A stretch of DNA of 64,000 nucleotides from Lepidodermella squamata (lineage: Eukaryota; Animalia; Gastrotricha): assembly GCA_047495785.1 (NCBI GenBank), contig JBLDXI010000055.1, forward strand, positions 1,860,001 through 1,924,000. Reading direction: 5' to 3'. Shown piece by piece: positions 1 to 64,000 of the stretch. Below the pieces are notes generated by a model. It saw nothing but the letters and a program-made list of their open reading frames with translations, was not told the DNA's origin and did not search any database. The first letter of the stretch is position 1. Every line of letters begins with the position of its first letter. Made by a program: the position numbers and the translations under genes.

Positions 1-1340
1 AGAGGCGTGGTTTTCGCCAGCGTGAAGCTAAATCATCCAATTTCGACACACTTCGTAGGTCACCACTCCGCTTTTTGTCGCGCAGACGGACACACAGATG
101 ACACGGCAGGTTGCTGTAGGGATTGGATTGGAGATTTCTCTATTACTATTCGTCTAATGTTAAGCTTGCTTTCGAGTGCCTCGCGATTTTCGGCGGTATC
201 CACAAGGGCAACGTCTTCAGCGAACTGGTCACAGACCTGAGACATTAGCATGCCGTTCTTAAATTGCTTAATTTATATTTATATTATCAGTTATATTTAT
301 TTTAATTTAGTTATTATACAAAATTAATTTTTCTATTATTTTGTGCAGCGTCCTTCACGTATTTCAGTTTTCAAAATTCAAAATCCAAAATGGCGGCTTG
401 GCCGTTGCACGCGTCGGCGTCTGCGTCGGTCACCTTGCGCAAGGCAAACACAGTCCCGAATACCGAAGCGTCTCATGTCTCATGTCTTGTTCTGCGTTTT
501 AAAACTAAAAACTAAAAGCTTATGCCTTTTCGTGACTATCATTACTGTATAGTTCATACTGTGGAGCTTTTCGCGCATAGGCAGCCTCATTTTCTCTTTT
601 CTCTAGCTCAATCTACTTTCTCAAAGTTAGATGAGTAAGATCTGGTTAGAGAATGAGAGAACGAACAGGATAGTTTTCATCCTACATCAGTATCTGCGTG
701 AGGCAGAAAAGAATGGGTCTCGGATTCGAACTCGGCATAAACGTGTATAATATTCTTACACTACGTAGTCTTGTATTTACTCTTAACCCTCCGAAAGGAA
801 TTCCAGATTTGAGTTGCCTCGAATATTAGATATTTTCTTGTTTATTTATTTACTCAGTTATCAGTCACTCTTTATTCGATACGCGATTAAAGCGCGCCTG
901 TTCAGCCCTGTAAAGAGCTGTTTTTGTAGCGAATTCGGCAAAACGGCTCGTCTACATTTTGTTCCGTAATCAATTAAGGTGGAATGCGACACGTTAAAGC
1001 TGTCTGCTATACTTATTTGTGTCCCATTTGTGTCTGAATAAAGATGCTCATCCTATCAAGAGGCAGAGTGTAGTCGTCAAGTGGTGAACGTAGCTGTTGG
1101 CAAGTTCTGTGTTTGGCATGCCGCCCTGCTCATGCTTGTGCAGCCTCTCCTGACAGACCAAACATACCTCAATAAATTTGAGGATAATTGGTTAAGCGTG
1201 AATGGACAGATATATGGTCATCATCTTTCAGTTTTATCATATCTTATCAGAATTGCCGTATTTTCCTCATTTAATTTATTCACCATTTTGGGATTTTTAT
1301 AGAGGATAATTACAATTTTTATCATAATATTTCGTTGCAA

Positions 1341-1841
1341 ATGTTCCTGCCACTTTCGTTTATCAAAACGCCGGCGATAGAACCTGAAACGGCCAAACGA
1401 TGTCTTTTCGGTTCACCTGATCATGAAGCTCTGCGCGCCTCGCTTGATTCCAGGTTCGACGAACAAGTCCGGATAGCTAGCGAGCGTTGGAATTTCGATT
1501 TCAAGGCGGAAATGCCTTTGCCAGGTGGTTCCTTCAGCTGGGAGACATCGACCGGAAGAACGCCCCCTATCAGCAATTTGAGTCCGTTGCGAAACGTCGA
1601 ACACACTGAAAAACGATCTCCATTTGCCTCGCAGCCTCGTAAATCGCTATCAAAGAAAAAAGCTACCAAACGTCTTTCCTCCGAGCCGCGTTCTCATCAA
1701 ACATACATAAAAGGTTCGATTTTCAGCTTACAAGATGGCACTTTATTATATTTAATGTTTCTTCTTTCAGACTACATGCCGATGAAAAAATCTTGCCTAG
1801 CTGTGTCACCTTCTTCGTCGAAAAAGTCGTCTGTGGCATAA
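1341..1841 (+). CDS. CIP/KIP-family cyclin-dependent kinase inhibitor (p21/p27/Dacapo-like), 2 exons (intron 1714-1770)
   Basis: CDI motifs AKRCLFGSPDHEAL and ERWNFDFKAEMPLPGGSFSWE. The in-frame GT-AG intron 1714-1770 gives a C-terminal QTYIKDYMPMKK PIP-like motif when removed. First ATG at 1341. Confidence 0.85.
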   Translation: MFLPLSFIKTPAIEPETAKRCLFGSPDHEALRASLDSRFDEQVRIASERWNFDFKAEMPLPGGSFSWETSTGRTPPISNLSPLRNVEHTEKRSPFASQPRKSLSKKKATKRLSSEPRSHQTYIKGSIFSLQDGTLLYLMFLLSDYMPMKKSCLAVSPSSSKKSSVA

Positions 1842-2526
1842 ATTTATTTTAAAGAGCTGTTAATTGAGTTGTGCTTTACTTTGTTTTGAGAGCGCATCGA
1901 TCGTCTTGTGCATTGACTTGCTCCTTGCCTTGGGGCTGCCTCTGTATATAAAACTGTTATTGTTTGATCCTGTACATTTTTCGACCCTTGTGCTGTGCAT
2001 AGCCGTATAATTTGGGCTTGAAATACCATTCTCCGACTCGTAACTCTGTCGACTTGTTGTAATTCGTCGGACATTTGTGCAATTGTAAGTCGCTTAGAAA
2101 AACTAATGTAATGTGCCCTGAAATTACATTCGATGTGCAGAGGTACTAGCCTCAAAATCAACACCAGTGTATAAATCGATGTATTTATCCTGTTATGCAT
2201 ATCTATATGTAATAGAAATACCTAATATTCACATATTGACTTCCGGCGATTTATCTATCTGTTCTTGCTGCTTTTGCGGTGAAAATTTCTAATGACGTGC
2301 AAATCGAAAAAATAAAGTAATGCCCTAATGCGTGATTGATAGGTTTTGCAAGGTGGTCGCATTCTTTTGTTTTGTTTTTGCTCACATAGTCCGGCGCGAC
2401 GAAGTATCACAAAAGGTATTGCGCAACCCTTTACGATCCTTTCATCCTCCCGTGCGCTTATTGCGCTATGCAATCAGACAAAAGGAAGGGAAGACAGTAC
2501 CGCGTTGGTAATTTTATTCGACAATC

Positions 2527-5500
2527 TTAGAGCAGGATAAAACTAGCATTAGCGGCGTCAGATGTTTGTGAAAGCAAAAAATTTCGCATCAAGGTTTTCA
2601 AGTCCTTTCGCTCGTCCATGTTATCGACAAGACGCACTCGTTTCGCATCGAGAAAATTCCAGTCGAACACTATCCATTTCACGGAACACAACGACAAGCT
2701 GCGAAAAATAATAAGTAATGTCGAATAGAGATAGATAATAGATGGCATTAACGTCTTTACCTGCCAGCCTGAATAAGCTGATGAATGCGAAGTGGTGTGC
2801 CGATACCGTCAAACGGGGCGACTTTGACAGTGGGGCGACATTGACATGGGTTTTTGCGATCGACTTTAACCGCGATGATGTGGGACATGAAAGCAAAATT
2901 TAGGTATCAATATGGGTATATTTGGAAAGCTGAGAAAAAGTTGAACAAAATGGAGGGGTGTAGCGAACGCAATAAAATTTAGGTTGATTGGAAAATCAGG
3001 TAGAAGGTGGCCAAAGTCACCCGCACACACGTATGATGCTTTTGGGGCGACTTTGCCCTAGTTTGATGAAAAATCAAAAAACCACGAAAATAAAGGAAAA
3101 CTGCAACAGTTTTGTTGCAAAAATAAAGTTAAAATGCGATAAAATACTACAAAAATATAAAATAATGATAATATTGATTAATAAAAATACAACTGATTTG
3201 TTTTGACACTTATTGTTTACCGGGAAATATATCACGTGCTTCTGTTCAGGTTCAGGGAACGAGAACGGGGATCTAGAAAATAACTAGAACGTTTTTGTTT
3301 CCATTCATCAGAAAATCAAGTCAATTTTGTGGACCGTGGACCCTCCAAATTATTTGTAACATCCATCATTCATCCTTCATCATTCATCATTCATCGACTC
3401 ATGGATATTTACTAAATGCAATACCTGACTTTTCAACTAAATGTTGGTTGCTAACATTATGCTTTTTTCCTCCTAGACTTCTTTAAAAGGTTTCTTATTC
3501 TCTTTATCAATTATATTATCTCGCAATGGTTCGCAATTATGAGCGCGAAGCAGGCAGCCGCCAGTACCGGGACTACTCTCCTTCAACGTTGCGTGAGGCG
3601 GTTTCAGATGTTCGACAGGGTGCTAAGTCTGTAAGGCAATCTAGTCGCGACTCAGATATCTGCCGGGGGACCGTTAAGAACAAGGCGAGTAATTTACACA
3701 TGAAAAAAGCTGGGGGCCAGCGGGCGTTAAGTGAAACTCAGGAAAACATTTGCTGTGATTATTTAGTCAAGTTTGCGAACCATGGGTTCCCCCTGGATGA
3801 GCTAAGGGTTAGGAGTTTGGTTCGTTCTTATTTGATAGAGCGTGGCATCACCGTTAAGTGTTTTCGTGAGGGGAATATGCCTGGGAGAGACTGGTACTAC
3901 TCGTTCATTAAGCGTAATCGAGATCGCGTTAGGCAGAAAATAGGGACTAATTTGAACGTTAAAAGGGCTTACAGCCGAAATGGTGCTAAAAGCGAAGGCG
4001 GACGCAGAAGCTGCAAGACTAGCTGTTAAAGAAGCTGCGAAGTCGAAAGCAAAGTCTAAAGCTAAGCTGCGGAAAACTATCATCATCAACCCAGCTTTAG
4101 ATTCACGCGGTGCCTTTGATTGTAAGCTTAATACTTTACAATTGTTAAAATTTTGACGATTTTTTTTCCGTAGACTTCAACGATGTCATGGACGAAAGTT
4201 TCCCGGTCGATTTTATTGATGCACGGTCTGATTTGATTGAGAAACAAGCCGCCGAAGCTCAAGCTATCGCTGAGAAACAAGCCGCCGAAGCTCAAGCTAT
4301 CGCTGAGAAACAAGCCGCCCGAGCTGAAGCTATCGCTCAGGAAAAACTCGCTCTCGAATCTCGTTTGCACAAAGTCCAGTTGTGGTGCAAAGATGTAAGC
4401 GGCCGCGGTGATTGTTTCTATGAGTCTTTATGTGACCAAATCCATGGTTTCGCTCCTCCCGCCTTAATTAAGCAACTCCGAGTTGATACTGCGGCCTTTT
4501 TGTCGGCAAACATTGAGGCATTTTCTGCATTCGTAAACCTCAAGCCAAATGGCGAAGATACCCAGGCGATGGCGGACGTTGAAGAGCCCATTGACGTTCA
4601 AGGTAAGCTTTTCTTCGGTGTGATTATAGATTTTAATTAATGCTGTTTAGTTGCTGCTCAGCGAGAAGAAGGAATTTGGGCGGATGAAAAGAGTCTCATA
4701 GCCGCCGCCCGTGCTCACAACGTCATCATATATGTGCACTGCTCAAACTACTCAAGATGCTACGAGCCTAGTATTATCAACCATGAAACTTTAACTGCTC
4801 ATGTTGCTTATTATACCACTCACTACATGTCGATTAGGGACATTTTTCATAAATCTAACGAGTATAGGAAACTAAATTTAAGTGTTGACGGAAATGTCTT
4901 ATCACGCACATAGACTAGACTTATATATCTATTTTTGTACCTAAGTAACTGTGATAGTTATAGCATGCTTCTATACGTTAGCTGAAATTGAGATGATGTC
5001 GGTATTATCCCGTGATAATGATGCTCTACCTTGAAATACATCGGTTCTAAAAATCACTAAAGTCTTTCGATTTCAGCTTCAATTTTTATGATTATTCTAC
5101 AAAATAAAATGATATTTGTTTCATTTTGCGTTGACTTTCTCCTTTTTTCGCGATTAAAACAAAACGACGTAACCCGATAAAATGCCGGCGGAATAGCGGA
5201 AAGTTGTCGAAGTAAAATTGGTCATTTTTATGAATAATGCTGTTCCCGAATCTACACAATCATTCAAGAAAACACACTGTAATAAACTTAAGGTAGACTA
5301 GCGCCGTAGTTATAATAAATAATTTCAAATTTTTAGGCACAATTCATTTCAAAATTTTAATAAACGTCAAGGTCATTTGGTTGTTTTTCTGTCAGGAGAT
5401 CATGGTAAAGCCGCCCCCATCGAGCTGTGTCAAAGTCGCCCCAGCGTCAAAGTCGCCCCGTTTGACGGTACCAATATGTACGATGTTTTTCTTTAAGAAT

Positions 5501-6076
5501 TCTTTCTGATGCTCAATCTGTAACACGAAATGCTGAATGCCACTGGTATGGAAAGTTAAAACAAACTTTCATGTGCCGGGAGAAAAGTTTGGCGACCTTG
5601 CAGTTTTTCCCTTTAAAAGGTGTCAACAAACTAAAGATGATAGGGCCAAATGTTATCGAGTCGGTTCAAAAAACGTTGCACAGGAAAGCTACCGAATTAA
5701 ATTGCAGCAACGAATTGCAGAACTGCAAACAACAAGCATGAGTGGTTCCCCCTTATGTTTAGCATCGGCTAACGAAGCTTGCCAATCCGGAAGACAAGCT
5801 TTCAGGTACACTGACGGATCGGCTGACTCCCGAGCACTTGAAGGCGGCTGAATGAACCGTTCACCTGTTAAATGGTCGCTGATACTCATTGTCATATTCA
5901 CATGGAAATGATTTACGAGGAACAATTAGCTCAGATAATTCCAAGCTGGTCAAGTCGTCCTTGAACAGGTTATTGATCGAATCATTTAGATGCAGCAGAC
6001 TGTGCTGAATTTCATGCTGCCTGCTTTTCGGTTTGCTAGATTTGCTCTTGGTGCTGACATCAAGTATAGGTTCCAT
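2527..6076 (-). CDS. CMSS1: CMS1/CMSS1 ribosome-biogenesis protein, 5 exons, exon 4 interrupted by a DNA transposon
   Basis: Manual splice 6076-5917, 5864-5693, 5630-5567, 5517-(insertion)-2761, 2698-2527 gives ...GEPLMLVVCSSAIRCCNLIR..CKVAKLFSRHMKIEHQKEFL..VHIG|IGTPLRI..WIVFDWNFLDAKRVRLVD, matching CMS1-family motifs. Confidence 0.85.
3526..3970 (+). pseudogene. pogo/Tigger-type transposase N-terminus (HTH_psq + CENP-B-type HTH); DDE domain absent
   Basis: MVRNYER..YSPSTLREAVSDVRQGAKSVRQSSRDSDICRGTVKNK (psq-like HTH), then GGQRALSETQE..ANHGFPL..PGRDWYYSFIKRN (CENP-B-like HTH), ending ...NVKRA. No DDE region follows. Confidence 0.8.
3980..4913 (+). CDS. Transposon-borne coiled-coil + OTU cysteine protease domain (exons 3980-4121, 4174-4602, 4651-4913); may be the C-terminal part of the original transposase
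   Basis: Two GT-AG introns (4122-4173, 4603-4650) splice in frame. Motifs: DVSGRGDCFYESL (Cys box), LRVDTAAFL, GIWADEKSLIAAARAHNVIIYV and HVAYYTTHYMSI (His box). The start codon is uncertain. Confidence 0.78.
4239..4337 (+). repeat. 33-bp coding tandem repeat x3 (EKQAAEAQAIA)
   Basis: GAGAAACAAGCCGCCGAAGCTCAAGCTATCGCT twice exactly, plus one slightly diverged copy. Confidence 0.95.
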
Positions 6077-6119
6077 AATAAGGCAAGCTATAAAATAAGT
6101 GTCGTTTTACTTTCCTGTT

Positions 6120-7707
6120 CTACCACATAAATCTTTGAACGTTCGACGGGTCGTGCGGCCACACAAAAGGCTTGAACAAGAAAAGATATAGCGTAACCAC
6201 GTTAAGAGAAAGATAAATTATAAATTCCAACGCGATACGCCAAGTTTCCGAATTATTCTTCGCGATAGTCAAACGATAAAAAAGCAAAGGGATTATGAAA
6301 TACCGGAATTCTAACAGAGCTTGTGGGATGAGATTAGCCGCCGTTCCCAGAAAAAACGCAACGGTCAAAAAAGAATCCTTTGAAGAATCATGGAATGACG
6401 ACACTAGCTGGTAGATCGCGGCGACGTAAATCGGAACAAGAGCGTATTTGACAAACCAGAAAGGGCGAACGATGCGCATCCATAAATAGAATGTGTAATG
6501 CCGATTATCCGATATCAAATAAAGATGCTCATATGTGAAGTAGCGAACAGATAGCATACAAATTAAGATGCTAATGCAAAAAATAATACGACGCATCCAA
6601 GAACCAAACATCATGTCAAGAGTTTTCTTCAAATTTTCTGTGGAGATATTATAAGAAGCAGCGAAAAATGCCGTGAAAGCTGAAAAATAGAAAAATTGCG
6701 GTACGTTGAAGACTGCAGTGTGAGCATTCCGATCGCCCAGCGCAACTCCTCCGTTCCAAACGACGAAAGTACAGAACGACATGCAGACGATCAGATACGG
6801 CCAGATACTCTGCAAGGAAAGTTTAAGTAGATGCCACATTGTAACAACAGGTCGCGAGTTCGGCGCTACAAGCAGAAGATAAAGCACGCCGAAAGTATCC
6901 CGAGATTGGATTTCTGAAAGATCGAGTCGCTTGGTAGCATGGAACTTCACAACGCTCGAAACTTCAACTGCCATGAGGAAGACTACCCAAATAATGTTGG
7001 TTTGCCGAAAGGTTAGAGACCATGCTGAACCAATGCAACGCATCGAAACCACAGATTACTTGGTAACCAAAAAACTTACCCGAACAGAAAGCTGACAGTT
7101 TTAAGTTTCCATTCAGACATAAATAGTATGCGAGAAGAACAAAGAAAGCCCCTCCAGGGTCCGTGTAATATAGGAATGTGAAGAAATATAACACGGGAAA
7201 TAAACTCAACGTGATTGCTTGCAGCATACTTGACGTCCTGTTTAGCTGAAATATGATGTCAGGAGCAACATTTCAATTGCATGCTAGTAGCAAACCTCAT
7301 TATATCCACTGAGCAGTCGAAGAATTTTGTACAAGATGACGACGATCATCATGTGAAAAAATAAATTCGACAAACGAATAGGCAGCACTTCGTCGCATGC
7401 GCTCCTCAAGTCCAAAGCAGGGGTTATTAACGTAAGCGGCCAGAGCAATGCTATTGTGGAGACATATAGACCAGGAGGAGTAGTAATTTTTGGATCCCAC
7501 TTGAATTTGAAACAATAGGATATTCATAACAGGGATTAACATTGTCGGATCACTAACCTCAAAATTATGAGAGCAGTAGTTTTGCAGTTGAGGAATGTGA
7601 AAAATTTCGTCCATATAAGGTTCTTCCTGAATGCTGCTGACGTAATAGCTTAGGATAATACCGGCTGCCGATAGTGCCACTGTAGCGAAGACACCAAGGA
7701 CGAGCAT
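6120..7707 (-). CDS. ALG10: Alpha-1,2-glucosyltransferase ALG10 (DIE2 family), multi-exon
   Basis: EPYMDEIFHIPQ, WDPKITTPPGLY, FPVLYFFTFLYYTD, FRQTNIIW, NGGVALGDR, DNRHYTFYLW, LLEFRYFIIP and C-terminal RFMW*. Confidence 0.95.
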
Positions 7708-7849
7708 AATTTAACCTCAGCTATAACAAATTCTATGAACATTTTTTTTTAAATTAGTTAGAATGACAGTGGCCAGCAAACAATTCCAGGATTGGAGAGA
7801 GAGAGAGATGATGATGAAGTTTCCAACTGCGATGAGTTTTCAAGCATTC

Positions 7850-8520
7850 TAGCCAAAAACACTACATAGATTTGGCAGAAAATAGCCAACTCCGTGGTAA
7901 ATAATGAGGCTTCCGAAAGCACGACTCAACGTCAACGTGCCTACTAGCAATTGCCGAATATTGGCTCGGCGCGTTGAAAGACGGCAAATTTGTCGCAGCA
8001 GTCTCTCTCGACCTCAGCAAAGCTTTCGACGCCTTACACCCTGATGGCATCGCCGCATCTTTGAAAGCAGCTGGGTTTGACGAAAAAGCTATTGAACTGA
8101 TCGATTTTTACTAACACGCCGCCAACAAATCGTAATAATTGGTAATTGTCCATCTGAAAGACTGCCTGTGAATGTAGGCGTACCTCAGCGCAGTGTCCTC
8201 GGACCATTGCTATTCTCTCTATATGTAAATGACCTTTCCTCGATCTGTGATGGCGATAATCTAAGAACTATCCAATTTACTGATGATACAACAATTTATG
8301 CATTTGGATCTTCAGCTGTGGAGGCCCGAAATCTACTACAAGGTGGGCTAGACAATTTCTGCTCATGCTTTAGCAACAACTCACTTAAATTAAACCCAGT
8401 TCATGGTCTCTTCCCCTTGTCACCCAGTCCATATTCCCTCCATCAGCCTGCAAATCGCTAACACAACACTGACTGCTGTCTCTTCAATCGAATTACTAGG
8501 ATTCATTTTGGACCATAGGC
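7850..8520 (+). mobile_element. Decayed non-LTR retrotransposon (CR1/L2-like) reverse transcriptase fragment
   Basis: GFRKHDST, AVSLDLSKAFD, GVPQRSVLGPLLFSLYVNDL and QFTDDTT RT motifs, with stops and frameshifts. Boundaries are approximate. Confidence 0.88.
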
Positions 8521-9595
8521 TCATCGTGAGGGCGTAGGTGCCAGATCGAAGGTTGTTTTTCACTTTCCTCCGCATTGCTAACCAGAATCGCCTACCCCTT
8601 CAAGCGTTGCATGCTGAGAGGCAGGCACGCACTTCGTCTTCTGAAACCGGTCCAACCAGCATACCTTCTGTGGGTGCTGTCTCGACTGTAAGCAGAGGTT
8701 CCTCCTTGCTGCAACTTTACCACCGCCAAAAACTGTCCGTGTTCGATGTGTAGTACCGCGGCGGGCAGTAGAGTCGTCAGTGTCGTTTCGCACATTGCTC
8801 GCCAGTTTCTCTTAGGTCTATGCTTTCCTGATGACGATTTTTCAAGTGGGAAGCGAATAAGTGGGGATTTTATTGCTATAATTCACTGAATGACTCTAGA
8901 TACCATTTTTTGCTGCAGAAAATGCGTTTATTGTTGAACGTTTCCAAACATTATAGAACAAGTCGTTCGCCGAAACCAAACTCAAAAATATCTTCTCTCC
9001 ACTCTTGAGGGTACCCGCATGCTGCGCACACAATTTTATAAATTTCCCGCGCTATTTTCAGAGGTTTGCATTTTTGCTGTATACAACCCATTCTTGCTTG
9101 GCTTATACTTACATAAATATTAAGGTGAACAATTTGAGCCGCGAAATAGTATCAAGAGGGCAGATTTTTTTTCTTCATGACTAACCTTCTGTGCTTTTGC
9201 AGTTTTCAAGGGGGCAAATTTTGTCTACTGGCTTTTTGTTCTTTCTAGCATTGTCCGAGTGGCGTTGGGTGTTGTGCTAAGCCTAATACTCGGGCTCAGA
9301 AACCTGTAAATTCTTAATTGAATAGGTTTCCACTACTTGCAGCTTGGAGCATTTTCAGACCACTTTGATCTTTGATCTGTCAACTGTCGCCGATCGCCGA
9401 TCGCCGAACTCTAAGGCCGTGTCTCTGGGTTATTACACAAGCCTGTTCACTTCTAACCAAGCACCTTAACTCCAGCTTATTACCAATTATATTTTCAGGG
9501 GTCAGGGATAAGTATAACGTACTGTACTGCCCGATGTCCGATTTAAATATGGATTTTCTTGCCGACAATTTCCTGATGAGATTACTTGTTTTTAG

Positions 9596-10123
9596 ATGTT
9601 TGAACTTACAGAGATATTGGGTGGTGTTGGATTGAGTGCAGTGGTAATTGGTGCTTACTGGTACTTCACACGCAAAACAAATGAAGTAAAAGAGAAAAGA
9701 GAACCGCCGCTGCCTGCAATGGAAAAACGCGACTTCACCCTTGAGCAGTTGAAGGAATATGACGGGGTGAAAAATGGACGTCGGATTTTAATGGCTATTT
9801 GTGGTAACGTGTACGATGTCTCTAATAGGGCCGATTTTTACGGCCCTGGGGGGCCATATGGCGTCTTTGCTGGAAGAGATGCCAGTCGCGGCTTGGCCAC
9901 CATGTCGCTGTCAGCTGATGATTTGCGCGAAGGTCACGATGACCTTTCAGATTTAGGTTCGATGGAGAAAAGCATGTTAGCTGATTGGGAGAATCAATTC
10001 AAATTCCGGTATCCAACGGTTGGTAAATTGCTGAAACCCGGTGAAGAGCCATCTAACTACGGCACGAATGACTCGTCGCCATCTAACGCTGCTGAAAGCG
10101 CCGATAAAAAGAAGGAAAATTAA
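9596..10123 (+). CDS. PGRMC1: Membrane-associated progesterone receptor component (cytochrome b5-like MAPR), single coding exon
   Basis: N-terminal TM segment, [40 protein letters not shown] and [14 protein letters not shown]. Probably a PGRMC1/2 co-orthologue. Confidence 0.93.
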
Positions 10124-10318
10124 ACGATTTCAAGATGATTGGATAGTATCTATTCGTTTCCGAACTTCAATTTTTATCTTTACCGAACGCTCCATGTTAA
10201 TTATAATTATTTGAAATACTGAAAAGCGCGCACATATTGCATGGGATATTGATTGACTAAGAACATTTCGATGCTTTATTTGATTTTCGACTAAATAATT
10301 CATCTCACTTTCATAGAA

Positions 10319-13300
10319 ATGGGTAAAAATAATAAAGGTTCCAGGGCGGCTAAATCTTCATGCTTAGAATCCTTGGATGACACACCTGCATCCAATGAAT
10401 ATGCCCAGTCTACATCAGATTCTGACCTAATCAGTGGCTTCGATTTTCTGCGAAGTTTTGTTTCTGATGATTCGATTGGTGATTCGGCCATAGCCGCTTC
10501 TTTGCGAAAAATGGCTAAAAAGGACGCCACAACTAAGATAAAAGTAAAAGCTGTCATACAAATATAAACATATGCCTATTTTGTTTACGTTGTAACTAGG
10601 CGCTGCTAGATTTCATTGATTTGGTGAATGCCCCAGACACAGATATAAACCCATGCCTGCAGTTTTGGAGCCGGGTTTATACCCGTTTAACTATGGTTTT
10701 TTATCATTTTTATTTTGTGAATTTTGTTATTCATAATTTAATTTACACATAGTGTGGAGATCATCGTGTTCGAGAGCTCGCTCAAAATGCTCTATCAGCT
10801 GTAATAAGCAGAAGTGGACGCAACTTCGCTAGCTGCTTACGCATTGTCCTACCTTATTGCATCTTATCACACGCTGATAACGTGGCAACTGTCGCATTGG
10901 CAGCAAAGTCATGTTTTGAGTCGTCTTTCAACGATGCGCGTCGTATTCAAGCGCTACTAATGAACAAGACTGCAATTTTCGAGGTACGTCCTCGTTCGCA
11001 CAGAATTCTCTTTCATCTCGTGATCTCGTAGGTTATATGTAGTGTGATCAAGGGTACAAATCCTTACTTGGTGGACAAGTAAGTTACGCTGCATTATCAG
11101 TGAATAGATTTGCAATACTTACCCGTGTATTAGGAATATTGGTATGGATGAAGAGGAGATACTGCGGCAAGATCGGTTGCTATCAGCCTGCCTGGGTGCA
11201 TGGTCTTATTTGGCGATGAGCACATCTACAGATAATAGTTCTGCGGCTGCTCCGCAAGTCGATGAAAGTGCAAATGAACTGATAATGGATATTTTAAACT
11301 CACCGGAATTTACTAAACATATTTTGAAAAGCGAGTCCATACTTGTTCTATCGGCTCTGCACCAATGGACCGTTTCAATGTGCAAATTTTGCCCGGATTT
11401 GGTGCTAAGGCATTCAAAGACATTTATTGCTACTATTTTTCTGACTCCGCCTGGAGAGGGCGAGACCTCAGCTCGAGCTGTTGATGTGGGCAGCTGGCAG
11501 AGCGTTGCTGCGCTTATGAAAGTGCTTGATGAAAACCCATGCTGGAAACAGCCCAATTTCGCGAAACAGCTTTCAAGAAAGCTGAGTATTTTGTTGTCTA
11601 ACGGACCAGCCTACTTTTTACCGTCGCCGACTCCGTTTTCAGCTATCCAGATTTCTCCGGTTTCGATTTCCGAAGCTCTACCGGAAATCATCGGCAATCA
11701 TCTATCTATTTGCGACTCCTCATCTAAGGCAAAATTATTTTCGATATTCTCGGAAAACTGCCTGCAAGGGTTCCAAAAAATCAAGCCGTTTCACAGTAAA
11801 AATTCGGAGCTTAGTATATTCTGTGCGACTATTTTCGAGTCCATGAATGTTTTTATTGACAAAGCTCAACACAATCCAGAGCTTGATCGATGCATCAGTA
11901 ATGCATCGTTGAAGCTGTTCGATACGGCAATGAAGCTTGACATCAGCACATGCGCTCATTTGATTCCATTTTTCCGGTCATTGGTTCTCAAGTCCTGCCG
12001 AGATGTTTCTTCATTTAACGACGCTTTCAATTCATTATTGATTGATATAGTTCAGCGCTTCTCGTTGTCTAGTAGCGTTAATGAGCCTTCCAATCTGGCC
12101 ACCTTTTTTAACGCATTTTCGTCATCGCCAGGCAATGAATTTATATCATCAGCAATGGCTAGTGCTATTTGTCTGGCTGTTGGCTTACTCCGAAAATTGA
12201 AATTGGAAAATGAATCGTTGTTGACCTTCTTGACTGCACTATCCCCGTCGTTAGGGACATGCTATTTGGATGAAAAGAGCCTTTCAAAGCTTCAGTCAGA
12301 TGTCAGCTTGTTGGCAGATGATTTTATCTCACTAAACTCCTTCGGAGATTCAAGAGCTCTTCCGTTGAAGTTTTTGCTGCAATGGAACTTTTTGCTTACA
12401 CAGCCGCGAATAGATACACTGATTGCCAAGATGTGTGAACAAGTCACTAATTTATCCGACTTTGCATCAATGATATCGCAATTGGACTCAAAATTCAAGT
12501 GTAACAGCTACGTCTCGTCAACATGCTTCAGTTTGCTGACACCTTCAAGTTTTTTCGAAACGCCCAAGTTAGCGTCGGACCTCATCATCTCAATTATGTC
12601 AATTGCTGACGATCCGTCGAGAAAGTCTATGATCGAGAAACTGTCCGGAAAGCTTGAAAATGTGTTTGCACAGCTTTCAGATCCGGAATCCACCAACTTT
12701 CTTGGCAAAATCATTGAAGATTGCGTATCGGATAATTATGCGGAAACAACGTTCTCCGACTGGCGCAAGAAGATATTCAAAATTCAGCGGTTTAATTGTC
12801 CAATTCTATCTGCATTTGAGGCTCTGATAACGAGATATGGATCAGAATTGACCCTAAGCGATTCCGCTGTTCGAATTTGCCTTGTTACTCTTGCGATATT
12901 AGGAGAATCCAAGAGCAAATTCGTTGAGTATCACAATGACGTCGTTGTGTCGCCGCCATTTGCTGCCATGGTACGTGATTCAGCTTTGTTCAGCAAGAAA
13001 ACTTTCATCAGTCTGGCACCTTCGATCATGCAGTTTTTCGCGGAAGTAGACCTCAATAAGGCATTGATTTCAGAGAGTTTTGAAAGCAATTCTAATTTGA
13101 AACCATTTTTGGATAATTGGTTTATTTCGAACTGCTTATCATTCCCAGATCATCATGCGACATCCGGATCCGCATCGGATAATGTCAACGCGAGTTTGAA
13201 GAGCCGCATTTTCCAGTTATCGAGTTGGCTGTTCGATTCAAAACGTGTGGATATGGAAATTCTAACGGACGCGCTATCTATTTCGGAGGTCTTGATAGAT

Positions 13301-16049
13301 TCTCCGTCGTGGCTTTCGACCTTACTGATAGAAATTGTTGATGAATTATTGTTGTCTGATGATACTGCTGGCGTGTTAGACCAGTTGATATCGTATTGCC
13401 GGAATGAAAAGGCGTCTGTGAAGTCTCGCTTGGCATTCGCTTATATCTTGAGCGGCCGCCATTTATCGTCGACCATTTCGCGAGTTCTCTCTGCAGTTAC
13501 CCTGTCGCTAACGCAGAACTTCGACGATAGTTGTAGCCATGACTTGTGGTTGGTAGCGGAAACTTGCAATCGCAGTTTGCGGAGCCAGCAAAAGCTCAGC
13601 GAGAAATTGAGCGATAAATTAGTCTCAGCCTCGCGTGGAATTCTGTCCCGCATTGCATCGAATGATTCCCCTGTGCAAGCGTTAAGGTTGTTTTCCAATT
13701 TGGCGCCAGTGGTTGCGTCAAATCTTTGTCCTGGAATAACGTTTGATGAAAATCATGTGCAGTCAGCTTTGGTCAGCGTTGAAAAGCTGATGAAATCAAC
13801 AAATAGCCCGTTCTTTCTTGATAATGTCACTGTCAAAGTAGACGATGATATTTGGAACTTGTTGGAATCGACCGCTAACCTGGCAATATTTTACAGCAGT
13901 TGCATCAAATACACTCCGAAATTGTCGAATCTAGACCAAATTTTGTGCTCGTCATGTTCATGGGTGTCGACGTCGCGCTCTATCATTGATTCTGTAGTAG
14001 GAAAACAAGATCTCAACCATGACATACGCTTGAGAATATGCCGATTTCTTGTCGCAGTGACAGAGTGCGTTCACACGATTCATGTGATTTTCGGTAATAA
14101 GGGTCGTCAGTTCGCTTTTCAACCATCGGAGCGTCAAACCAGTGAATTTGCGGAATTTTATCAGCTGCAATACCTCGACGCGCTGATCCAGTTGCTAATG
14201 TCGTCATGGCTGCCAGGAAAACCTGGGGCCAGTTCGTTTCTTGCAGCTTGGGTTAACAATCGTCAGGTACAAGATAAGCTGACATTTGCCATAGTTTCTT
14301 GCATCCATCGGGCCAGCGGTATTGATGTCATCGCGCATGTGCACCTGGAATCGCTATTTTGCGCCGATGAGTCGTACCTTCCAGAGGATATACAGACAAT
14401 TGTTGGTCGTCTTTCACCTTTGATTACTGATCCTACGATTGATGACGCTCGCGTTGGCGTAGCGATGTATTCGGTCCTTTCAACGTTGATTCCTACATTG
14501 AGTGGCATCTATCTCAGTCTGTCGAACGACATTTCGCAGCAGAACGAGAGCGAGGAAGATTTTGTATTGACTCCGCCACGAGTTTGGCTGCGCGAAATAG
14601 CTTTGCTTACTGGGTCGATAACTTCGGGCGTGACGTCAGATACGTGGAAAAATCGACCGGTACCCGTTTCAGGGTATCTTTACGTATGGCTGCTAGTCCT
14701 TCGCTTGGTTGGTTCATTGCCGTCTGAAGTGCGCCCGCCTATGGTTAATTTTCTTCGGAAATCACCCGACTTCCAAGCGCTTTTACTGAATGTCTTTGCT
14801 CTTGCCCCAGCCGTCCCGACGTCTGTTGATCCGGCGCCCTTCGAATCTCTGCCTCAAGTTGCGGATTCGTCGGACGCCGTGCCTCTTGTTGGCCATTTGG
14901 CTTGCTACATGATTCGAGAACTGTTGCTAACCGTACCGGCAGTTTTGAGGTCTTGGGTAAACGACCAGCCGATGAAACTCAGGAGGGATATCACGTACTA
15001 CGTCGCTTCTCATCTCTCACCGACCCTACGCGCGGTTGAGTTGAGCAAGGTTCGTCAGGCTGAGTTTGAGGAAGCTATTAAAGTGCGAGCGATGACTGCC
15101 ACTGGCGAACTGATGGCCACTTACCAGACCGACGCGGTTCGACTCGATCTAACCATCGCGCTGCCGCAAGATTACCCGTTGTCGGCGCCTACGATCGAGT
15201 GCAAGCAAAATGTGCTCAACAGCGCATGCAAGCTGTGGCTGCGCCAGTTAACAGCCTTACTCATTTGCCAGGTGAGCCATTGGCCCCAGTTATGTGGGCA
15301 ATGTACTATGTAGGAATGATTGACAGCTTACAATCGTTTTCACAAGTCTGTCCAATTTTTATTTGCCTTGAGAATTTGGGAACAATTTCCAAAAAATCCC
15401 CCGCCTCCAGTTGTATAAGGTTATCAATTTCGTTACCTATCCCGAATTCGATTCGATTACCCCGGTCAAAATCACCTATCCACATTTCTCCACTGCGTGG
15501 ATTCTTTTTTTACACGAAAATGAAGCTAACCTGAAGTCAAGAATTTTCCAGGTTGGCAAATTACCGTATTTAGCCGTATAAAGGCCGCGGCGCCTATTTT
15601 CCTGATTTTCGGAAAGAGGGGTAAAAATGCGGCGATTATTTGAGTGTGGCTTTCCATTCGAAAGCTGAGAGACCCAGTAGTAAAGTCCCTGCTTTTGCCA
15701 ATTTTTCCAAAATTCTCAAATTGTTTTTCGCATACTTGCTATTTATGATTTTTTATTTGAACAGAATGGTGCTGTCTTAGATGCCTTGCTGTTATGGCAA
15801 AAACTCATCACTGACAAGCTTGGTAAACTTGAGGAATGCACGATCTGCTATTCCATCGTCCAAGGTGGCAATTTAAATCTTCCGAAGCGGCAGTGCCGAA
15901 CCTGCAGAAAGAAATTCCACTCAGCTTGCCTGGTGAGTCAAAGATTCATTTATATTGTATTTTTTCAAACTTTCTCTTTTCTTCAGTTCAAATGGTTTGA
16001 GAGCAGTGGCAACGTCACATGTCCTCTGTGCCGCGAACAGTTCTACTAA
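10319..16049 (+). CDS. LTN1: E3 ubiquitin ligase listerin, multi-exon
   Basis: N-terminal LRKMAKKDATTKIKAL and DHRVRELAQ; RWD-like region (LTIALPQDYPL); C-terminal RING EECTICYSIV..LPKRQCRTCRKKFHSACL|FKWF..TCPLCR. Confidence 0.93.
15368..15719. mobile_element. Degenerate MITE-like insertion in an LTN1 intron
   Basis: Imperfect 27-bp inverted repeats (15368-15394 vs 15693-15719, 23/27 identical). An internal TACCGTATTTAGCCGTATAAAGGCCGC resembles a TA-flanked transposon end. The intron is about 10x the local norm. Confidence 0.5.
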
Positions 16050-17899
16050 ACAAAATATAAATCAGCATATGACTGACTATTGATTAATGGAGAGAAATTA
16101 TTGCACCGAAAGTCGATAAAATAAATTTACCCTCGGTTAACTTGTCAGATTTGGGAAATTAACAAGGCCCGACCACAGGGTTGGTAATTGAAATTCGAAG
16201 TGGGTATAGGTTTGGCGAGCCGTCATTTACGATAGCTTTTCCTGGTCATGCAATTAATATCGCAAGAGTGTGTGTACATAGTCGTTGCGGAACTTGAATC
16301 GAAAGCACATTTCGTAGGTACGAAAAAGGCGGCATGTATCAAACAACTGTTAGCCAACTCCCAGTTGAATTGCGAAATATTCCCATTGGAATGAAGTAGT
16401 CGCACTGCCGTCAATAAGGCACGAAGGCACGTAGGTATGCGGAGTCGCGAATGCATGTGCGTCTCTTAATCAATTCACATTTAATGGCATGCCCAGCCTT
16501 CACTTATTCCTATCCTGAATTTTATACCCCTCAGTGGCGAATCAGAGCTTCGGTCATGACGAGAAATCAGGTACCAATCTATACATTGCGCTCGTTTGCT
16601 GGGATACAGCGGCCACGAATTGATAAATACCATTCGCGATGCGATTGGCAAACATTCGAAAAACGAAAATACTACATATATAAAGCGCAAACAAGTCCGA
16701 CGCGCCGTCGTGAAACTGCGGCGACGTCGCATAGATGCACCTTGACTAGTTTTTTTGCCAGCCGCATTCGCATGTATGCGCTATTTTGCCGCCGCCGCCT
16801 AAGCTAGGCGCCACATGGAATTTACAGACACGCTTTGATTCAGCGCAAATTAACACGAGATATACCCGCACCTTGCAGGGGACAGCCATTATTAAGACTA
16901 ACGAAAATAACACATTATTAAAATCGAAATGCAATCAATAGTAGTGTGAATTAATACCGTCGCGTATCTCTCACAAGAATCTCATTTAATGTTCGAATAG
17001 TAGGCATGGATTCTCGATTGGATGGATACGTAGCAGCTCCCCTAAATCTAATGAGCCAATTTTTATTAGCAATGCCTTTTCCGCACCAAGATATCATCTT
17101 TTCTGGACGGAATTCCATGTGATGTATGTTATATATAAACATATTTATATTTCTCTTATAGCGAATTTTTTCTTATCGTTAATTGCCTTGCATGGCGTAA
17201 GTTCCGGAAGCAAATAACAGTTATTTGAAAGCAGGCTACCTGCTTAAGTTTCTCCTTTCAAATTCACAGATTTGTTACCATGTCAGCGCTCTCAAAAGGG
17301 TGTAAACGTGCAGCTATTTACAGGCCAAGTGTATTATTTTTTGATGTTTCGCAGTTATTTTCCAGCGAAAACTTGCGTCATGATTTGTATGCGCGGATGA
17401 TTAGCAATGTCGATCGCTGACAAATGCAATATTTTCATATCTTAATTCTTTTTAAGTACTGTAATTAGTTCGTAGCATCGGCTCACGGAATCGCGTCCGT
17501 CGACCTGCAACGCTGCGCAAATCAATGTAATCACTGTAAGCCCACATGACCGGCAATAAATTACAATCGCCGTTCGCTGCCACGTCGCCATCGCTCCCGA
17601 AGATATGTAGATTGTGCGTGATCGCCTTAATAATCGCCACTCGACTTGAACAACAAACTTATTTCCTAGATAGGTTTTTTAACGAATCAGGCGGCTCTTA
17701 TAGCCACAGTTATCGTGTATGGCTTCCCTCTAAAACTTTCTCACTCGAAGTTGTATGTTATTAATGTCAATATAGGCACGCTCGTTCACTTCTCCTTATA
17801 TTGGAGAGCAACTGACTACATTAAAAAAAAGTTCAGAAATGATAAATCGCTGATTTTTTCGAGATAAGCGCCTTGGAGCGGTATAAATCTAACTAGAAA

Positions 17900-20800
17900 A
17901 TGCTGCAACGTTCGAAAACCACAACCAGCGACAATAGCGATGTGCGTCCTCGCCATGCGATGACTATGACGACTCAAATGGAAGCCGAATGTGGCAAAAT
18001 CACCGATCAACGTGGAACGATAGGCGGAGCAGCAGAAATAGAGCTCAGGGACACGCCAAACCAGCCTTTCACCACCAGCATCAGCGCTCAACGTTTCACG
18101 CGCCAGTCATCTTCCGGTTACAACATGGTTAGCGAGGGCCACCAAGTGTCAAATGATATCAGCGAGACCGTTGTCGCTAATGAATCGGCGGTCGCAGTAG
18201 AAGAGAAGCCTCGAGCAGACGGCGATGAGGTATGCATCGTTCAACTATGATTTGTCGCTGCAAGCGCAGCCTGGTCCCTTTTCTCTAACCGATAAGCGCT
18301 CGACTCGCCAATACATTGTTATTATCGAGTGTTTATGCGTGTAGAATAATGGCGCACCGGAAATTCATTTTATTAAACTCGCGAAAAAACTCGCGTGGCG
18401 CGAAGCGTCGCCGGCAGTTCACGTGAATGATTGCTTCGCATTATATAGCGAGCGTTTTTTCGTTGGTACTTGATCGGCTGTTGGCTCGGACTGTGCCAAC
18501 AGGCGAACAACCGCGAGGCCGGGTCTCCATTTCCTTTCTCAGCTCCTACGCGCTTTCACTAGGTAGACGGTAGACAGCCACATTTACCTGGCGGCGCATT
18601 AATGATGAGTTTTAAGTAGCTGCTTTTCTGCTCACCTTGGCTATAGCAAAGCAAATAAAGAGGTCCTGTATATCGTCGTAATGCATGCGCGTAAATATCG
18701 AACTCAACAGCATGCCTTGATTTTAGCCTGACGATGCTTGGCTCATTCAATTGATGTTTGTGTAATTTAGTCCGGTGAGGCTGAATCTCCACTCCTCGAA
18801 CCCTTCAGTAGTAACAACAACAGTAATACGAACAATACCAGCACCAACTCACCGAGCCCTGAAGATATGCGCAAACCAAGTCCAGCTACACCGCTGATGT
18901 CGCCGGAGCGCGATGCAAGTTCTAGCAAACGCAACTCATTGCTGTCAGCGCCGACGAACCTCGCACATCTTGTGGGCCGGCGCCAAAGTCGCGGCAGCAA
19001 CAGCATGCTGAGCACGATGGAGGCCGGTGGAGTCGTGACCACTGTGCTGGGTGCATCGTCGCCAACAACTTCCGCAGCGCCACCGTTACATCGCGGTCGT
19101 ACAATGTCACAGTCGCACGGGGGCGCTTCTCTGCAGCAGCAATCATCTTTCAGCACGGCAGCTGGACCGCCTGAAAGCGTCCCACCGCGCAGCATGTCTC
19201 GCTCGAACACATTTCTGCATTACAAAAGCTCACCCCACATAACGCCTCAAGCCAAGGTCTATAACTTTTTGGAACGGCCTACCGGATGGTTGTGCTTCAT
19301 TTACCACTTTGCCGTTTTCATGATGGTGAGTATTTTAGTACCTAGTAGGCAGTGGGCTATTGCAAAATATTCTAATTTTACTATTCCATTCGCAAAACGT
19401 TTTCACAAGTATTATTTGACTGGGATGGATGAAATTCCGACTGCTGGTCCACGGAGAGACGCGTCTTAATATTCCGCTTCCTCGAACTTTCATTAGGATT
19501 ATTTAGGAATATGAAATTATGAACGTGAAATCCTTTCGAAACGGAGTGTAGCTCACGGGATAAAAGTATCCAATGGAAGTTCCTAAAAATTACCTTAAAT
19601 GTAAATGGGATGCCTGTGTGTCGGATGCCAAATTTTTTCTAGATTCACGGCGATATTTGCATTTGCTGTGTTTCAGGTGCTAACCTGCTTAATATTCAGT
19701 GTCTTATCTACAATCGATCATTACAATACTTTCGCCAACGCTTCTCTGTACTGGATGGAACTGTTTCTCGTCATCTTCTTCAGCGCCGAGTATTGCGTTC
19801 GTTTGTGGGCTGCCGGTTGTCGCTCAAAGTACATGGGATTTTGGGGCCGCTTTAGATTTGCAAGAAAGCTAATCTCAATAATAGGTAGCCTTTCACAATT
19901 GTCTCGAAATCAATGGTTTGAATCAGCGTTGTTTTTTAGATTTGGCGGTGGTTATTGCCTCGGTGGTTGTCTTGACGATCGGTAGTAATGGTCAAGTTTT
20001 TGCTACATCAGCCATCCGAGGTGTTCGCTTCCTGCAAATCCTTCGAATGCTACACGTTGACAGGCAAGGCGGTACCTGGCGTCTACTTTGCTCTGTGGTG
20101 TATATTCATCGCCAGGTAATATCATCAGCCATCGTATCAGCTATTAAATGTAATTTTGTGCAAATATTTTCAGGAGCTGATAACCACTCTTTATATTGGC
20201 TTCCTTGCGCTCATTTTCTCGTCTTACTTCGTTTATCTTGCTGAGAAAGACGCTGGCGACGAAACAACGCCGTCAGATTTTTCCAGTTATGCTGATGCCC
20301 TTTGGTGGGGAGTTATTACTATAACAACCATAGGCTATGGTGACACAGTGCCAAAGACGTGGATGGGAAAAATAGTTGCTTCCTGTTTCGCGATGTTTGC
20401 AATCTCGTTCTTCGCTTTGCCCTCTGGTATCCTCGGTTCCGGCTTCGCGTTGAAAGTTCAGCAAAAACAGCGTCAGAAGCACTTCAATCGCCAAATTCCA
20501 GCAGCTGCGACGCTTATCCAGTGCGTTTGGCGCGTTCATGCGTCAGATCCACGATCGAACTCTATTGCAACTTGGAAAATACACATGTCAAGTGGTAGGC
20601 GGCGAAGTGGTCGGAAAAATGCGCAACATTCTCGCGAAGCATCACGTGAAGGACATAAGCAGGCGCAAACACCACCAGCCAATGCATCCGGGGGACAGGC
20701 AGCCTCTGGCAACGGAGGGGGTAGTGCTCCATCAACTGCAACCGCTATTCAAAGTCCATTTAGTAATTTTGGCTGGGGACTGCTGGGAAGCAGGTCAGGA

Positions 20801-22044
20801 GCGAATGCAAGCATCCCTCCTGCAGGCTTAGGCCATCCTAGGAAGTCGTCGATTCGCCGGCGAATTACTGATAACTGGCCGATAGTCTCCGCGGCTACAG
20901 GAATCGTTTTCGACCGAAAACCAGGCAACCAAAATAATAGCACTAGCAACAATGGCAATAACGGGAACAATGATAACTCGAATAATGCATCTGGTGTAAG
21001 TGGAGGTCAAACTACTTCCGCAGCTGGTGCTGGTGGGACTGACACGCTCAACATACCTCCAACAGTGCCATTGAACGCCTCGGGCGGTGAAGATGACGGA
21101 CTATCGGAAGAAGAATTGCCGCAACTAGAAATGTGAGCATTCCATTTCATTTTAGTCTTTTTATTGGCATTTTCTTCTTTCGCAGGCTGAAAGAGGAGCA
21201 CAAAATCATGATCAGAGTTATCAGAATGATCAAGTACCTGGTAGCACGTAGAAAGTTCCAACAAGCTCGCAAGCCGTATGATGGTATGCAGAGTGGAATA
21301 ATACTTTTTTATAAATAACTGTTGATTTTTCTCAGTACGTGACGTCATTGAGCAATACTCACAGGGTCATTTAAATATGATGGTTCGAGTGAAAGAGTTA
21401 CAGCGAAAGTACGGGCTTCATTTCTTGATTATCGAAATATGTGTGCTCACTCTCATTGTTTTAGACTCGATCACAACATTGGCAAGCCTGTGATGCCAAT
21501 GACTGCAAATGTCGGTGATCGCCATCGGTTCACGCTAAACGCCAGAGTCGCACGAATGGAGGAAGAGGTATTGCTATCAACTTACGAGACTGGATAAGTG
21601 ACTTGAATTTTATCAAAATCGATTTAGATGGCTAGGTTACATCGCAAGCTCGATCGCAGCAACGAATTGCTGACTGCTGTAGTTCAAGGTCTTATGGGAA
21701 CATCTGGTTCACTGCCTCATAATCTGCTCCAATCGGTGCCAAGCCTCTCTCAGCAATCTGAGGGTGCATATTCGCGGCAATTTGACTCGTCAATGGCTTC
21801 AGGAATGAACACAATGGGTGATTCCTCAGTCACGCTGAATCAATCAGCAAACTTGCAAAGACAAACATCTTCTATTCGACCAATTGGTCAACCCGTCAGG
21901 CCACATTTAACCCGGAGGCGTGAAACACCTTTGGTGCTGCTTATGCCGACAGGATTAGCTGCGAGTATACCCCCGAGTTCTAACCAGCCGACATCTGCAA
22001 CGCCTGCTAATGGTGTATCGGGAAGCGAAGCACAGCAAAAATAA
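17900..22044 (+). CDS. KCNQ1: Voltage-gated K+ channel, KCNQ1 type, multi-exon
   Basis: [44 protein letters not shown], pore [24 protein letters not shown] and KPYD|[25 protein letters not shown]. Exon 1 (17900-18229) splices in frame to 18771. Confidence 0.93.
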
Positions 22045-22308
22045 TTTATTTGCGTCAAATCCGTCAATAAAAATTCCTGGCTGTGATATTGACTTGCGGT
22101 TCGATTGATGCATGATTCAGAAAATAACGCCTGAATTGGCTCAGATTTCGCGGAAATTATGCTATGTTGCTTCGAAATTAGAGATCTGTAATGCACTCAA
22201 ATAAATGCGGAACTCTATTCACATCATTTACGGTATAACCAGCATGGCGTCGTCATAAAATTGGAAAAGAAAGGCTGTCTTTGCATTGGGAAATAAGTAT
22301 GGGGAGTA

Positions 22309-22343
22309 ATGGGCGAAGATGGGGCGAAGATGGGGCGAAGTGG
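22309..22343. repeat. 11-bp tandem repeat GGGGCGAAGAT x3, possibly a solo transposon end
   Basis: The repeat is seen directly. It resembles the GGGGCGAC subterminal units of the 2806-5468 element. Confidence 0.55.
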
Positions 22344-23317
22344 TTAGCCTTATTTTAATCACATGCTGTTTAATAAATTAAATGAAGGTATTTTCTAAAT
22401 GTTGGTTCTCTCAAGTGATGTTACGAGCGCTAAGATTCTGATGGCTGAGCACGAAACGAAGCGCTCATTCGCCGTGTAATCTTTCGTTTTGAAGGCCAAA
22501 CACAAGTACGATGTATGAATCGGCTAAAATGACTACCAACAGATTCCTCACCATTCAAAGCAGAATTCAATGAAGTTTCATGAAATTCGGTTAGATTTTG
22601 ACGATCGCTTGTGCTTTGAAAAATCGAAAAATCGGCAGCCCAGGCTGAGGCTGACGTTTGTTAAATCACATGCTGCAAATTAAAACTAGTTTTCTGTATA
22701 TTATTGTCGAAAATAAATATGTTGAAAATATGTTTAATAATTTGAAAGTATTAAATTTGATTATGAATAATCATCACTGCTTCGTGCGATAAATGTTCCG
22801 TTCGATGATGCGTTTTCTACCTGTTAAACCTGTGAAACCTGTGGCGCAGAATAATCTGTTCACTCCGGTCATGCTGGTTAGGCTAAGCTATTTTTAATTG
22901 AGAAAGGACGAGGGGCAATTGAAGACGATTTTTTTTGTTTTGTTGGACTCCGTAGAGCCGTTCAAACCAAGTCAAACCATACAAGAGCCTTGTTTTAAGC
23001 GCTCGTACCTCGTACATTACAACTTGCAGGTTCAGATTCAAGATTCAGATTTGATTTTAGACGACATTAAGGAGAACTGCAGAGAGATTTTTATTTATTG
23101 TTTATTTATGGCGATAAACCAAGTGGAAATCGTCACTTCCCGCATAACTTCTTGTCGATTTGTGATAAACACGTTTTGCACGGATTTTCGATGTTTTGCT
23201 GTTGCTTTTCTGTTCATATTTCCTGCTCATTTCTCATTTGGGGTGACTTGAGAATGAATGTCCAATGGACTCTTTCAAAATGTTATTTGGCTTCGATGTT
23301 TAAATCATACTCTTTAG

Positions 23318-26300
23318 ATGGGATTGTCAGTACTTATATTATTATTGACATCCTTCACCTGCGCCGTGCACTCCGAATCTGATATAGGTCTCCTCGGCAG
23401 CAGAGGTTCGGTTTAAGAATTATAAATTGTAACATCTCTTAATGGCTTCAATTTTAGACGAATGTCCTGACCAGCTAGCACGTCCGTTAACTTACAACAA
23501 ACAAGTTACTGGATTCGATGCATCGACCTATTTGCCCAGTGCCAAACCCTATTACGCAATTTTGTACAACAACCGGGGTGCGCCACATTTTGCGTTGTGG
23601 ATTTTTAATATGGTTATTTTTACTTTCAATTTGTTCAGCCTGGCGACCTAGTATAAACGATGACCGTCAATGGCTTCAGATAAATCTCGGGAAACGATTC
23701 CTCCTTCGAGGCGTGGCCACGCAAGGCCGTAAAGGCATGCCCTATTATGTCACCGAATACCATGTTCGTTTTTCTGATGATGGAAATTCATGGAGCTACT
23801 ACAATGATCCACTCGGAATGCCAGAGGTTTGTTGGTTGAAATGCAGCTTGAGCATTTCCATAATTGTCATAAACTGCTAGATATTCATGGGAAATGAAAA
23901 CGCGGACAAAGTTAAATATAACAACTTCACCTTCGCTATCGTCGCTAAATATCTCCAGATCAACCCAATTCGTTGGACTGGCTATATTGCTCTTCGCATG
24001 GAGGTGTTTGGCTGCGATTACGGTACGCTGAAAATATTCTAGAATTTTCTAGAACCATGAATTCATAAATTGTTCGTACTTCAGACGCCGATGTCGCTCA
24101 GTTCGACGGATCGTCTAGGATGGAGTATAACATCAGCGGCCCCAGTGAGTACATTCAAAACGAAGATCTTTGGATCCAAATGCGGTTCAAAACTGACAAT
24201 CCTGAAGGCGTTATTTTATATGCTGGTTCTGCTCAAGGCGATTATTTATGCCTGGAATTGCATCGAGGGCGAATGTTTTTAAATCTGAATATGGGCACCT
24301 TTCAGAGTCAAAGGGATGTGTTAGAAGAGCAGTCTTTAACAGTTGGAAGTTTGCTAGACGACGGAGTTTGGCACTCTGTCGAAATTAGGCAAAACAAGCG
24401 AGAATGGAATTTGACCGTTGATCATGTCACCATGTTCAACTTCACTCATGGTCGTCTTGAGAGAATAAATTTCGACCAGGCAGTTCAAGTTGGAGGTGTG
24501 GACACCCTTTCTCGGCTTGGGATCAAAACTTCCAAAAACTTCACTGGCTGCTTGGAGCGGGTCCTAGTTAATAGCATGGACTTGATCAAAGATGCAAAAG
24601 AAAACGTAGCACCGAACCGATTTTCAGCGTTTGGAAATGTCGGTTTCTCGTGCAGCCCGTCGATGGCGCGACGACCCGTCTCCTTCCCTACTGCACCCTC
24701 TTACCTCAATTTCGAAGGACCCCAAGGGAAAACTGATGGCGCCGAGGCGAAATTCCAGTTCCGCTCTTATAATGAATATGGTCTGTTGATGCAAATCACC
24801 TTCCGGAAAGGGGAGGGACGCGTGCTAATTAGATTTGACCGCATGGGTAAAATTGTGTTGGAAGCGCGCCTTCGAGATCCCAAAGAAGGAACGGAAAGGA
24901 CTGTGATTCAACAAACCATAGCAAGTTTGGAAAATCCGGATGGTGTATTCACTGACGGCGTTTGGCACTCTTTATATCTGTCGTGGCCTATGAATGGTCG
25001 TGGGTTTTTCGATGTAGATGAACAACGCATCTATATTGATGCTCAATTCGACATGCAGGATGTCATAGGCTATAAACTTGGAGGAGGTGTTCGAGAGGAG
25101 TATGGTTTCCTCGGCTGTATGCGTGATATGCAAGTCGGTGCTAGGCTGATTTCTGATATCTCAGTTTTGGCCAACAATCCAGCTGAAAATTACGGCGTTC
25201 GCATCGACTCATGTGAAATGCAAGACCGATGCAATCCTGACCCATGTGAGCATGGGTCGCGTTGCTACCAGGACTGGGACACGTTTTTCTGCGATTGCCA
25301 AGGGACGGGTTACAAAGGTTCAGTTTGCCATTTGTCTCAATACTACCTTAGCTGTGAAGCTATTCGTGTGTGGCAACCGAATCGTGTTGGGCAGGTCGAC
25401 ACCTTTATCGACCTTGATGGCTCTGGAGAGTTGCCAGCTTTGCGGGTGACATGTGACTTCCGCTCAGACCCTTCACAGCCAGTTGAAATGTACATTCATC
25501 ATGATAGTGAGGACTGGATCTATGTTTCAGGCTTCCAGGATCCTGGATCTTACCGTCGCAATGTCACTTACTTGGCTGACCGTGATACGCTCCAGGAACT
25601 TACCCGTCGTTCCAAGCAGTGCCGTCAAGAAATCGCATACCGCTGCCTTAATTCTCGTCTGCTAGCTACTCCCCCCGGGGGTCAAAGTCTGCACTGTCGT
25701 AAATCTTATGGCTGTTGGGTTGGCTTCGACTTTCAGGAGCACCATTACTGGGGTGGCTCAGTGCCCGGCATGCAAAAATGTGCGTGTGGAGTCGAAGGCA
25801 ACTGCCGTGAACAGCAGCAGACGTCGAATGTCGGCGAGGACAGTTGTTTCTGCGACGTGGGCGAGGGTAAATTGGTGACAGATCGCGGTTTCTTGGAATA
25901 CAAAGACCATTTGCCGGTCATGGAGATGAAATTCGGTGACACCGGCGTCGGCCAAGACCAAGACAAGTATGGCATGCACTACCTAGGGCCGTTGATGTGT
26001 ACTGGTGACAATATTTTCGACAACGCTATTACATTCCGCAAGACCGATGGCACGCTGCGGTTCGATCCAATCTGGCACCCGCGCACCTCATTCGACATCC
26101 GTTTTGAATTCCGCACAACTGCCCAGGAAGGCGTATTCATGAACATGGTTTCAGGCCCTTACTTCTTCATGGTGCGTTTGTACGGTGGCTCTACTATCGA
26201 ATTTCGCTACGATGTCGGTCATGGTGTATACGTTGTCGAACGCATGATTCTGAATTTGAATGACAATCGCTGGCACATCGTCCAAATCGAGCGCAATCGA

Positions 26301-27527
26301 AAGGAGGCGTACCTGCAGATTGACGAGCTCAATGCAGCGTCTATTCTTGAACCACAGGACATCACGTTTAGACCAATCCGGTGGTCGAACACCCTGATAG
26401 TCGGTGCTGATGTCAACTACGATAACGGCTACGTCGGTTGCATGCGTGCCCTGCTCGTAAATGGTCACGTCATGGACTTGCGTGGCCAGGTAGATCGCGG
26501 TGAGGTTACCTACGGTGTGACTGCCGGCTGCGTTGGTAAATGCGACTCGAGCCCTTGTCTTAACAACGCCATTTGTTGGGAGAAATACTACGATTATTAT
26601 TGTGACTGCACCCTGACACCGTTTCGCGGTTATATCTGTGGTCGTGAGATGGGCGTCGACTTGACTGATCAGCAATACGTCGAGTTCGAGTTCCCACGTG
26701 TCATTAACTCGGTAGACGAAACGATCCAAGTCGCCTTTTCAACGTGGCGTCGGCAGGGTGTACTTACTCAGATCATCGGTCGTCATCCGAACGGTGCCCT
26801 GGAGTACATGACCATCAAAATAAACAACAACGGAGGTATTGCTATTGAATTCGACGTCGGTTTCGATTACATGGAAATTTCACTCGATTTCGCTGATGTT
26901 GATCTGTGTAACGGCCAGCAGCACAATTTGTGGGTGAACCGAACCGAAAACGGACGAGTGGTTACGATTGCCGTTGATGATTATCCGCCGAAAGTTCACC
27001 GCTTCCCAAACTTGGCAGCAACTGCTGACACCATTATCAACAACGCTCGCTATCTTTACTACGGCCAGAACACATCTCACCCGAAAGGCTTCATCGGTTG
27101 CATCTTCCGCGCAAAATTCAACGAGTACTATCCTTTCAAGAGAGCTTTCCAAGACCCGAAGCCCGATTACGTCCGCCTTCACCCAGCGAATTTGCGCGAA
27201 TCGCGTTGTGGTGTGGAAGAAATTTTCCACGACCCGGAACCCGAGGAAATTCGCCCGACACCGCCTCTCGACCAAGAGTTCATCATTATAACTCAAAAGA
27301 TCAGCGCCGCAGCAGAAACCGCAATCATAGCTGGTGTGATATGCGGTGCATTTATTCTCTTTTTCATTGTAGCTGTAATAATCGCATACTATTATATCTG
27401 CCGTCGCGGTGAATACGCAACACGTGAGGCTGCCGACGCTGAGTTTGCCCAGAACCCTGATGTATGGATCCTCCGCGGAGACACGGGTCAACCTGAAGTG
27501 TCTAAAAAGCGCGAATGGGTCATCTGA
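23318..27527 (+). CDS. NrxIV: Neurexin IV / contactin-associated protein (CASPR/CNTNAP) orthologue
   Basis: Signal-peptide exon MGLSVLILLLTSFTCAVHS, discoidin domain (QWLQINLG..GVATQGR), LamG x4, EGF x2, fibrinogen-like region, TM, band-4.1-binding motif RRGEYATREA and PDZ-binding end KKREWVI. Confidence 0.93.
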
Positions 27528-28293
27528 AATTCGACATCGAAGAAGAGCTGCTGTGTACAGTTTTTTATATTTAAGATGCAGAAATCAATATATTATTTGA
27601 ATTTTGAATATCTATCCGTTCATTATACGACAATTGTTTCTACTGGATAACGTTGAACACGCTAAAAACACATTCATGCCATCAATATATATCGCTGCTT
27701 TGTATGCTCTACAGAATTATGAGGTTGTGAATAGCGAAGAATCAACTTCTCGCTATCTTTGTTGTTGTCTTTTTTTACACAATTTGAGTCATTTATTGCG
27801 ACTGCGTCACACAAGATAGCGCTTACTTTCAAAAAGGTGGTTGTGACTTTTTCGATTATTCATCGTGCTATCGATACGTGTTGACGCAACACGCCATTTG
27901 ACGAGCTTCCATTTTAGCCTTTTCTACATCTTGCTCCTTAAAAAAAGGTTGTGCTGCATGCATTTTTGACTTATTTTATAGTCAAATCAATTCCGTATCT
28001 TTACTTGCGTACCAAATTACCGGGCTCAAGCCTTTCGTTGCAGGTTGCACCCGAATCGAGACATGGCGTCAGAAATTTAGCACGACTCACATTGACGTCG
28101 GCTTCGCCCGGCATGTCAATATCTTCATTATTGCGTTGTTATCTTAATAACATTATTATATAAAAATAAAAAGTCGATGATTGGTAGTTTTACAATGTGT
28201 TTTATAATTTAGATTATTTTTGCCAATGTGCCATATTCAGTGAAATTACATATCGAGTCCCTTGAAAATCTGGTGCTCAATTCCTTGAACAAA

Positions 28294-31200
28294 ATGGGAC
28301 TCGATGAAGTCAGTTCACCCTTCAACAATGCCAGGTGTGTTCATTAATTTAACCATTTAACCTCTGTTGAGCCTACTATTGTCATTATTTTCAGTGATAA
28401 TGCTCTGTACATCTACGTGGCCGACTACACATCGTCGCCCAACATGCGCTTTCATAATTTTGTGTTACCGATGACCATTCATGCCGAGGAGCTGTTCTCT
28501 CAAGTCACAGAGCGAGCTCGCATCAAGCCTGAATGTTTGTGTCTGACATTTGTTGGCCTAGGGCACGCCGGTTCAGCTCAGTCTGAATTGTGTCTCAACG
28601 AATCACGCGGGTTGTTGGTCGACGTGCTAGAAGGCATAGATGTTCAGCCAGGCTCAAAGCTCTACTTCATGGTCACTCTAAACGACGAAGCGGCTTCCAG
28701 TCGAAAAGTCGACAGTGATCTGTCTTCCATCGAGTTCTCGCCACAAAATCACAGCTGCGATAGTCCTACTTCGCCCTTGCCGGCAATTGCTGAATCGATC
28801 AGCTTACCTGGCGGGGAGCCTTCATTGGCATCGTCCTTACCTGATGACCGGCCAATTGCGGCGCTTCATTCGGAAAGTAGCAATGCAATAGCTGATGCTA
28901 ATGAGGCACCGGCAAAGCGATTTGTTGGATTGGTAAATCAGGCTATGACTTGCTATTTGAACAGCCTCATTCAGACGCTGTATATGACTCCCGAGTTCCG
29001 CAACGCCATATACGCATGGGATCCAAGTGGTTTGACGGACGAGCTGTCAAAATCTCGCTCGATCCCTTATCAGCTGCAGCGACTGTTTTTGAAACTTCAG
29101 TTCAGCTCTAAAACTGCCGTTGAAACAACGGCATTAACCACAAGTTTTGGCTGGGATACCTCGGAAGCTTGGGAGCAGCATGACGTTCAAGAGTTATGTC
29201 GGATTTTGTTTGACGCTCTCGAAGCTGCCTGGAAAGGTACTGACAAGAGTGACTTCATCGATCACCTTTATCAAGGCAAGATGGAAGACTATGTGCAGTG
29301 TCTCGCGTGCAATAACTGCAGCTCACGTGTAGCTAAGTATCAAGACGTGTCCTTGGCAATTCGCTCTTTTGATGCTCAAGTTTCTTACGGGTAAGTAGTG
29401 CCAAGCATTTTTTTTCTTGTGTCTTATTCTACTTTTGATTTTTCATTGCAGTACTCTTCATGAAGCTCTCGCTGCTTTCACTAAACCTGAAACGTTGACA
29501 GACGACAACAAGTACTATTGCGAGAAGTGTCGCGAGAAGCAGGACGCTATTAAAGGCCTACGCTTTCAGAGTTTCCCGCGAGTTGTGACGATGCAGTTGA
29601 AACGGTTCGATTTCGACTACCGATATGGTAATCGCATCAAGCTGAACGACCGCATCTTCTTCCCCAATTTTATCAACCTCGATCGCTATGTTGTCCATGA
29701 AAAACCTGTTTCAGCCGTAGTTAACACTGATGGTTCACAAGACCAGCCGCAGGAGATTGATACAAAACCCGTGGAGTGCGATGATCCTGACGACGGGGAC
29801 GGCGTGTCGTCGCGTTATGAACTATTCTCGGTTCTTGTTCATTCAGGTTCGGCAAGCGGGGGTCATTACTATGCCTACATAAAGAACTTCGAAGATGGCG
29901 CATTTTACTGCTTCAATGACCGCATTGTGAGGCGAGTTGCCAACGATGAAGTTCGGCAAACATTCGGATCCGGAACTGGTCTATCATCGGCTTACTCGTA
30001 CTCTACAAGCGCTTACATGCTCATGTACCGTTTAGTTGACGGTTCAAAGCCGAATTTATTTATGTCTGTAGAAGAGATGCGCGATTTTCCATGGCTTCTC
30101 AAACAAATCGATGAGATCGCACGCTATGAAGGTGCTTCTGCGGAATCCCAAGATGGCCAGTTGGCTAAAGCGAATAAATACGAAGATATATCGATGGCAT
30201 CGTCCTTGGCTACATATTCGGCGGCGAACCACGGTGACCCTGATGCAACCGCTGCTATCACCGTCTATTACATTCACCCTGACGAATGTGTTGCCACTCC
30301 TAGCCGCGTTCGTCTCCCGCCAACGACTAGTCTTGTTGATGCGGCCGAAATAGTCGTTAAGGAGCTGAATCTCGACCGGGTACTTCAAAATGCGGGTGTT
30401 CGATACCGCCTTGTTCCATACAACAATTACACCAAAGTGTTTGGCGTTTTGGAGGCGGTGCCGGGGTCCAGCGCCTCATCTTCCACCGATTGCGAAGACG
30501 CCGCTGAGCCTGACGAATGCGTCAACATTGCAATATCTGATCTATGCAAAACAAGCAATGCCGCCTTTTTCCTCGAAATATTACCTGCTGGTCTGCCGTT
30601 TCGCCGATTTTCCAGCGGCAGTATCACACTTATTGTAAACCTGGTCGATCCCACGGAAATGCGCGTTTCAAAGTGTGCTATGACCTGTGTTCCTCCGACG
30701 TGGACAATATCAAGAATCAGCAGCTACGTATGCCGACTGCTTGGACTTCCCAAGCCATACGTTCGCTTGGGTGTCATCGAACGCAACTGGCCCAGCGACG
30801 ATACAATCAGGCACTTATTGAAAGTCGAATCGACCCTCGAGCGCGAGAAGCTTGTTGATTCACCTATTGATGTGAGTGCCATCATTTAATTACAACCTAA
30901 TTAGTCTTTCTCAAAGCGCTGATTCATCACCTATTCATCGAATCATCGAATCAAAGTCTGATTGAGAATCATCGCTGAAAAATTTAACATCATGGGAATT
31001 ACTAATTGCTTTCACACCTTAATACAGGATCCAACTTGACTTAAATATTATTAAGGCAGTTGAGTAGTTGTAGTTTTAGCGTCTACCCCGCGTTATTTAA
31101 TCTAGCGACTGATCGACTATTATAGATAACGTGTCGCATTTTGAGCATTTGCTTCTTTGATAATTTCCTTGAATTATGTCGCAGAAACTAATCCATTTTA

Positions 31201-32900
31201 ACCCTTATCTTTGCAGTTATATGTTGAGAACCTGTCTGAACCCGAGGATACGCTGTACCCTTTCCGCCGGACGTCTCTATATCGATACGTCGATTTTCAA
31301 ATAAATACGACCGCGCTCACCGTGAGTGTGCGTTTTGACCGGCAAAATGTACCCGTCGTTAGTCTCGATGAATCAGAGTCCAAAGCGCCGTCTGAATCGT
31401 CGTCCTTTGTTCCCATCATGGTTTCGTCATCACAACTTGTGCATCTAAATGGCAATAAACCCGGCGATATTCCGGATACTGCTAGTTCATGTATTGATGG
31501 TTATCTGCTGAAGTGTTCTTACTCAAAAAGTGAAGACGGCGCGATCATCGTCACTGTCAAGGCCGATAAGCGGCTCGTTGTGGCTGATCTTGCGCAAGCC
31601 CTTGCATCGCAAATGGGCTACGACCCATGTTCAACCGTGATCTGGCGCGACTTCGGCGGTAGCACCGAAGAACAGCTGCGCTCAACGATGAACCTCGAGT
31701 ATATCTCTACCTCCTCGCGGCTTAGCCTGCGAGCTGGTCGAGTTCTGAACGAAACAGAATTCGCAGTCAACGTCTATCAGATGGAGGATGCTGTGAAAAA
31801 GCTAGGCCAGCCAGCCGTCGATCGATTTTGCATAATAGTGGAAAATGATTGGAAAATCCTACGAATGAAGCAACTAGTGGCGACGTTTTTGAAGCACCGT
31901 CACAATATCGAGTGTTGCGTTGGCACGAGGAAACCGGACGACGGTTCTTGCTCGAATTGCGTGTCCTCGCAATACCATTTGCGATTGAGACGTAATCGAT
32001 TCAGTGAACCCGGCCGAATTCTGGCATCTGCTGAAGTCCTCGGCAAAGATTGCGAATGCAGCTCGGTTAAGGAAGTTTTCTTCGAGCTACTCAACGATGG
32101 CCCCGAGTTGAAGCAAAGCCATGACGATGTTGTAGTGAGAGTCAAGCGCTGGCGCCCTTCACAACTGGTGCTTGAAAACCCGGTTGAAATGTTGGTCGGC
32201 TCGCGTAGTGGCGAAGACCTTGCGAGGCGTATTGCTGCCAAGTTCAGTATTCAAATCGAAAATATTGATGTGGCGTCCTGCTCCTCGTCGACGACTTCGG
32301 TCTCTCTGCTGGATATGCAAGATCACTTGAGATGGAACCCATTGGCCTCTATACCTCAAATCGATGTATTCCCTCTCATGCTGCACGAAGATGGATCTTA
32401 TTTCTACTTGAGGTTGGTTTGAATTTCTTGGGTCGCTTTTGGGCATATCAAAATTCACTTGTTGAAAATCAAAATAACCTCTTGATATACGCTTTTTCAG
32501 GGATAGATCTGAGCCGATGGCTGAAATCGACGAGGAGAGAAGGCGGCAGATTATCAATCAAGAGGCGAGTTCGCGCTCGAATCACTCGAGTACGTCAAAT
32601 GGGATCGACAGAACAGCGTTTCACTCGGAGTTGTCATCGACGCTTCGAAACCGCAGTTCTCGCCCCAAGGAGAAGTCGCTGAAAATATACACGCATCAGT
32701 CCTCACCACCCCCACCCCAGCTCGCCTCAGTTGCGGCGTTACCTGTGCCTGCGACGACGCCAACTAGTAGCTGTCCGCCTCAACTAGCCGTGCTGTCACC
32801 GTCTTCGTCGATAGATGCCAGCGCGGGCGAAGCAGAGTTGGAAAACATGGATGTCGATAAGCCCAATGCTGCCATTACAAATGGTCTTGACGTCGACTGA
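28294..32900 (+). CDS. USP47: Ubiquitin C-terminal hydrolase 47-like, multi-exon
   Basis: [16 protein letters not shown] (Cys box), [24 protein letters not shown] (His box) and C-terminal KEKSLKIY. Exon 1 (28294-28334) splices in frame to 28395. Confidence 0.92.
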
Positions 32901-33402
32901 ATTTCGCGCGCCCCTCCTGTCAGGCAGTTTGCTTTTTGTTTTGATAATACCCAGAAATATTTTGTAAAAGTCGAGTTATGCGGCGGCTTCTCAGTATTAC
33001 CGCAGTTGCAATCATCGACAGCGTGATCCCCGTTCAAAAGCATTTCGGTACTAATCCTAACCTGTTCTGACGCATTATTGCTTGTAATATTAATTAATTG
33101 ATACCAGCAAAGCGAAAAAGCGATGATCGATGTGTGCTATTTGCAAAATAGGTGTTTCAACTTTTACTATTTTTCTCGTGGCAGTATTGCTGATGTAAAC
33201 ATCATTGATATTTATGTATTGCAGTCGCATAATTTTTTGCTCTATTGTTAACCGCAGTTGGGGCCCGCAAGGCCTCGCTATAAGGAAACTGAATCTATGA
33301 CAAAAAATAAAAAGAAAGACTAGCGTTAGACTCGTAATTAAAATTCTCGCTTTCTATTTATTTCCTCTAGTATTTATTTTTCTCAATAATTTGAATATTC
33401 CA

Positions 33403-33924
33403 ATGGAAGCCCTTGTGAACGAAGTCGTTGTCAGCCCGCAAGAACTGACAAGATATCGCGCTGATTACACCACTGCAGTTCGGGAGGGCAAACCAGCTGA
33501 AAATCTCCGTTTTGCCTATGCCTGGGCTCTCGTCTGTACCGCTGACCAACGCAATGTTACCGAAGGGATGGGACACCTCAAGGTAAAACAATCCATTTCA
33601 TTTGTAAGGCATTTGACTAATCATTTCGTATGACAGGATATGCTTAAATCCACTCGTAATCAAGACTCTACACGGACTTACTTGTACTACCTTGCTGTTG
33701 CGTCGGCCAAGTTGAAAAACTATCAAGACGCGTTGCAATTTATCGAGGCTCTGCGCCGAATCGATCCTAGCAACAGCCAGATTGATCAGTTAGAGGCTTA
33801 CATCAAGAAACGGATGGAGCGGGACGCTGCCATCGGGGCAGCAGTTGTCGGAGGTGCCGCTGCGATGGGTCTTGCTGGCATCGTCGGTCTTGGTGTCTTG
33901 ATAGCCAAGGGACTGAAAAAATGA
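33403..33924 (+). CDS. FIS1: Mitochondrial fission protein 1, 2 exons
   Basis: FAYAWALV and RTYLYYLAVASAKLKNY TPR-like motifs, plus a C-terminal TM anchor ending KGLKK. Confidence 0.93.
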
Positions 33925-34499
33925 GCTGAAATTACCTGTCATTCTTTTTATAACCAAGCACCTCCTGGAATTTCAACATTCACTCGGTGGTAATTAAACT
34001 GAACTTTATACACACAGACGGACATTCTCATGGTGATGAATCGGAAATAAATTAATGAATGAATGAAAAACCTAAAAGCCTTTTGCCATTTGCGTTGTGG
34101 TTACAGTGACGTTGCCGAGTTGCCGTGTACGACGTTCCTGTCAATAGTCAATAAAAAGCCAATGTTGATCGACCCTTAATTTCATGTTTTACATGAATTG
34201 GGATGTTTGAGATATTGTGCTACAAGCTACAAACAATGAAACCGATTGCAATGTCTTGAAAACTGCGCCTTATCACCGCAGAGCCAACGTTAACACCCAA
34301 CAGAAGCTTTATTGAATGTATTCGTTCAAAACCAATTACAAAAATTATCAACAATTATAATAGCTGTACCAAAAAGTTGAGTTAAACAGCATCCAGTAGT
34401 TAAATTCATATTTATTGTTGCAAAACTAAAAGAATGGTGGTTTTAAAACAGCAGATCAGCTGCGTTTTCTGGAGCTAATATACAATATAGAGAAAGGCA

Positions 34500-36197
<1,698 letters not shown>

Positions 36198-36665
36198 TAC
36201 TCAATGCTAAAGACCTATGTTGTAAGCAACCAATTCAAGTTTTAAAGTGAAAAGTATGAAATTGTTTAGCTGTGTCCCGCAATAGAATCTTCAAAACGGG
36301 CGCGGTACACTTTGAAGTAGATTCTTCGTCTGGCGGTAGCTGCGAAAAATGATACCCGATCAATGATCATCAACATCAACGTCCATCGTCGTTTAATTGG
36401 GTATTCGGTTGCCGCGCATCATCATCGTGTTTTGACCTAAATTTTTAAATAATTTCTAAGCTACTAAGTTAAGCAAACAAAATTGCTATACTGAAATTAA
36501 ACATTTTGTTGATACAGACGCGATAATGCAGCGCATTGGTGTGTGTGTCGCAAGGGTGTGTGGCAAGGGGCTAACGCCGTGCGGTAATCTTATCGACCGA
36601 AACATCGGAAAAAGTGGCAGGTTAAAGTTTGATCATCCGAGGCTTCAATTAAAAGTAAAGCAGTA

Positions 36666-37955
36666 ATGGAATTGAATATTAACGACACTCATCGCCAGGA
36701 AATATTCAACTACTTGCGCTTCTGGCGATATCAAAGAGGAAAGCGCGTGCGTTCAGTCATCTCATGTTTCGATGATATCCGTGGTAGTCGATTGCGAGGA
36801 GAAACAACTTTTACTATCGATGAGGTTCAAGCTGTTCTGTGAGCAAATTTCTCTATATTAATAGTAGAAATAAGTTGTTTAATCACAGGGACGAGTTACT
36901 TGTACTTGTTAAGAGCGAAATGGAGGCAGAGCTAACCAATACTGGCCATACTAATGTGCTTCTGCTGAAGCAGGTAATTTCAAGAATACCCAAGCCAATT
37001 TATCTTCGACTCTTTTGCGTTAGCTTTTTTCCCAAGCAGAAAAATGGCATCTAAAGCTTCAAACAAACATATCAGAGTTGGAAAACAGAGACTTATTAGA
37101 CCAAATTCGCGAGTTTGAAGGTCAGTTTATGCTTACCCAAATCTCAGTTTGCTGTATTCTTTCATATATGCAGAGGTTGAATTTGCTGGAGTTAAAGTGG
37201 ATAAGGATTTGACGGAGTTGATAAAATCTACGAAACTAATGCCGATGAACGAGACGGGATCGACTGCATTACTTCATGCTGTTAGCCTTCTTCTGTTTTT
37301 CAATATTTCCTTGCTTTATCATTGATTTTTTCCAGAAAATAGAGGAATTGGAGCGTGAGAATCAGAAACTTCTCAGTGCTTTGAAGAGCGTGGAACAACA
37401 AGCCAAAGGGTTATCTAAGGAGCAAGAGAACCTGAAAAGCAGTCTCAGCAAGACTACCGCTGATGCTGCTGCTCGTTCAAAAGAAGCTGAAATGGCAAAA
37501 CACCAAGATAAAATGGTTTGGGATATGCAAGAGCAAATCGCAAAGTTGCTTCGAGATGTTGAAACTGTGAGTAGATGTGTTTTTCATAGCCTTGCTTAAA
37601 AGTCCATTATTAGGAAAAAATGGATAAAGACAAGAAGACTCAGGAACTTCACAATGACTTGACAAAAACTAAACATGAATTACTGAAAGTTCAAGACACT
37701 CTTGGAATGGCTGAAAAAGAACTGGAAAAGAAGGTTTGGATTCTGTTCAGTGTGATAGATTATTTAAAGTTACTAAACTAAACTTCAATTCCAGGTCCAG
37801 GAAACAGCCCCGTTCAAGAATATGAAGCAGATGTTGTTGAAGAAAAACGATCAAATAAAGGAGTTGCGTAACAGGCTCTGCAAGTAATTTATTCCCTTTA
37901 ACTCAAATGGTTGCTTCCACGTAATTTTCATTTTAGGTATGAACCGGACACCTAG
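36666..37955 (+). CDS. LZTFL1: Leucine zipper transcription factor-like 1 (BBS17), multi-exon
   Basis: MELNINDTHRQEIFNYLRF, TFTIDE, EMEAELTNTGHTNVLLLKQ|LFSQAEKWHLKLQT, ELENRDLL and KNDQIKELRNRLCK|YEP. Confidence 0.92.
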
Positions 37956-38655
37956 CCCGATGGAACATCGTCCTTATTTAGACGACTCCATAATGCCGAA
38001 GTGGAAAAAATACCTGCGAAAATATTATAGCAAATTGCTGAGTTGTAAATGATAAATGCTTGACATGAAAGATGCCTTTTTCCGCAGCAAAGTTTTTTAT
38101 TGTCCTCAGGGCTTTTCCAAGGCGAATCAGATCAGATCAGATCAGGGTTTCAGGACAGTCAAACAAGCTGAATTTATTACCTCTGAAATCGTGCCAAATG
38201 CAGCCTGAATTCTATATTATGTATCATACGGGGCGGGGCCTAGCAGTAATAAGTAGAAGATAGCATTTGCAATATAATAATTTGCTCCGGGAAAAGGTTT
38301 CTTGCGCAATACAAGTTCTATAGACTGAATGATCATACAGTATTCATTGTATTTATAGCTGGTTCATAAATTCTTCTTCGTTGTACAGCTTATTCAGTTT
38401 TTAACTCTTGCGGTTGGCTCATTTACGGACTGCTCGTCATTTCTATCAACACAAATATGGCAATTATTTAAATAACATTGAGTTTCGCTCATGGCAAGCG
38501 TTCTCATTGAACGGTGACTACCTACGGTTTAGAAAAAATGTGAAGTTAGAGTTTTAGCAACTCGTTCATAAGCTAAGTGTGTGATAACGAAGCTGATTGA
38601 TACGCTACCCTCATCAATATATTTGATGAAAAATTGCCAAGGTCATTCTCTATTA

Positions 38656-38989
38656 CTGTGAAAGTTGTCTAAACCGGACTCGGGTCGCGCCAGGCAAAAT
38701 GGTCCGGCTTAGACTTAGGAAATATAAGGGAAATATAACGTAAACGTCAGGATTTTCATGTTACGAACTTGGAAGTCATTCAAGTCAAACCTTTCTATAT
38801 ATATAATTGAACTACATTGACCCTAGATGCTAGATCCGGGATGATTGGCCGATTGAAAATTTTCAAATTTTTCGATGTGTCTCAGGTCAGGCAGGTGCCT
38901 GCATTTTCCCCCAAATTCTCTACAAAATTGACCTTTTCATGCGTAAACCGGACTCAGACCTCAAAATCCGGTTTAGACAACTTTCACTG
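38656..38989. mobile_element. Tigger/pogo-type MITE (334 bp)
   Basis: 23-bp TIR C[T/A]GTGAAAGTTGTCTAAACCGGA (1 mismatch), flanked by TA on both sides. No coding capacity is evident. Confidence 0.88.
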
Positions 38990-40044
38990 TATTAAATTAC
39001 ATATTCAATTGCTAACTGAATGGTATTTGGTTCTCCATAGACATGATTCTCTCTAGATCCCATGCTTACGAGAAAGTGGGTGCAAGGCCATGGTATAAAC
39101 GAAATATTCAAATTAATTTTCGCTTTTTGAGAGGCCGAAAATATAGTGCTTTCTGACTGGCTTGCGTAATATTTATCAATATGGCACTCAGTTGGTCATT
39201 ACCACTCGACTGCATATTGTTCCGATTTCTTAATTTCGTTCTCTCAGATAAAGAAAAGCTATGAATGCTATACCACAAAAATGTAGCTCTCAGCCTTGTT
39301 CAGTCGACATTGAAGCATTTTCTGTATGGTCCAATTGGCTGGAGTTGGCATCTGCATTATTTTGATGCTAGGAGGAAACTTTTCAAGCATGATTTGCATT
39401 ATCTTTCAGCTCAGATCCAGCTCTTGACTTTGACATGCGCGCACGCGCCGCGCGTGCTGTAAGCGGATATTCTGGATAAAAATATTTAATCAGTCGGATG
39501 TAACTTTTATATTGCGAATTCTGAACAACTTGTGATAAGTGTCCCAAAGAAACAGGGAAAACTCTTTGTATCACGCTGAAAGTGACAATATGTTGACCCA
39601 TGCAACTTGCACCATATAGAAATTGGTTCAACTTTAGACTGAAAATGCTGTTATACTTACTGCTAAAACAGCGGCCTCGGAAAAAAAACTAATAGAATAT
39701 TGCATCCTAACATTCATGAATAATCTGACTATCAGGCGCCCATGGCGTTTTAGCCATCTTCACATGAGCATGAATAATGTCTATGCGGTTTTGCGACAGA
39801 CCTGTTACGAAGAAATACATTTACAAACTAACTTTTTGCCGCAAGCATATTCAGGCGGACCTTCTTCAGACATCCTTGTGTTGAATATTCTTGCAACAAT
39901 ACCCGATTCACGGTATCATGTACCGACAGTATTCCATCGTGATTTCTTGAGTTTGTAATAAAAACATATGAAAATGTTAAAGTTTTTATTGAGCTGCTAA
40001 ATATGAGTAACAATCATTAACGATACAAAAACACGAAGCAACTT

Positions 40045-40465
40045 TTAGCTCTTATCGTCGGTTGCTACGATACCACTGGTTTCAAGTTTTGATATGAGAT
40101 CATTTGCGAACATCTCACAATACTTAGCACTGTAGTGACTCAGCAAACCATTAATTGTTTCGAAATGAGAACCATGACCGGGACTTCCAACCTGATAAAA
40201 TAATAGACCGTTTCCTAATGAGGTTTCTGGGATACATTTTGGTGGAGCATACCTTGAAACCGTTTGAGGATAACTCGATGTCCAACTGATGCCCCTCGAG
40301 TGTAATGATCCGTAAAGATGCTAGCTGTTTCGTTGAATCTAGCCCCACGATTTGAGCATCTTTCACATAGGGCTTTACTTCAGTAACGACATATTCGGCG
40401 TCTTCGAGGAACGGGCGATCTTGAGTTCCGTCGACGTAGTTATCGTTGAATGCTACATGTTCCAT
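40045..40465 (-). CDS. GSKIP: GSK3-beta interaction protein (DUF727), 2 exons
   Basis: EDAEYVVTEV, ITLEGHQLDIELSSNGFK|VG and HFETINGLLSHYSAKYCEMFANDLISKLE. Confidence 0.82.
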
Positions 40466-40841
40466 CGTTCAACTATGGTAAAACCGGTCTAAACAAATTC
40501 GAGCTGATAGTATTTATAGTTGATTTTTATATCATTAAGCAGAGCTTTTTCAGCCCAACTAGAAAGAAATCACATTTGTATAAAAGTAATTTATGGACGA
40601 GAGGGACACCTAACGACGCTTGACTGACGGCGGAAAAATAGAAAGCAAGGCTGATGCAATACTCAACAAAACTCGAGTAAATCCAATATTTATGCGGCAT
40701 TCAAAATCAGTTTTCCGATATTGCGTAACAGCGTGTGAATCTTCGATGTATTTAGCTGATAGCAAGAGATGGTACAAGGAAGAAAACCTAGAAGCCTGTT
40801 GGTCGTGCCGAGTTTTCGTCGCAAAACATTTCACAGCCTAA

Positions 40842-42317
40842 TTAGCTTTCATTCCAATAGCGGAAGAAGGATTGCATCAAATCGTAGGTTGTGAATGACA
40901 GACCGCTCGCAATCGGCCCTGAAATATATTAATTAATGAAAAGAACTTCCAGGAGGTTCACCTACCTTTAATCCAATTCATCGAAAGACCTTTGTATATC
41001 CCACCAATGAGGCCACCCTAATTGATAAATAAAATATTGCTTATGAACATTAAATAGATGGGTAAATTTAACCTCTTGCCAGATATGACGCAAGGTCAGA
41101 GTGACACGCCGATAAACGGTCTGCCTGTGAGGATCCAGATCTAGCGCGCCAGCGGTCTGCATGCGCCTTCTCACCACGTCCAGCTATAAAGATTACAATG
41201 TAAATAATCAAATAGCCGATTAGTTTCCAATTATAATAACCTAAGCTGATAAAACAGGGCCTCTATCTTCATTAGGGTTACTATATTTTGGCTATTGAAA
41301 ATACTTTCTTGGCTCCACTACATGGCATTACACATTTACAAACCGGATAGGACGACGTTTGACCGCAGACACCGGCAATGGCGCCATATAATAGCCGATG
41401 ATATGCTGATAGTTCCAGCGACACGTGATCTCTATGGTACTGCTTCAGTGATTCATATGTGAAAAATGCCACTCCCGCATAAGGAATTATTCCAAGTATA
41501 GTAGGTGTAAAGCCGTGATAAAAAGTTGCCAAGCCTTCTTGTCGGTAAATCCGAAAAACTGTTTCGATCAGGTTCGGATACCTAATAATAATCATAAAAG
41601 CCTGGTAAGCGTGCAAATCATTTCCATTATCACCGACCGGTCTTTGCTGACAACAGCCATCCGAGCTCTTAGCATATCTAATGGATACGTTATTGTCACC
41701 CCAGTCATTCCGGCTAAGGAGCCGGCAGCGAATTGGGCAAGATGTGGAAGAGGATGACTAGCGAAATAAATGCAAGTCGCATCAATAATATCGCGTTGTC
41801 GAACTTACCCCCAGTAGAAAGCCAACTGAAGTTTCCACTGTTCGTGGGCAGTAAATTGCAAAGAGGCATAAGGTATTATTCGTAGTAATGTCGCTGAATT
41901 TCCGCGCCATAAGTGCAATACGCCCTTCTCTTTGACATTGGTTCGAAGGAACACAAAGAGATGAGGTATACTGAATTTTGTTGACGAAACTGTGGTTTCA
42001 TATAAATTCAATGTCAGTGGCTGGGAAAGATTGTCAGATTAACAGACTTTGAAAATGAATTTTTGCCCGATCCAAAGGAGCTATGGCGGTTTTGGCTATA
42101 ACAATCAAATGCATCATTCAGCATGAAATATGTTGATTTGAGCATACCTACAGCACCTGCAACGGCGCCAGAAGCAAATGACTGCCACACGTCTTTCTGT
42201 GAGAAGTGCGAAACGCAAACTATGAAACTGTCATAATAATTGCTGACTTACAAAAGTTTTCCTTGGGTAATGGTCGAACAAATTTGCATTTTTGTGGGCA
42301 TTATGATCGCGATGCAT
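40842..42317 (-). CDS. SLC25A42: Mitochondrial CoA carrier (SLC25A42-like), multi-exon
   Basis: AKTAIAPLDRAKIHFQ, LWRGNSATLLRIIPY, GFTPTILGIIPYAG, GQTSSYP|LDVVRRRMQT and KGLSMNWIKGPIA. Confidence 0.9.
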
Positions 42318-43152
42318 CGATAAAGAGTAGCGATCAAACCATCTGAGAAATTAGTATTGAAACTAAAAATAAATGTACATGGGGATATACTGAAGCATCA
42401 AGCGATTTGAAACTAATAAACATCTGTGGCATTAATCGCCCCCATCATTAAGTTCACTTATCTGAAAATCGATGCGATCTAGAATAGAAGAGATTATAAT
42501 TTGCGGAAAGTTGGAGAACGGTAAGAGAACAGGTAAGAGGCATATTTCTGTTACCCTTACCATACGAGCGAAGGCACGAAACTTTTTCGATATCTCATAC
42601 GCTGAGGTCAGATTTGTAAGGGCTGGCCATTTTTCCAATTTAAACTTGTTACATGATTTAGCAAAAAGACTGCGCGATGTAAGACTAATGTTGGAGGCAA
42701 GCAGTACATAGGTTCCACGATTTGGCAGATCCAACAGCCCCTTGGACAATATGAGGAAACTGCATTAATGCATTAGAACTAATCACAAAACAGTTTTGCC
42801 CACCGCCCACCCACAAATGGAGTATCATTCTAGGTTGGCTGTCAAATTGCCTTGCGAAGCAGATTCGTTTGACTCGTCTGAAACAAGGCCATTGAATTCA
42901 AGTTTTCACCCACAAAAAAACGCAGATCGCGAAACGCGCAGAAAAAAGTACGCGCGAAAACTGTTTTTTATTTTGACACATTTATAAACTGTACATGTAA
43001 TTCAAATATTTAAAATTAATCATAAATTAAAAGAGATATAAATTTTGAGTAGCAACGAGAGCTTCCTTGGATAGATGGGGCGTTTGTCCTCATTTGAACA
43101 TACAATGATACTAATCGGTTAGGTAGCGTTCAATACATTACTCTGCTTGACT

Positions 43153-46100
43153 ATGAGCGTTAACATTGTTAGCCACGGTCCAGAGTCTGAGGAATACAGA
43201 AGAACTATCACGGATATTCTAAATGACTGCAGCTTGTCTGATGCAAATGCTGATGGCCAAGATAACGAGTCGTTACTGCCTAACACTCAGCCAGCTATTT
43301 TTTACGAAACAGTTTTGTATAAACTCCTGGCTCGTCCTACTCGTGAAAACTTGCGTAATTGTTTGCTGGTTATCGATACGTTGGAACCTCATGAAGTTAA
43401 CATTTCTTCGGACGATGGCTCCAGCTACCTTCATGTTCTAGTTAAAATGGCACCTTCGATTTATGAGGTTTGCTTTCTATGTGGTGTGAGACAGTTCTAT
43501 ATTTTCAAATTAACAGTTGAACAGTGGCCTATCCCCCGCAATTCCCGTGCTGTATCGCTTGGCGATTGCTGGTCTCGACGTGAACAAGTCAACCGCACTA
43601 GGAAATACCGCGCTACATTTGGCAGCTGTCAGACCAGAAGCTGCTGACTTTGTACAGCACCTGATCAGAATTGGAGTTGATCCAGCGATAGCAAATTTAA
43701 GGCAGTGCACGGCGTTTTACATATATAGCAAGCATACCTGTCAGCTCTTGAAAACTCCTAATGTTGTTCCGTCTGGCATATGGAGAGCAGGTACGCGGCT
43801 GTACTCACAGAAGATTTTTTCTCGAAAGCTTGCTGGCTTAGCAGCTAACTATTTCGCTGCTCTAATTTTTCGAAATGCCGAAAAGTGCATAACATGCTTA
43901 TTTGCTATTTTTATGGCCGCATGCTTTGAAGTTGCGCATTGTTAACATTGAAACTTTAGTTAGCACTATGCCAAATTTTACCTTCAGCATTTGAATTTAT
44001 ACCTATGATTAACTTCTTATTTCTCATCTTCATTACAGTTTGCGGCGAAAATTTTGTAGACATGAAAAAGCTGATCGCGTCGTCATGGACCCGGCTTAAT
44101 TGCTCTCGAGATGGCTTGTCTCTGCTATACTGTGCCGGGGAGACCGGAAACACTGCAGTAGTGGAGTTTGTTCAGAAGTACTTGTAAGTTTCCAAAGTTC
44201 ACAAAGCGTAAATATAGTGCCATTTCTCTTTAACAGCTTACGTAACGAGCTCGTAGCTCACGCTCTGGCGTGCGACTCGCTGAAATTAAAAAAAATGTTG
44301 AACAACTGCAATGGTTTGTTATAATTAATTTGATAGTTTGGCATTATATAAATTTTAGTATATTCGTCAAATGTAATTTCATAACAGTGCACATAACACA
44401 TAATTATACATTAGTCATCGGCCTAAATGAAATGATATTTTCTTCCATTTAGACAACGATATCAAATCTCTAATCAACGCGGTCGACGAATCTTTTGCGC
44501 CACCCAAGCCTCTGTTAGCATTTCTTCGCGAGTTCGGAGAAGATATCTCGGGTCCAACAATACAACTATTGCGAAAGCAAGCCGGCATAGAAACAAATAC
44601 TCCATTCCCCATCGATGACTCGTACATTGGTAAGTGTTTTCGACCAACCTATCTTTGTATTGATACCAGTTATTGTTGTCAGCTGAAATCCGCGCCCTAA
44701 ACACCGCATTTGAAGATTCTGAATTTTATGAACAAGTTATTGAAGGAAGTGCTGCTTCATTAGATGAAGCGTTGCAACTGATTTCTGCGGGCAAGGTACA
44801 TTTCTGATCTTTCCATCTCTACTACTTACAATTGATTGCTCCAGGTAAATGTCGCTTTGAGATCGCAACAACCAGAACGCTTAGGTTGGACATATCTTCA
44901 TTTGGTGGCTCATACATGGCGGTCATCAGAAGGTAATCGAGATCCAGTATTGCAGCGACGCTATATCAGGTTGATTTATCGACTGTCTTTGGCTGGAGTT
45001 GACGTAAATGCGAGAGATGGAAGCAACCAAACGGCTCTTTTGGTTGGTGAAATCCAAGCGCTTCCTTGTAATTATTAACAAAGTTAACTCCAGAAAGCTT
45101 TTGACAACAATGACCCAACCATGGCGATGCACTTGCTAAGATGCGGAGCGGATGGCGCAGTTTCTTCTCCAGGAGGCGTTTTGATCGGTATCGAGCGCTA
45201 TGAGTATCAAGGGCGTCTCGTAGCTCGAGCAGGTCTCCGTCCGAAAGACATCGCTGGGTTGTGGGCAGCTGTGGAAGCTGGTGACTACGAGCGAACAGAA
45301 AGATGGCTTTCATCATGGTGCCGCGTTAATGCAGTTCGTGACGATCGTTCTGTACTTGACGTCGCCAGGTCGCTGGGTAACAAGAAGATTATAGAGCTCC
45401 TTGAGAAAATGCGTCACACCACGGAACTTGTATGTGCTGCCTTGGCCTGTGATGTCGAAAAAGTCAAGTTATTACTGGCGCTGGGAAAACGTAAATATTA
45501 TTATACAAATCAAGGGTTGTACAAAACCAGTATTTCCAATATAGGAATGTGTAACCTCAACCCTGTCGATCCAGTTCGTTGGAATTTCGCTAAAAAACCT
45601 TTATGCGATATTTATCTTGATATAAATTACAGCTTCATTTCATTGGTTTACTACCGAGGCGTTGTCGAATTGAAACAATACACCGTCCATTTGTTATAAC
45701 TGCTATGGAAGTTTGCACTCCGCCGATAGTTCACATGCTGGTCAAATTTGGAGCAGACTTGGACCATTTCTATGACGGTATAAGAATCCCATGACATTTA
45801 TTTAATTTTCAGATAACAAAGCTTGAATTGCGACTTACCAGCCACGTCATTTTAGCGATGCGCAAAAATTTATATGTGTTATCCTCGAATTGCGACAACA
45901 GTTCTGTGGTATGAAATGTAGTTTTCTGGCCTAAGCTGGCTTGTCGCTAATAATTAAGATTAATGGGATTCATTGACTCTCGGGTTTTTATAATGCCATG
46001 GTAAACATTTTTCAGAAGCTGCTCCGTGTGGACCAGTTGCATTTTGGGCGTTCAGACCTGGAATCGATCCCGCTGTTACGATGGTTGTAGCGCAAAGTGC

Positions 46101-47792
46101 CTCTTTAACTCTCAAAGACGAGCGTGGCTGCTCTTTGCTTCACCGGGCTCTGACGAAGCCGGTAAACAGTTACTTACCTATATCAATTTGTAACATACCT
46201 ATGCTTTTCGACTATTCCAGGAACAAGAATTGAAGAAAGAAATCGTAGAGGTGCTTATTGATCGAGGAATAGATATTTCGATGCGCGATATTGACGGCTC
46301 GTCAGCTAGAGACTATATCACCATCTACGATATTCCGAATGGCGATGCGCTGCGTGCCTGTATCGATTTGCACATTCTCGAATTAGCCGTGAAAGGAAAG
46401 CTCGAATACTTGGAGAATCTTGTGCTTCAAGGCTACGATCATATTTTAAACATTCGAGGCCCTCCGAAAAATTACACCATAACCGAGCATGTTACGTTGA
46501 AAAATTTGACTGACATAAAGGAGTTCCTCGAAGAAATACATCTGATTCAGGTTTTTATGAGTTTGCAAAATGGGATGTAAATATATTCGATATACAATTT
46601 TAGAAAGATATCGAAGCCGTTCAGGCTGCAGCTGCTACGGGCAACATTGGTTATCTGGCCAGATGCACGGAAAAGATAAGCATTTATGGTAAATTCCCAA
46701 TACTATTAATTACCTATTAAAATTAAGCCTCCTATTCACTTCAGGAAAAGACAAAGGCGGCAGAACTCTGTTACATAAAGCTGTGCTTTGGGAGCAAGAA
46801 AATATAATTGAATTCGTATTGCAGCAGCTTCCTCAAATAATCAACTTGACGGACAATTTGAATCGAACCCGTAAGTCTACAGCAGATTATCTGATTCTAG
46901 GAACTGATTTTTGGTGTCACATTCCAGCGTTGCATTATTGCGCCTGCCTACCACAGCCTAACCGCAAGAAGCTGTGGCAGCTGCTTGGCTCCAAAATCAA
47001 TGGTTGCAACCCTACCATTAAGGATGTGAATGACATGACTGCAGCAGACTACGTTAAGGAGATGGACCACGAGACACCGGTAGAATCTAAAAAGTACGCG
47101 GAAAATGAGGGTTCATTTTTCCAACATTCGCGCATTTTTTACTGCTTTTCAGGCGAGGCCGCCAAGTTTTCAACTACCGCGTTCAGACAGTCTTGGAGGA
47201 TGAACAAAGCAAACGATATGGTCACGTATACGAATTATATTCAGCCTACCACGCTCTATGGGATCATTTGATAAAAGCTGGTACTCCAGATAACGACGAT
47301 CATTTGATCAGCATCGGAAATCACCTGGCAGGAGACTACGTCGACCCTGTGTGGAACGGGAAGCTACTGTTCAAGTGCATTGAACAGAAGCAGCAGGACA
47401 ATGCATTGAACCTTTGGCGCCAGCTTAAAATGACGCTGTCTCCCGAGGCTCTTCAGGAGGAAACCTACACACTGACGATTACTGTCCAAGAGCGCGTCAA
47501 GACTGCACAGAAACAAGCACAACCGGCTAGGCGAGGCCGACAAGCGGCGCAAACAGTGCAGATGCAAGACGTGAAGAAAGATATTAAAACAAGCTTAATT
47601 GACGCTACCAAGCACAATTTTCTGATGTTACTCGAGAAAGTATGGCGCGAGTATATGGCTGAAGCGGCAGAGGGTGCAAAGCTTCTGGAAAACGTAGGCG
47701 AACTGATCGAAACAAATACCCAAGCTGTTCAGACCGATCCTCCGGCGCTGGGTTCGCACAGCGTGCCACAACAGCCTGTTGCTGTGGTTTAA
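43153..47792 (+). CDS. Uncharacterised ankyrin-repeat protein with a tandemly duplicated N-terminal module, many exons
   Basis: ANK motifs GNTALHLAA, GVDVNARD, GCSLLHRAL and GRTLLHKAV; two mutually similar modules; open-frame segments separated by short GT-AG introns. It could be two adjacent genes. Confidence 0.72.
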
Positions 47793-48063
47793 AACGATCG
47801 CATGTAGCCTGGAACTAGAACTTGGAACATAGAATGCACTAACTGTAACGTATATACATTATTTTCCATTTTTGCATTATCATTCAAAGCATCAATAAAT
47901 GCATGTTTCCATATTGATTTCAGATATCGCTGAGAAAAAAAATGAGCCGTAAACATTCTTCTCTTCAAATACTTCATTTATTTTCAAGCGTTGAAACAAA
48001 CCGAAAATTCAGATAATATCAGCATTTAACAGTGTTTTTTGGCGTTCCCAGCCGCCAAAAATA

Positions 48064-51000
48064 TCAATGACTATCATGAGAATAATGAAGATCAGGTCGC
48101 AAAGTCGCCAGGGAGGCAGAAATAGGCAGTAACTCGACAAGTGGCGTATCAGCCTCAACGTATCTCATACTATATTCCAGCATCTCATCCAAATCTTCTC
48201 GCGACATCCAATTGGATTCTATTTCTGTCGAAACACGAGCGACTTGGCAAGTTGTTTGCATCTGCTGAGAAAACGAGGAATCAGCCTCTGAAGAAGAGGA
48301 TATCATTTCAGGTGACGCGAGGGGTGCATCGTAGGCTATTCTGGGCTCTCGTGGGTCGTATTTAGTACCAATCCCACTCCAAGCCTCTAGATCACGAATC
48401 GGGAGTATTGCTGGGCGAGTATTTTGACGGTGCAATGCATCTTCAGGCTTAAACCTGTGCAGTAAATCATTTTCACTTGAGCTTTCATCCTCTTCGCAGA
48501 GCTGAGTGATTTGCTCGACGATATTAGCAGCGCTGGTATCGTTTAAAACAACTTGAAACATGTCGTGGTCGAGAAGTGCATTGTTTGGAATTGGCGTCAC
48601 ATTTCGGCTCGCATGACATGACGGTAGTAGCATGACACGAGGCGGCTGGCTGAAACGTTCATACGTTTTGTCAACGTCGCGTTGCAAGTATAGGAAGCTG
48701 CTAGCGCCATTTTCCGGCTCATCAAGCACCAGCGCATCCGGTTCAGGCGAGCAGGTGATGACGCGGTTCTCATCACCATCAACTACAAATGTCAGCGCGA
48801 CATCGATCAATGACGAGGATGGGAAAGTTAGCGTAGTTTGACATGCGCTATCCATGCGCGGACTCCCAGTTGCAGTTGGAATGCCCTTTAGTGCTGATTT
48901 TAGCAACCGTTTACGGTCTGCTAGAGAACTGTTTCGTCTCGGTCGAATTAACGGCGATACATCGGCGCTGATTGCGGTGCGCTCGGGTGGTGGCTTGATA
49001 CGAAGCGATGGCTGAGCTAGTGGAGGCGTCCCTTGTTGGTGAATAGCGGAAGCAGAGCGGAATGCAGGATGAACGAAAGAAGCCTGCTCTGCCGCTCCAA
49101 TGGGCGGCCGGTAATTTGACTGGCTGCCACTAAAGAATCCGGGTTCGGTTGCTTTGCATGAACAAGTCTGCGTGAAGGCAATACGAAATTTCGCTGATAA
49201 CAGACTGTACAACACTGGATTGATTGTGGGACTGACGTAGAATAGCACACCTATAGAATGGTGATGATAAAATTTTAGGTTATACGGTAATACGGCAAAA
49301 TGTAACAAACGCGCTGATCGAATTAGTAGTAAGTTCTAAACCCCGGGCGAAAGAATGAAGAAAGTTCATCTGTTTCTACGATGACATTTATTTGCTCTTG
49401 CTTTGATTCTATCAAATGATCAGATTTGATTTGCCTCTAACTGCCCATGCTAGCATAATGTTATCAAAAAGGCGCCTATCGTTAAGGCCGATTCCTTATT
49501 TCCTTATTCTGATTTTGGAAGGCTGAAGTAACGGAATGTGTAACATACCACTTATGCTGAAGAGGAAATTGAAAAATTCTTGATGTAGCACGAAAGATTC
49601 GAAAGCCAGATAGATGCTGAGCAAGCGTTGTAAGTGGAAAGGGCACCAGCAGATAAAAAATGCAATAACGACTGCAACAAGGTAAATTGGCGCCGAAGCT
49701 CGTTTTGTGGCCGCTGTTGACCGTCGTGAGGATCCCCGAGTAAGCGGTAGAGGGGTGTTCTTGGCCAAAAATCCACCGCGAAATACGGACTCTGATTTGC
49801 GAGTGGCAAAAAAATTCGCGACCGGTACTGTGAGCCGCCTTTGGAACCCGAGTTTAACGCTGAGATTGGAAAGCCGACTCTGCTTTCGCTTCGTTGGTTC
49901 AACGTCTGGCGATGGATTTTGACTTGGCTTCTTTGATGACTCGATTGAAGCTTCCCCAGAACGTCGCTTGACTTCATTTACACTTGCAAACCATCCGAAC
50001 AGCGAACGCCTGATTCGCAAGCCAATGAGTGTGTACAAAATTGATACGTAGATAAGCGGAACCAAGAAAAAGATGTAGGCTGAAACTTGCATAGCAACGC
50101 GCATCACATCTTGCGATTCGGACGGAATGCTGCAGACGACGGATTCTGGGATGTCTACTGTTCCATTACTACTCGGAAATTTTCGATATGCGAAGACTCG
50201 AGCCGAGACGGCGAACGGCATCGAAAAAGATATTGCAACAAGCCAGATCATAGCCAATATGCGTAATGCCGAACTCTTGGATTTGACCGACGCAAGTTTC
50301 AGCGGATGGCAAACTGCGATGTAACGTTCAGTTGTGAATGCAATCTGTTCAAAAAAACCAGAAAACGATAAATTGGAATTTTCGAAATTAAATGGCAGGG
50401 CTCAGAAAAAATGAGACGAACTGAATAAAGATACTTGAGGTGCGACTTCTAATCAAAAGAGATCGCGAATGATTTAAATATGCTGATGCAAAACAAAATC
50501 GGCCTTGTTGAGCCGCATCTATCATTGATCGCCACCCCCGTTGCATATTAGGGGTGTAACCCTCAAAGTATTAACTTGACGGTTTTTTCTTGTCGAATGT
50601 CGAGTGGGCGTGCGCTTTTTTATCCTACCAACATAAGGCGCATAGTGAAACGCAATCGACGCGTCTCTTGTCTCTTTCACAAGTATATATAGTTAATAAG
50701 TATAGTTTAGGGACACTATCGAAAAAATGATCTTACGATCGTCATGACGCTGTTGTAGCACGCAAATTCGATTAGAGCCGTTCGAAGAACACAAACCGGG
50801 TATCCGAATGGCCACGGATAAGTCTGCCACAAGAAAAAAATTTCGACAGGCAAACCTACAAATTTTTTTAAGATTGATTATTATTGAATTAATATTGTCC
50901 TCACCGGATATGAGAGTGGTCAGGTCGGCAATTGAAAGATTGAATATGTAGTAATTGGTTGTTGTATGCAGCACCTTGTTACGAATGATGACGATGCAAG

Positions 51001-51298
51001 TGAGAAAATTGCCAACGATGCCACTGGTTAGAATCAGCGAATAAAGAACCGTTAAAAAAATACGCACAGCCGGATCAAAGTTCGATTTGGGCCCTAATTC
51101 TCCTGCGAGGTAGTCATCGACATCAAAAGCAGTAGCAGTAGTATTGGCTGGTGTGAAGTTTTTCGGAGTTGTGAGTGGCACGCTATGAAATCTATTCGGT
51201 GCGCCACCCGGTGTTGTCAAGAAAGGGAAGACAGTGACGCCGCTATCGGCTGAAATATAAACAGTATCGGAACCTTCATCGTCGTATAGCGAGCTCAT
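48064..51298 (-). CDS. Class A neuropeptide GPCR, neuromedin U / pyrokinin / CAPA (PRXamide) receptor-like
   Basis: GIVGNFLTCIVI..LHTTTNYYIFNLSIADL, YPWPFG..C, FTTERYIAVCHP, VVIAFFICWCPFHLQRLL and YVSPTINPVLYSLLSAKFR. Confidence 0.88.
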
Positions 51299-54200
51299 AT
51301 GGGCAGCTGCTGCGGCGTCTGCGGGTGAGTTGATTTAAAGAGTCAAATAACTTAGCGCTTGCATATTAACCATGTGCAGTATTAGTTCTTCGTCTGAATA
51401 GTGGAAAAACGGCGCACTAAAAAAATCGGAAATTCACTTTGTAAGGCAATTGAGTTTCAAATAGCAAAAGTCCTATTACTGAGCCGGAAGTAGAAACGAA
51501 TAATCTACTAGCGATATACGCAAACTTTTCGTGCAAAGACCAATATGAATCAGCATCAATGAGCAGTTATAGTGTCATCCTGCATTTATTGCCAGTTCAG
51601 CTTTGGGATTTGATCGCATTTTAATTATGTCATCATTTTCTGCGTTTACTAGAGCGATTAACATGGCGGAGATGCATAGCCAAATCAAAAGCCCATCGAG
51701 CAAATGCCGCTGTTTACGCTTACACATGGCTGCTGGGCTGTACCATTTCAGCGGGTATTATATAGGCGCTTCGACGATCGATTTTCCACTGGTCGCTCTT
51801 GTAATTATGAAGCTATCCGAAGCGTTATATTAATAACATGCCAGTAGCCGCCGCTACATCAATGCTCATTCTCGTCAGATATTCCACACCTTTACGCAAA
51901 AACCACGAACAAGCACGCAACGCCGAGCTCAAATAATAACTTACTGACGCCGTAGCTAATGCGAAAACAAAAATTATTAGAAAATTACAGAAAAATATTT
52001 GGGATGGGATTGTGTCATTTGGGATGATTTGATTCATTCATACTTTCATTGTTTACCATGTCGATAGAAGTTTAGCAACACTAAACCACCAATGCGTGTA
52101 TTTTATGCTATCTGCTATGAAACTTGCTTCTATTGGATAACATCGGATAGATAGATAGATGGCCGAAGCGCAAGAAATTAGCGAATGTGATTTGCTTATT
52201 CTCAAGCGCCAGTTCATACTTCAGCTATCACTTCAATGGTTGTAAAAATGAGGGCTAACGATTGCGATGATACGCGCTGAAATTACCGCAATGCTGGATT
52301 GGCGCCAGCGACATGGAATATTGCCGGTGCAAATCCAAGTTTGCCATAAGGGCTGCGCTGATATGATGTGTCAGAGAGAAAACTCAGTAACATTGATTCT
52401 TAGAGGAAAAGTATATTTAGCAATTTTTGTTTTTGTTTTTGTATATTCGAGCAGGAAGCTCGATACATAATTGCATTTTTTATCACAAGAATGATCGATA
52501 AAAGTAACGCTAAATAATGTAATTCCACAAATTGTCATCATAAAATTATCTGTAAAAGCGTGGCGAATACACGGTGAGAAATGATTTGTCGCCGGTTATA
52601 TACTCTTGTCAGTTGCGAGAAAATGAGCAAAGAAATTCTGAGTCAATAAAAGATATTGATCGGTAATATCAAATGAATAATATTTCAAAGTTCGCGGGCT
52701 GCATGAATTCACAAGCAAGCGCTATATAATTCCCACATCAATTCTACTGATCACGACAACAGTACCTCGAAATAAAAAACAGAATCCGAAACAAAAAACG
52801 CAAAACGAGAAAAATGGTCTCGACTTGAGCTCTAACGGAAGTTGCCACCTACTACCAGTAATTGCAGAAGTTGGAGGTATTCAGAAACAACCGTGGAAAA
52901 ATGTTTTCGTAAAAGAAGCAATAATTTACCAAAAGAAAATGTTTTTCTCATTGTTACTATTACATTTTATACGCGTTCACAAACACAAATGTTTTTGTAT
53001 TGTTTTATGCAAGGGAGGATGTTACTGCAAACAGCTCACAAGCCAAGACCATTTCGCTACGATCGCTGGGTGACTGGCTGACTGACAGGGAATTCTTCGT
53101 GTGTAGCAGCCTGGCTTCTAACGGCCAATACAGAATTCGCGGTTCGAGAGATAGACTTCAAGTTTTTCGCGAAATTTATGGAGGTGCGGGCGGGCGTGAA
53201 ATAAGCGGCGGAATAACGGCTTTCAGGCGAATATTTTCCGCTATCCACAAAGCTCCCCGATATTGTCTGCTATGAGCGGTCAGTTTATGAGTTATACTTC
53301 AGCTTGCTGAGCCGATATCGATTCCAAGTATCGATTTTGCAAATCACTGAGTTTACCGATATCAGCCATCGTGGAACCTAACATCGATCACTATTCTACG
53401 GAGCTTAGGGCGCCAGGTAGCTAAAATAAAAAATCATAGGTTCAGAGAGGGCATTAACAACGATCAAAAGCGAAAACGCCGAAATCGCAAAGAATATGAC
53501 AAATTTAGTGCCAGGACGCTTACATTTTTAGTGCTGGAACCTCATTTTTCGTAGTGTAAATATTTGGGGTCTCTACAAACAACTCCAATGTTTTACGCCT
53601 TTACCACTGCGGCTGAAACCCGATCACAGCTAAGTCGCCTTGAATTATAAAAACTTGTCAACATCTCGACGAAATCTTCTGAAAGCATTTCGTCATCTCG
53701 CGATTTCCCAAACTATAGAAGGATTGTATTAAGAGGCGACTTTGCACAATTCATTAATTTATGTTTAGATTTACAAAGCACGATATAAAACACATTTTTG
53801 TGTTTTTTCTCCACTCGGCAATTGGGTAGGTACATCATTTGGATGACTTTATGTAGGAATTGCTTTCGATTCATTCATGGATGCACTGTTGACTTCGGGG
53901 ATAAAAAAGGTTACCTTATCTATGGTTAGCTTACTCAGAAATAAGCTGCCACCACATTCATGGTGACTTGGGTGAATTGGGCTCGATTCCCGCTTGGACC
54001 TGGCAGCAGCAGTATGCTTCTTTTTGGTTGCCTAATCTCGATTGTCATCAGACCTAAAACCACAGAAACCATATATTGCTTCCAAGATTGGCGCCTGATG
54101 CGGATTGATGCAGATTGAGGCATTTTATCCGTACTGACGACACGAAAATACGCAAACCTCGGTTCCTGCAGTCAGGCAAACCCGCAGTCCAGTCATATTC

Positions 54201-55371
54201 AAACTGCGCTGTAGCAGCATAGCTTCGCTAGAACATTCTAAACAGGAAGTAGAAAGTAACGCAACATCGTTGATTGTAATGAGCTTCTCGTGCCCAAGAT
54301 ATTAAGTGCTCTAGTAAACTTCGATAACAATTGACGATGTGTGGATGCCGATTGTGTAGTTGTTCTCCGCAACCCAATCAATTTTCAGCAATCTTCAGGT
54401 CGAATAAAGTCTACATACATCCATGCATGTAGATATCATTGTTGCGAACTTTTGGAGTGCAGTGCGTATCACCTGCGTCTTGATGCGTCTTGCACTCTGC
54501 AGCATAAATCCGTCGTTAGTGCAACCCTACCGCTATTAGTATTATCAAACTGACCTGTGCTATTAAAACCGTGTAACGCGTTGCCATCGAATTCAAAGCC
54601 TAGATCTATTCCCAAGGGTTGAGCCAGAAAATTGACAATTGAACTGCGGATTGACAACCCGACTGGATTGGCGAGTCAATACCTGAGTCCAATCCACCAG
54701 TTCATCACGAGTAATTTACATACCACAGAACGATCTTAAAGAACTCAGTTCCAGTGCCCAGTAAGTCCGAAGCTCAAAGCTATGCATGCTGATAGGCTGG
54801 AGGCTCGCACGATTTATAATTTCAATTTCTAACTTCAACTTCAAAATTCAAATCAATTTTCAAAAAGGCATGCAGCTAGCCGCATTAGTCAAATTGAATA
54901 TGATATTTTTAAAAGTTTATTTGGTTTTATTTAAAATTAATTATTGATTAAAATATTTGGCAAATGCTCGTTTTCACATTTTTTATTCCGCGTAAATGCG
55001 CGAAAGATTTGCAAATGCTCGAGTTCCGCGGAATTATTTACGAAGAATGCGTCAGACTTAACATTGTGTCGTTACCGTATTTTATGCCATTTGGTGGCAA
55101 TGTTAGCTTTTGAATAAAGTTACTGCTGGCCTGATAAACACACTCGTCACGCCCTTTTCGAATATCGAAAACTGGTCCCAGATTGCGTCCAGGTCCCATG
55201 TCTTCGTACGCATGCGTCAAATTCAGGGGCAAGCATGAAAAGGCCGCCCATATTTTCCTCATATTGCTCCGAAAAGGATCACGAAGTGCTTAATCGTTAT
55301 ATTCGCATTTTTTCTAAGTTTTTGGCGTTGTTTGTACATTTTCATAGACTTGTTTGGCATTGCAATTAATT

Positions 55372-56271
55372 ATGAGCACTCTTGAAATATACCGCAGTGC
55401 TGCTCTTGGCCAAACGCTACAAGATGTGGTTGATGAATTTGTGAAGGATGGCCAGATCAGCTCTCAGCTAGGGGCGAGAATGATGCAGCAGTACGACAAA
55501 ATCATTGCTAAAGCTTTGAACGAGAAAGTAAAAACCAGAATCAACTTCAAGGTACGAAATAATTTCAAGCTCTTCTTTGAACTAGCAAATTGCAGGGTAA
55601 AGTTTGTGATCTCTAAATCGATGGAGCGAAACTGTAGACCAAAACTCGCGCATGTGGGCTTGGGAAATGTTTGGAATTCTTTGCATTCCAATCGTGTAAG
55701 AGAACTGTCAAAAGTTTACTTTTAGATTCGGGGTAAGGAGATAAATAGATGGATAATAATTTGAAAATGAACAACATTTCCTTATTGATTTTGACAGTAA
55801 TTGACGGAAAATGCTTCCAATGTTGATTGATCATCAGTGAATTATAGTTTAATCTTCAATAATGTCTCGGATTATTGCCCACGTTGCATTTACTTGAGCC
55901 TATTCCAATGCAAAGAAAACCCGTAATAGCGAACTCTTGTCACTTGCGATTTGCGATGGATACTGTTCAATACTTCGGCTGAATGGTTCTGCTGCGCATT
56001 ATTGTGTTTTTCATTTGATTGAAAGAAAGCTCGACGATGGACGTGGTCCGGCTCTTGACCTTTATATGCTTAATTTATTATTACTTTCATTTACCTATTT
56101 AAAACATTACTTTGCTACTGGTTTTTTTAGTCGAAGCTTGAAGCGTACCGCTACTGCGACGATGTTTGGCAGTTGGTTTTAAAAAACTTCTCAACCGATC
56201 AAGGCGTGGAGCTGCACTTCGACCGTCTGAAAATTGTGGCTTGCCAATCGAGACAAGGAGCAACTAAATAG
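55372..56271 (+). CDS. GTF2A2: Transcription initiation factor IIA gamma subunit, 2 exons (55372-55551, 56131-56271)
   Basis: YRSAALGQTLQDVVDE..YDKIIAKAL..KVKTRINFK|SKLEAYRYCDDVWQLVLKN..LKIVAC. Confidence 0.93.
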
Positions 56272-56419
56272 TGTCACTCGAACGGCGAACAACTTGCCAC
56301 CGTGTAACAAAAATTTACCGCGTGAAATTTTGTTATAAATTTGTCGGTCTCCAATATTCATACTTGATTTGCAAGTTTTGGAATTCGAAATTCCTTACGG
56401 ATTTCTTCTTTTGTTTTAG

Positions 56420-59400
56420 ATGCAGAAAGTCGCGATACATTTTCTTAATAAATATTTAAGCCCTTATGTAAAAAATATCGATGAATCAAAGCTCAAGCTC
56501 CAACTCTTGTCTGGTTTGTTGATAATCTAATTTTGCGAATAATTATTTGCAAAATTTTATTTTGTTTGTTAGGAAGCGTCGCTTTGGAAAATTTGGAACT
56601 CGTGGAATCTGTTTTGGTAATGAATTTTGCGCAAGATTTCCATTATTTGATCAGTTGTTATGTAGGATGATTTGAATTTGCCGCTATCCGTCATCTCAGG
56701 GCACTTGAGTAATTTTTGATGAAGAATTTTGATGAAGAGTTCAATTTTTATTCATATTTCTTAGAGCGCCTCACTCTGAAAGTTCCATGGCGCAACATAT
56801 ACAGCTCGCCAACTACCATCACTATTGATGGCCTTTACATTCTCGTCTCTCCAAAATCTGAAATTAAATATGATCCTGAGAAGGAAAGGCAACAGCAACA
56901 AAGTGATAAAATCAATCAAGTGAAAGTTTTCGAACAGAGAGCTCAGGAAAGAAAAGACTCTTCCGATGCAGAATCGGACTTGAGCAAGAATCCTGGCATG
57001 GTTGAAAAATTGGCGATGACTGTCGTGAAAAATCTTCAGATTCAAATAAATAATATTCACATACGCTACGAAGACGGCTACAGTTGCCCTGGAACAGTCC
57101 TTGCTGCTGGTGCGATGCTGGATTCGTTGTCGTTTGACGTAAATTGATTTGATTCTTCCGTCTCTAATTTTTTATTGCTAAATTTTAACAATTTAGTCAG
57201 CTAATGACAAATTTGTGCCAACTCTCGTGGAAGAGCTAACGGAACGGTTTTTTAAACTGGTGCAGCTAAAAAACTTCTCCCTATATTTGGACGTCCCGCT
57301 GCCTCAAAGCGACCGCTATTCATCTATTGCTGCGGTTTCGATTCCCCGACTAGTTGAGACAATGCTGACCGATATTACCGAAATGAAGGAAAATTCGTCT
57401 ACTTCCAGGTTTGTGTAAATTGCTTATTAGTGAAATAGTTATTATAAATTTGTTCTCCCAGACATTCCTTCATCATTTCACCATTCTCTGCCACTGCGCG
57501 TTTAAAGCTGAACACGCGGCCGGAAAAGTCTGACTGGCTTGAGCCTCGTGTTAGTCTTGACTTGGACTTGAATGCGTTTTCACTCGGGCTAAGCCAGCAG
57601 CAATTCCGTACTGCTATTGAACTTGTGGACGCAGTCGATTACATCAGGCTGCAGTATAAATACCGAAAATTTCGGCCGCAAGTGCCTTGCAAAGGCAAAA
57701 GCAACGTAAAGCAGTGGTGGAAATACGCCTTCAACGCTGTCGTCGACGATCAGCGTGGTCTGTTCTATTCAGTTGGAAAATTACTCGAGTTCATCCGCAT
57801 ATCGAAACTGTATCGGCAGTTGTATTTTCAAAAGTTGACCAAAAAGAGTATCTCTACGGATATAGCTAATCAAATTTCGAAATGCGAAGAGCAACTTGAC
57901 GCGTTCAACATTGTGTTGCAGCGCCGCCACGCTGAGATAGAAGCCAAGAGACTTGGGCTGCTTCAACCGCCATCCTCTAGCTCATCGACTTCCTGGGTTT
58001 CTTCTATCTTCTCATGGGGCAAAAAAGAGTCGTCTCCGCCTCCCGGTGCGAAAGGGGAATCGCTGTCAAAGCAATTGGACGATGTTTTGACCGCTGAAGA
58101 CAAGGCTCAGCTGATCAAATCAATTGGTCTCGACGAGGAGAGTCAAGAGCCAACCAATGTTCCACCCGAATATGTTGCATTCCGAGTCGGCGTTGCGTTC
58201 AAGTCGCTCGATATAAATTGTTACGATGCATCTTCCAAAGAAACAGTTGGTCGATTCTCATTGACGAAAATTCATGCGCGCATGCTACTTCGTGCGAACA
58301 AATCAGTGAAAATCACGGGACAGTTCAACAAGCTGTTGCTTACGGGCATCAGCGGGGTAATGTTTGCCGAGGCCCCGACTACAGGTTTCTTGGGCACTGG
58401 CGATACAAGCAATCTGCTGAGCTTCGATTTTGATTCGAAAGTTCGCGAAACAGGTGACCAAACGCTCATCGTTGAGAGCCAGCCGATAAGTGTCGTTTAC
58501 CACGCGGCAACGGTGAATAAACTCCGCGAATTCTTTACTGTACCGCCTAGCGCCAAATTGCAAGCTGTTTCGGAGATGGCAGCAAACGCTGCGCAAGATT
58601 TGAAAGAAAAGTCAGTTGGATTTGTGAAAAGTATCTTGGACGATCGCCCTTTCGTTGATATTCGCGTAAGGCTACGCGGGGGCAGTGTGATTTTGCCCGA
58701 AAAAGGCGACCTTGCTCTTGCAAAGAAAATCATGATCGCCGATCTTGGCGCTCTGTCGATCCACGCTGAACCGAAGCGCAATGCTGCGGATCTGACTGTC
58801 GATTTTGACCAATTGGACGCTGCGAAGTCGTCGAAACAGCAACAGGCTGTGCTGCGCGAGCTTATGAATAGCGCATATAACCGGTTTTCGATATCAGTCG
58901 AGCCGATTCAGGTTCTCCTTTGCAATAAGGACGACGACTGGCAGTCGGCTCGGTTGAAAACGGCTTGCGATTTGCATCTTTTGCCGCCACTTCACATTCG
59001 TGCTCTATTCGGGATGTGTATCATCGCCGATCCACGCTTGCCAGCTACTAGTGTCGACTGCCAACTACACCCGGCCAGCATCGTTATTGACATCAAAGAC
59101 ACGAGACTCAGATCGGCTGTTCTTTTACTTGCATCGATACCATTTATACCGCCACCTGCGGATTATCCGCCGGATTCACATGCTAACGACACAGTTGTGT
59201 CACATGATCCGAGGTTGCGTAGAATGAGTTCACAGAGTAGCGGGTCTGCTTGGGAGTCGGGGCGAGTGAACGCTGCAGGTAACCGGAAAGCAGTAGTGCG
59301 TCTACCACCAGCCTCCTTAACGCAAACAAAGAAGCCAGCTAATTTGAAGCTATTCGCCCTTTCTTTCACTCTAAATCAGCTGACCTGCCAGTTGACCGAC

Positions 59401-62400
59401 AGTAACTCGGCAACTCTGGTACGAGCTGTTGTCAATCAACTCAAGTTTCACATGAATGTAGACACCTACACGATAAGTGGCGGCATGTCACTTCATTCGT
59501 TGTATTTCCAACATCAGCGGCTATCATCATCTCCTGTCAACAGCCCGATTCATAACTTGGTGAATACTGCCGTAAGCTTGGCACCAAGCACATCTGTTTC
59601 ATTCCCGGTAAGTCTGGATGCTGCAGCTGGTCATACGACTCATACAGGTGAACGCAGCAATTTGCTTTCGGTCAAGTTTCTGTACGCTGATCCTCTGGGA
59701 CCTGATTTTGACACCATTCATGCGCGGCGTCGAGTTCAGCTGTTTGTCAGAATCGGATCGGTTGAGCTTTTGCTGCATCGAGAGGCTATACTTGACGTTG
59801 TGCGAATCGTCAATTCTTTCGCTGAGGCTGCGGCGGCGGCGGCTGCATCACAAAATCAGCCTGGACGATCCCCTGCAACACCGGCTGATGCTAACAAAAA
59901 TAAGAAGGGCCTTTCATCTTCTCGTAACAGTCTACATAGCTCGTTGCTTTCGCTAGCTGACGACGTTGGCAAGCGATTTGGCGCCTCGAACAATCGTAAT
60001 GACCGCCGAACTTCGACTGCATTCACAACCTCCGCTGGTAACCGCAACAGACGCAAACCAGAGATTACCCATCTGTTTATCGACGCCAAACTCGATCGAG
60101 TATCCGCTATTCTCCGAACGGAGTCTGCCCGTTTCGGCTCCGTCCAAATCGCGGGAGTCGGAACTAAAATTGCGACCAAGTTGCTATCTACAACTATTGA
60201 GACCTCGTTGCTTGAAATGGCTATTTATGCCTCGGCATCGCCAGTGCCTGAAGACACGAGGCAAATTTTGGTGTTAGCTGGAACTAACGTGGACCCGTCG
60301 CTTGTGGCGCCCACTTCGTCGGATCGTATCGGCAGCGAAATTATTTCGGCGAAAATCGTGATGTACAACCATCCTGTTAGCGAAACCACGTTCACTGATG
60401 TGGAAGCCGCGGACGTGTTGATCGAGGCTAAGCTTGCACAGCTTCGTTTGCTATTCGTACAAAGCTTTGTGGAAAATATCATTGAATACGCACTTGGCTT
60501 TGGCGACAATGTAGCTTCAAAGATGAAAGAAGCCAGCTCAGAGTTTGCGAACCAAGCAATGGAAGCGGCGAAACAAATACAGTCTCAAGCAAAGAAGTTG
60601 CGTCTGGACATCGCTATCTCTAGCCCTGTAATTATCATCCCTCGAACTCCTGATGAGCTTAACGCTTTTTTCGCTGTTCACTTGGGCGGTCTCCGCCTTA
60701 CAAACGAGCTCGCCCTTTGCTCCCAGGACGAAAATGAAGCAGCTCTCGCTGCGGCCCGCTCGCAACTTGTTGAGGTCGAGGAAGAAGAAGAGCAATCAGA
60801 GTCTGCACTATTAAACAAAATTCACGTCGCATTAACAGGCGTCAAACTTGTGCGTGGTTGGGCCGATGCCATCGATACTTTGATTGAAGCTGATTTGGAC
60901 AGCCATTGCCAATTGCCCTTAGTTGGGCCTATCTCGTTGAACGTGGATATAGTCCAGAATTTATCAGCCGCCACTAATTCTCTGGCGCCTACTACTCTAA
61001 AGTTTCCAGACCTCCGTTTGGCTGTTAAACTGAATAGTGTTGACATTTCAATGTGTCAGGGCGACTACTTCATGATGCTGGACGTTGTCAACTGGATATC
61101 TGTCACCAAATTTTCTCCCGATAAAAAAGGAGCTGAAAGCACGCCTGCTTCCTCTCCTAGCCGAATTCGACGTGTGCCTGCCGACCAGGAAACTTCTGAC
61201 TCGATGGTGTTTCATAACGCGCAAAGTCATTTGGACGTCAGCCAACCTGAACGTGTCAAGTCGCCGCTTCTGGACAAGCGCAAGGTCCTAGACGTTGTTT
61301 GCCGCTTGGAACGAGCTACTTGTCTGTTGTACTCCGGCGATGTCGATTTCACGCAATACATCAGTGGCTCCGGCACCAGATCGTCGACTGCCTCTTCCTC
61401 GTACAATGACATGCACTCACTGCAGTCAAGTAGTCGCGGTGACGACCAGCGAGCGCAAGTTGCATACAACCCTGCGGACCTGCTAGCTTCGTTTTCAATT
61501 CAAGAAATTCAAGCATCTTACGTGATGCTTGGTAACAACAACAAAACTGCACAGGTCTATATCACGAACTTGACGTGCGATGATGCGCGGCTGGCGTCGA
61601 AAGAAGCATTGCGCGTCACGCGACTTCTGGAATGTTTCAATCAATTATCTGCGATGAAAATAAATCCACTTGTGCCTCAAAAACCGCCTCGCCTTATCGT
61701 GTTCAAATACGAAGAATGTCCCGAGAAACAGACGCGATTGGTCCACTGTGAACTGAATAACCTACACGCGTGTGTCAACGCTCAGTTTGTTGTGTTGCTG
61801 GCCAACTTTTTCGTTTCCGCGAAGAAAATAAATCAAATCGAATCAGCTAAGCAAAAGCAACCTGTCGACAAATCAACTATCAAAGAAGTTCAGGCTGAAG
61901 ACCGCGAGGCAACAGCCGCGCTTGAGCCCGACGTTTCGACCCGTATTGTTATCAAGTTGGCCGGGCCTAAATTGTTGTTGCTTGACGACCCGACTTCTCC
62001 GAAATCTGCCGCATTGTCGCTGCAATTTGATTTCGAATCTGATATCTTGCTCTACCAGCAATCGATGTCTGGTGCAGCATCAGTTCGCGATCTCGGGATC
62101 TACTGGGGTGCCTACGATCACCTCAAAGCTGGCGATACAGACTATGCCCAGCGATTGCTGAAACCCATGACAGTTGATGTTAATATCAATGACAAGCCGA
62201 ATGACAGCGGTCCCATTCAGCATGTGCGAAAGCTTAACATCACCAGCAGTGATATATCGCTGAGCGTAACGCCGCCTGCCATAAGGACAATATCAGTCGT
62301 TTCGCGTGAACTCTCTGCCTTGGGTAGCCCGCCAGAAAGCGCTATGACGACTGCCAAGAGTTCGATGAATGTATCTGATTCATTATGGAATCATCGTCCA

Positions 62401-64000
62401 CTGGACAGTTTTCGGTTGGAATTTCTACGCCGAACGGATTCTGCTCACGAGGCTTTGGATTTGCTCTTTGATAACGAGGCTGCTGCTGCTGCTGCCACAG
62501 AGCCTGATCAGATATCCTCTGTCACTCTAATTCTTGCCGATCTTCCAAGCGTTACCGTCAAACTCAGCACAGGTTCCAAGCGTAAAATCGTGCCGCTGAT
62601 CAAGTTGAGGAGCTCGGTTTCTGCGCAGGCATCGGCATTTTCTAATGGTGACCTGAACGCCGTGCTTCAATTCGATCTCGAAGTTGCATACTATAACGAT
62701 CAACTGTACATTTGGGAACCGCTACTCGAGCCTGTTGAATGCACGGTCGCTGGACAGCCGACTCTGTACTATCCACCTACTGACGTGCAGCGGCATCGGA
62801 GGGCTATATTCAACATTGAAATGACTCGTAATTCATCGAAGCAGTACACTGAAGCTGCCCTTCCGACTTCAACCTCTGTCGTGTCCAACATGGCCGACGC
62901 AGCTGAAGACGAATTTGCGGCTGTCGTTGTTCCGAAACCGGTCACTTCAATCGTTATTCAGACCAGTGATATTTTGCAGCTTGTGGTCTCAAAAATTGGT
63001 CTTGGTGTGTTGACGGCCGTTGGCCAGGGCTTTAGCAAGGCTTATCGCGTCGAAGAGCTGTATAACACTGACCCGTCTGATGTAAAAGCCATGTTCCCCA
63101 TTATTTTGTACAACCATACGGACACGAAGTTTACTGTCAAACCCGACACTACTCTCGTCTGTGCACGCGTTTCTGGCCGCGAACAAACGTACAACTCGTC
63201 GACAGGCGCCCCTCGCCCACAACATATCATCCTGGGCTCATCGTCGTATGCAGCGCTCGACTACAACCACGTGGCCACCCTTGGGCGTAAACCAGTGCAG
63301 CAACAACAGTCGCTTCATCCTGGGCACAAGGCCTCCATGTCGATCGCTCAGAATAAGAACGCGTCAAAGCTACTGACCTACGAGGATCAGAGGTCATACA
63401 AGTTCACAATTTACGTGAGTGTTACGTCACATTTTACATTTAAACAGCTATTTATGATTTATTCTTTTTTATTCAGGCTGATGAATATCGATCAACCAAA
63501 GAGCTTATCGTGAACCGTGCCGATTCAGTGCTATACCGTGTAAACCCTGTTGGTAGCGACGTTTCTGCGTTGCCTCATGCGTTTGTGTGTCAAGTCACGG
63601 CATCTGAAGGCAACATGGTTGTCGAATTCACCAGCGTGGTGCGCGTTATTAACAACCTGCTTGAACCCCTCAACATCATGTGCCGTTTCTCGTCTTCGAA
63701 CTCTCTTGACTCAGTTCTCAGCTTACAGCCGGGAAAATGCGGTTATCTTCCACTGAAATCCATTTACTCGGCGAAAGGCGGGTTCTTTGTGAAACCTCTG
63801 AGTGATGACTATGAAGTTTCAGCGAATGCCATCGACCTCAATGTCAGGCAAAAACAAACAGTCGTTACTTGTCCTTCGAAGGAGAAAAATCGGCCTCCGC
63901 TACTTTTTGCTGTTAGTCCCATCCTTGTTACTATTGTCTATATTTACTATTTATAATATTCTAATTTCAAGGCCTACATCGAAGTTGTGAAAGTTGAGGC
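56420..64000 (+). CDS. VPS13: VPS13A/C-like lipid transfer protein, truncated by the window end
   Basis: Chorein N-terminus FLNKYLSPYVKNID, LTLKVPWRNIYSSP, VKNLQIQINNIHIRYED and QWWKYAFNAV; later YYNDQLYIWEPLLEP. Confidence 0.93.

What the first reader, a model, noticed from the sequence alone, without database searches (positions are those of the whole stretch)
3526..4913. pogo-like transposon encoding a spliced OTU deubiquitinase-like domain
Seen: between the TIRs, two in-frame introns assemble a complete OTU-type domain with a Cys box (GRGDCF), a central GxW motif and a His box (THYMS), downstream of a K/A/E-rich coiled coil. Known: I recall OTU domains from Helitron/Helentron and Ginger elements, whereas pogo transposases more typically end in a coiled coil with or without a PHD finger. 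Inference: the autonomous parent may encode a transposase-OTU fusion (psq-HTH-DDE-coil-OTU). Such a protein could remove ubiquitin from itself or from chromatin to counter host silencing. I do not recognise this as a described pogo architecture.
Basis: partly seen in the sequence, partly recalled or inferred. Interest (0 to 1): 0.88.

Follow-up and report, generated by a model that had tools for sequence, protein, structure and literature searches.

The report
Pogo transposon carrying an OTU protease
This is a broken but still transcribed copy of a cut-and-paste jumping gene whose intact relatives fuse their DNA-cutting enzyme to a ubiquitin-removing (OTU) protease taken from an ordinary animal gene, a pairing described for other jumping-gene families but, as far as I could find, not for this one.

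Summary

**The element.** Window 2806-5468 is a 2.66-kb pogo-type DNA transposon with an internal deletion. It has 23-bp perfect TIRs and a TA target duplication.
- It keeps the transposase N-terminal HTH ORF (3526-4029).
- In another reading frame it keeps a linker/coiled coil plus an OTU domain (3980-4913).
- RNA contigs of a public run remove both predicted GT-AG introns (4122-4173, 4603-4650) exactly.
- The spliced product scores 80 bits against a profile of 77 OTUD3-type domains. Catalytic Cys (4413-4415) and His (4821-4823) are in place.

**Relatives.**
- Three intact or nearly intact pogo elements in the same genome splice a DDE_1 transposase ORF onto OTU exons.
- Two degraded copies related to the window's carry the DDE_1 tail and the OTU Cys box in one ORF.
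- A contig from another organism has the same layout.

**Origin.** The two OTU introns of the three full-length copies (the window copy keeps one) sit at the same positions and phases as in the host OTUD3-like gene and in octopus OTUD3. The module was therefore probably captured as genomic DNA from an OTUD3-type gene.

**Status.**
- The insertion looks hemizygous, so it is probably recent.
- Deubiquitinase activity is untested.
- OTU domains are published for Ginger1 and Helitrons. I found no pogo report.
- This scan already noted pogo-OTU elements elsewhere in this genome (s1-391705, s1-429988, s1-387801).

The parts
2804..2805 (.). TA target-site duplication, left
   Evidence: The empty-site joint 2803>5469 leaves a single TA.
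2806..2868 (+). Left terminal inverted repeat: the first 23 bp are perfect and the arm holds GGGGCGAC(T/A)TTGAC subrepeats
   Evidence: (I1, I5, D3, D4). The arm family occurs in at least 40 places in the genome.
3526..4029 (+). ORF of 167 aa: the N-terminal HTH DNA-binding part of a pogo transposase. The DDE_1 domain is missing and the deletion junction lies near 3970-3980.
   Evidence: It is 33-37% identical to residues 1-148 of three full-length DDE_1 transposases, E about 1e-20. Pfam gives no significant hit on its own. RNA contigs cover 3533-4121 without a splice.
3980..4121 (+). Exon 1 of the linker/OTU ORF (internal ATG, K/A-rich), in a different frame from the HTH ORF
4122..4173 (+). 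Intron 1 (52 nt, GT..AG, phase 1), in the linker upstream of the OTU domain
   Evidence: RNA joint 4121>4174 in X1, absent from DNA run X2.
4174..4602 (+). Exon 2: coiled coil (33-nt unit three times, 4238-4351) and the N-terminal half of the OTU domain, with Cys loop GRGDCF (Cys codon 4413-4415)
   Evidence: This exon alone scores 31 bits against the OTUD3-type profile.
4603..4650 (+). Intron 2 (48 nt, GT..AG, phase 1), at the same position and phase as an intron of OTUD3 genes
   Evidence: RNA joint in X1. Intron mapping.
4651..4913 (+). Exon 3: the C-terminal half of the OTU domain (GIW 4671-4679, His loop THYMS with His codon 4821-4823) and the stop codon
   Evidence: This exon alone scores 43 bits.
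5406..5468 (-). Right terminal inverted repeat
5469..5470 (.). TA target-site duplication, right

Best explanation
**What is shown.**
- Window 2806-5468 is a non-autonomous, internally deleted copy of a pogo-type (IS630/Tc1/mariner group, DDE_1) cut-and-paste transposon.
- It has lost the catalytic DDE domain.
- It keeps the transposase's N-terminal HTH part.
- Out of frame behind it, it keeps the C-terminal module of the ancestral protein: a linker/coiled coil plus an OTU cysteine-protease domain.
- This copy is transcribed from the + strand, and both its introns are removed.
- Full-length relatives encode HTH, DDE_1, linker and OTU as one spliced protein.

**What is inferred, strongly.** The OTU module came from an animal OTUD3-type gene and was captured as genomic DNA. 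The intron inside the window copy's OTU domain, and both OTU introns of the three full-length copies, keep the position and phase of OTUD3 introns.

**Mechanism (inferred, about 50%).** The OTU domain is an active deubiquitinase that the transposase carries in cis. It would strip ubiquitin either from the transposase itself, stabilising it, or from chromatin or repair factors at the excision and insertion site, steering repair. This benefits the element, so selection on the element has kept the domain.

**This copy.** Here the OTU ORF is only a downstream, overlapping ORF on the transcript. The copy probably contributes little protein and depends on a transposase supplied in trans.
For: **Transposon identity.**
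- TIRs and TA duplication.
- HTH ORF homologous to full-length DDE_1 transposases.

**OTU identity.**
- 80 bits against 77 OTUD3-type domains, versus 7.5 bits or less for 2000 shuffles.
- PDB OTUD3 is the best hit for both halves, with Cys and His aligned.

**Splicing and expression.** RNA joints fall exactly at both introns.

**The fusion in relatives.**
- L050, L051 and L052.
- L056 and L057 hold DDE_1 and OTU in one ORF.
- Foreign contigs L073 and L070 have the same layout.

**These are mobile elements, not host genes.**
- The ends of the C15 element occur in at least 40 MITE-like copies of about 1.04 kb.
- The window insertion has an empty allele in DNA run X2: depth 43.5 against 49.3 for the element and 81-85 for the flanks.

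**Selection on the OTU domain.** C15 versus C3 has saturated synonymous sites (pS 0.7-0.9). Non-synonymous pN is 0.31 in OTU, 0.37 in HTH, 0.20 in DDE and 0.58 in the linker.

**Origin.** Intron positions and phases are identical in the pogo OTU, the host OTUD3-like gene and octopus OTUD3.
Against: - No enzymatic evidence exists.
- The acidic third residue two places after the catalytic His in OTUD3 (HYD) is M, Y or F in the transposon versions.
- Pfam OTU stays below its cut-off on single exons.
- The splice from the transposase ORF to the OTU exons in the intact copies is predicted, not seen in RNA. Run X1 holds only 27% of that element's words, and no further read-laying run was available.
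- None of the 120 closest database transposases has an OTU domain, so the domain is not needed for pogo transposition in general.
- On a tree the transposon OTUs sit on long branches outside the animal OTUD3 group, so the donor is unresolved.
- The DNA empty-site contig has only 26 letters on its shorter side.
Confidence: 0.82

Rival explanations
1. The OTU part is a fragment of a host gene picked up by this one copy only (a transduplication like a Pack-TE) and has nothing to do with the transposon family.
For: DNA transposons do capture host fragments. The module is OTUD3-like and still has OTUD3 introns.
Against: - At least nine other copies, of two deeply diverged types, carry the OTU at the same place after the transposase. 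These include three full-length elements and contigs from other organisms.
- The module is only about 30-39% identical to the host OTUD3-like gene.
- pN shows long-term constraint within elements.
Confidence: 0.03
2. The OTU-bearing 'transposases' are domesticated host genes, and the window copy is a pseudogene of one of them.
For: The internal part of each full-length copy is single-copy in the assembly. pogo transposases are often domesticated (PMC7386202).
Against: - The copies have TIRs.
- The C15 element's own ends bound a family of at least 40 MITE-like copies.
- There are several decayed copies.
- The window insertion is flanked by TA, lies inside a host exon and has an empty allele.
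Confidence: 0.04
3. The OTU domain works as a processing protease rather than a deubiquitinase. It would cut the fusion protein, or a ubiquitin-like modifier conjugate, as the OTU-like proteases of some RNA viruses process polyproteins.
For: - Viral OTU proteases combine both roles; nairovirus OTUs appear among the PDB hits.
- A long, poorly conserved linker separates DDE and OTU (pN 0.58).
Against: - The nearest relatives are cellular OTUD3 deubiquitinases.
- No conserved cleavage motif was noticed in the linker, but I did not search for one systematically.
Confidence: 0.08
4. The OTU domain no longer cuts anything. It serves as a ubiquitin- or E2-binding module, and in this window copy it is not made at all.
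For: - The acidic residue after the catalytic His is missing in all transposon versions.
- OTUB1 is a published example of an OTU protein with a non-catalytic role (titles and abstracts listed).
- In the window the OTU ORF starts at an internal ATG, 454 nt after the first ATG, in another frame and overlapping the upstream ORF.
Against: - Cys and His, and the W, D, HY and S positions, are invariant across deeply diverged copies.
- A non-catalytic binder would not need the Cys, yet it is lost only in an obviously decayed copy (L056, Cys to Arg).
Confidence: 0.2

Closest known systems
Ginger1 DNA transposons with a C-terminal OTU (or Ulp1) domain on the transposase (Bao, Kapitonov and Jurka 2010, PMC2836005)
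   Same: A cut-and-paste DNA transposon whose transposase carries a C-terminal OTU cysteine-protease domain and whose coding sequence is interrupted by a few introns. The role is proposed to lie in ubiquitin pathways during transposition.
   Different: The Ginger1 enzyme is a Gypsy-integrase-like DDE with YPYY, zinc-finger and GPY/F motifs. Here it is a pogo DDE_1 transposase with HTH domains and a TA duplication. No OTUD3 intron conservation was reported there.
Helitron/Helentron elements encoding an OTU-like protease (PMC6431247, PMC2836005)
   Same: An OTU domain carried by a mobile element as an accessory module.
   Different: They transpose by a rolling circle with a Rep-helicase protein, and they have no TIRs or TA duplication.
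pogo superfamily transposons (Tigger, pogoR, Passer, Fot and others; PMC7386202, PMC7325037)
   Same: - N-terminal HTH/psq DNA-binding region.
- DDE_1 catalytic domain (PF03184).
- TIRs and a TA duplication.
- MITE derivatives.
- The closest database proteins are 37-45% identical arthropod and mollusc pogo-like proteins.
   Different: Described members end after the DDE and C-terminal region. Neither survey mentions an OTU, ubiquitin or protease module. None of the 120 closest database homologues has one.
OTUD3, a cellular OTU deubiquitinase (PDB 4bou)
   Same: - It is the best structural-database match for both halves of the domain.
- The Cys loop and His loop align.
- Two intron positions and phases are shared with the host and octopus OTUD3 genes.
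   Different: - About 30-39% identity.
- No C-terminal extension beyond about 45 residues after the His loop.
- The HYD motif is replaced by HY(M/Y/F).
- It sits on a long branch outside the animal OTUD3 group.
- It is fused to, or lies behind, a transposase.

Membership tests
pogo (DDE_1) DNA transposons | Terminal inverted repeats and a TA target-site duplication | tested here: met
   Perfect 23-bp TIRs at 2806 and 5468, with TA on both sides. The empty site has a single TA.
pogo (DDE_1) DNA transposons | N-terminal HTH (psq/CENP-B type) DNA-binding region homologous to pogo transposases | tested here: met
   ORF 3526-3978 matches residues 1-148 of three DDE_1 transposases at E 7e-21 to 5e-20. 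Database relatives of those transposases carry PF05225 and PF03184. Pfam alone is not significant on the window ORF.
pogo (DDE_1) DNA transposons | DDE_1 catalytic domain (PF03184) | tested here: not met
   It is absent from the window copy through internal deletion. It is present in relatives: L050 64 bits, L051 62 bits, L056 50 bits. The copy is therefore a non-autonomous member.
OTU cysteine proteases (PF02338 / clan CA) | Significant sequence match to the OTU domain over its whole length | tested here: met
   - The spliced product scores 80.2 bits over profile positions 5-156 of 77 OTUD3-type domains; shuffles score 7.5 bits or less.
- The half-domain profiles hit OTUD3 in the PDB at E 4e-12 and 5e-7.
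- Pfam's own model is below cut-off on single exons and reaches 22.3 of 23.3 bits on relative L057.
- The spliced protein could not be handed to Pfam.
OTU cysteine proteases (PF02338 / clan CA) | Catalytic Cys in the Cys loop and catalytic His in the His loop | tested here: met
   Cys (codon 4413-4415) aligns with the C of GDGNCLF in OTUD3. His (4821-4823) aligns with the H of EHYDSV.
OTU cysteine proteases (PF02338 / clan CA) | Third, acidic or amide triad residue positioned to orient the His | tested here: inconclusive
   The position two places after the His is M in the window and Y or F in the other copies, instead of D. Some OTUs supply this residue from elsewhere. No 3D model could be made, because spliced sequences cannot be submitted.
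OTU cysteine proteases (PF02338 / clan CA) | Deubiquitinase activity | not testable with these tools
   This needs Ub-AMC or di-ubiquitin assays.
OTUD3 orthologues | Groups with animal OTUD3 on a tree and has the OTUD3 domain layout (OTU plus a C-terminal tail or UBA region) | tested here: not met
   The transposon OTUs lie on long branches outside the animal OTUD3 group, which does contain the host OTUD3-like gene. The ORFs end 30-45 residues after the His loop. The module is derived from the OTUD3 type, as the shared introns show, but it is not an orthologue.
Ginger1 / Helentron OTU-bearing elements | Gypsy-type integrase (Ginger1) or Rep-helicase (Helentron) as the mobility enzyme | tested here: not met
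   The mobility enzyme of the relatives is DDE_1. No integrase or Rep/helicase was found in the elements examined.

The most novel reading that the evidence does not exclude
A still-active lineage of pogo transposons carries its own ubiquitin toolkit, consisting of an OTUD3-derived deubiquitinase fused to the transposase and, in the full-length elements, a separate small HIRAN protein that binds DNA 3' ends. Together they would rewire ubiquitin-dependent DNA-damage signalling, such as PCNA or histone ubiquitin marks, at the transposon's own break sites. Other readers' unchecked notes report OTU domains in several unrelated transposon superfamilies of this genome. If so, this would be a host-specific arms race around ubiquitin-based transposon control.
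Probability: 0.2. Interest if true: 0.8.

Novelty: new variant of a known kind. Interest (0 to 1): 0.6.

Why it matters
Transposases that carry a ubiquitin or SUMO protease are known (OTU or Ulp1 in Ginger1, OTU in Helitrons, Ulp1 in MULEs). What the protease does for the element has never been settled.

A pogo version would add an independent case of a mobile element acquiring this kind of protease, in the best-understood and experimentally most tractable transposase superfamily. Its origin is traceable to OTUD3, because introns are retained. It has intact copies, MITE derivatives, expression and a probably recent insertion.

That makes the question testable. One can compare excision, integration, transposase stability and ubiquitin marks with and without the catalytic Cys.

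It is also a practical warning for annotation. The domain is split by short introns and is missed by Pfam on single exons, so such fusions are probably under-reported.

Tried and rejected
- **Pfam on single exons of the window and of L050.** No OTU hit above threshold. The spliced protein could not be given to Pfam or to the structure tools, because only unaltered references are allowed. There is therefore no Pfam score for the whole domain and no 3D model. I used a local profile instead.
- **Single-sequence PDB search with window exon 3.** The best hits were chance haemagglutinin matches, and OTUD3 reached only E 0.32. The family profile was needed.
- **HIRAN remnant in the window copy.** None found by tblastn (best E about 1).
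- **DNA similarity between the window element and the C15 element.** None.
- **L002**, the fragment 83% identical to 3971-4221. It is a short relic with no DDE upstream.
- **Tree of OTU domains.** It does not resolve the donor. The branches are long and the join with P0188 is suspect.
- **Closest 120 database transposases.** None has an OTU domain or a '..DG' ORF end.
- **Organism.** Not identified; names are coded or absent.
- **RNA support for the transposase-to-OTU splice of the intact C15 element.** X1 holds 27% of that element's words.
- **Adaptor-like loose end.** A 24-letter loose end abuts 3526 in X1. I could not use it to place the transcript's 5' end.
- The stretch laid was 3,101 letters.
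Full report
**What is in the window**

The stretch lies in eukaryotic DNA with introns of about 50 nt. The window is 44% G+C, and the assembly is 121 Mb in 151 contigs.
- Inverted arms at 2804-2868 and 5406-5470 resolve, on reading the ends, into perfect 23-bp TIRs at 2806 and 5468. Each is flanked by TA. That is the signature of the Tc1/mariner/pogo group.
- The arm sequence recurs at 40 or more places in the genome.
- The first ORF inside the element (3526-4029, 167 aa) is 33-37% identical to the first 148 residues of three long ORFs elsewhere in the genome. Those ORFs carry the DDE_1 domain, PF03184, at 62-64 bits. Their closest database relatives are arthropod and mollusc pogo-like proteins with PF05225 plus PF03184.
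- The window copy has no DDE domain, so it is an internal-deletion derivative. The deletion junction lies near 3970-3980.

**The spliced OTU reading frame**

Joining 3980-4121, 4174-4602 and 4651-4913 gives 834 nt with no stop. Both gaps are GT..AG.

I laid two public runs on 2600-5700.
- Run X1 is RNA. It removes two CT..AC introns of the host gene on the minus strand (2699-2760 and 5518-5566).
- X1 also contains contigs with joints 4121>4174 and 4602>4651. These are exactly the two predicted introns, and the listed X1 pieces have no mismatches.
- DNA run X2 lacks these joints.
- X1 covers about 3533-4937 and reads straight through 3845-4121. The transcript therefore carries the HTH ORF followed, in another frame, by the OTU ORF. 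In this copy the two are not fused.

**Is it an OTU domain?**

- Pfam does not reach threshold on single exons.
- A profile of the exon-3 pieces of six copies (A1) finds human OTUD3 (PDB 4bou, residues 76-152) at E 4e-12. OTUD5 is next.
- A profile of the exon-2 pieces (A2) finds OTUD3 residues 9-70, including the GDGNCLF Cys loop, at E 5e-7. It is followed by OTUD5, OTUD1, nairovirus OTUs and yeast Otu1.
- A profile built only from 77 database OTUD3-type domains scores the window's spliced product at 80.2 bits in a single stretch (residues 105-270). The two exons alone score 31 and 43 bits, and 2000 shuffles score 7.5 bits or less.
- The catalytic Cys (codon 4413-4415) and His (4821-4823) align with those of OTUD3.
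- The Asp two residues after the His in OTUD3 is Met here, and Tyr or Phe in the other copies. Catalytic competence is therefore likely but not certain.

**The predicted parent exists**

- In L050 (contig C15) a 633-aa transposase ORF ends at '..NVPADG' on a GT donor. After 54 nt an exon continues 'GCQFHAL..'. After a second intron a third exon carries '..TWGDNDTLVAFAR..' and '..SDHYYSV..'. The predicted product is 786 aa: HTH, DDE_1, linker and OTU.
- L051 (C3, 781 aa) and L052 (C4, frameshifted in the transposase) have the same structure.
- Two decayed copies related to the window's (41-45% identical in the OTU exons) hold the end of DDE_1 and the coil or Cys box in one ORF. These are L056 5501-6202 (DDE_1 50 bits) and L057 4505-4873 (OTU 22.3 bits plus DDE_1).
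- Further relics retain the OTU end behind the HTH end (L055, L058).

**These are transposons, not host genes**

- The internal part of the C15 element (L050 3165-7584, 4,420 bp, TIRs found) is single-copy. Its terminal 410 and 310 bp bound at least 40 MITE-like copies of about 1.04 kb, at 81-89% identity.
- Between C15 and C3 the synonymous sites are saturated (pS 0.7-0.9). Non-synonymous divergence is 0.31 in the OTU region, 0.37 in HTH, 0.20 in DDE and 0.58 in the linker. The OTU domain has thus been conserved about as well as the DNA-binding domain.

**Beyond this genome**

- A search of 1.84 billion representative proteins with A1 gave 275 hits.
- Most are OTUD3-type proteins, for example octopus and ascidian OTUD3.
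- The best hits are ORFs of about 100 aa from unspliced gene calls on short contigs of other data sets.
- L073 (SRR19603261) carries the tail of a pogo transposase (44% identical to C15 residues 316-409, E 7e-24). A linker follows, then an OTU exon 32% identical to the window's exon 2 (E 6e-15), then exon 3.
- L070 (SRR21620664) has '..EVAGDG', an intron, 'DCQFHAM..', an intron, then exon 3. The intron positions and phases are the same as in the C15 type.
- None of the 120 closest database transposases has an OTU domain. The fusion therefore marks a particular lineage, not pogo in general.

**Origin of the module**

- The host's own OTUD3-like gene (L065; Pfam OTU 33-34 bits) has a phase-2 intron in the Gly codon of 'GDG|NCLF'. 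It also has a phase-1 intron eight codons before the aromatic residue of 'TFAGND'.
- In an alignment of spliced products both introns fall in the same columns and phases as in C15, C3 and C4. The second also matches the window's intron 2.
- Octopus OTUD3 (L072) has the same two introns: gg|a before NCLF, and t|tg before 'YNLKKPGTYAGND'.
- These are therefore old OTUD3 introns. The simplest reading is that a pogo element captured OTUD3 exons as genomic DNA.
- The window's type and L073 lack the Cys-loop intron and have a linker intron instead.
- A tree does not place the transposon OTUs next to the host gene, and they sit on long branches. The capture is thus old, or the sequences evolved fast, and the donor is unknown.

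**State of this copy**

- X1 (RNA) and X2 (DNA) both hold the joined form 2803>5469, which leaves one TA.
- In X2 its depth is 43.5, against 49.3 for the left junction and interior and 81-85 for the flanks. The right-hand contig's depth of 96 is explained by the high-copy TIR words it includes.
- The insertion is therefore most likely hemizygous or polymorphic, and hence recent.
- The joined form is an empty allele, not a splicing product.
- The element interrupts an exon of a minus-strand host gene. Another reader called it CMSS1; I did not check the name.

**Function**

Steps shown:
- transposon identity;
- OTU fold family, with Cys and His in place;
- splicing;
- the fusion in relatives (predicted from sequence, not yet seen in RNA);
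- constraint on the domain.

Steps inferred:
- The domain is an active deubiquitinase working for the element (about 50%).
- Its target is the transposase itself, or ubiquitin marks at the break site.

The full-length elements also carry a small upstream gene with a HIRAN-like exon: L050 6783-6409, 105 aa predicted, Pfam HIRAN 17.5 bits on exon 1 and below cut-off. This hints at a link to DNA-end handling. The window copy has no trace of it.

**Comparison with what is known**

- OTU domains on transposases are published for Ginger1, and OTU-like proteases for Helitrons/Helentrons (PMC2836005, PMC6431247).
- Two surveys of pogo diversity do not mention OTU, ubiquitin or protease (PMC7386202; PMC7325037).
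- Six further searches found no pogo or Tc1/mariner OTU report.
- Repbase and Dfam could not be consulted.
- Other first-stage notes of this scan describe pogo-OTU elements, with HIRAN, elsewhere in this genome. They also describe OTU domains in other transposon superfamilies. I treated these as leads. My own checks on L050-L052 agree with the pogo ones.

**Verdict**

It is a new variant of a known theme, and of moderate to high interest.

Noticed in passing
window 2761-2803 and 5471-5517 (minus strand): The element splits an exon of a minus-strand host gene.
- RNA run X1 holds the uninterrupted exon (joint 2803>5469) with the neighbouring introns 2699-2760 and 5518-5566 removed.
- DNA run X2 also holds the empty site at about half the flank depth.
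- The joined form is therefore an empty allele, and the element is not spliced out.
   Followed up: partly
L050 6783-6640 and 6582-6409 (minus strand); L052 6520-6726: Full-length pogo-OTU elements carry a small two-exon gene (105 aa predicted) upstream of the transposase, in the same orientation. It has a HIRAN-like motif: Pfam HIRAN 17.5 and 14.2 bits on the first exon, below cut-off. The window copy has no trace of it.
   Followed up: partly
L050 3165-7584 versus genome (for example G000:C17:726970-728012): The 410-bp 5' end and 310-bp 3' end of the single-copy C15 element bound at least 40 MITE-like copies of about 1.04 kb, at 81-89% identity.
   Followed up: partly
window 4238-4351: The coiled-coil region contains a 33-nt (11-aa) unit repeated three times. 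Two units are identical, which suggests a recent tandem duplication within this copy.
   Followed up: no
L034 1468-3207 (minus strand); G000 places listed: - L034 holds a 579-aa ORF with an AT-hook that ends in an OTU Cys-box half ('..VVGDGSCLFHAL..').
- Several other PF02338 matches in this genome lie in long open frames (625, 801 and 628 aa).
- OTU domains may therefore sit in other mobile elements here, as other readers' notes say.
   Followed up: no
L056 7699-8139 and 8049-8585 (minus strand): A Tc1-like transposase remnant ('..DDNAPIH..SPDLNPIENVW..') lies next to the decayed pogo-OTU copy on contig C59.
   Followed up: no
P0188 (905 aa, residues 266-407): An unnamed long coiled-coil protein from public assemblies has an OTU domain (Pfam 55.7 bits) with the transposon-like motifs NCQFHA and NHYYSL. 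It joins the transposon OTUs on the tree, but the long branches make that join unreliable.
   Followed up: no
window 3526: In X1 a 24-letter loose end abuts the ATG at 3526. By my recollection it is the reverse complement of a SMART cDNA-synthesis oligo. I could not derive the transcript's 5' end from it.
   Followed up: no

Follow-up and report, generated by a model that had tools for sequence, protein, structure and literature searches.

The CMSS1 locus

The window analysed here (a stretch of 64,000 nucleotides of genomic DNA from Lepidodermella squamata) carries on its minus strand a five-exon gene of the CMS1/CMSS1 family, as read from the sequence, and a DNA transposon that lies within the fourth exon of that gene. 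Exon 1 (5917..6076) starts with an ATG at 6076, comprises 53 codons plus one nucleotide, and is followed by a 52-nt intron (GTAAAT...AACAG); exon 2 occupies 5693..5864 and exon 3 (LLTPFKGKNCKVAKLFSRHMK) 5567..5630. Exon 4 comes in two pieces, an upstream half (IEHQKEFLKKNIVHIG and an A) at 5469..5517 and a downstream half (TC, GTPLRIHQLIQAG and AG) at 2761..2803, the latter followed by a donor GT at 2760-2759; exon 5 (LSLCSVKWIVFDWNF...ASFILL, closed by a TAA stop) lies at 2527..2698. The introns measure 52, 62, 49 and 62 nt and every boundary is GT-AG, all eight splice sites being canonical; the coding sequence amounts to ~660 nt and the predicted protein to ~219 aa. The element aside, the five exons contain no stop and no frameshift, and the ATG and terminal stop are both intact. 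A frameshift in exon 1 was considered and rejected: the seeming change of frame is the 52-nt GT-AG intron. The gene upstream of CMSS1 on the same strand is ALG10 (DIE2/ALG10), whose last exon spans 6120..7052 (PF04922, E 2e-67); ~45 nt separate its stop from the ATG of CMSS1, a spacing that is operon-like.

Searches with CMSS1 were run exon by exon. Matches to PF14617 were obtained with exon 2 (positions 104-142; 15.7 bits, E 0.01) and exon 5 (positions 192-231; 13.1 bits, E 0.06); they run in the expected order, and both are weak and below the curated cut-off of 35 bits. An exhaustive search with exon 2 as query yielded a sole true relative among 1.84 billion representatives, the 118-aa protein P0003 (ENA), which is itself a clear CMS1 family member (63.9 bits against PF14617); the other matches to exon 2, P0001 and P0002, were discarded as repeat-protein artefacts. 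P0003 is colinear with exons 2-4 at 41-75% identity, and the middle exons were placed by this alignment, exon 2 being 41% identical to its residues 4-60 and exon 3 68% identical to residues 59-80. No additional relatives came from word searches with P0003 or P0004, nor did these searches show a CMSS1 protein of 65-222 aa from the same species, whether uninterrupted or spliced; among metagenome contigs, an exact flank probe and a scan with the back-translation of P0003 returned nothing. In sequence searches of the PDB the CMSS1 exon pieces gave noise only, while P0003 matched DEAD-box helicases and no Cms1 entry.

P0003 aligns to DDX39 in the first RecA domain, through motif Ib (HVVVGTPGR). At motif Ib the CMSS1 of the window reads GIGTPLRI, and VFDWNF replaces the VLDEAD of DEAD-box proteins; by its sequence, the protein is predicted to be a single RecA-like helicase fold that lacks the Walker A and DEAD motifs. 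Cms1 has been described as a single helicase-like fold without the ATPase motifs (Walker A, DEAD) (PMC9715914), and the alignment of P0003 with DDX39 agrees with that description.

A transposon within exon 4

The two halves of exon 4 are separated by a pogo-type, non-autonomous DNA transposon of 2,663 bp (2806..5468, plus strand), which has TIRs and a TA duplication, contains no DDE remnant, and is oriented antisense to CMSS1. The left copy of the TA target-site duplication lies at 2804..2805 (sequence reading, together with the family copies) and the right copy at 5469..5470 (sequence reading), such that the plus-strand junctions read ...gtgtgccgaTA/CCGTCAAACGGGGCGACTTTGAC...GTCAAAGTCGCCCCGTTTGACGG/TAccaatatg and the minus-strand junctions CAT ATT GGT A/element/TA TC GGC ACA CCA. 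In CMSS1, the right TA accounts for the last base of codon GGT and the first base of codon ATC. A duplication of four base pairs, TACC, was considered and rejected, as TA makes the TIRs symmetric and matches all other copies.

By repeat finding, the left TIR extends over 2806..2868 (plus strand; also recognised from its TIR family) and the right TIR over 5406..5468 (minus strand), each of 63 nt; the repeat search delimits inverted arms of 65 nt (2804-2868 and 5406-5470) with 80% identity, and over its outer 23 nt the element has the same sequence at either end. Within the left TIR are repeated motifs, GGGGCGAC(T/A)TTGAC, which are probably transposase-binding sites. Allowing at most one mismatch, the end pattern TACCGTCARAYGGGGYGAC has 151 matches in the 121-Mb assembly against none for its reversed control, which identifies the repeat as the end of a transposon rather than a coincidence. 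TA is present on both sides in 14 of the 17 family copies printed, L013, L023 and L026 being exceptions as printed. The element thus has both of the features expected of the Tc1/mariner-pogo group, a TA target-site duplication and TIRs.

When the element and one TA are removed in silico, a 92-nt exon 4 results that reads IEHQKEFLKKNIVHIGIGTPLRIHQLIQAG; the empty site has the sequence ...GTGTGCCGATACCAATATG... and the uninterrupted exon 4 junction of a message would read ...GGTATCGGC.... On P0003, the upstream half aligns with residues 79-95 (KIEQQKESLKKRGFHVG against QIEHQKEFLKKNIVHIG) and the downstream half with residues 97-110 (GTPSRIYQLIQEQR against GTPLRIHQLIQAGR), and the lone residue between them, I96, corresponds to the split codon A/TC that straddles the TA. 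HVG-I-GTP of P0003 stands against HIG-[TE]-I-GTP of the window (TE marking the element), with zero residues gained or lost; the exons are colinear with the CMS1 family and the flanks of the element adjacent on it. The insertion lies one codon ahead of the GTPxR motif, the counterpart of the DEAD-box motif Ib (GTPGR) in DDX39.

These results bear out part of what the preliminary description had proposed. It placed a transposon within a conserved coding exon of CMS1/CMSS1, and the TIRs, the TA duplication and the split exon 4 agree; it held that removing the element and one TA restores HIGIGTP, and the 92-nt exon obtained in silico aligns with P0003 exactly to the codon; it described the other exons as open with GT-AG boundaries, as direct reading of the sequence confirms. 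It had also specified beforehand that the flanks should be contiguous on one CMS1-family protein, which on P0003 they are. The second copy of CMSS1 that it suggested looking for was, by contrast, absent from the 121-Mb assembly: neither flank of the element has a second copy at the DNA level, there is no empty-site haplotig and no CMSS1 paralogue, and exon 5 matches itself alone in the genome. P0003 matches the CMSS1 locus and two open frames of 603 aa, the latter via the segment with the GTP motif (residues 78-111), and these two frames are taken to be helicases; a PF14617 match on C29 was examined as a possible paralogue and rejected, as on inspection it is a DEAD-box helicase. Judged from the assembled sequence, CMSS1 is a single-copy gene.

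The transposon family

The full-length element is present in one copy in the assembly, and its nearest kin are fragments with 77-83% identity; one of them, a degraded copy on contig 13, still has the same right end. The 63-nt ends are, by contrast with the single-copy element, common to ~70 MITEs of ~420-620 bp, and most of the family defined by the 151 ends consists of MITEs of ~620 bp. Intact relatives of 4.4 kb, which combine pogo and OTU, are found on contigs 15 and 3, with ends that read TA/CCGTAAATTGGGGC... and TA/CCGTCACTTGGGGC...; their heads are 33-37% identical to that of the element, and their subterminal repeats differ. We also considered whether the family is given to landing in exons, a habit that proved unsupported: at 13 MITE sites, no spanning ORF was found beyond background.

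The preliminary description had further reasoned that a recent insertion would imply an active autonomous partner elsewhere in the genome, and this stands in part. Between loci, the MITEs that share these ends show 96.5-99.4% identity, which indicates that the TIR family was mobile recently, and the intact pogo-OTU relatives have similar outermost ends; but a cognate partner, uniting this particular head with a DDE domain, was not found in a search that covered the flanks of a minority of the DDE_1 loci. The best head paired with a DDE domain is 37% identical, and the sole closer one (55%) belongs to a remnant with stops.

Coding content of the element

Exon 1 of the element (3526..3969, plus strand), delimited by homology to a DDE_1 ORF, encodes a transposase-type N-terminal DNA-binding head (a psq/CENP-B-like HTH region), which is 37% identical over 145 aa (E 1e-21) to a 633-aa ORF on contig 15 that carries DDE_1 (64 bits). 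The element thereby has the N-terminal CENP-B/psq-type region, homologous to pogo transposases, that characterizes the pogo group; the Pfam HTH models gave no match to the head piece. Transposase homology ends at 3969 and DNA similarity to other genomic fragments breaks at 3969/3971, a break that marks a deletion or recombination junction. In agreement with the earlier view of the copy as DDE-less, no DDE domain was detected anywhere in the element at E values up to 10, nor was there a Pfam match; because DDE_1 (PF03184) is lacking, we class the element as a non-autonomous derivative and not as an autonomous pogo transposon.

Downstream of the head, a putative Lys/Ala-rich linker exon (3980..4121, plus strand, with a donor GT at 4122) was read from the sequence in a frame different from that of exon 1; a 49-nt intron (3983-4031) or else a frameshift would be needed to join the two. 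The following exon (4174..4602, plus strand) contains three tandem repeats of 33 bp (EKQAAEAQAIA) together with an OTU Cys box (GRGDCFYESLCDQ), and the last exon (4651..4913, plus strand), which ends in a TAG stop, contains the second half of an OTU-like domain (WADE..., HVAYY..HYMSI). These two pieces are colinear with OTUD3 (4bou_A), the first matching residues 14-65 and the second residues 80-145, both weakly (E 0.32-0.39); the Cys box GDCFYESL and the His box HVAYY..HYMS are visible in the exons. Since the matches to 4bou_A are weak and Pfam gave no match to either piece, we name the domain OTU-like.

The paralogues of the last element exon (42-45% identity) adjoin DDE_1 matches in the genome, the DDE_1 matches lying directly upstream of the OTU paralogues, and a decayed ORF on contig 59 unites in one frame the end of a DDE domain with a coiled coil and an OTU Cys box. 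This adjacency and the contig 59 ORF point to an ancestral layout of head, DDE and OTU, from which the element in CMSS1 has lost the middle.

Effect on CMSS1 and alternative explanations

In the assembled sequence, the CMSS1 frame passes from ...NIVHIG through 25 codons of the element to a stop. Such a protein would be without the GTPxR motif, exon 5 and the last ~70 residues. Because an exon junction follows the premature stop, degradation of the message is probable, and the allele is most likely null. We consider it probable that the locus holds a germline insertion of a pogo-type element in the sole CMSS1 gene, and that the result is a young null allele, either heterozygous or strain-specific, or tolerated because loss of the gene may be mild.

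The element cut at the TA within codons GGT-ATC of H-I-G-I-G-T-P, with duplication of the TA, and it must have been mobilised in trans, because it has no DDE catalytic domain (it keeps the DNA-binding head and the OTU-like tail). The insertion appears to be young, given that the TA duplication is perfect and that the five exons and four introns of CMSS1 are undamaged; as a near-identical sister copy is absent, it cannot be dated by copy divergence. The intact ~660-nt coding sequence limits the age of the insertion loosely. Two routes to its tolerance can be proposed, and they may operate together. The insertion may be heterozygous or strain-specific, the primary assembly having chanced on the inserted haplotype; a heterozygous insertion could persist indefinitely in clonal culture. 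Alternatively, the loss of CMS1 may be mild, as is proposed because the yeast gene is nonessential (PMC9715914).

A different fate for the same insertion would be its removal from the CMSS1 pre-mRNA as a cryptic intron of 2,650 nt, which would leave an in-frame message and a gene that is at least partly functional. The hypothetical intron (2822..5471, minus strand) would begin at a donor ATTG/GTACCG (GT 5471-5470), made up of a G from the flank, the T of the TA and the end of the element, and would finish at an acceptor CTGTCAAAG/TC (AG 2823-2822; GTCAAAG/TC) within the other TIR. Its removal would add 15 nt and give HI-VAPFD-GIGTP, with five extra residues, VAPFD, before GIGTP: the GT/AG pair is in frame and stop-free and keeps the conserved motif, CMSS1 is otherwise intact, and cryptic sites at the ends of Tc1 in C. 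elegans and of Ds/dSpm in maize allow these elements to be spliced from exons. However, in-frame, stop-free GT/AG pairs near the ends amount to 6 of 35, so that one such pair is unremarkable, and the two sites, a donor GTACCG and an acceptor without a T-rich tract, are unlike the six to seven real sites nearby (GTAAAT or GTAAAG, and TTTCGCAG or TCTTTAG). Local introns measure 49-62 nt, and the cryptic intron would be ~45 times that norm; the added VAPFD residues would adjoin the most conserved motif of the protein. The GT and AG that are internal to the TIRs would alone add 20 nt, so that a built-in in-frame design is lacking in the family; the 13 MITE copies give no sign of location in coding exons. 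We therefore regard splicing of the element as unlikely; the fuller proposal, in which a pogo-OTU derivative would be spliced out, the sole CMSS1 would remain functional and an intron would have been gained through a TA-targeting pogo-type element, seems quite unlikely as judged from these sites.

CMSS1 may instead be an old pseudogene, fixed in the lineage, in which the insertion is one lesion of a gene being lost. We find this improbable: the sole CMSS1 locus is interrupted, CMS1 is dispensable in yeast and the element has no close sister copy, all of which a pseudogene would accommodate, but neither stops nor frameshifts occur in the five exons, all eight splice sites are of the canonical kind, the ATG and the stop codon are preserved, the two copies of the TA match perfectly, and the relative represented by P0003 retains an intact CMS1 protein.

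Restoration of the gene by excision of the element from somatic DNA, whether mediated by a transposase or through programmed elimination, is very unlikely. Related intact pogo-OTU transposases are present in the genome, and TA-bounded elements undergo precise excision in some organisms, such as ciliates. Excision of Tc1/pogo elements, on the other hand, normally leaves footprints, with which a reading frame would not be restored; moreover, a limited search found no cognate transposase, and the standard code and animal-type genes show that this is not a ciliate germline nucleus. For an artefact of the assembly or the reads (a chimeric join), or for a somatic insertion absent from the germline, no evidence was found, and such an origin is highly improbable, for the junctions are precise, with complete TIRs on both sides and the 2-bp TA duplication typical of the family, the flanks rejoin to the codon, and a target-site duplication is not a product of misjoins.

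Significance and comparison with known systems

Taken as a young germline insertion in CMSS1, the locus is an ordinary transposon knock-in of a gene of dispensable type, and the unusual part is the protein content of the element. It offers a clean natural case of a cut-and-paste transposon disrupting a conserved, single-copy ribosome-assembly gene, from a TIR family with recent mobility. What else it would mean depends on the state of the allele: homozygosity of the animals would make CMSS1 a dispensable gene in a metazoan; heterozygosity within a clonal lineage would make the allele a marker of haplotype divergence; and if the element is spliced out, an intron gain has been caught in the act, in a phylum for which genomic data are very scarce. 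More unusual than the insertion is the element itself, which joins a transposase DNA-binding head to an OTU-like protease and has no catalytic DDE domain; it could act in trans as a regulator of its family.

The interrupted gene resembles CMS1 of yeast and CMSS1 of human, a factor of the 90S pre-ribosome, in the order of exons 2 and 5 on PF14617, in GIGTPxRI as motif Ib and in its housekeeping context; it differs in that the protein is shorter (~219 aa predicted) and very divergent, and in that the gene is interrupted. As an allele, it shares with exon insertions of the Tc1/mariner-pogo group (for example, Tc1 in C. elegans) the TA target and its duplication, the TIRs, the precise interruption of a coding exon and a possible partial rescue by cryptic splicing. 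Unlike the Tc1 alleles of mutator strains, it is a natural allele, found in the reference assembly of a poorly sampled animal, and its element has no catalytic domain.

Among transposons, the element is closest to the pogo/Tigger type (DDE_1 with a CENP-B/psq HTH), with which it shares the head (37% identity), the TA duplication and ends of the form TA/CCGTCA...GGGGC, like those of the intact 4.4-kb relatives. In contrast to that type, its DDE domain is deleted, the head being followed by a coiled-coil repeat and an OTU-like protease domain, and its subterminal repeat motif (GGGGCGACTTTGAC) differs from those of the intact pogo relatives. With the MITEs it has the 63-nt ends in common, but it is not itself a MITE, being 2.66 kb long, single-copy and provided with ORFs for the head and the OTU-like domain. 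Introner elements, finally, offer a parallel in that an element with TIRs lies in an exon, with a potential GT drawn partly from the target or its duplication and an AG inside the end of the element; in contrast to introners, the element in CMSS1 has one motif-keeping, in-frame pair at chance level, weak sites, no design common to the family and no exonic sisters among the 13 MITE sites.

Structure of the element and its relatives

Within the non-autonomous pogo-type transposon (window 2806-5468), three things break off together at 3969-3971: homology to transposases, the reading frame, and resemblance in DNA to other fragments in the genome. From the sequence, this point looks like a deletion or recombination junction by which the DDE domain was lost. 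Joining the first exon of the element to the next one requires a frameshift or else an intron of 49 nt (3983-4031). Farther along, three 33-bp tandem units (4238-4351) code for EKQAAEAQAIA repeats, a coiled-coil-like linker that lies directly upstream of the OTU Cys box.

A decayed relative is present on the minus strand elsewhere in the assembly G000 (L061:5034-7455, within contig C59:367000-369500). In it, one ORF of 233 aa starts with the last part of a DDE_1 domain, continues as a coiled coil and reaches into an OTU Cys box. That box reads GDRFYEAL, with Arg in place of the catalytic Cys, and the two OTU halves are set apart by another repeat-rich insert. Two pogo-type elements of ~4.4 kb are apparently intact (L044:2165-6584 on contig C15 and L045:2214-6698 on contig C3); both have TIRs (terminal inverted repeats) flanked by TA, a subterminal repeat motif particular to each, and head-DDE ORFs of 622-633 aa, whose last residues (...VPADG and ...VPSNG) read as though an OTU exon were spliced on after them. 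Among the MITE copies sharing the element's TIRs, two of 620 bp (L023 and L024, C139:1676-2299 and 4697-5320) lie in opposite orientation on the very small contig C139, 2.4 kb apart and 100% identical, and reflect a very recent event or else a palindrome in the assembly.

The CMSS1 locus

The downstream half of CMSS1 exon 4, the exon split by the element, is read on the minus strand in a frame (2757-2888) that starts with an ATG at 2888 and has no stop over the 29 codons by which it extends into the element, so a C-terminal fragment of CMSS1 could be made from a transcript begun within the TIR. At the other end of the gene, the ALG10 stop codon (TAG, minus strand, at 6123-6121 by direct reading of the sequence, whereas the ORF listing ends the frame at 6120) is separated from the CMSS1 ATG (6076) by only ~45 nt (6077-6123), and an acceptor-like ttattttatag stands directly 5' of that ATG. 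As read from these signals, the junction is operon-like and of trans-splice type, with CMSS1 the downstream member of the gene pair.

Other ORFs flank these genes on the plus strand. Those at 7974-8540, adjoining ALG10, carry reverse-transcriptase-like motifs (...SLDLSKAFD..., ...FTDDTTIYA...) that were recognised by eye and suggest a non-LTR retrotransposon fragment. Convergent with CMSS1 is a 168-aa ORF (1335-1841), whose N-terminal part (LFGSPDHEALRASLDSRFDEQ...WNFDF) looks, again by eye, like a CDK-inhibitor domain of the p21/p27 type.
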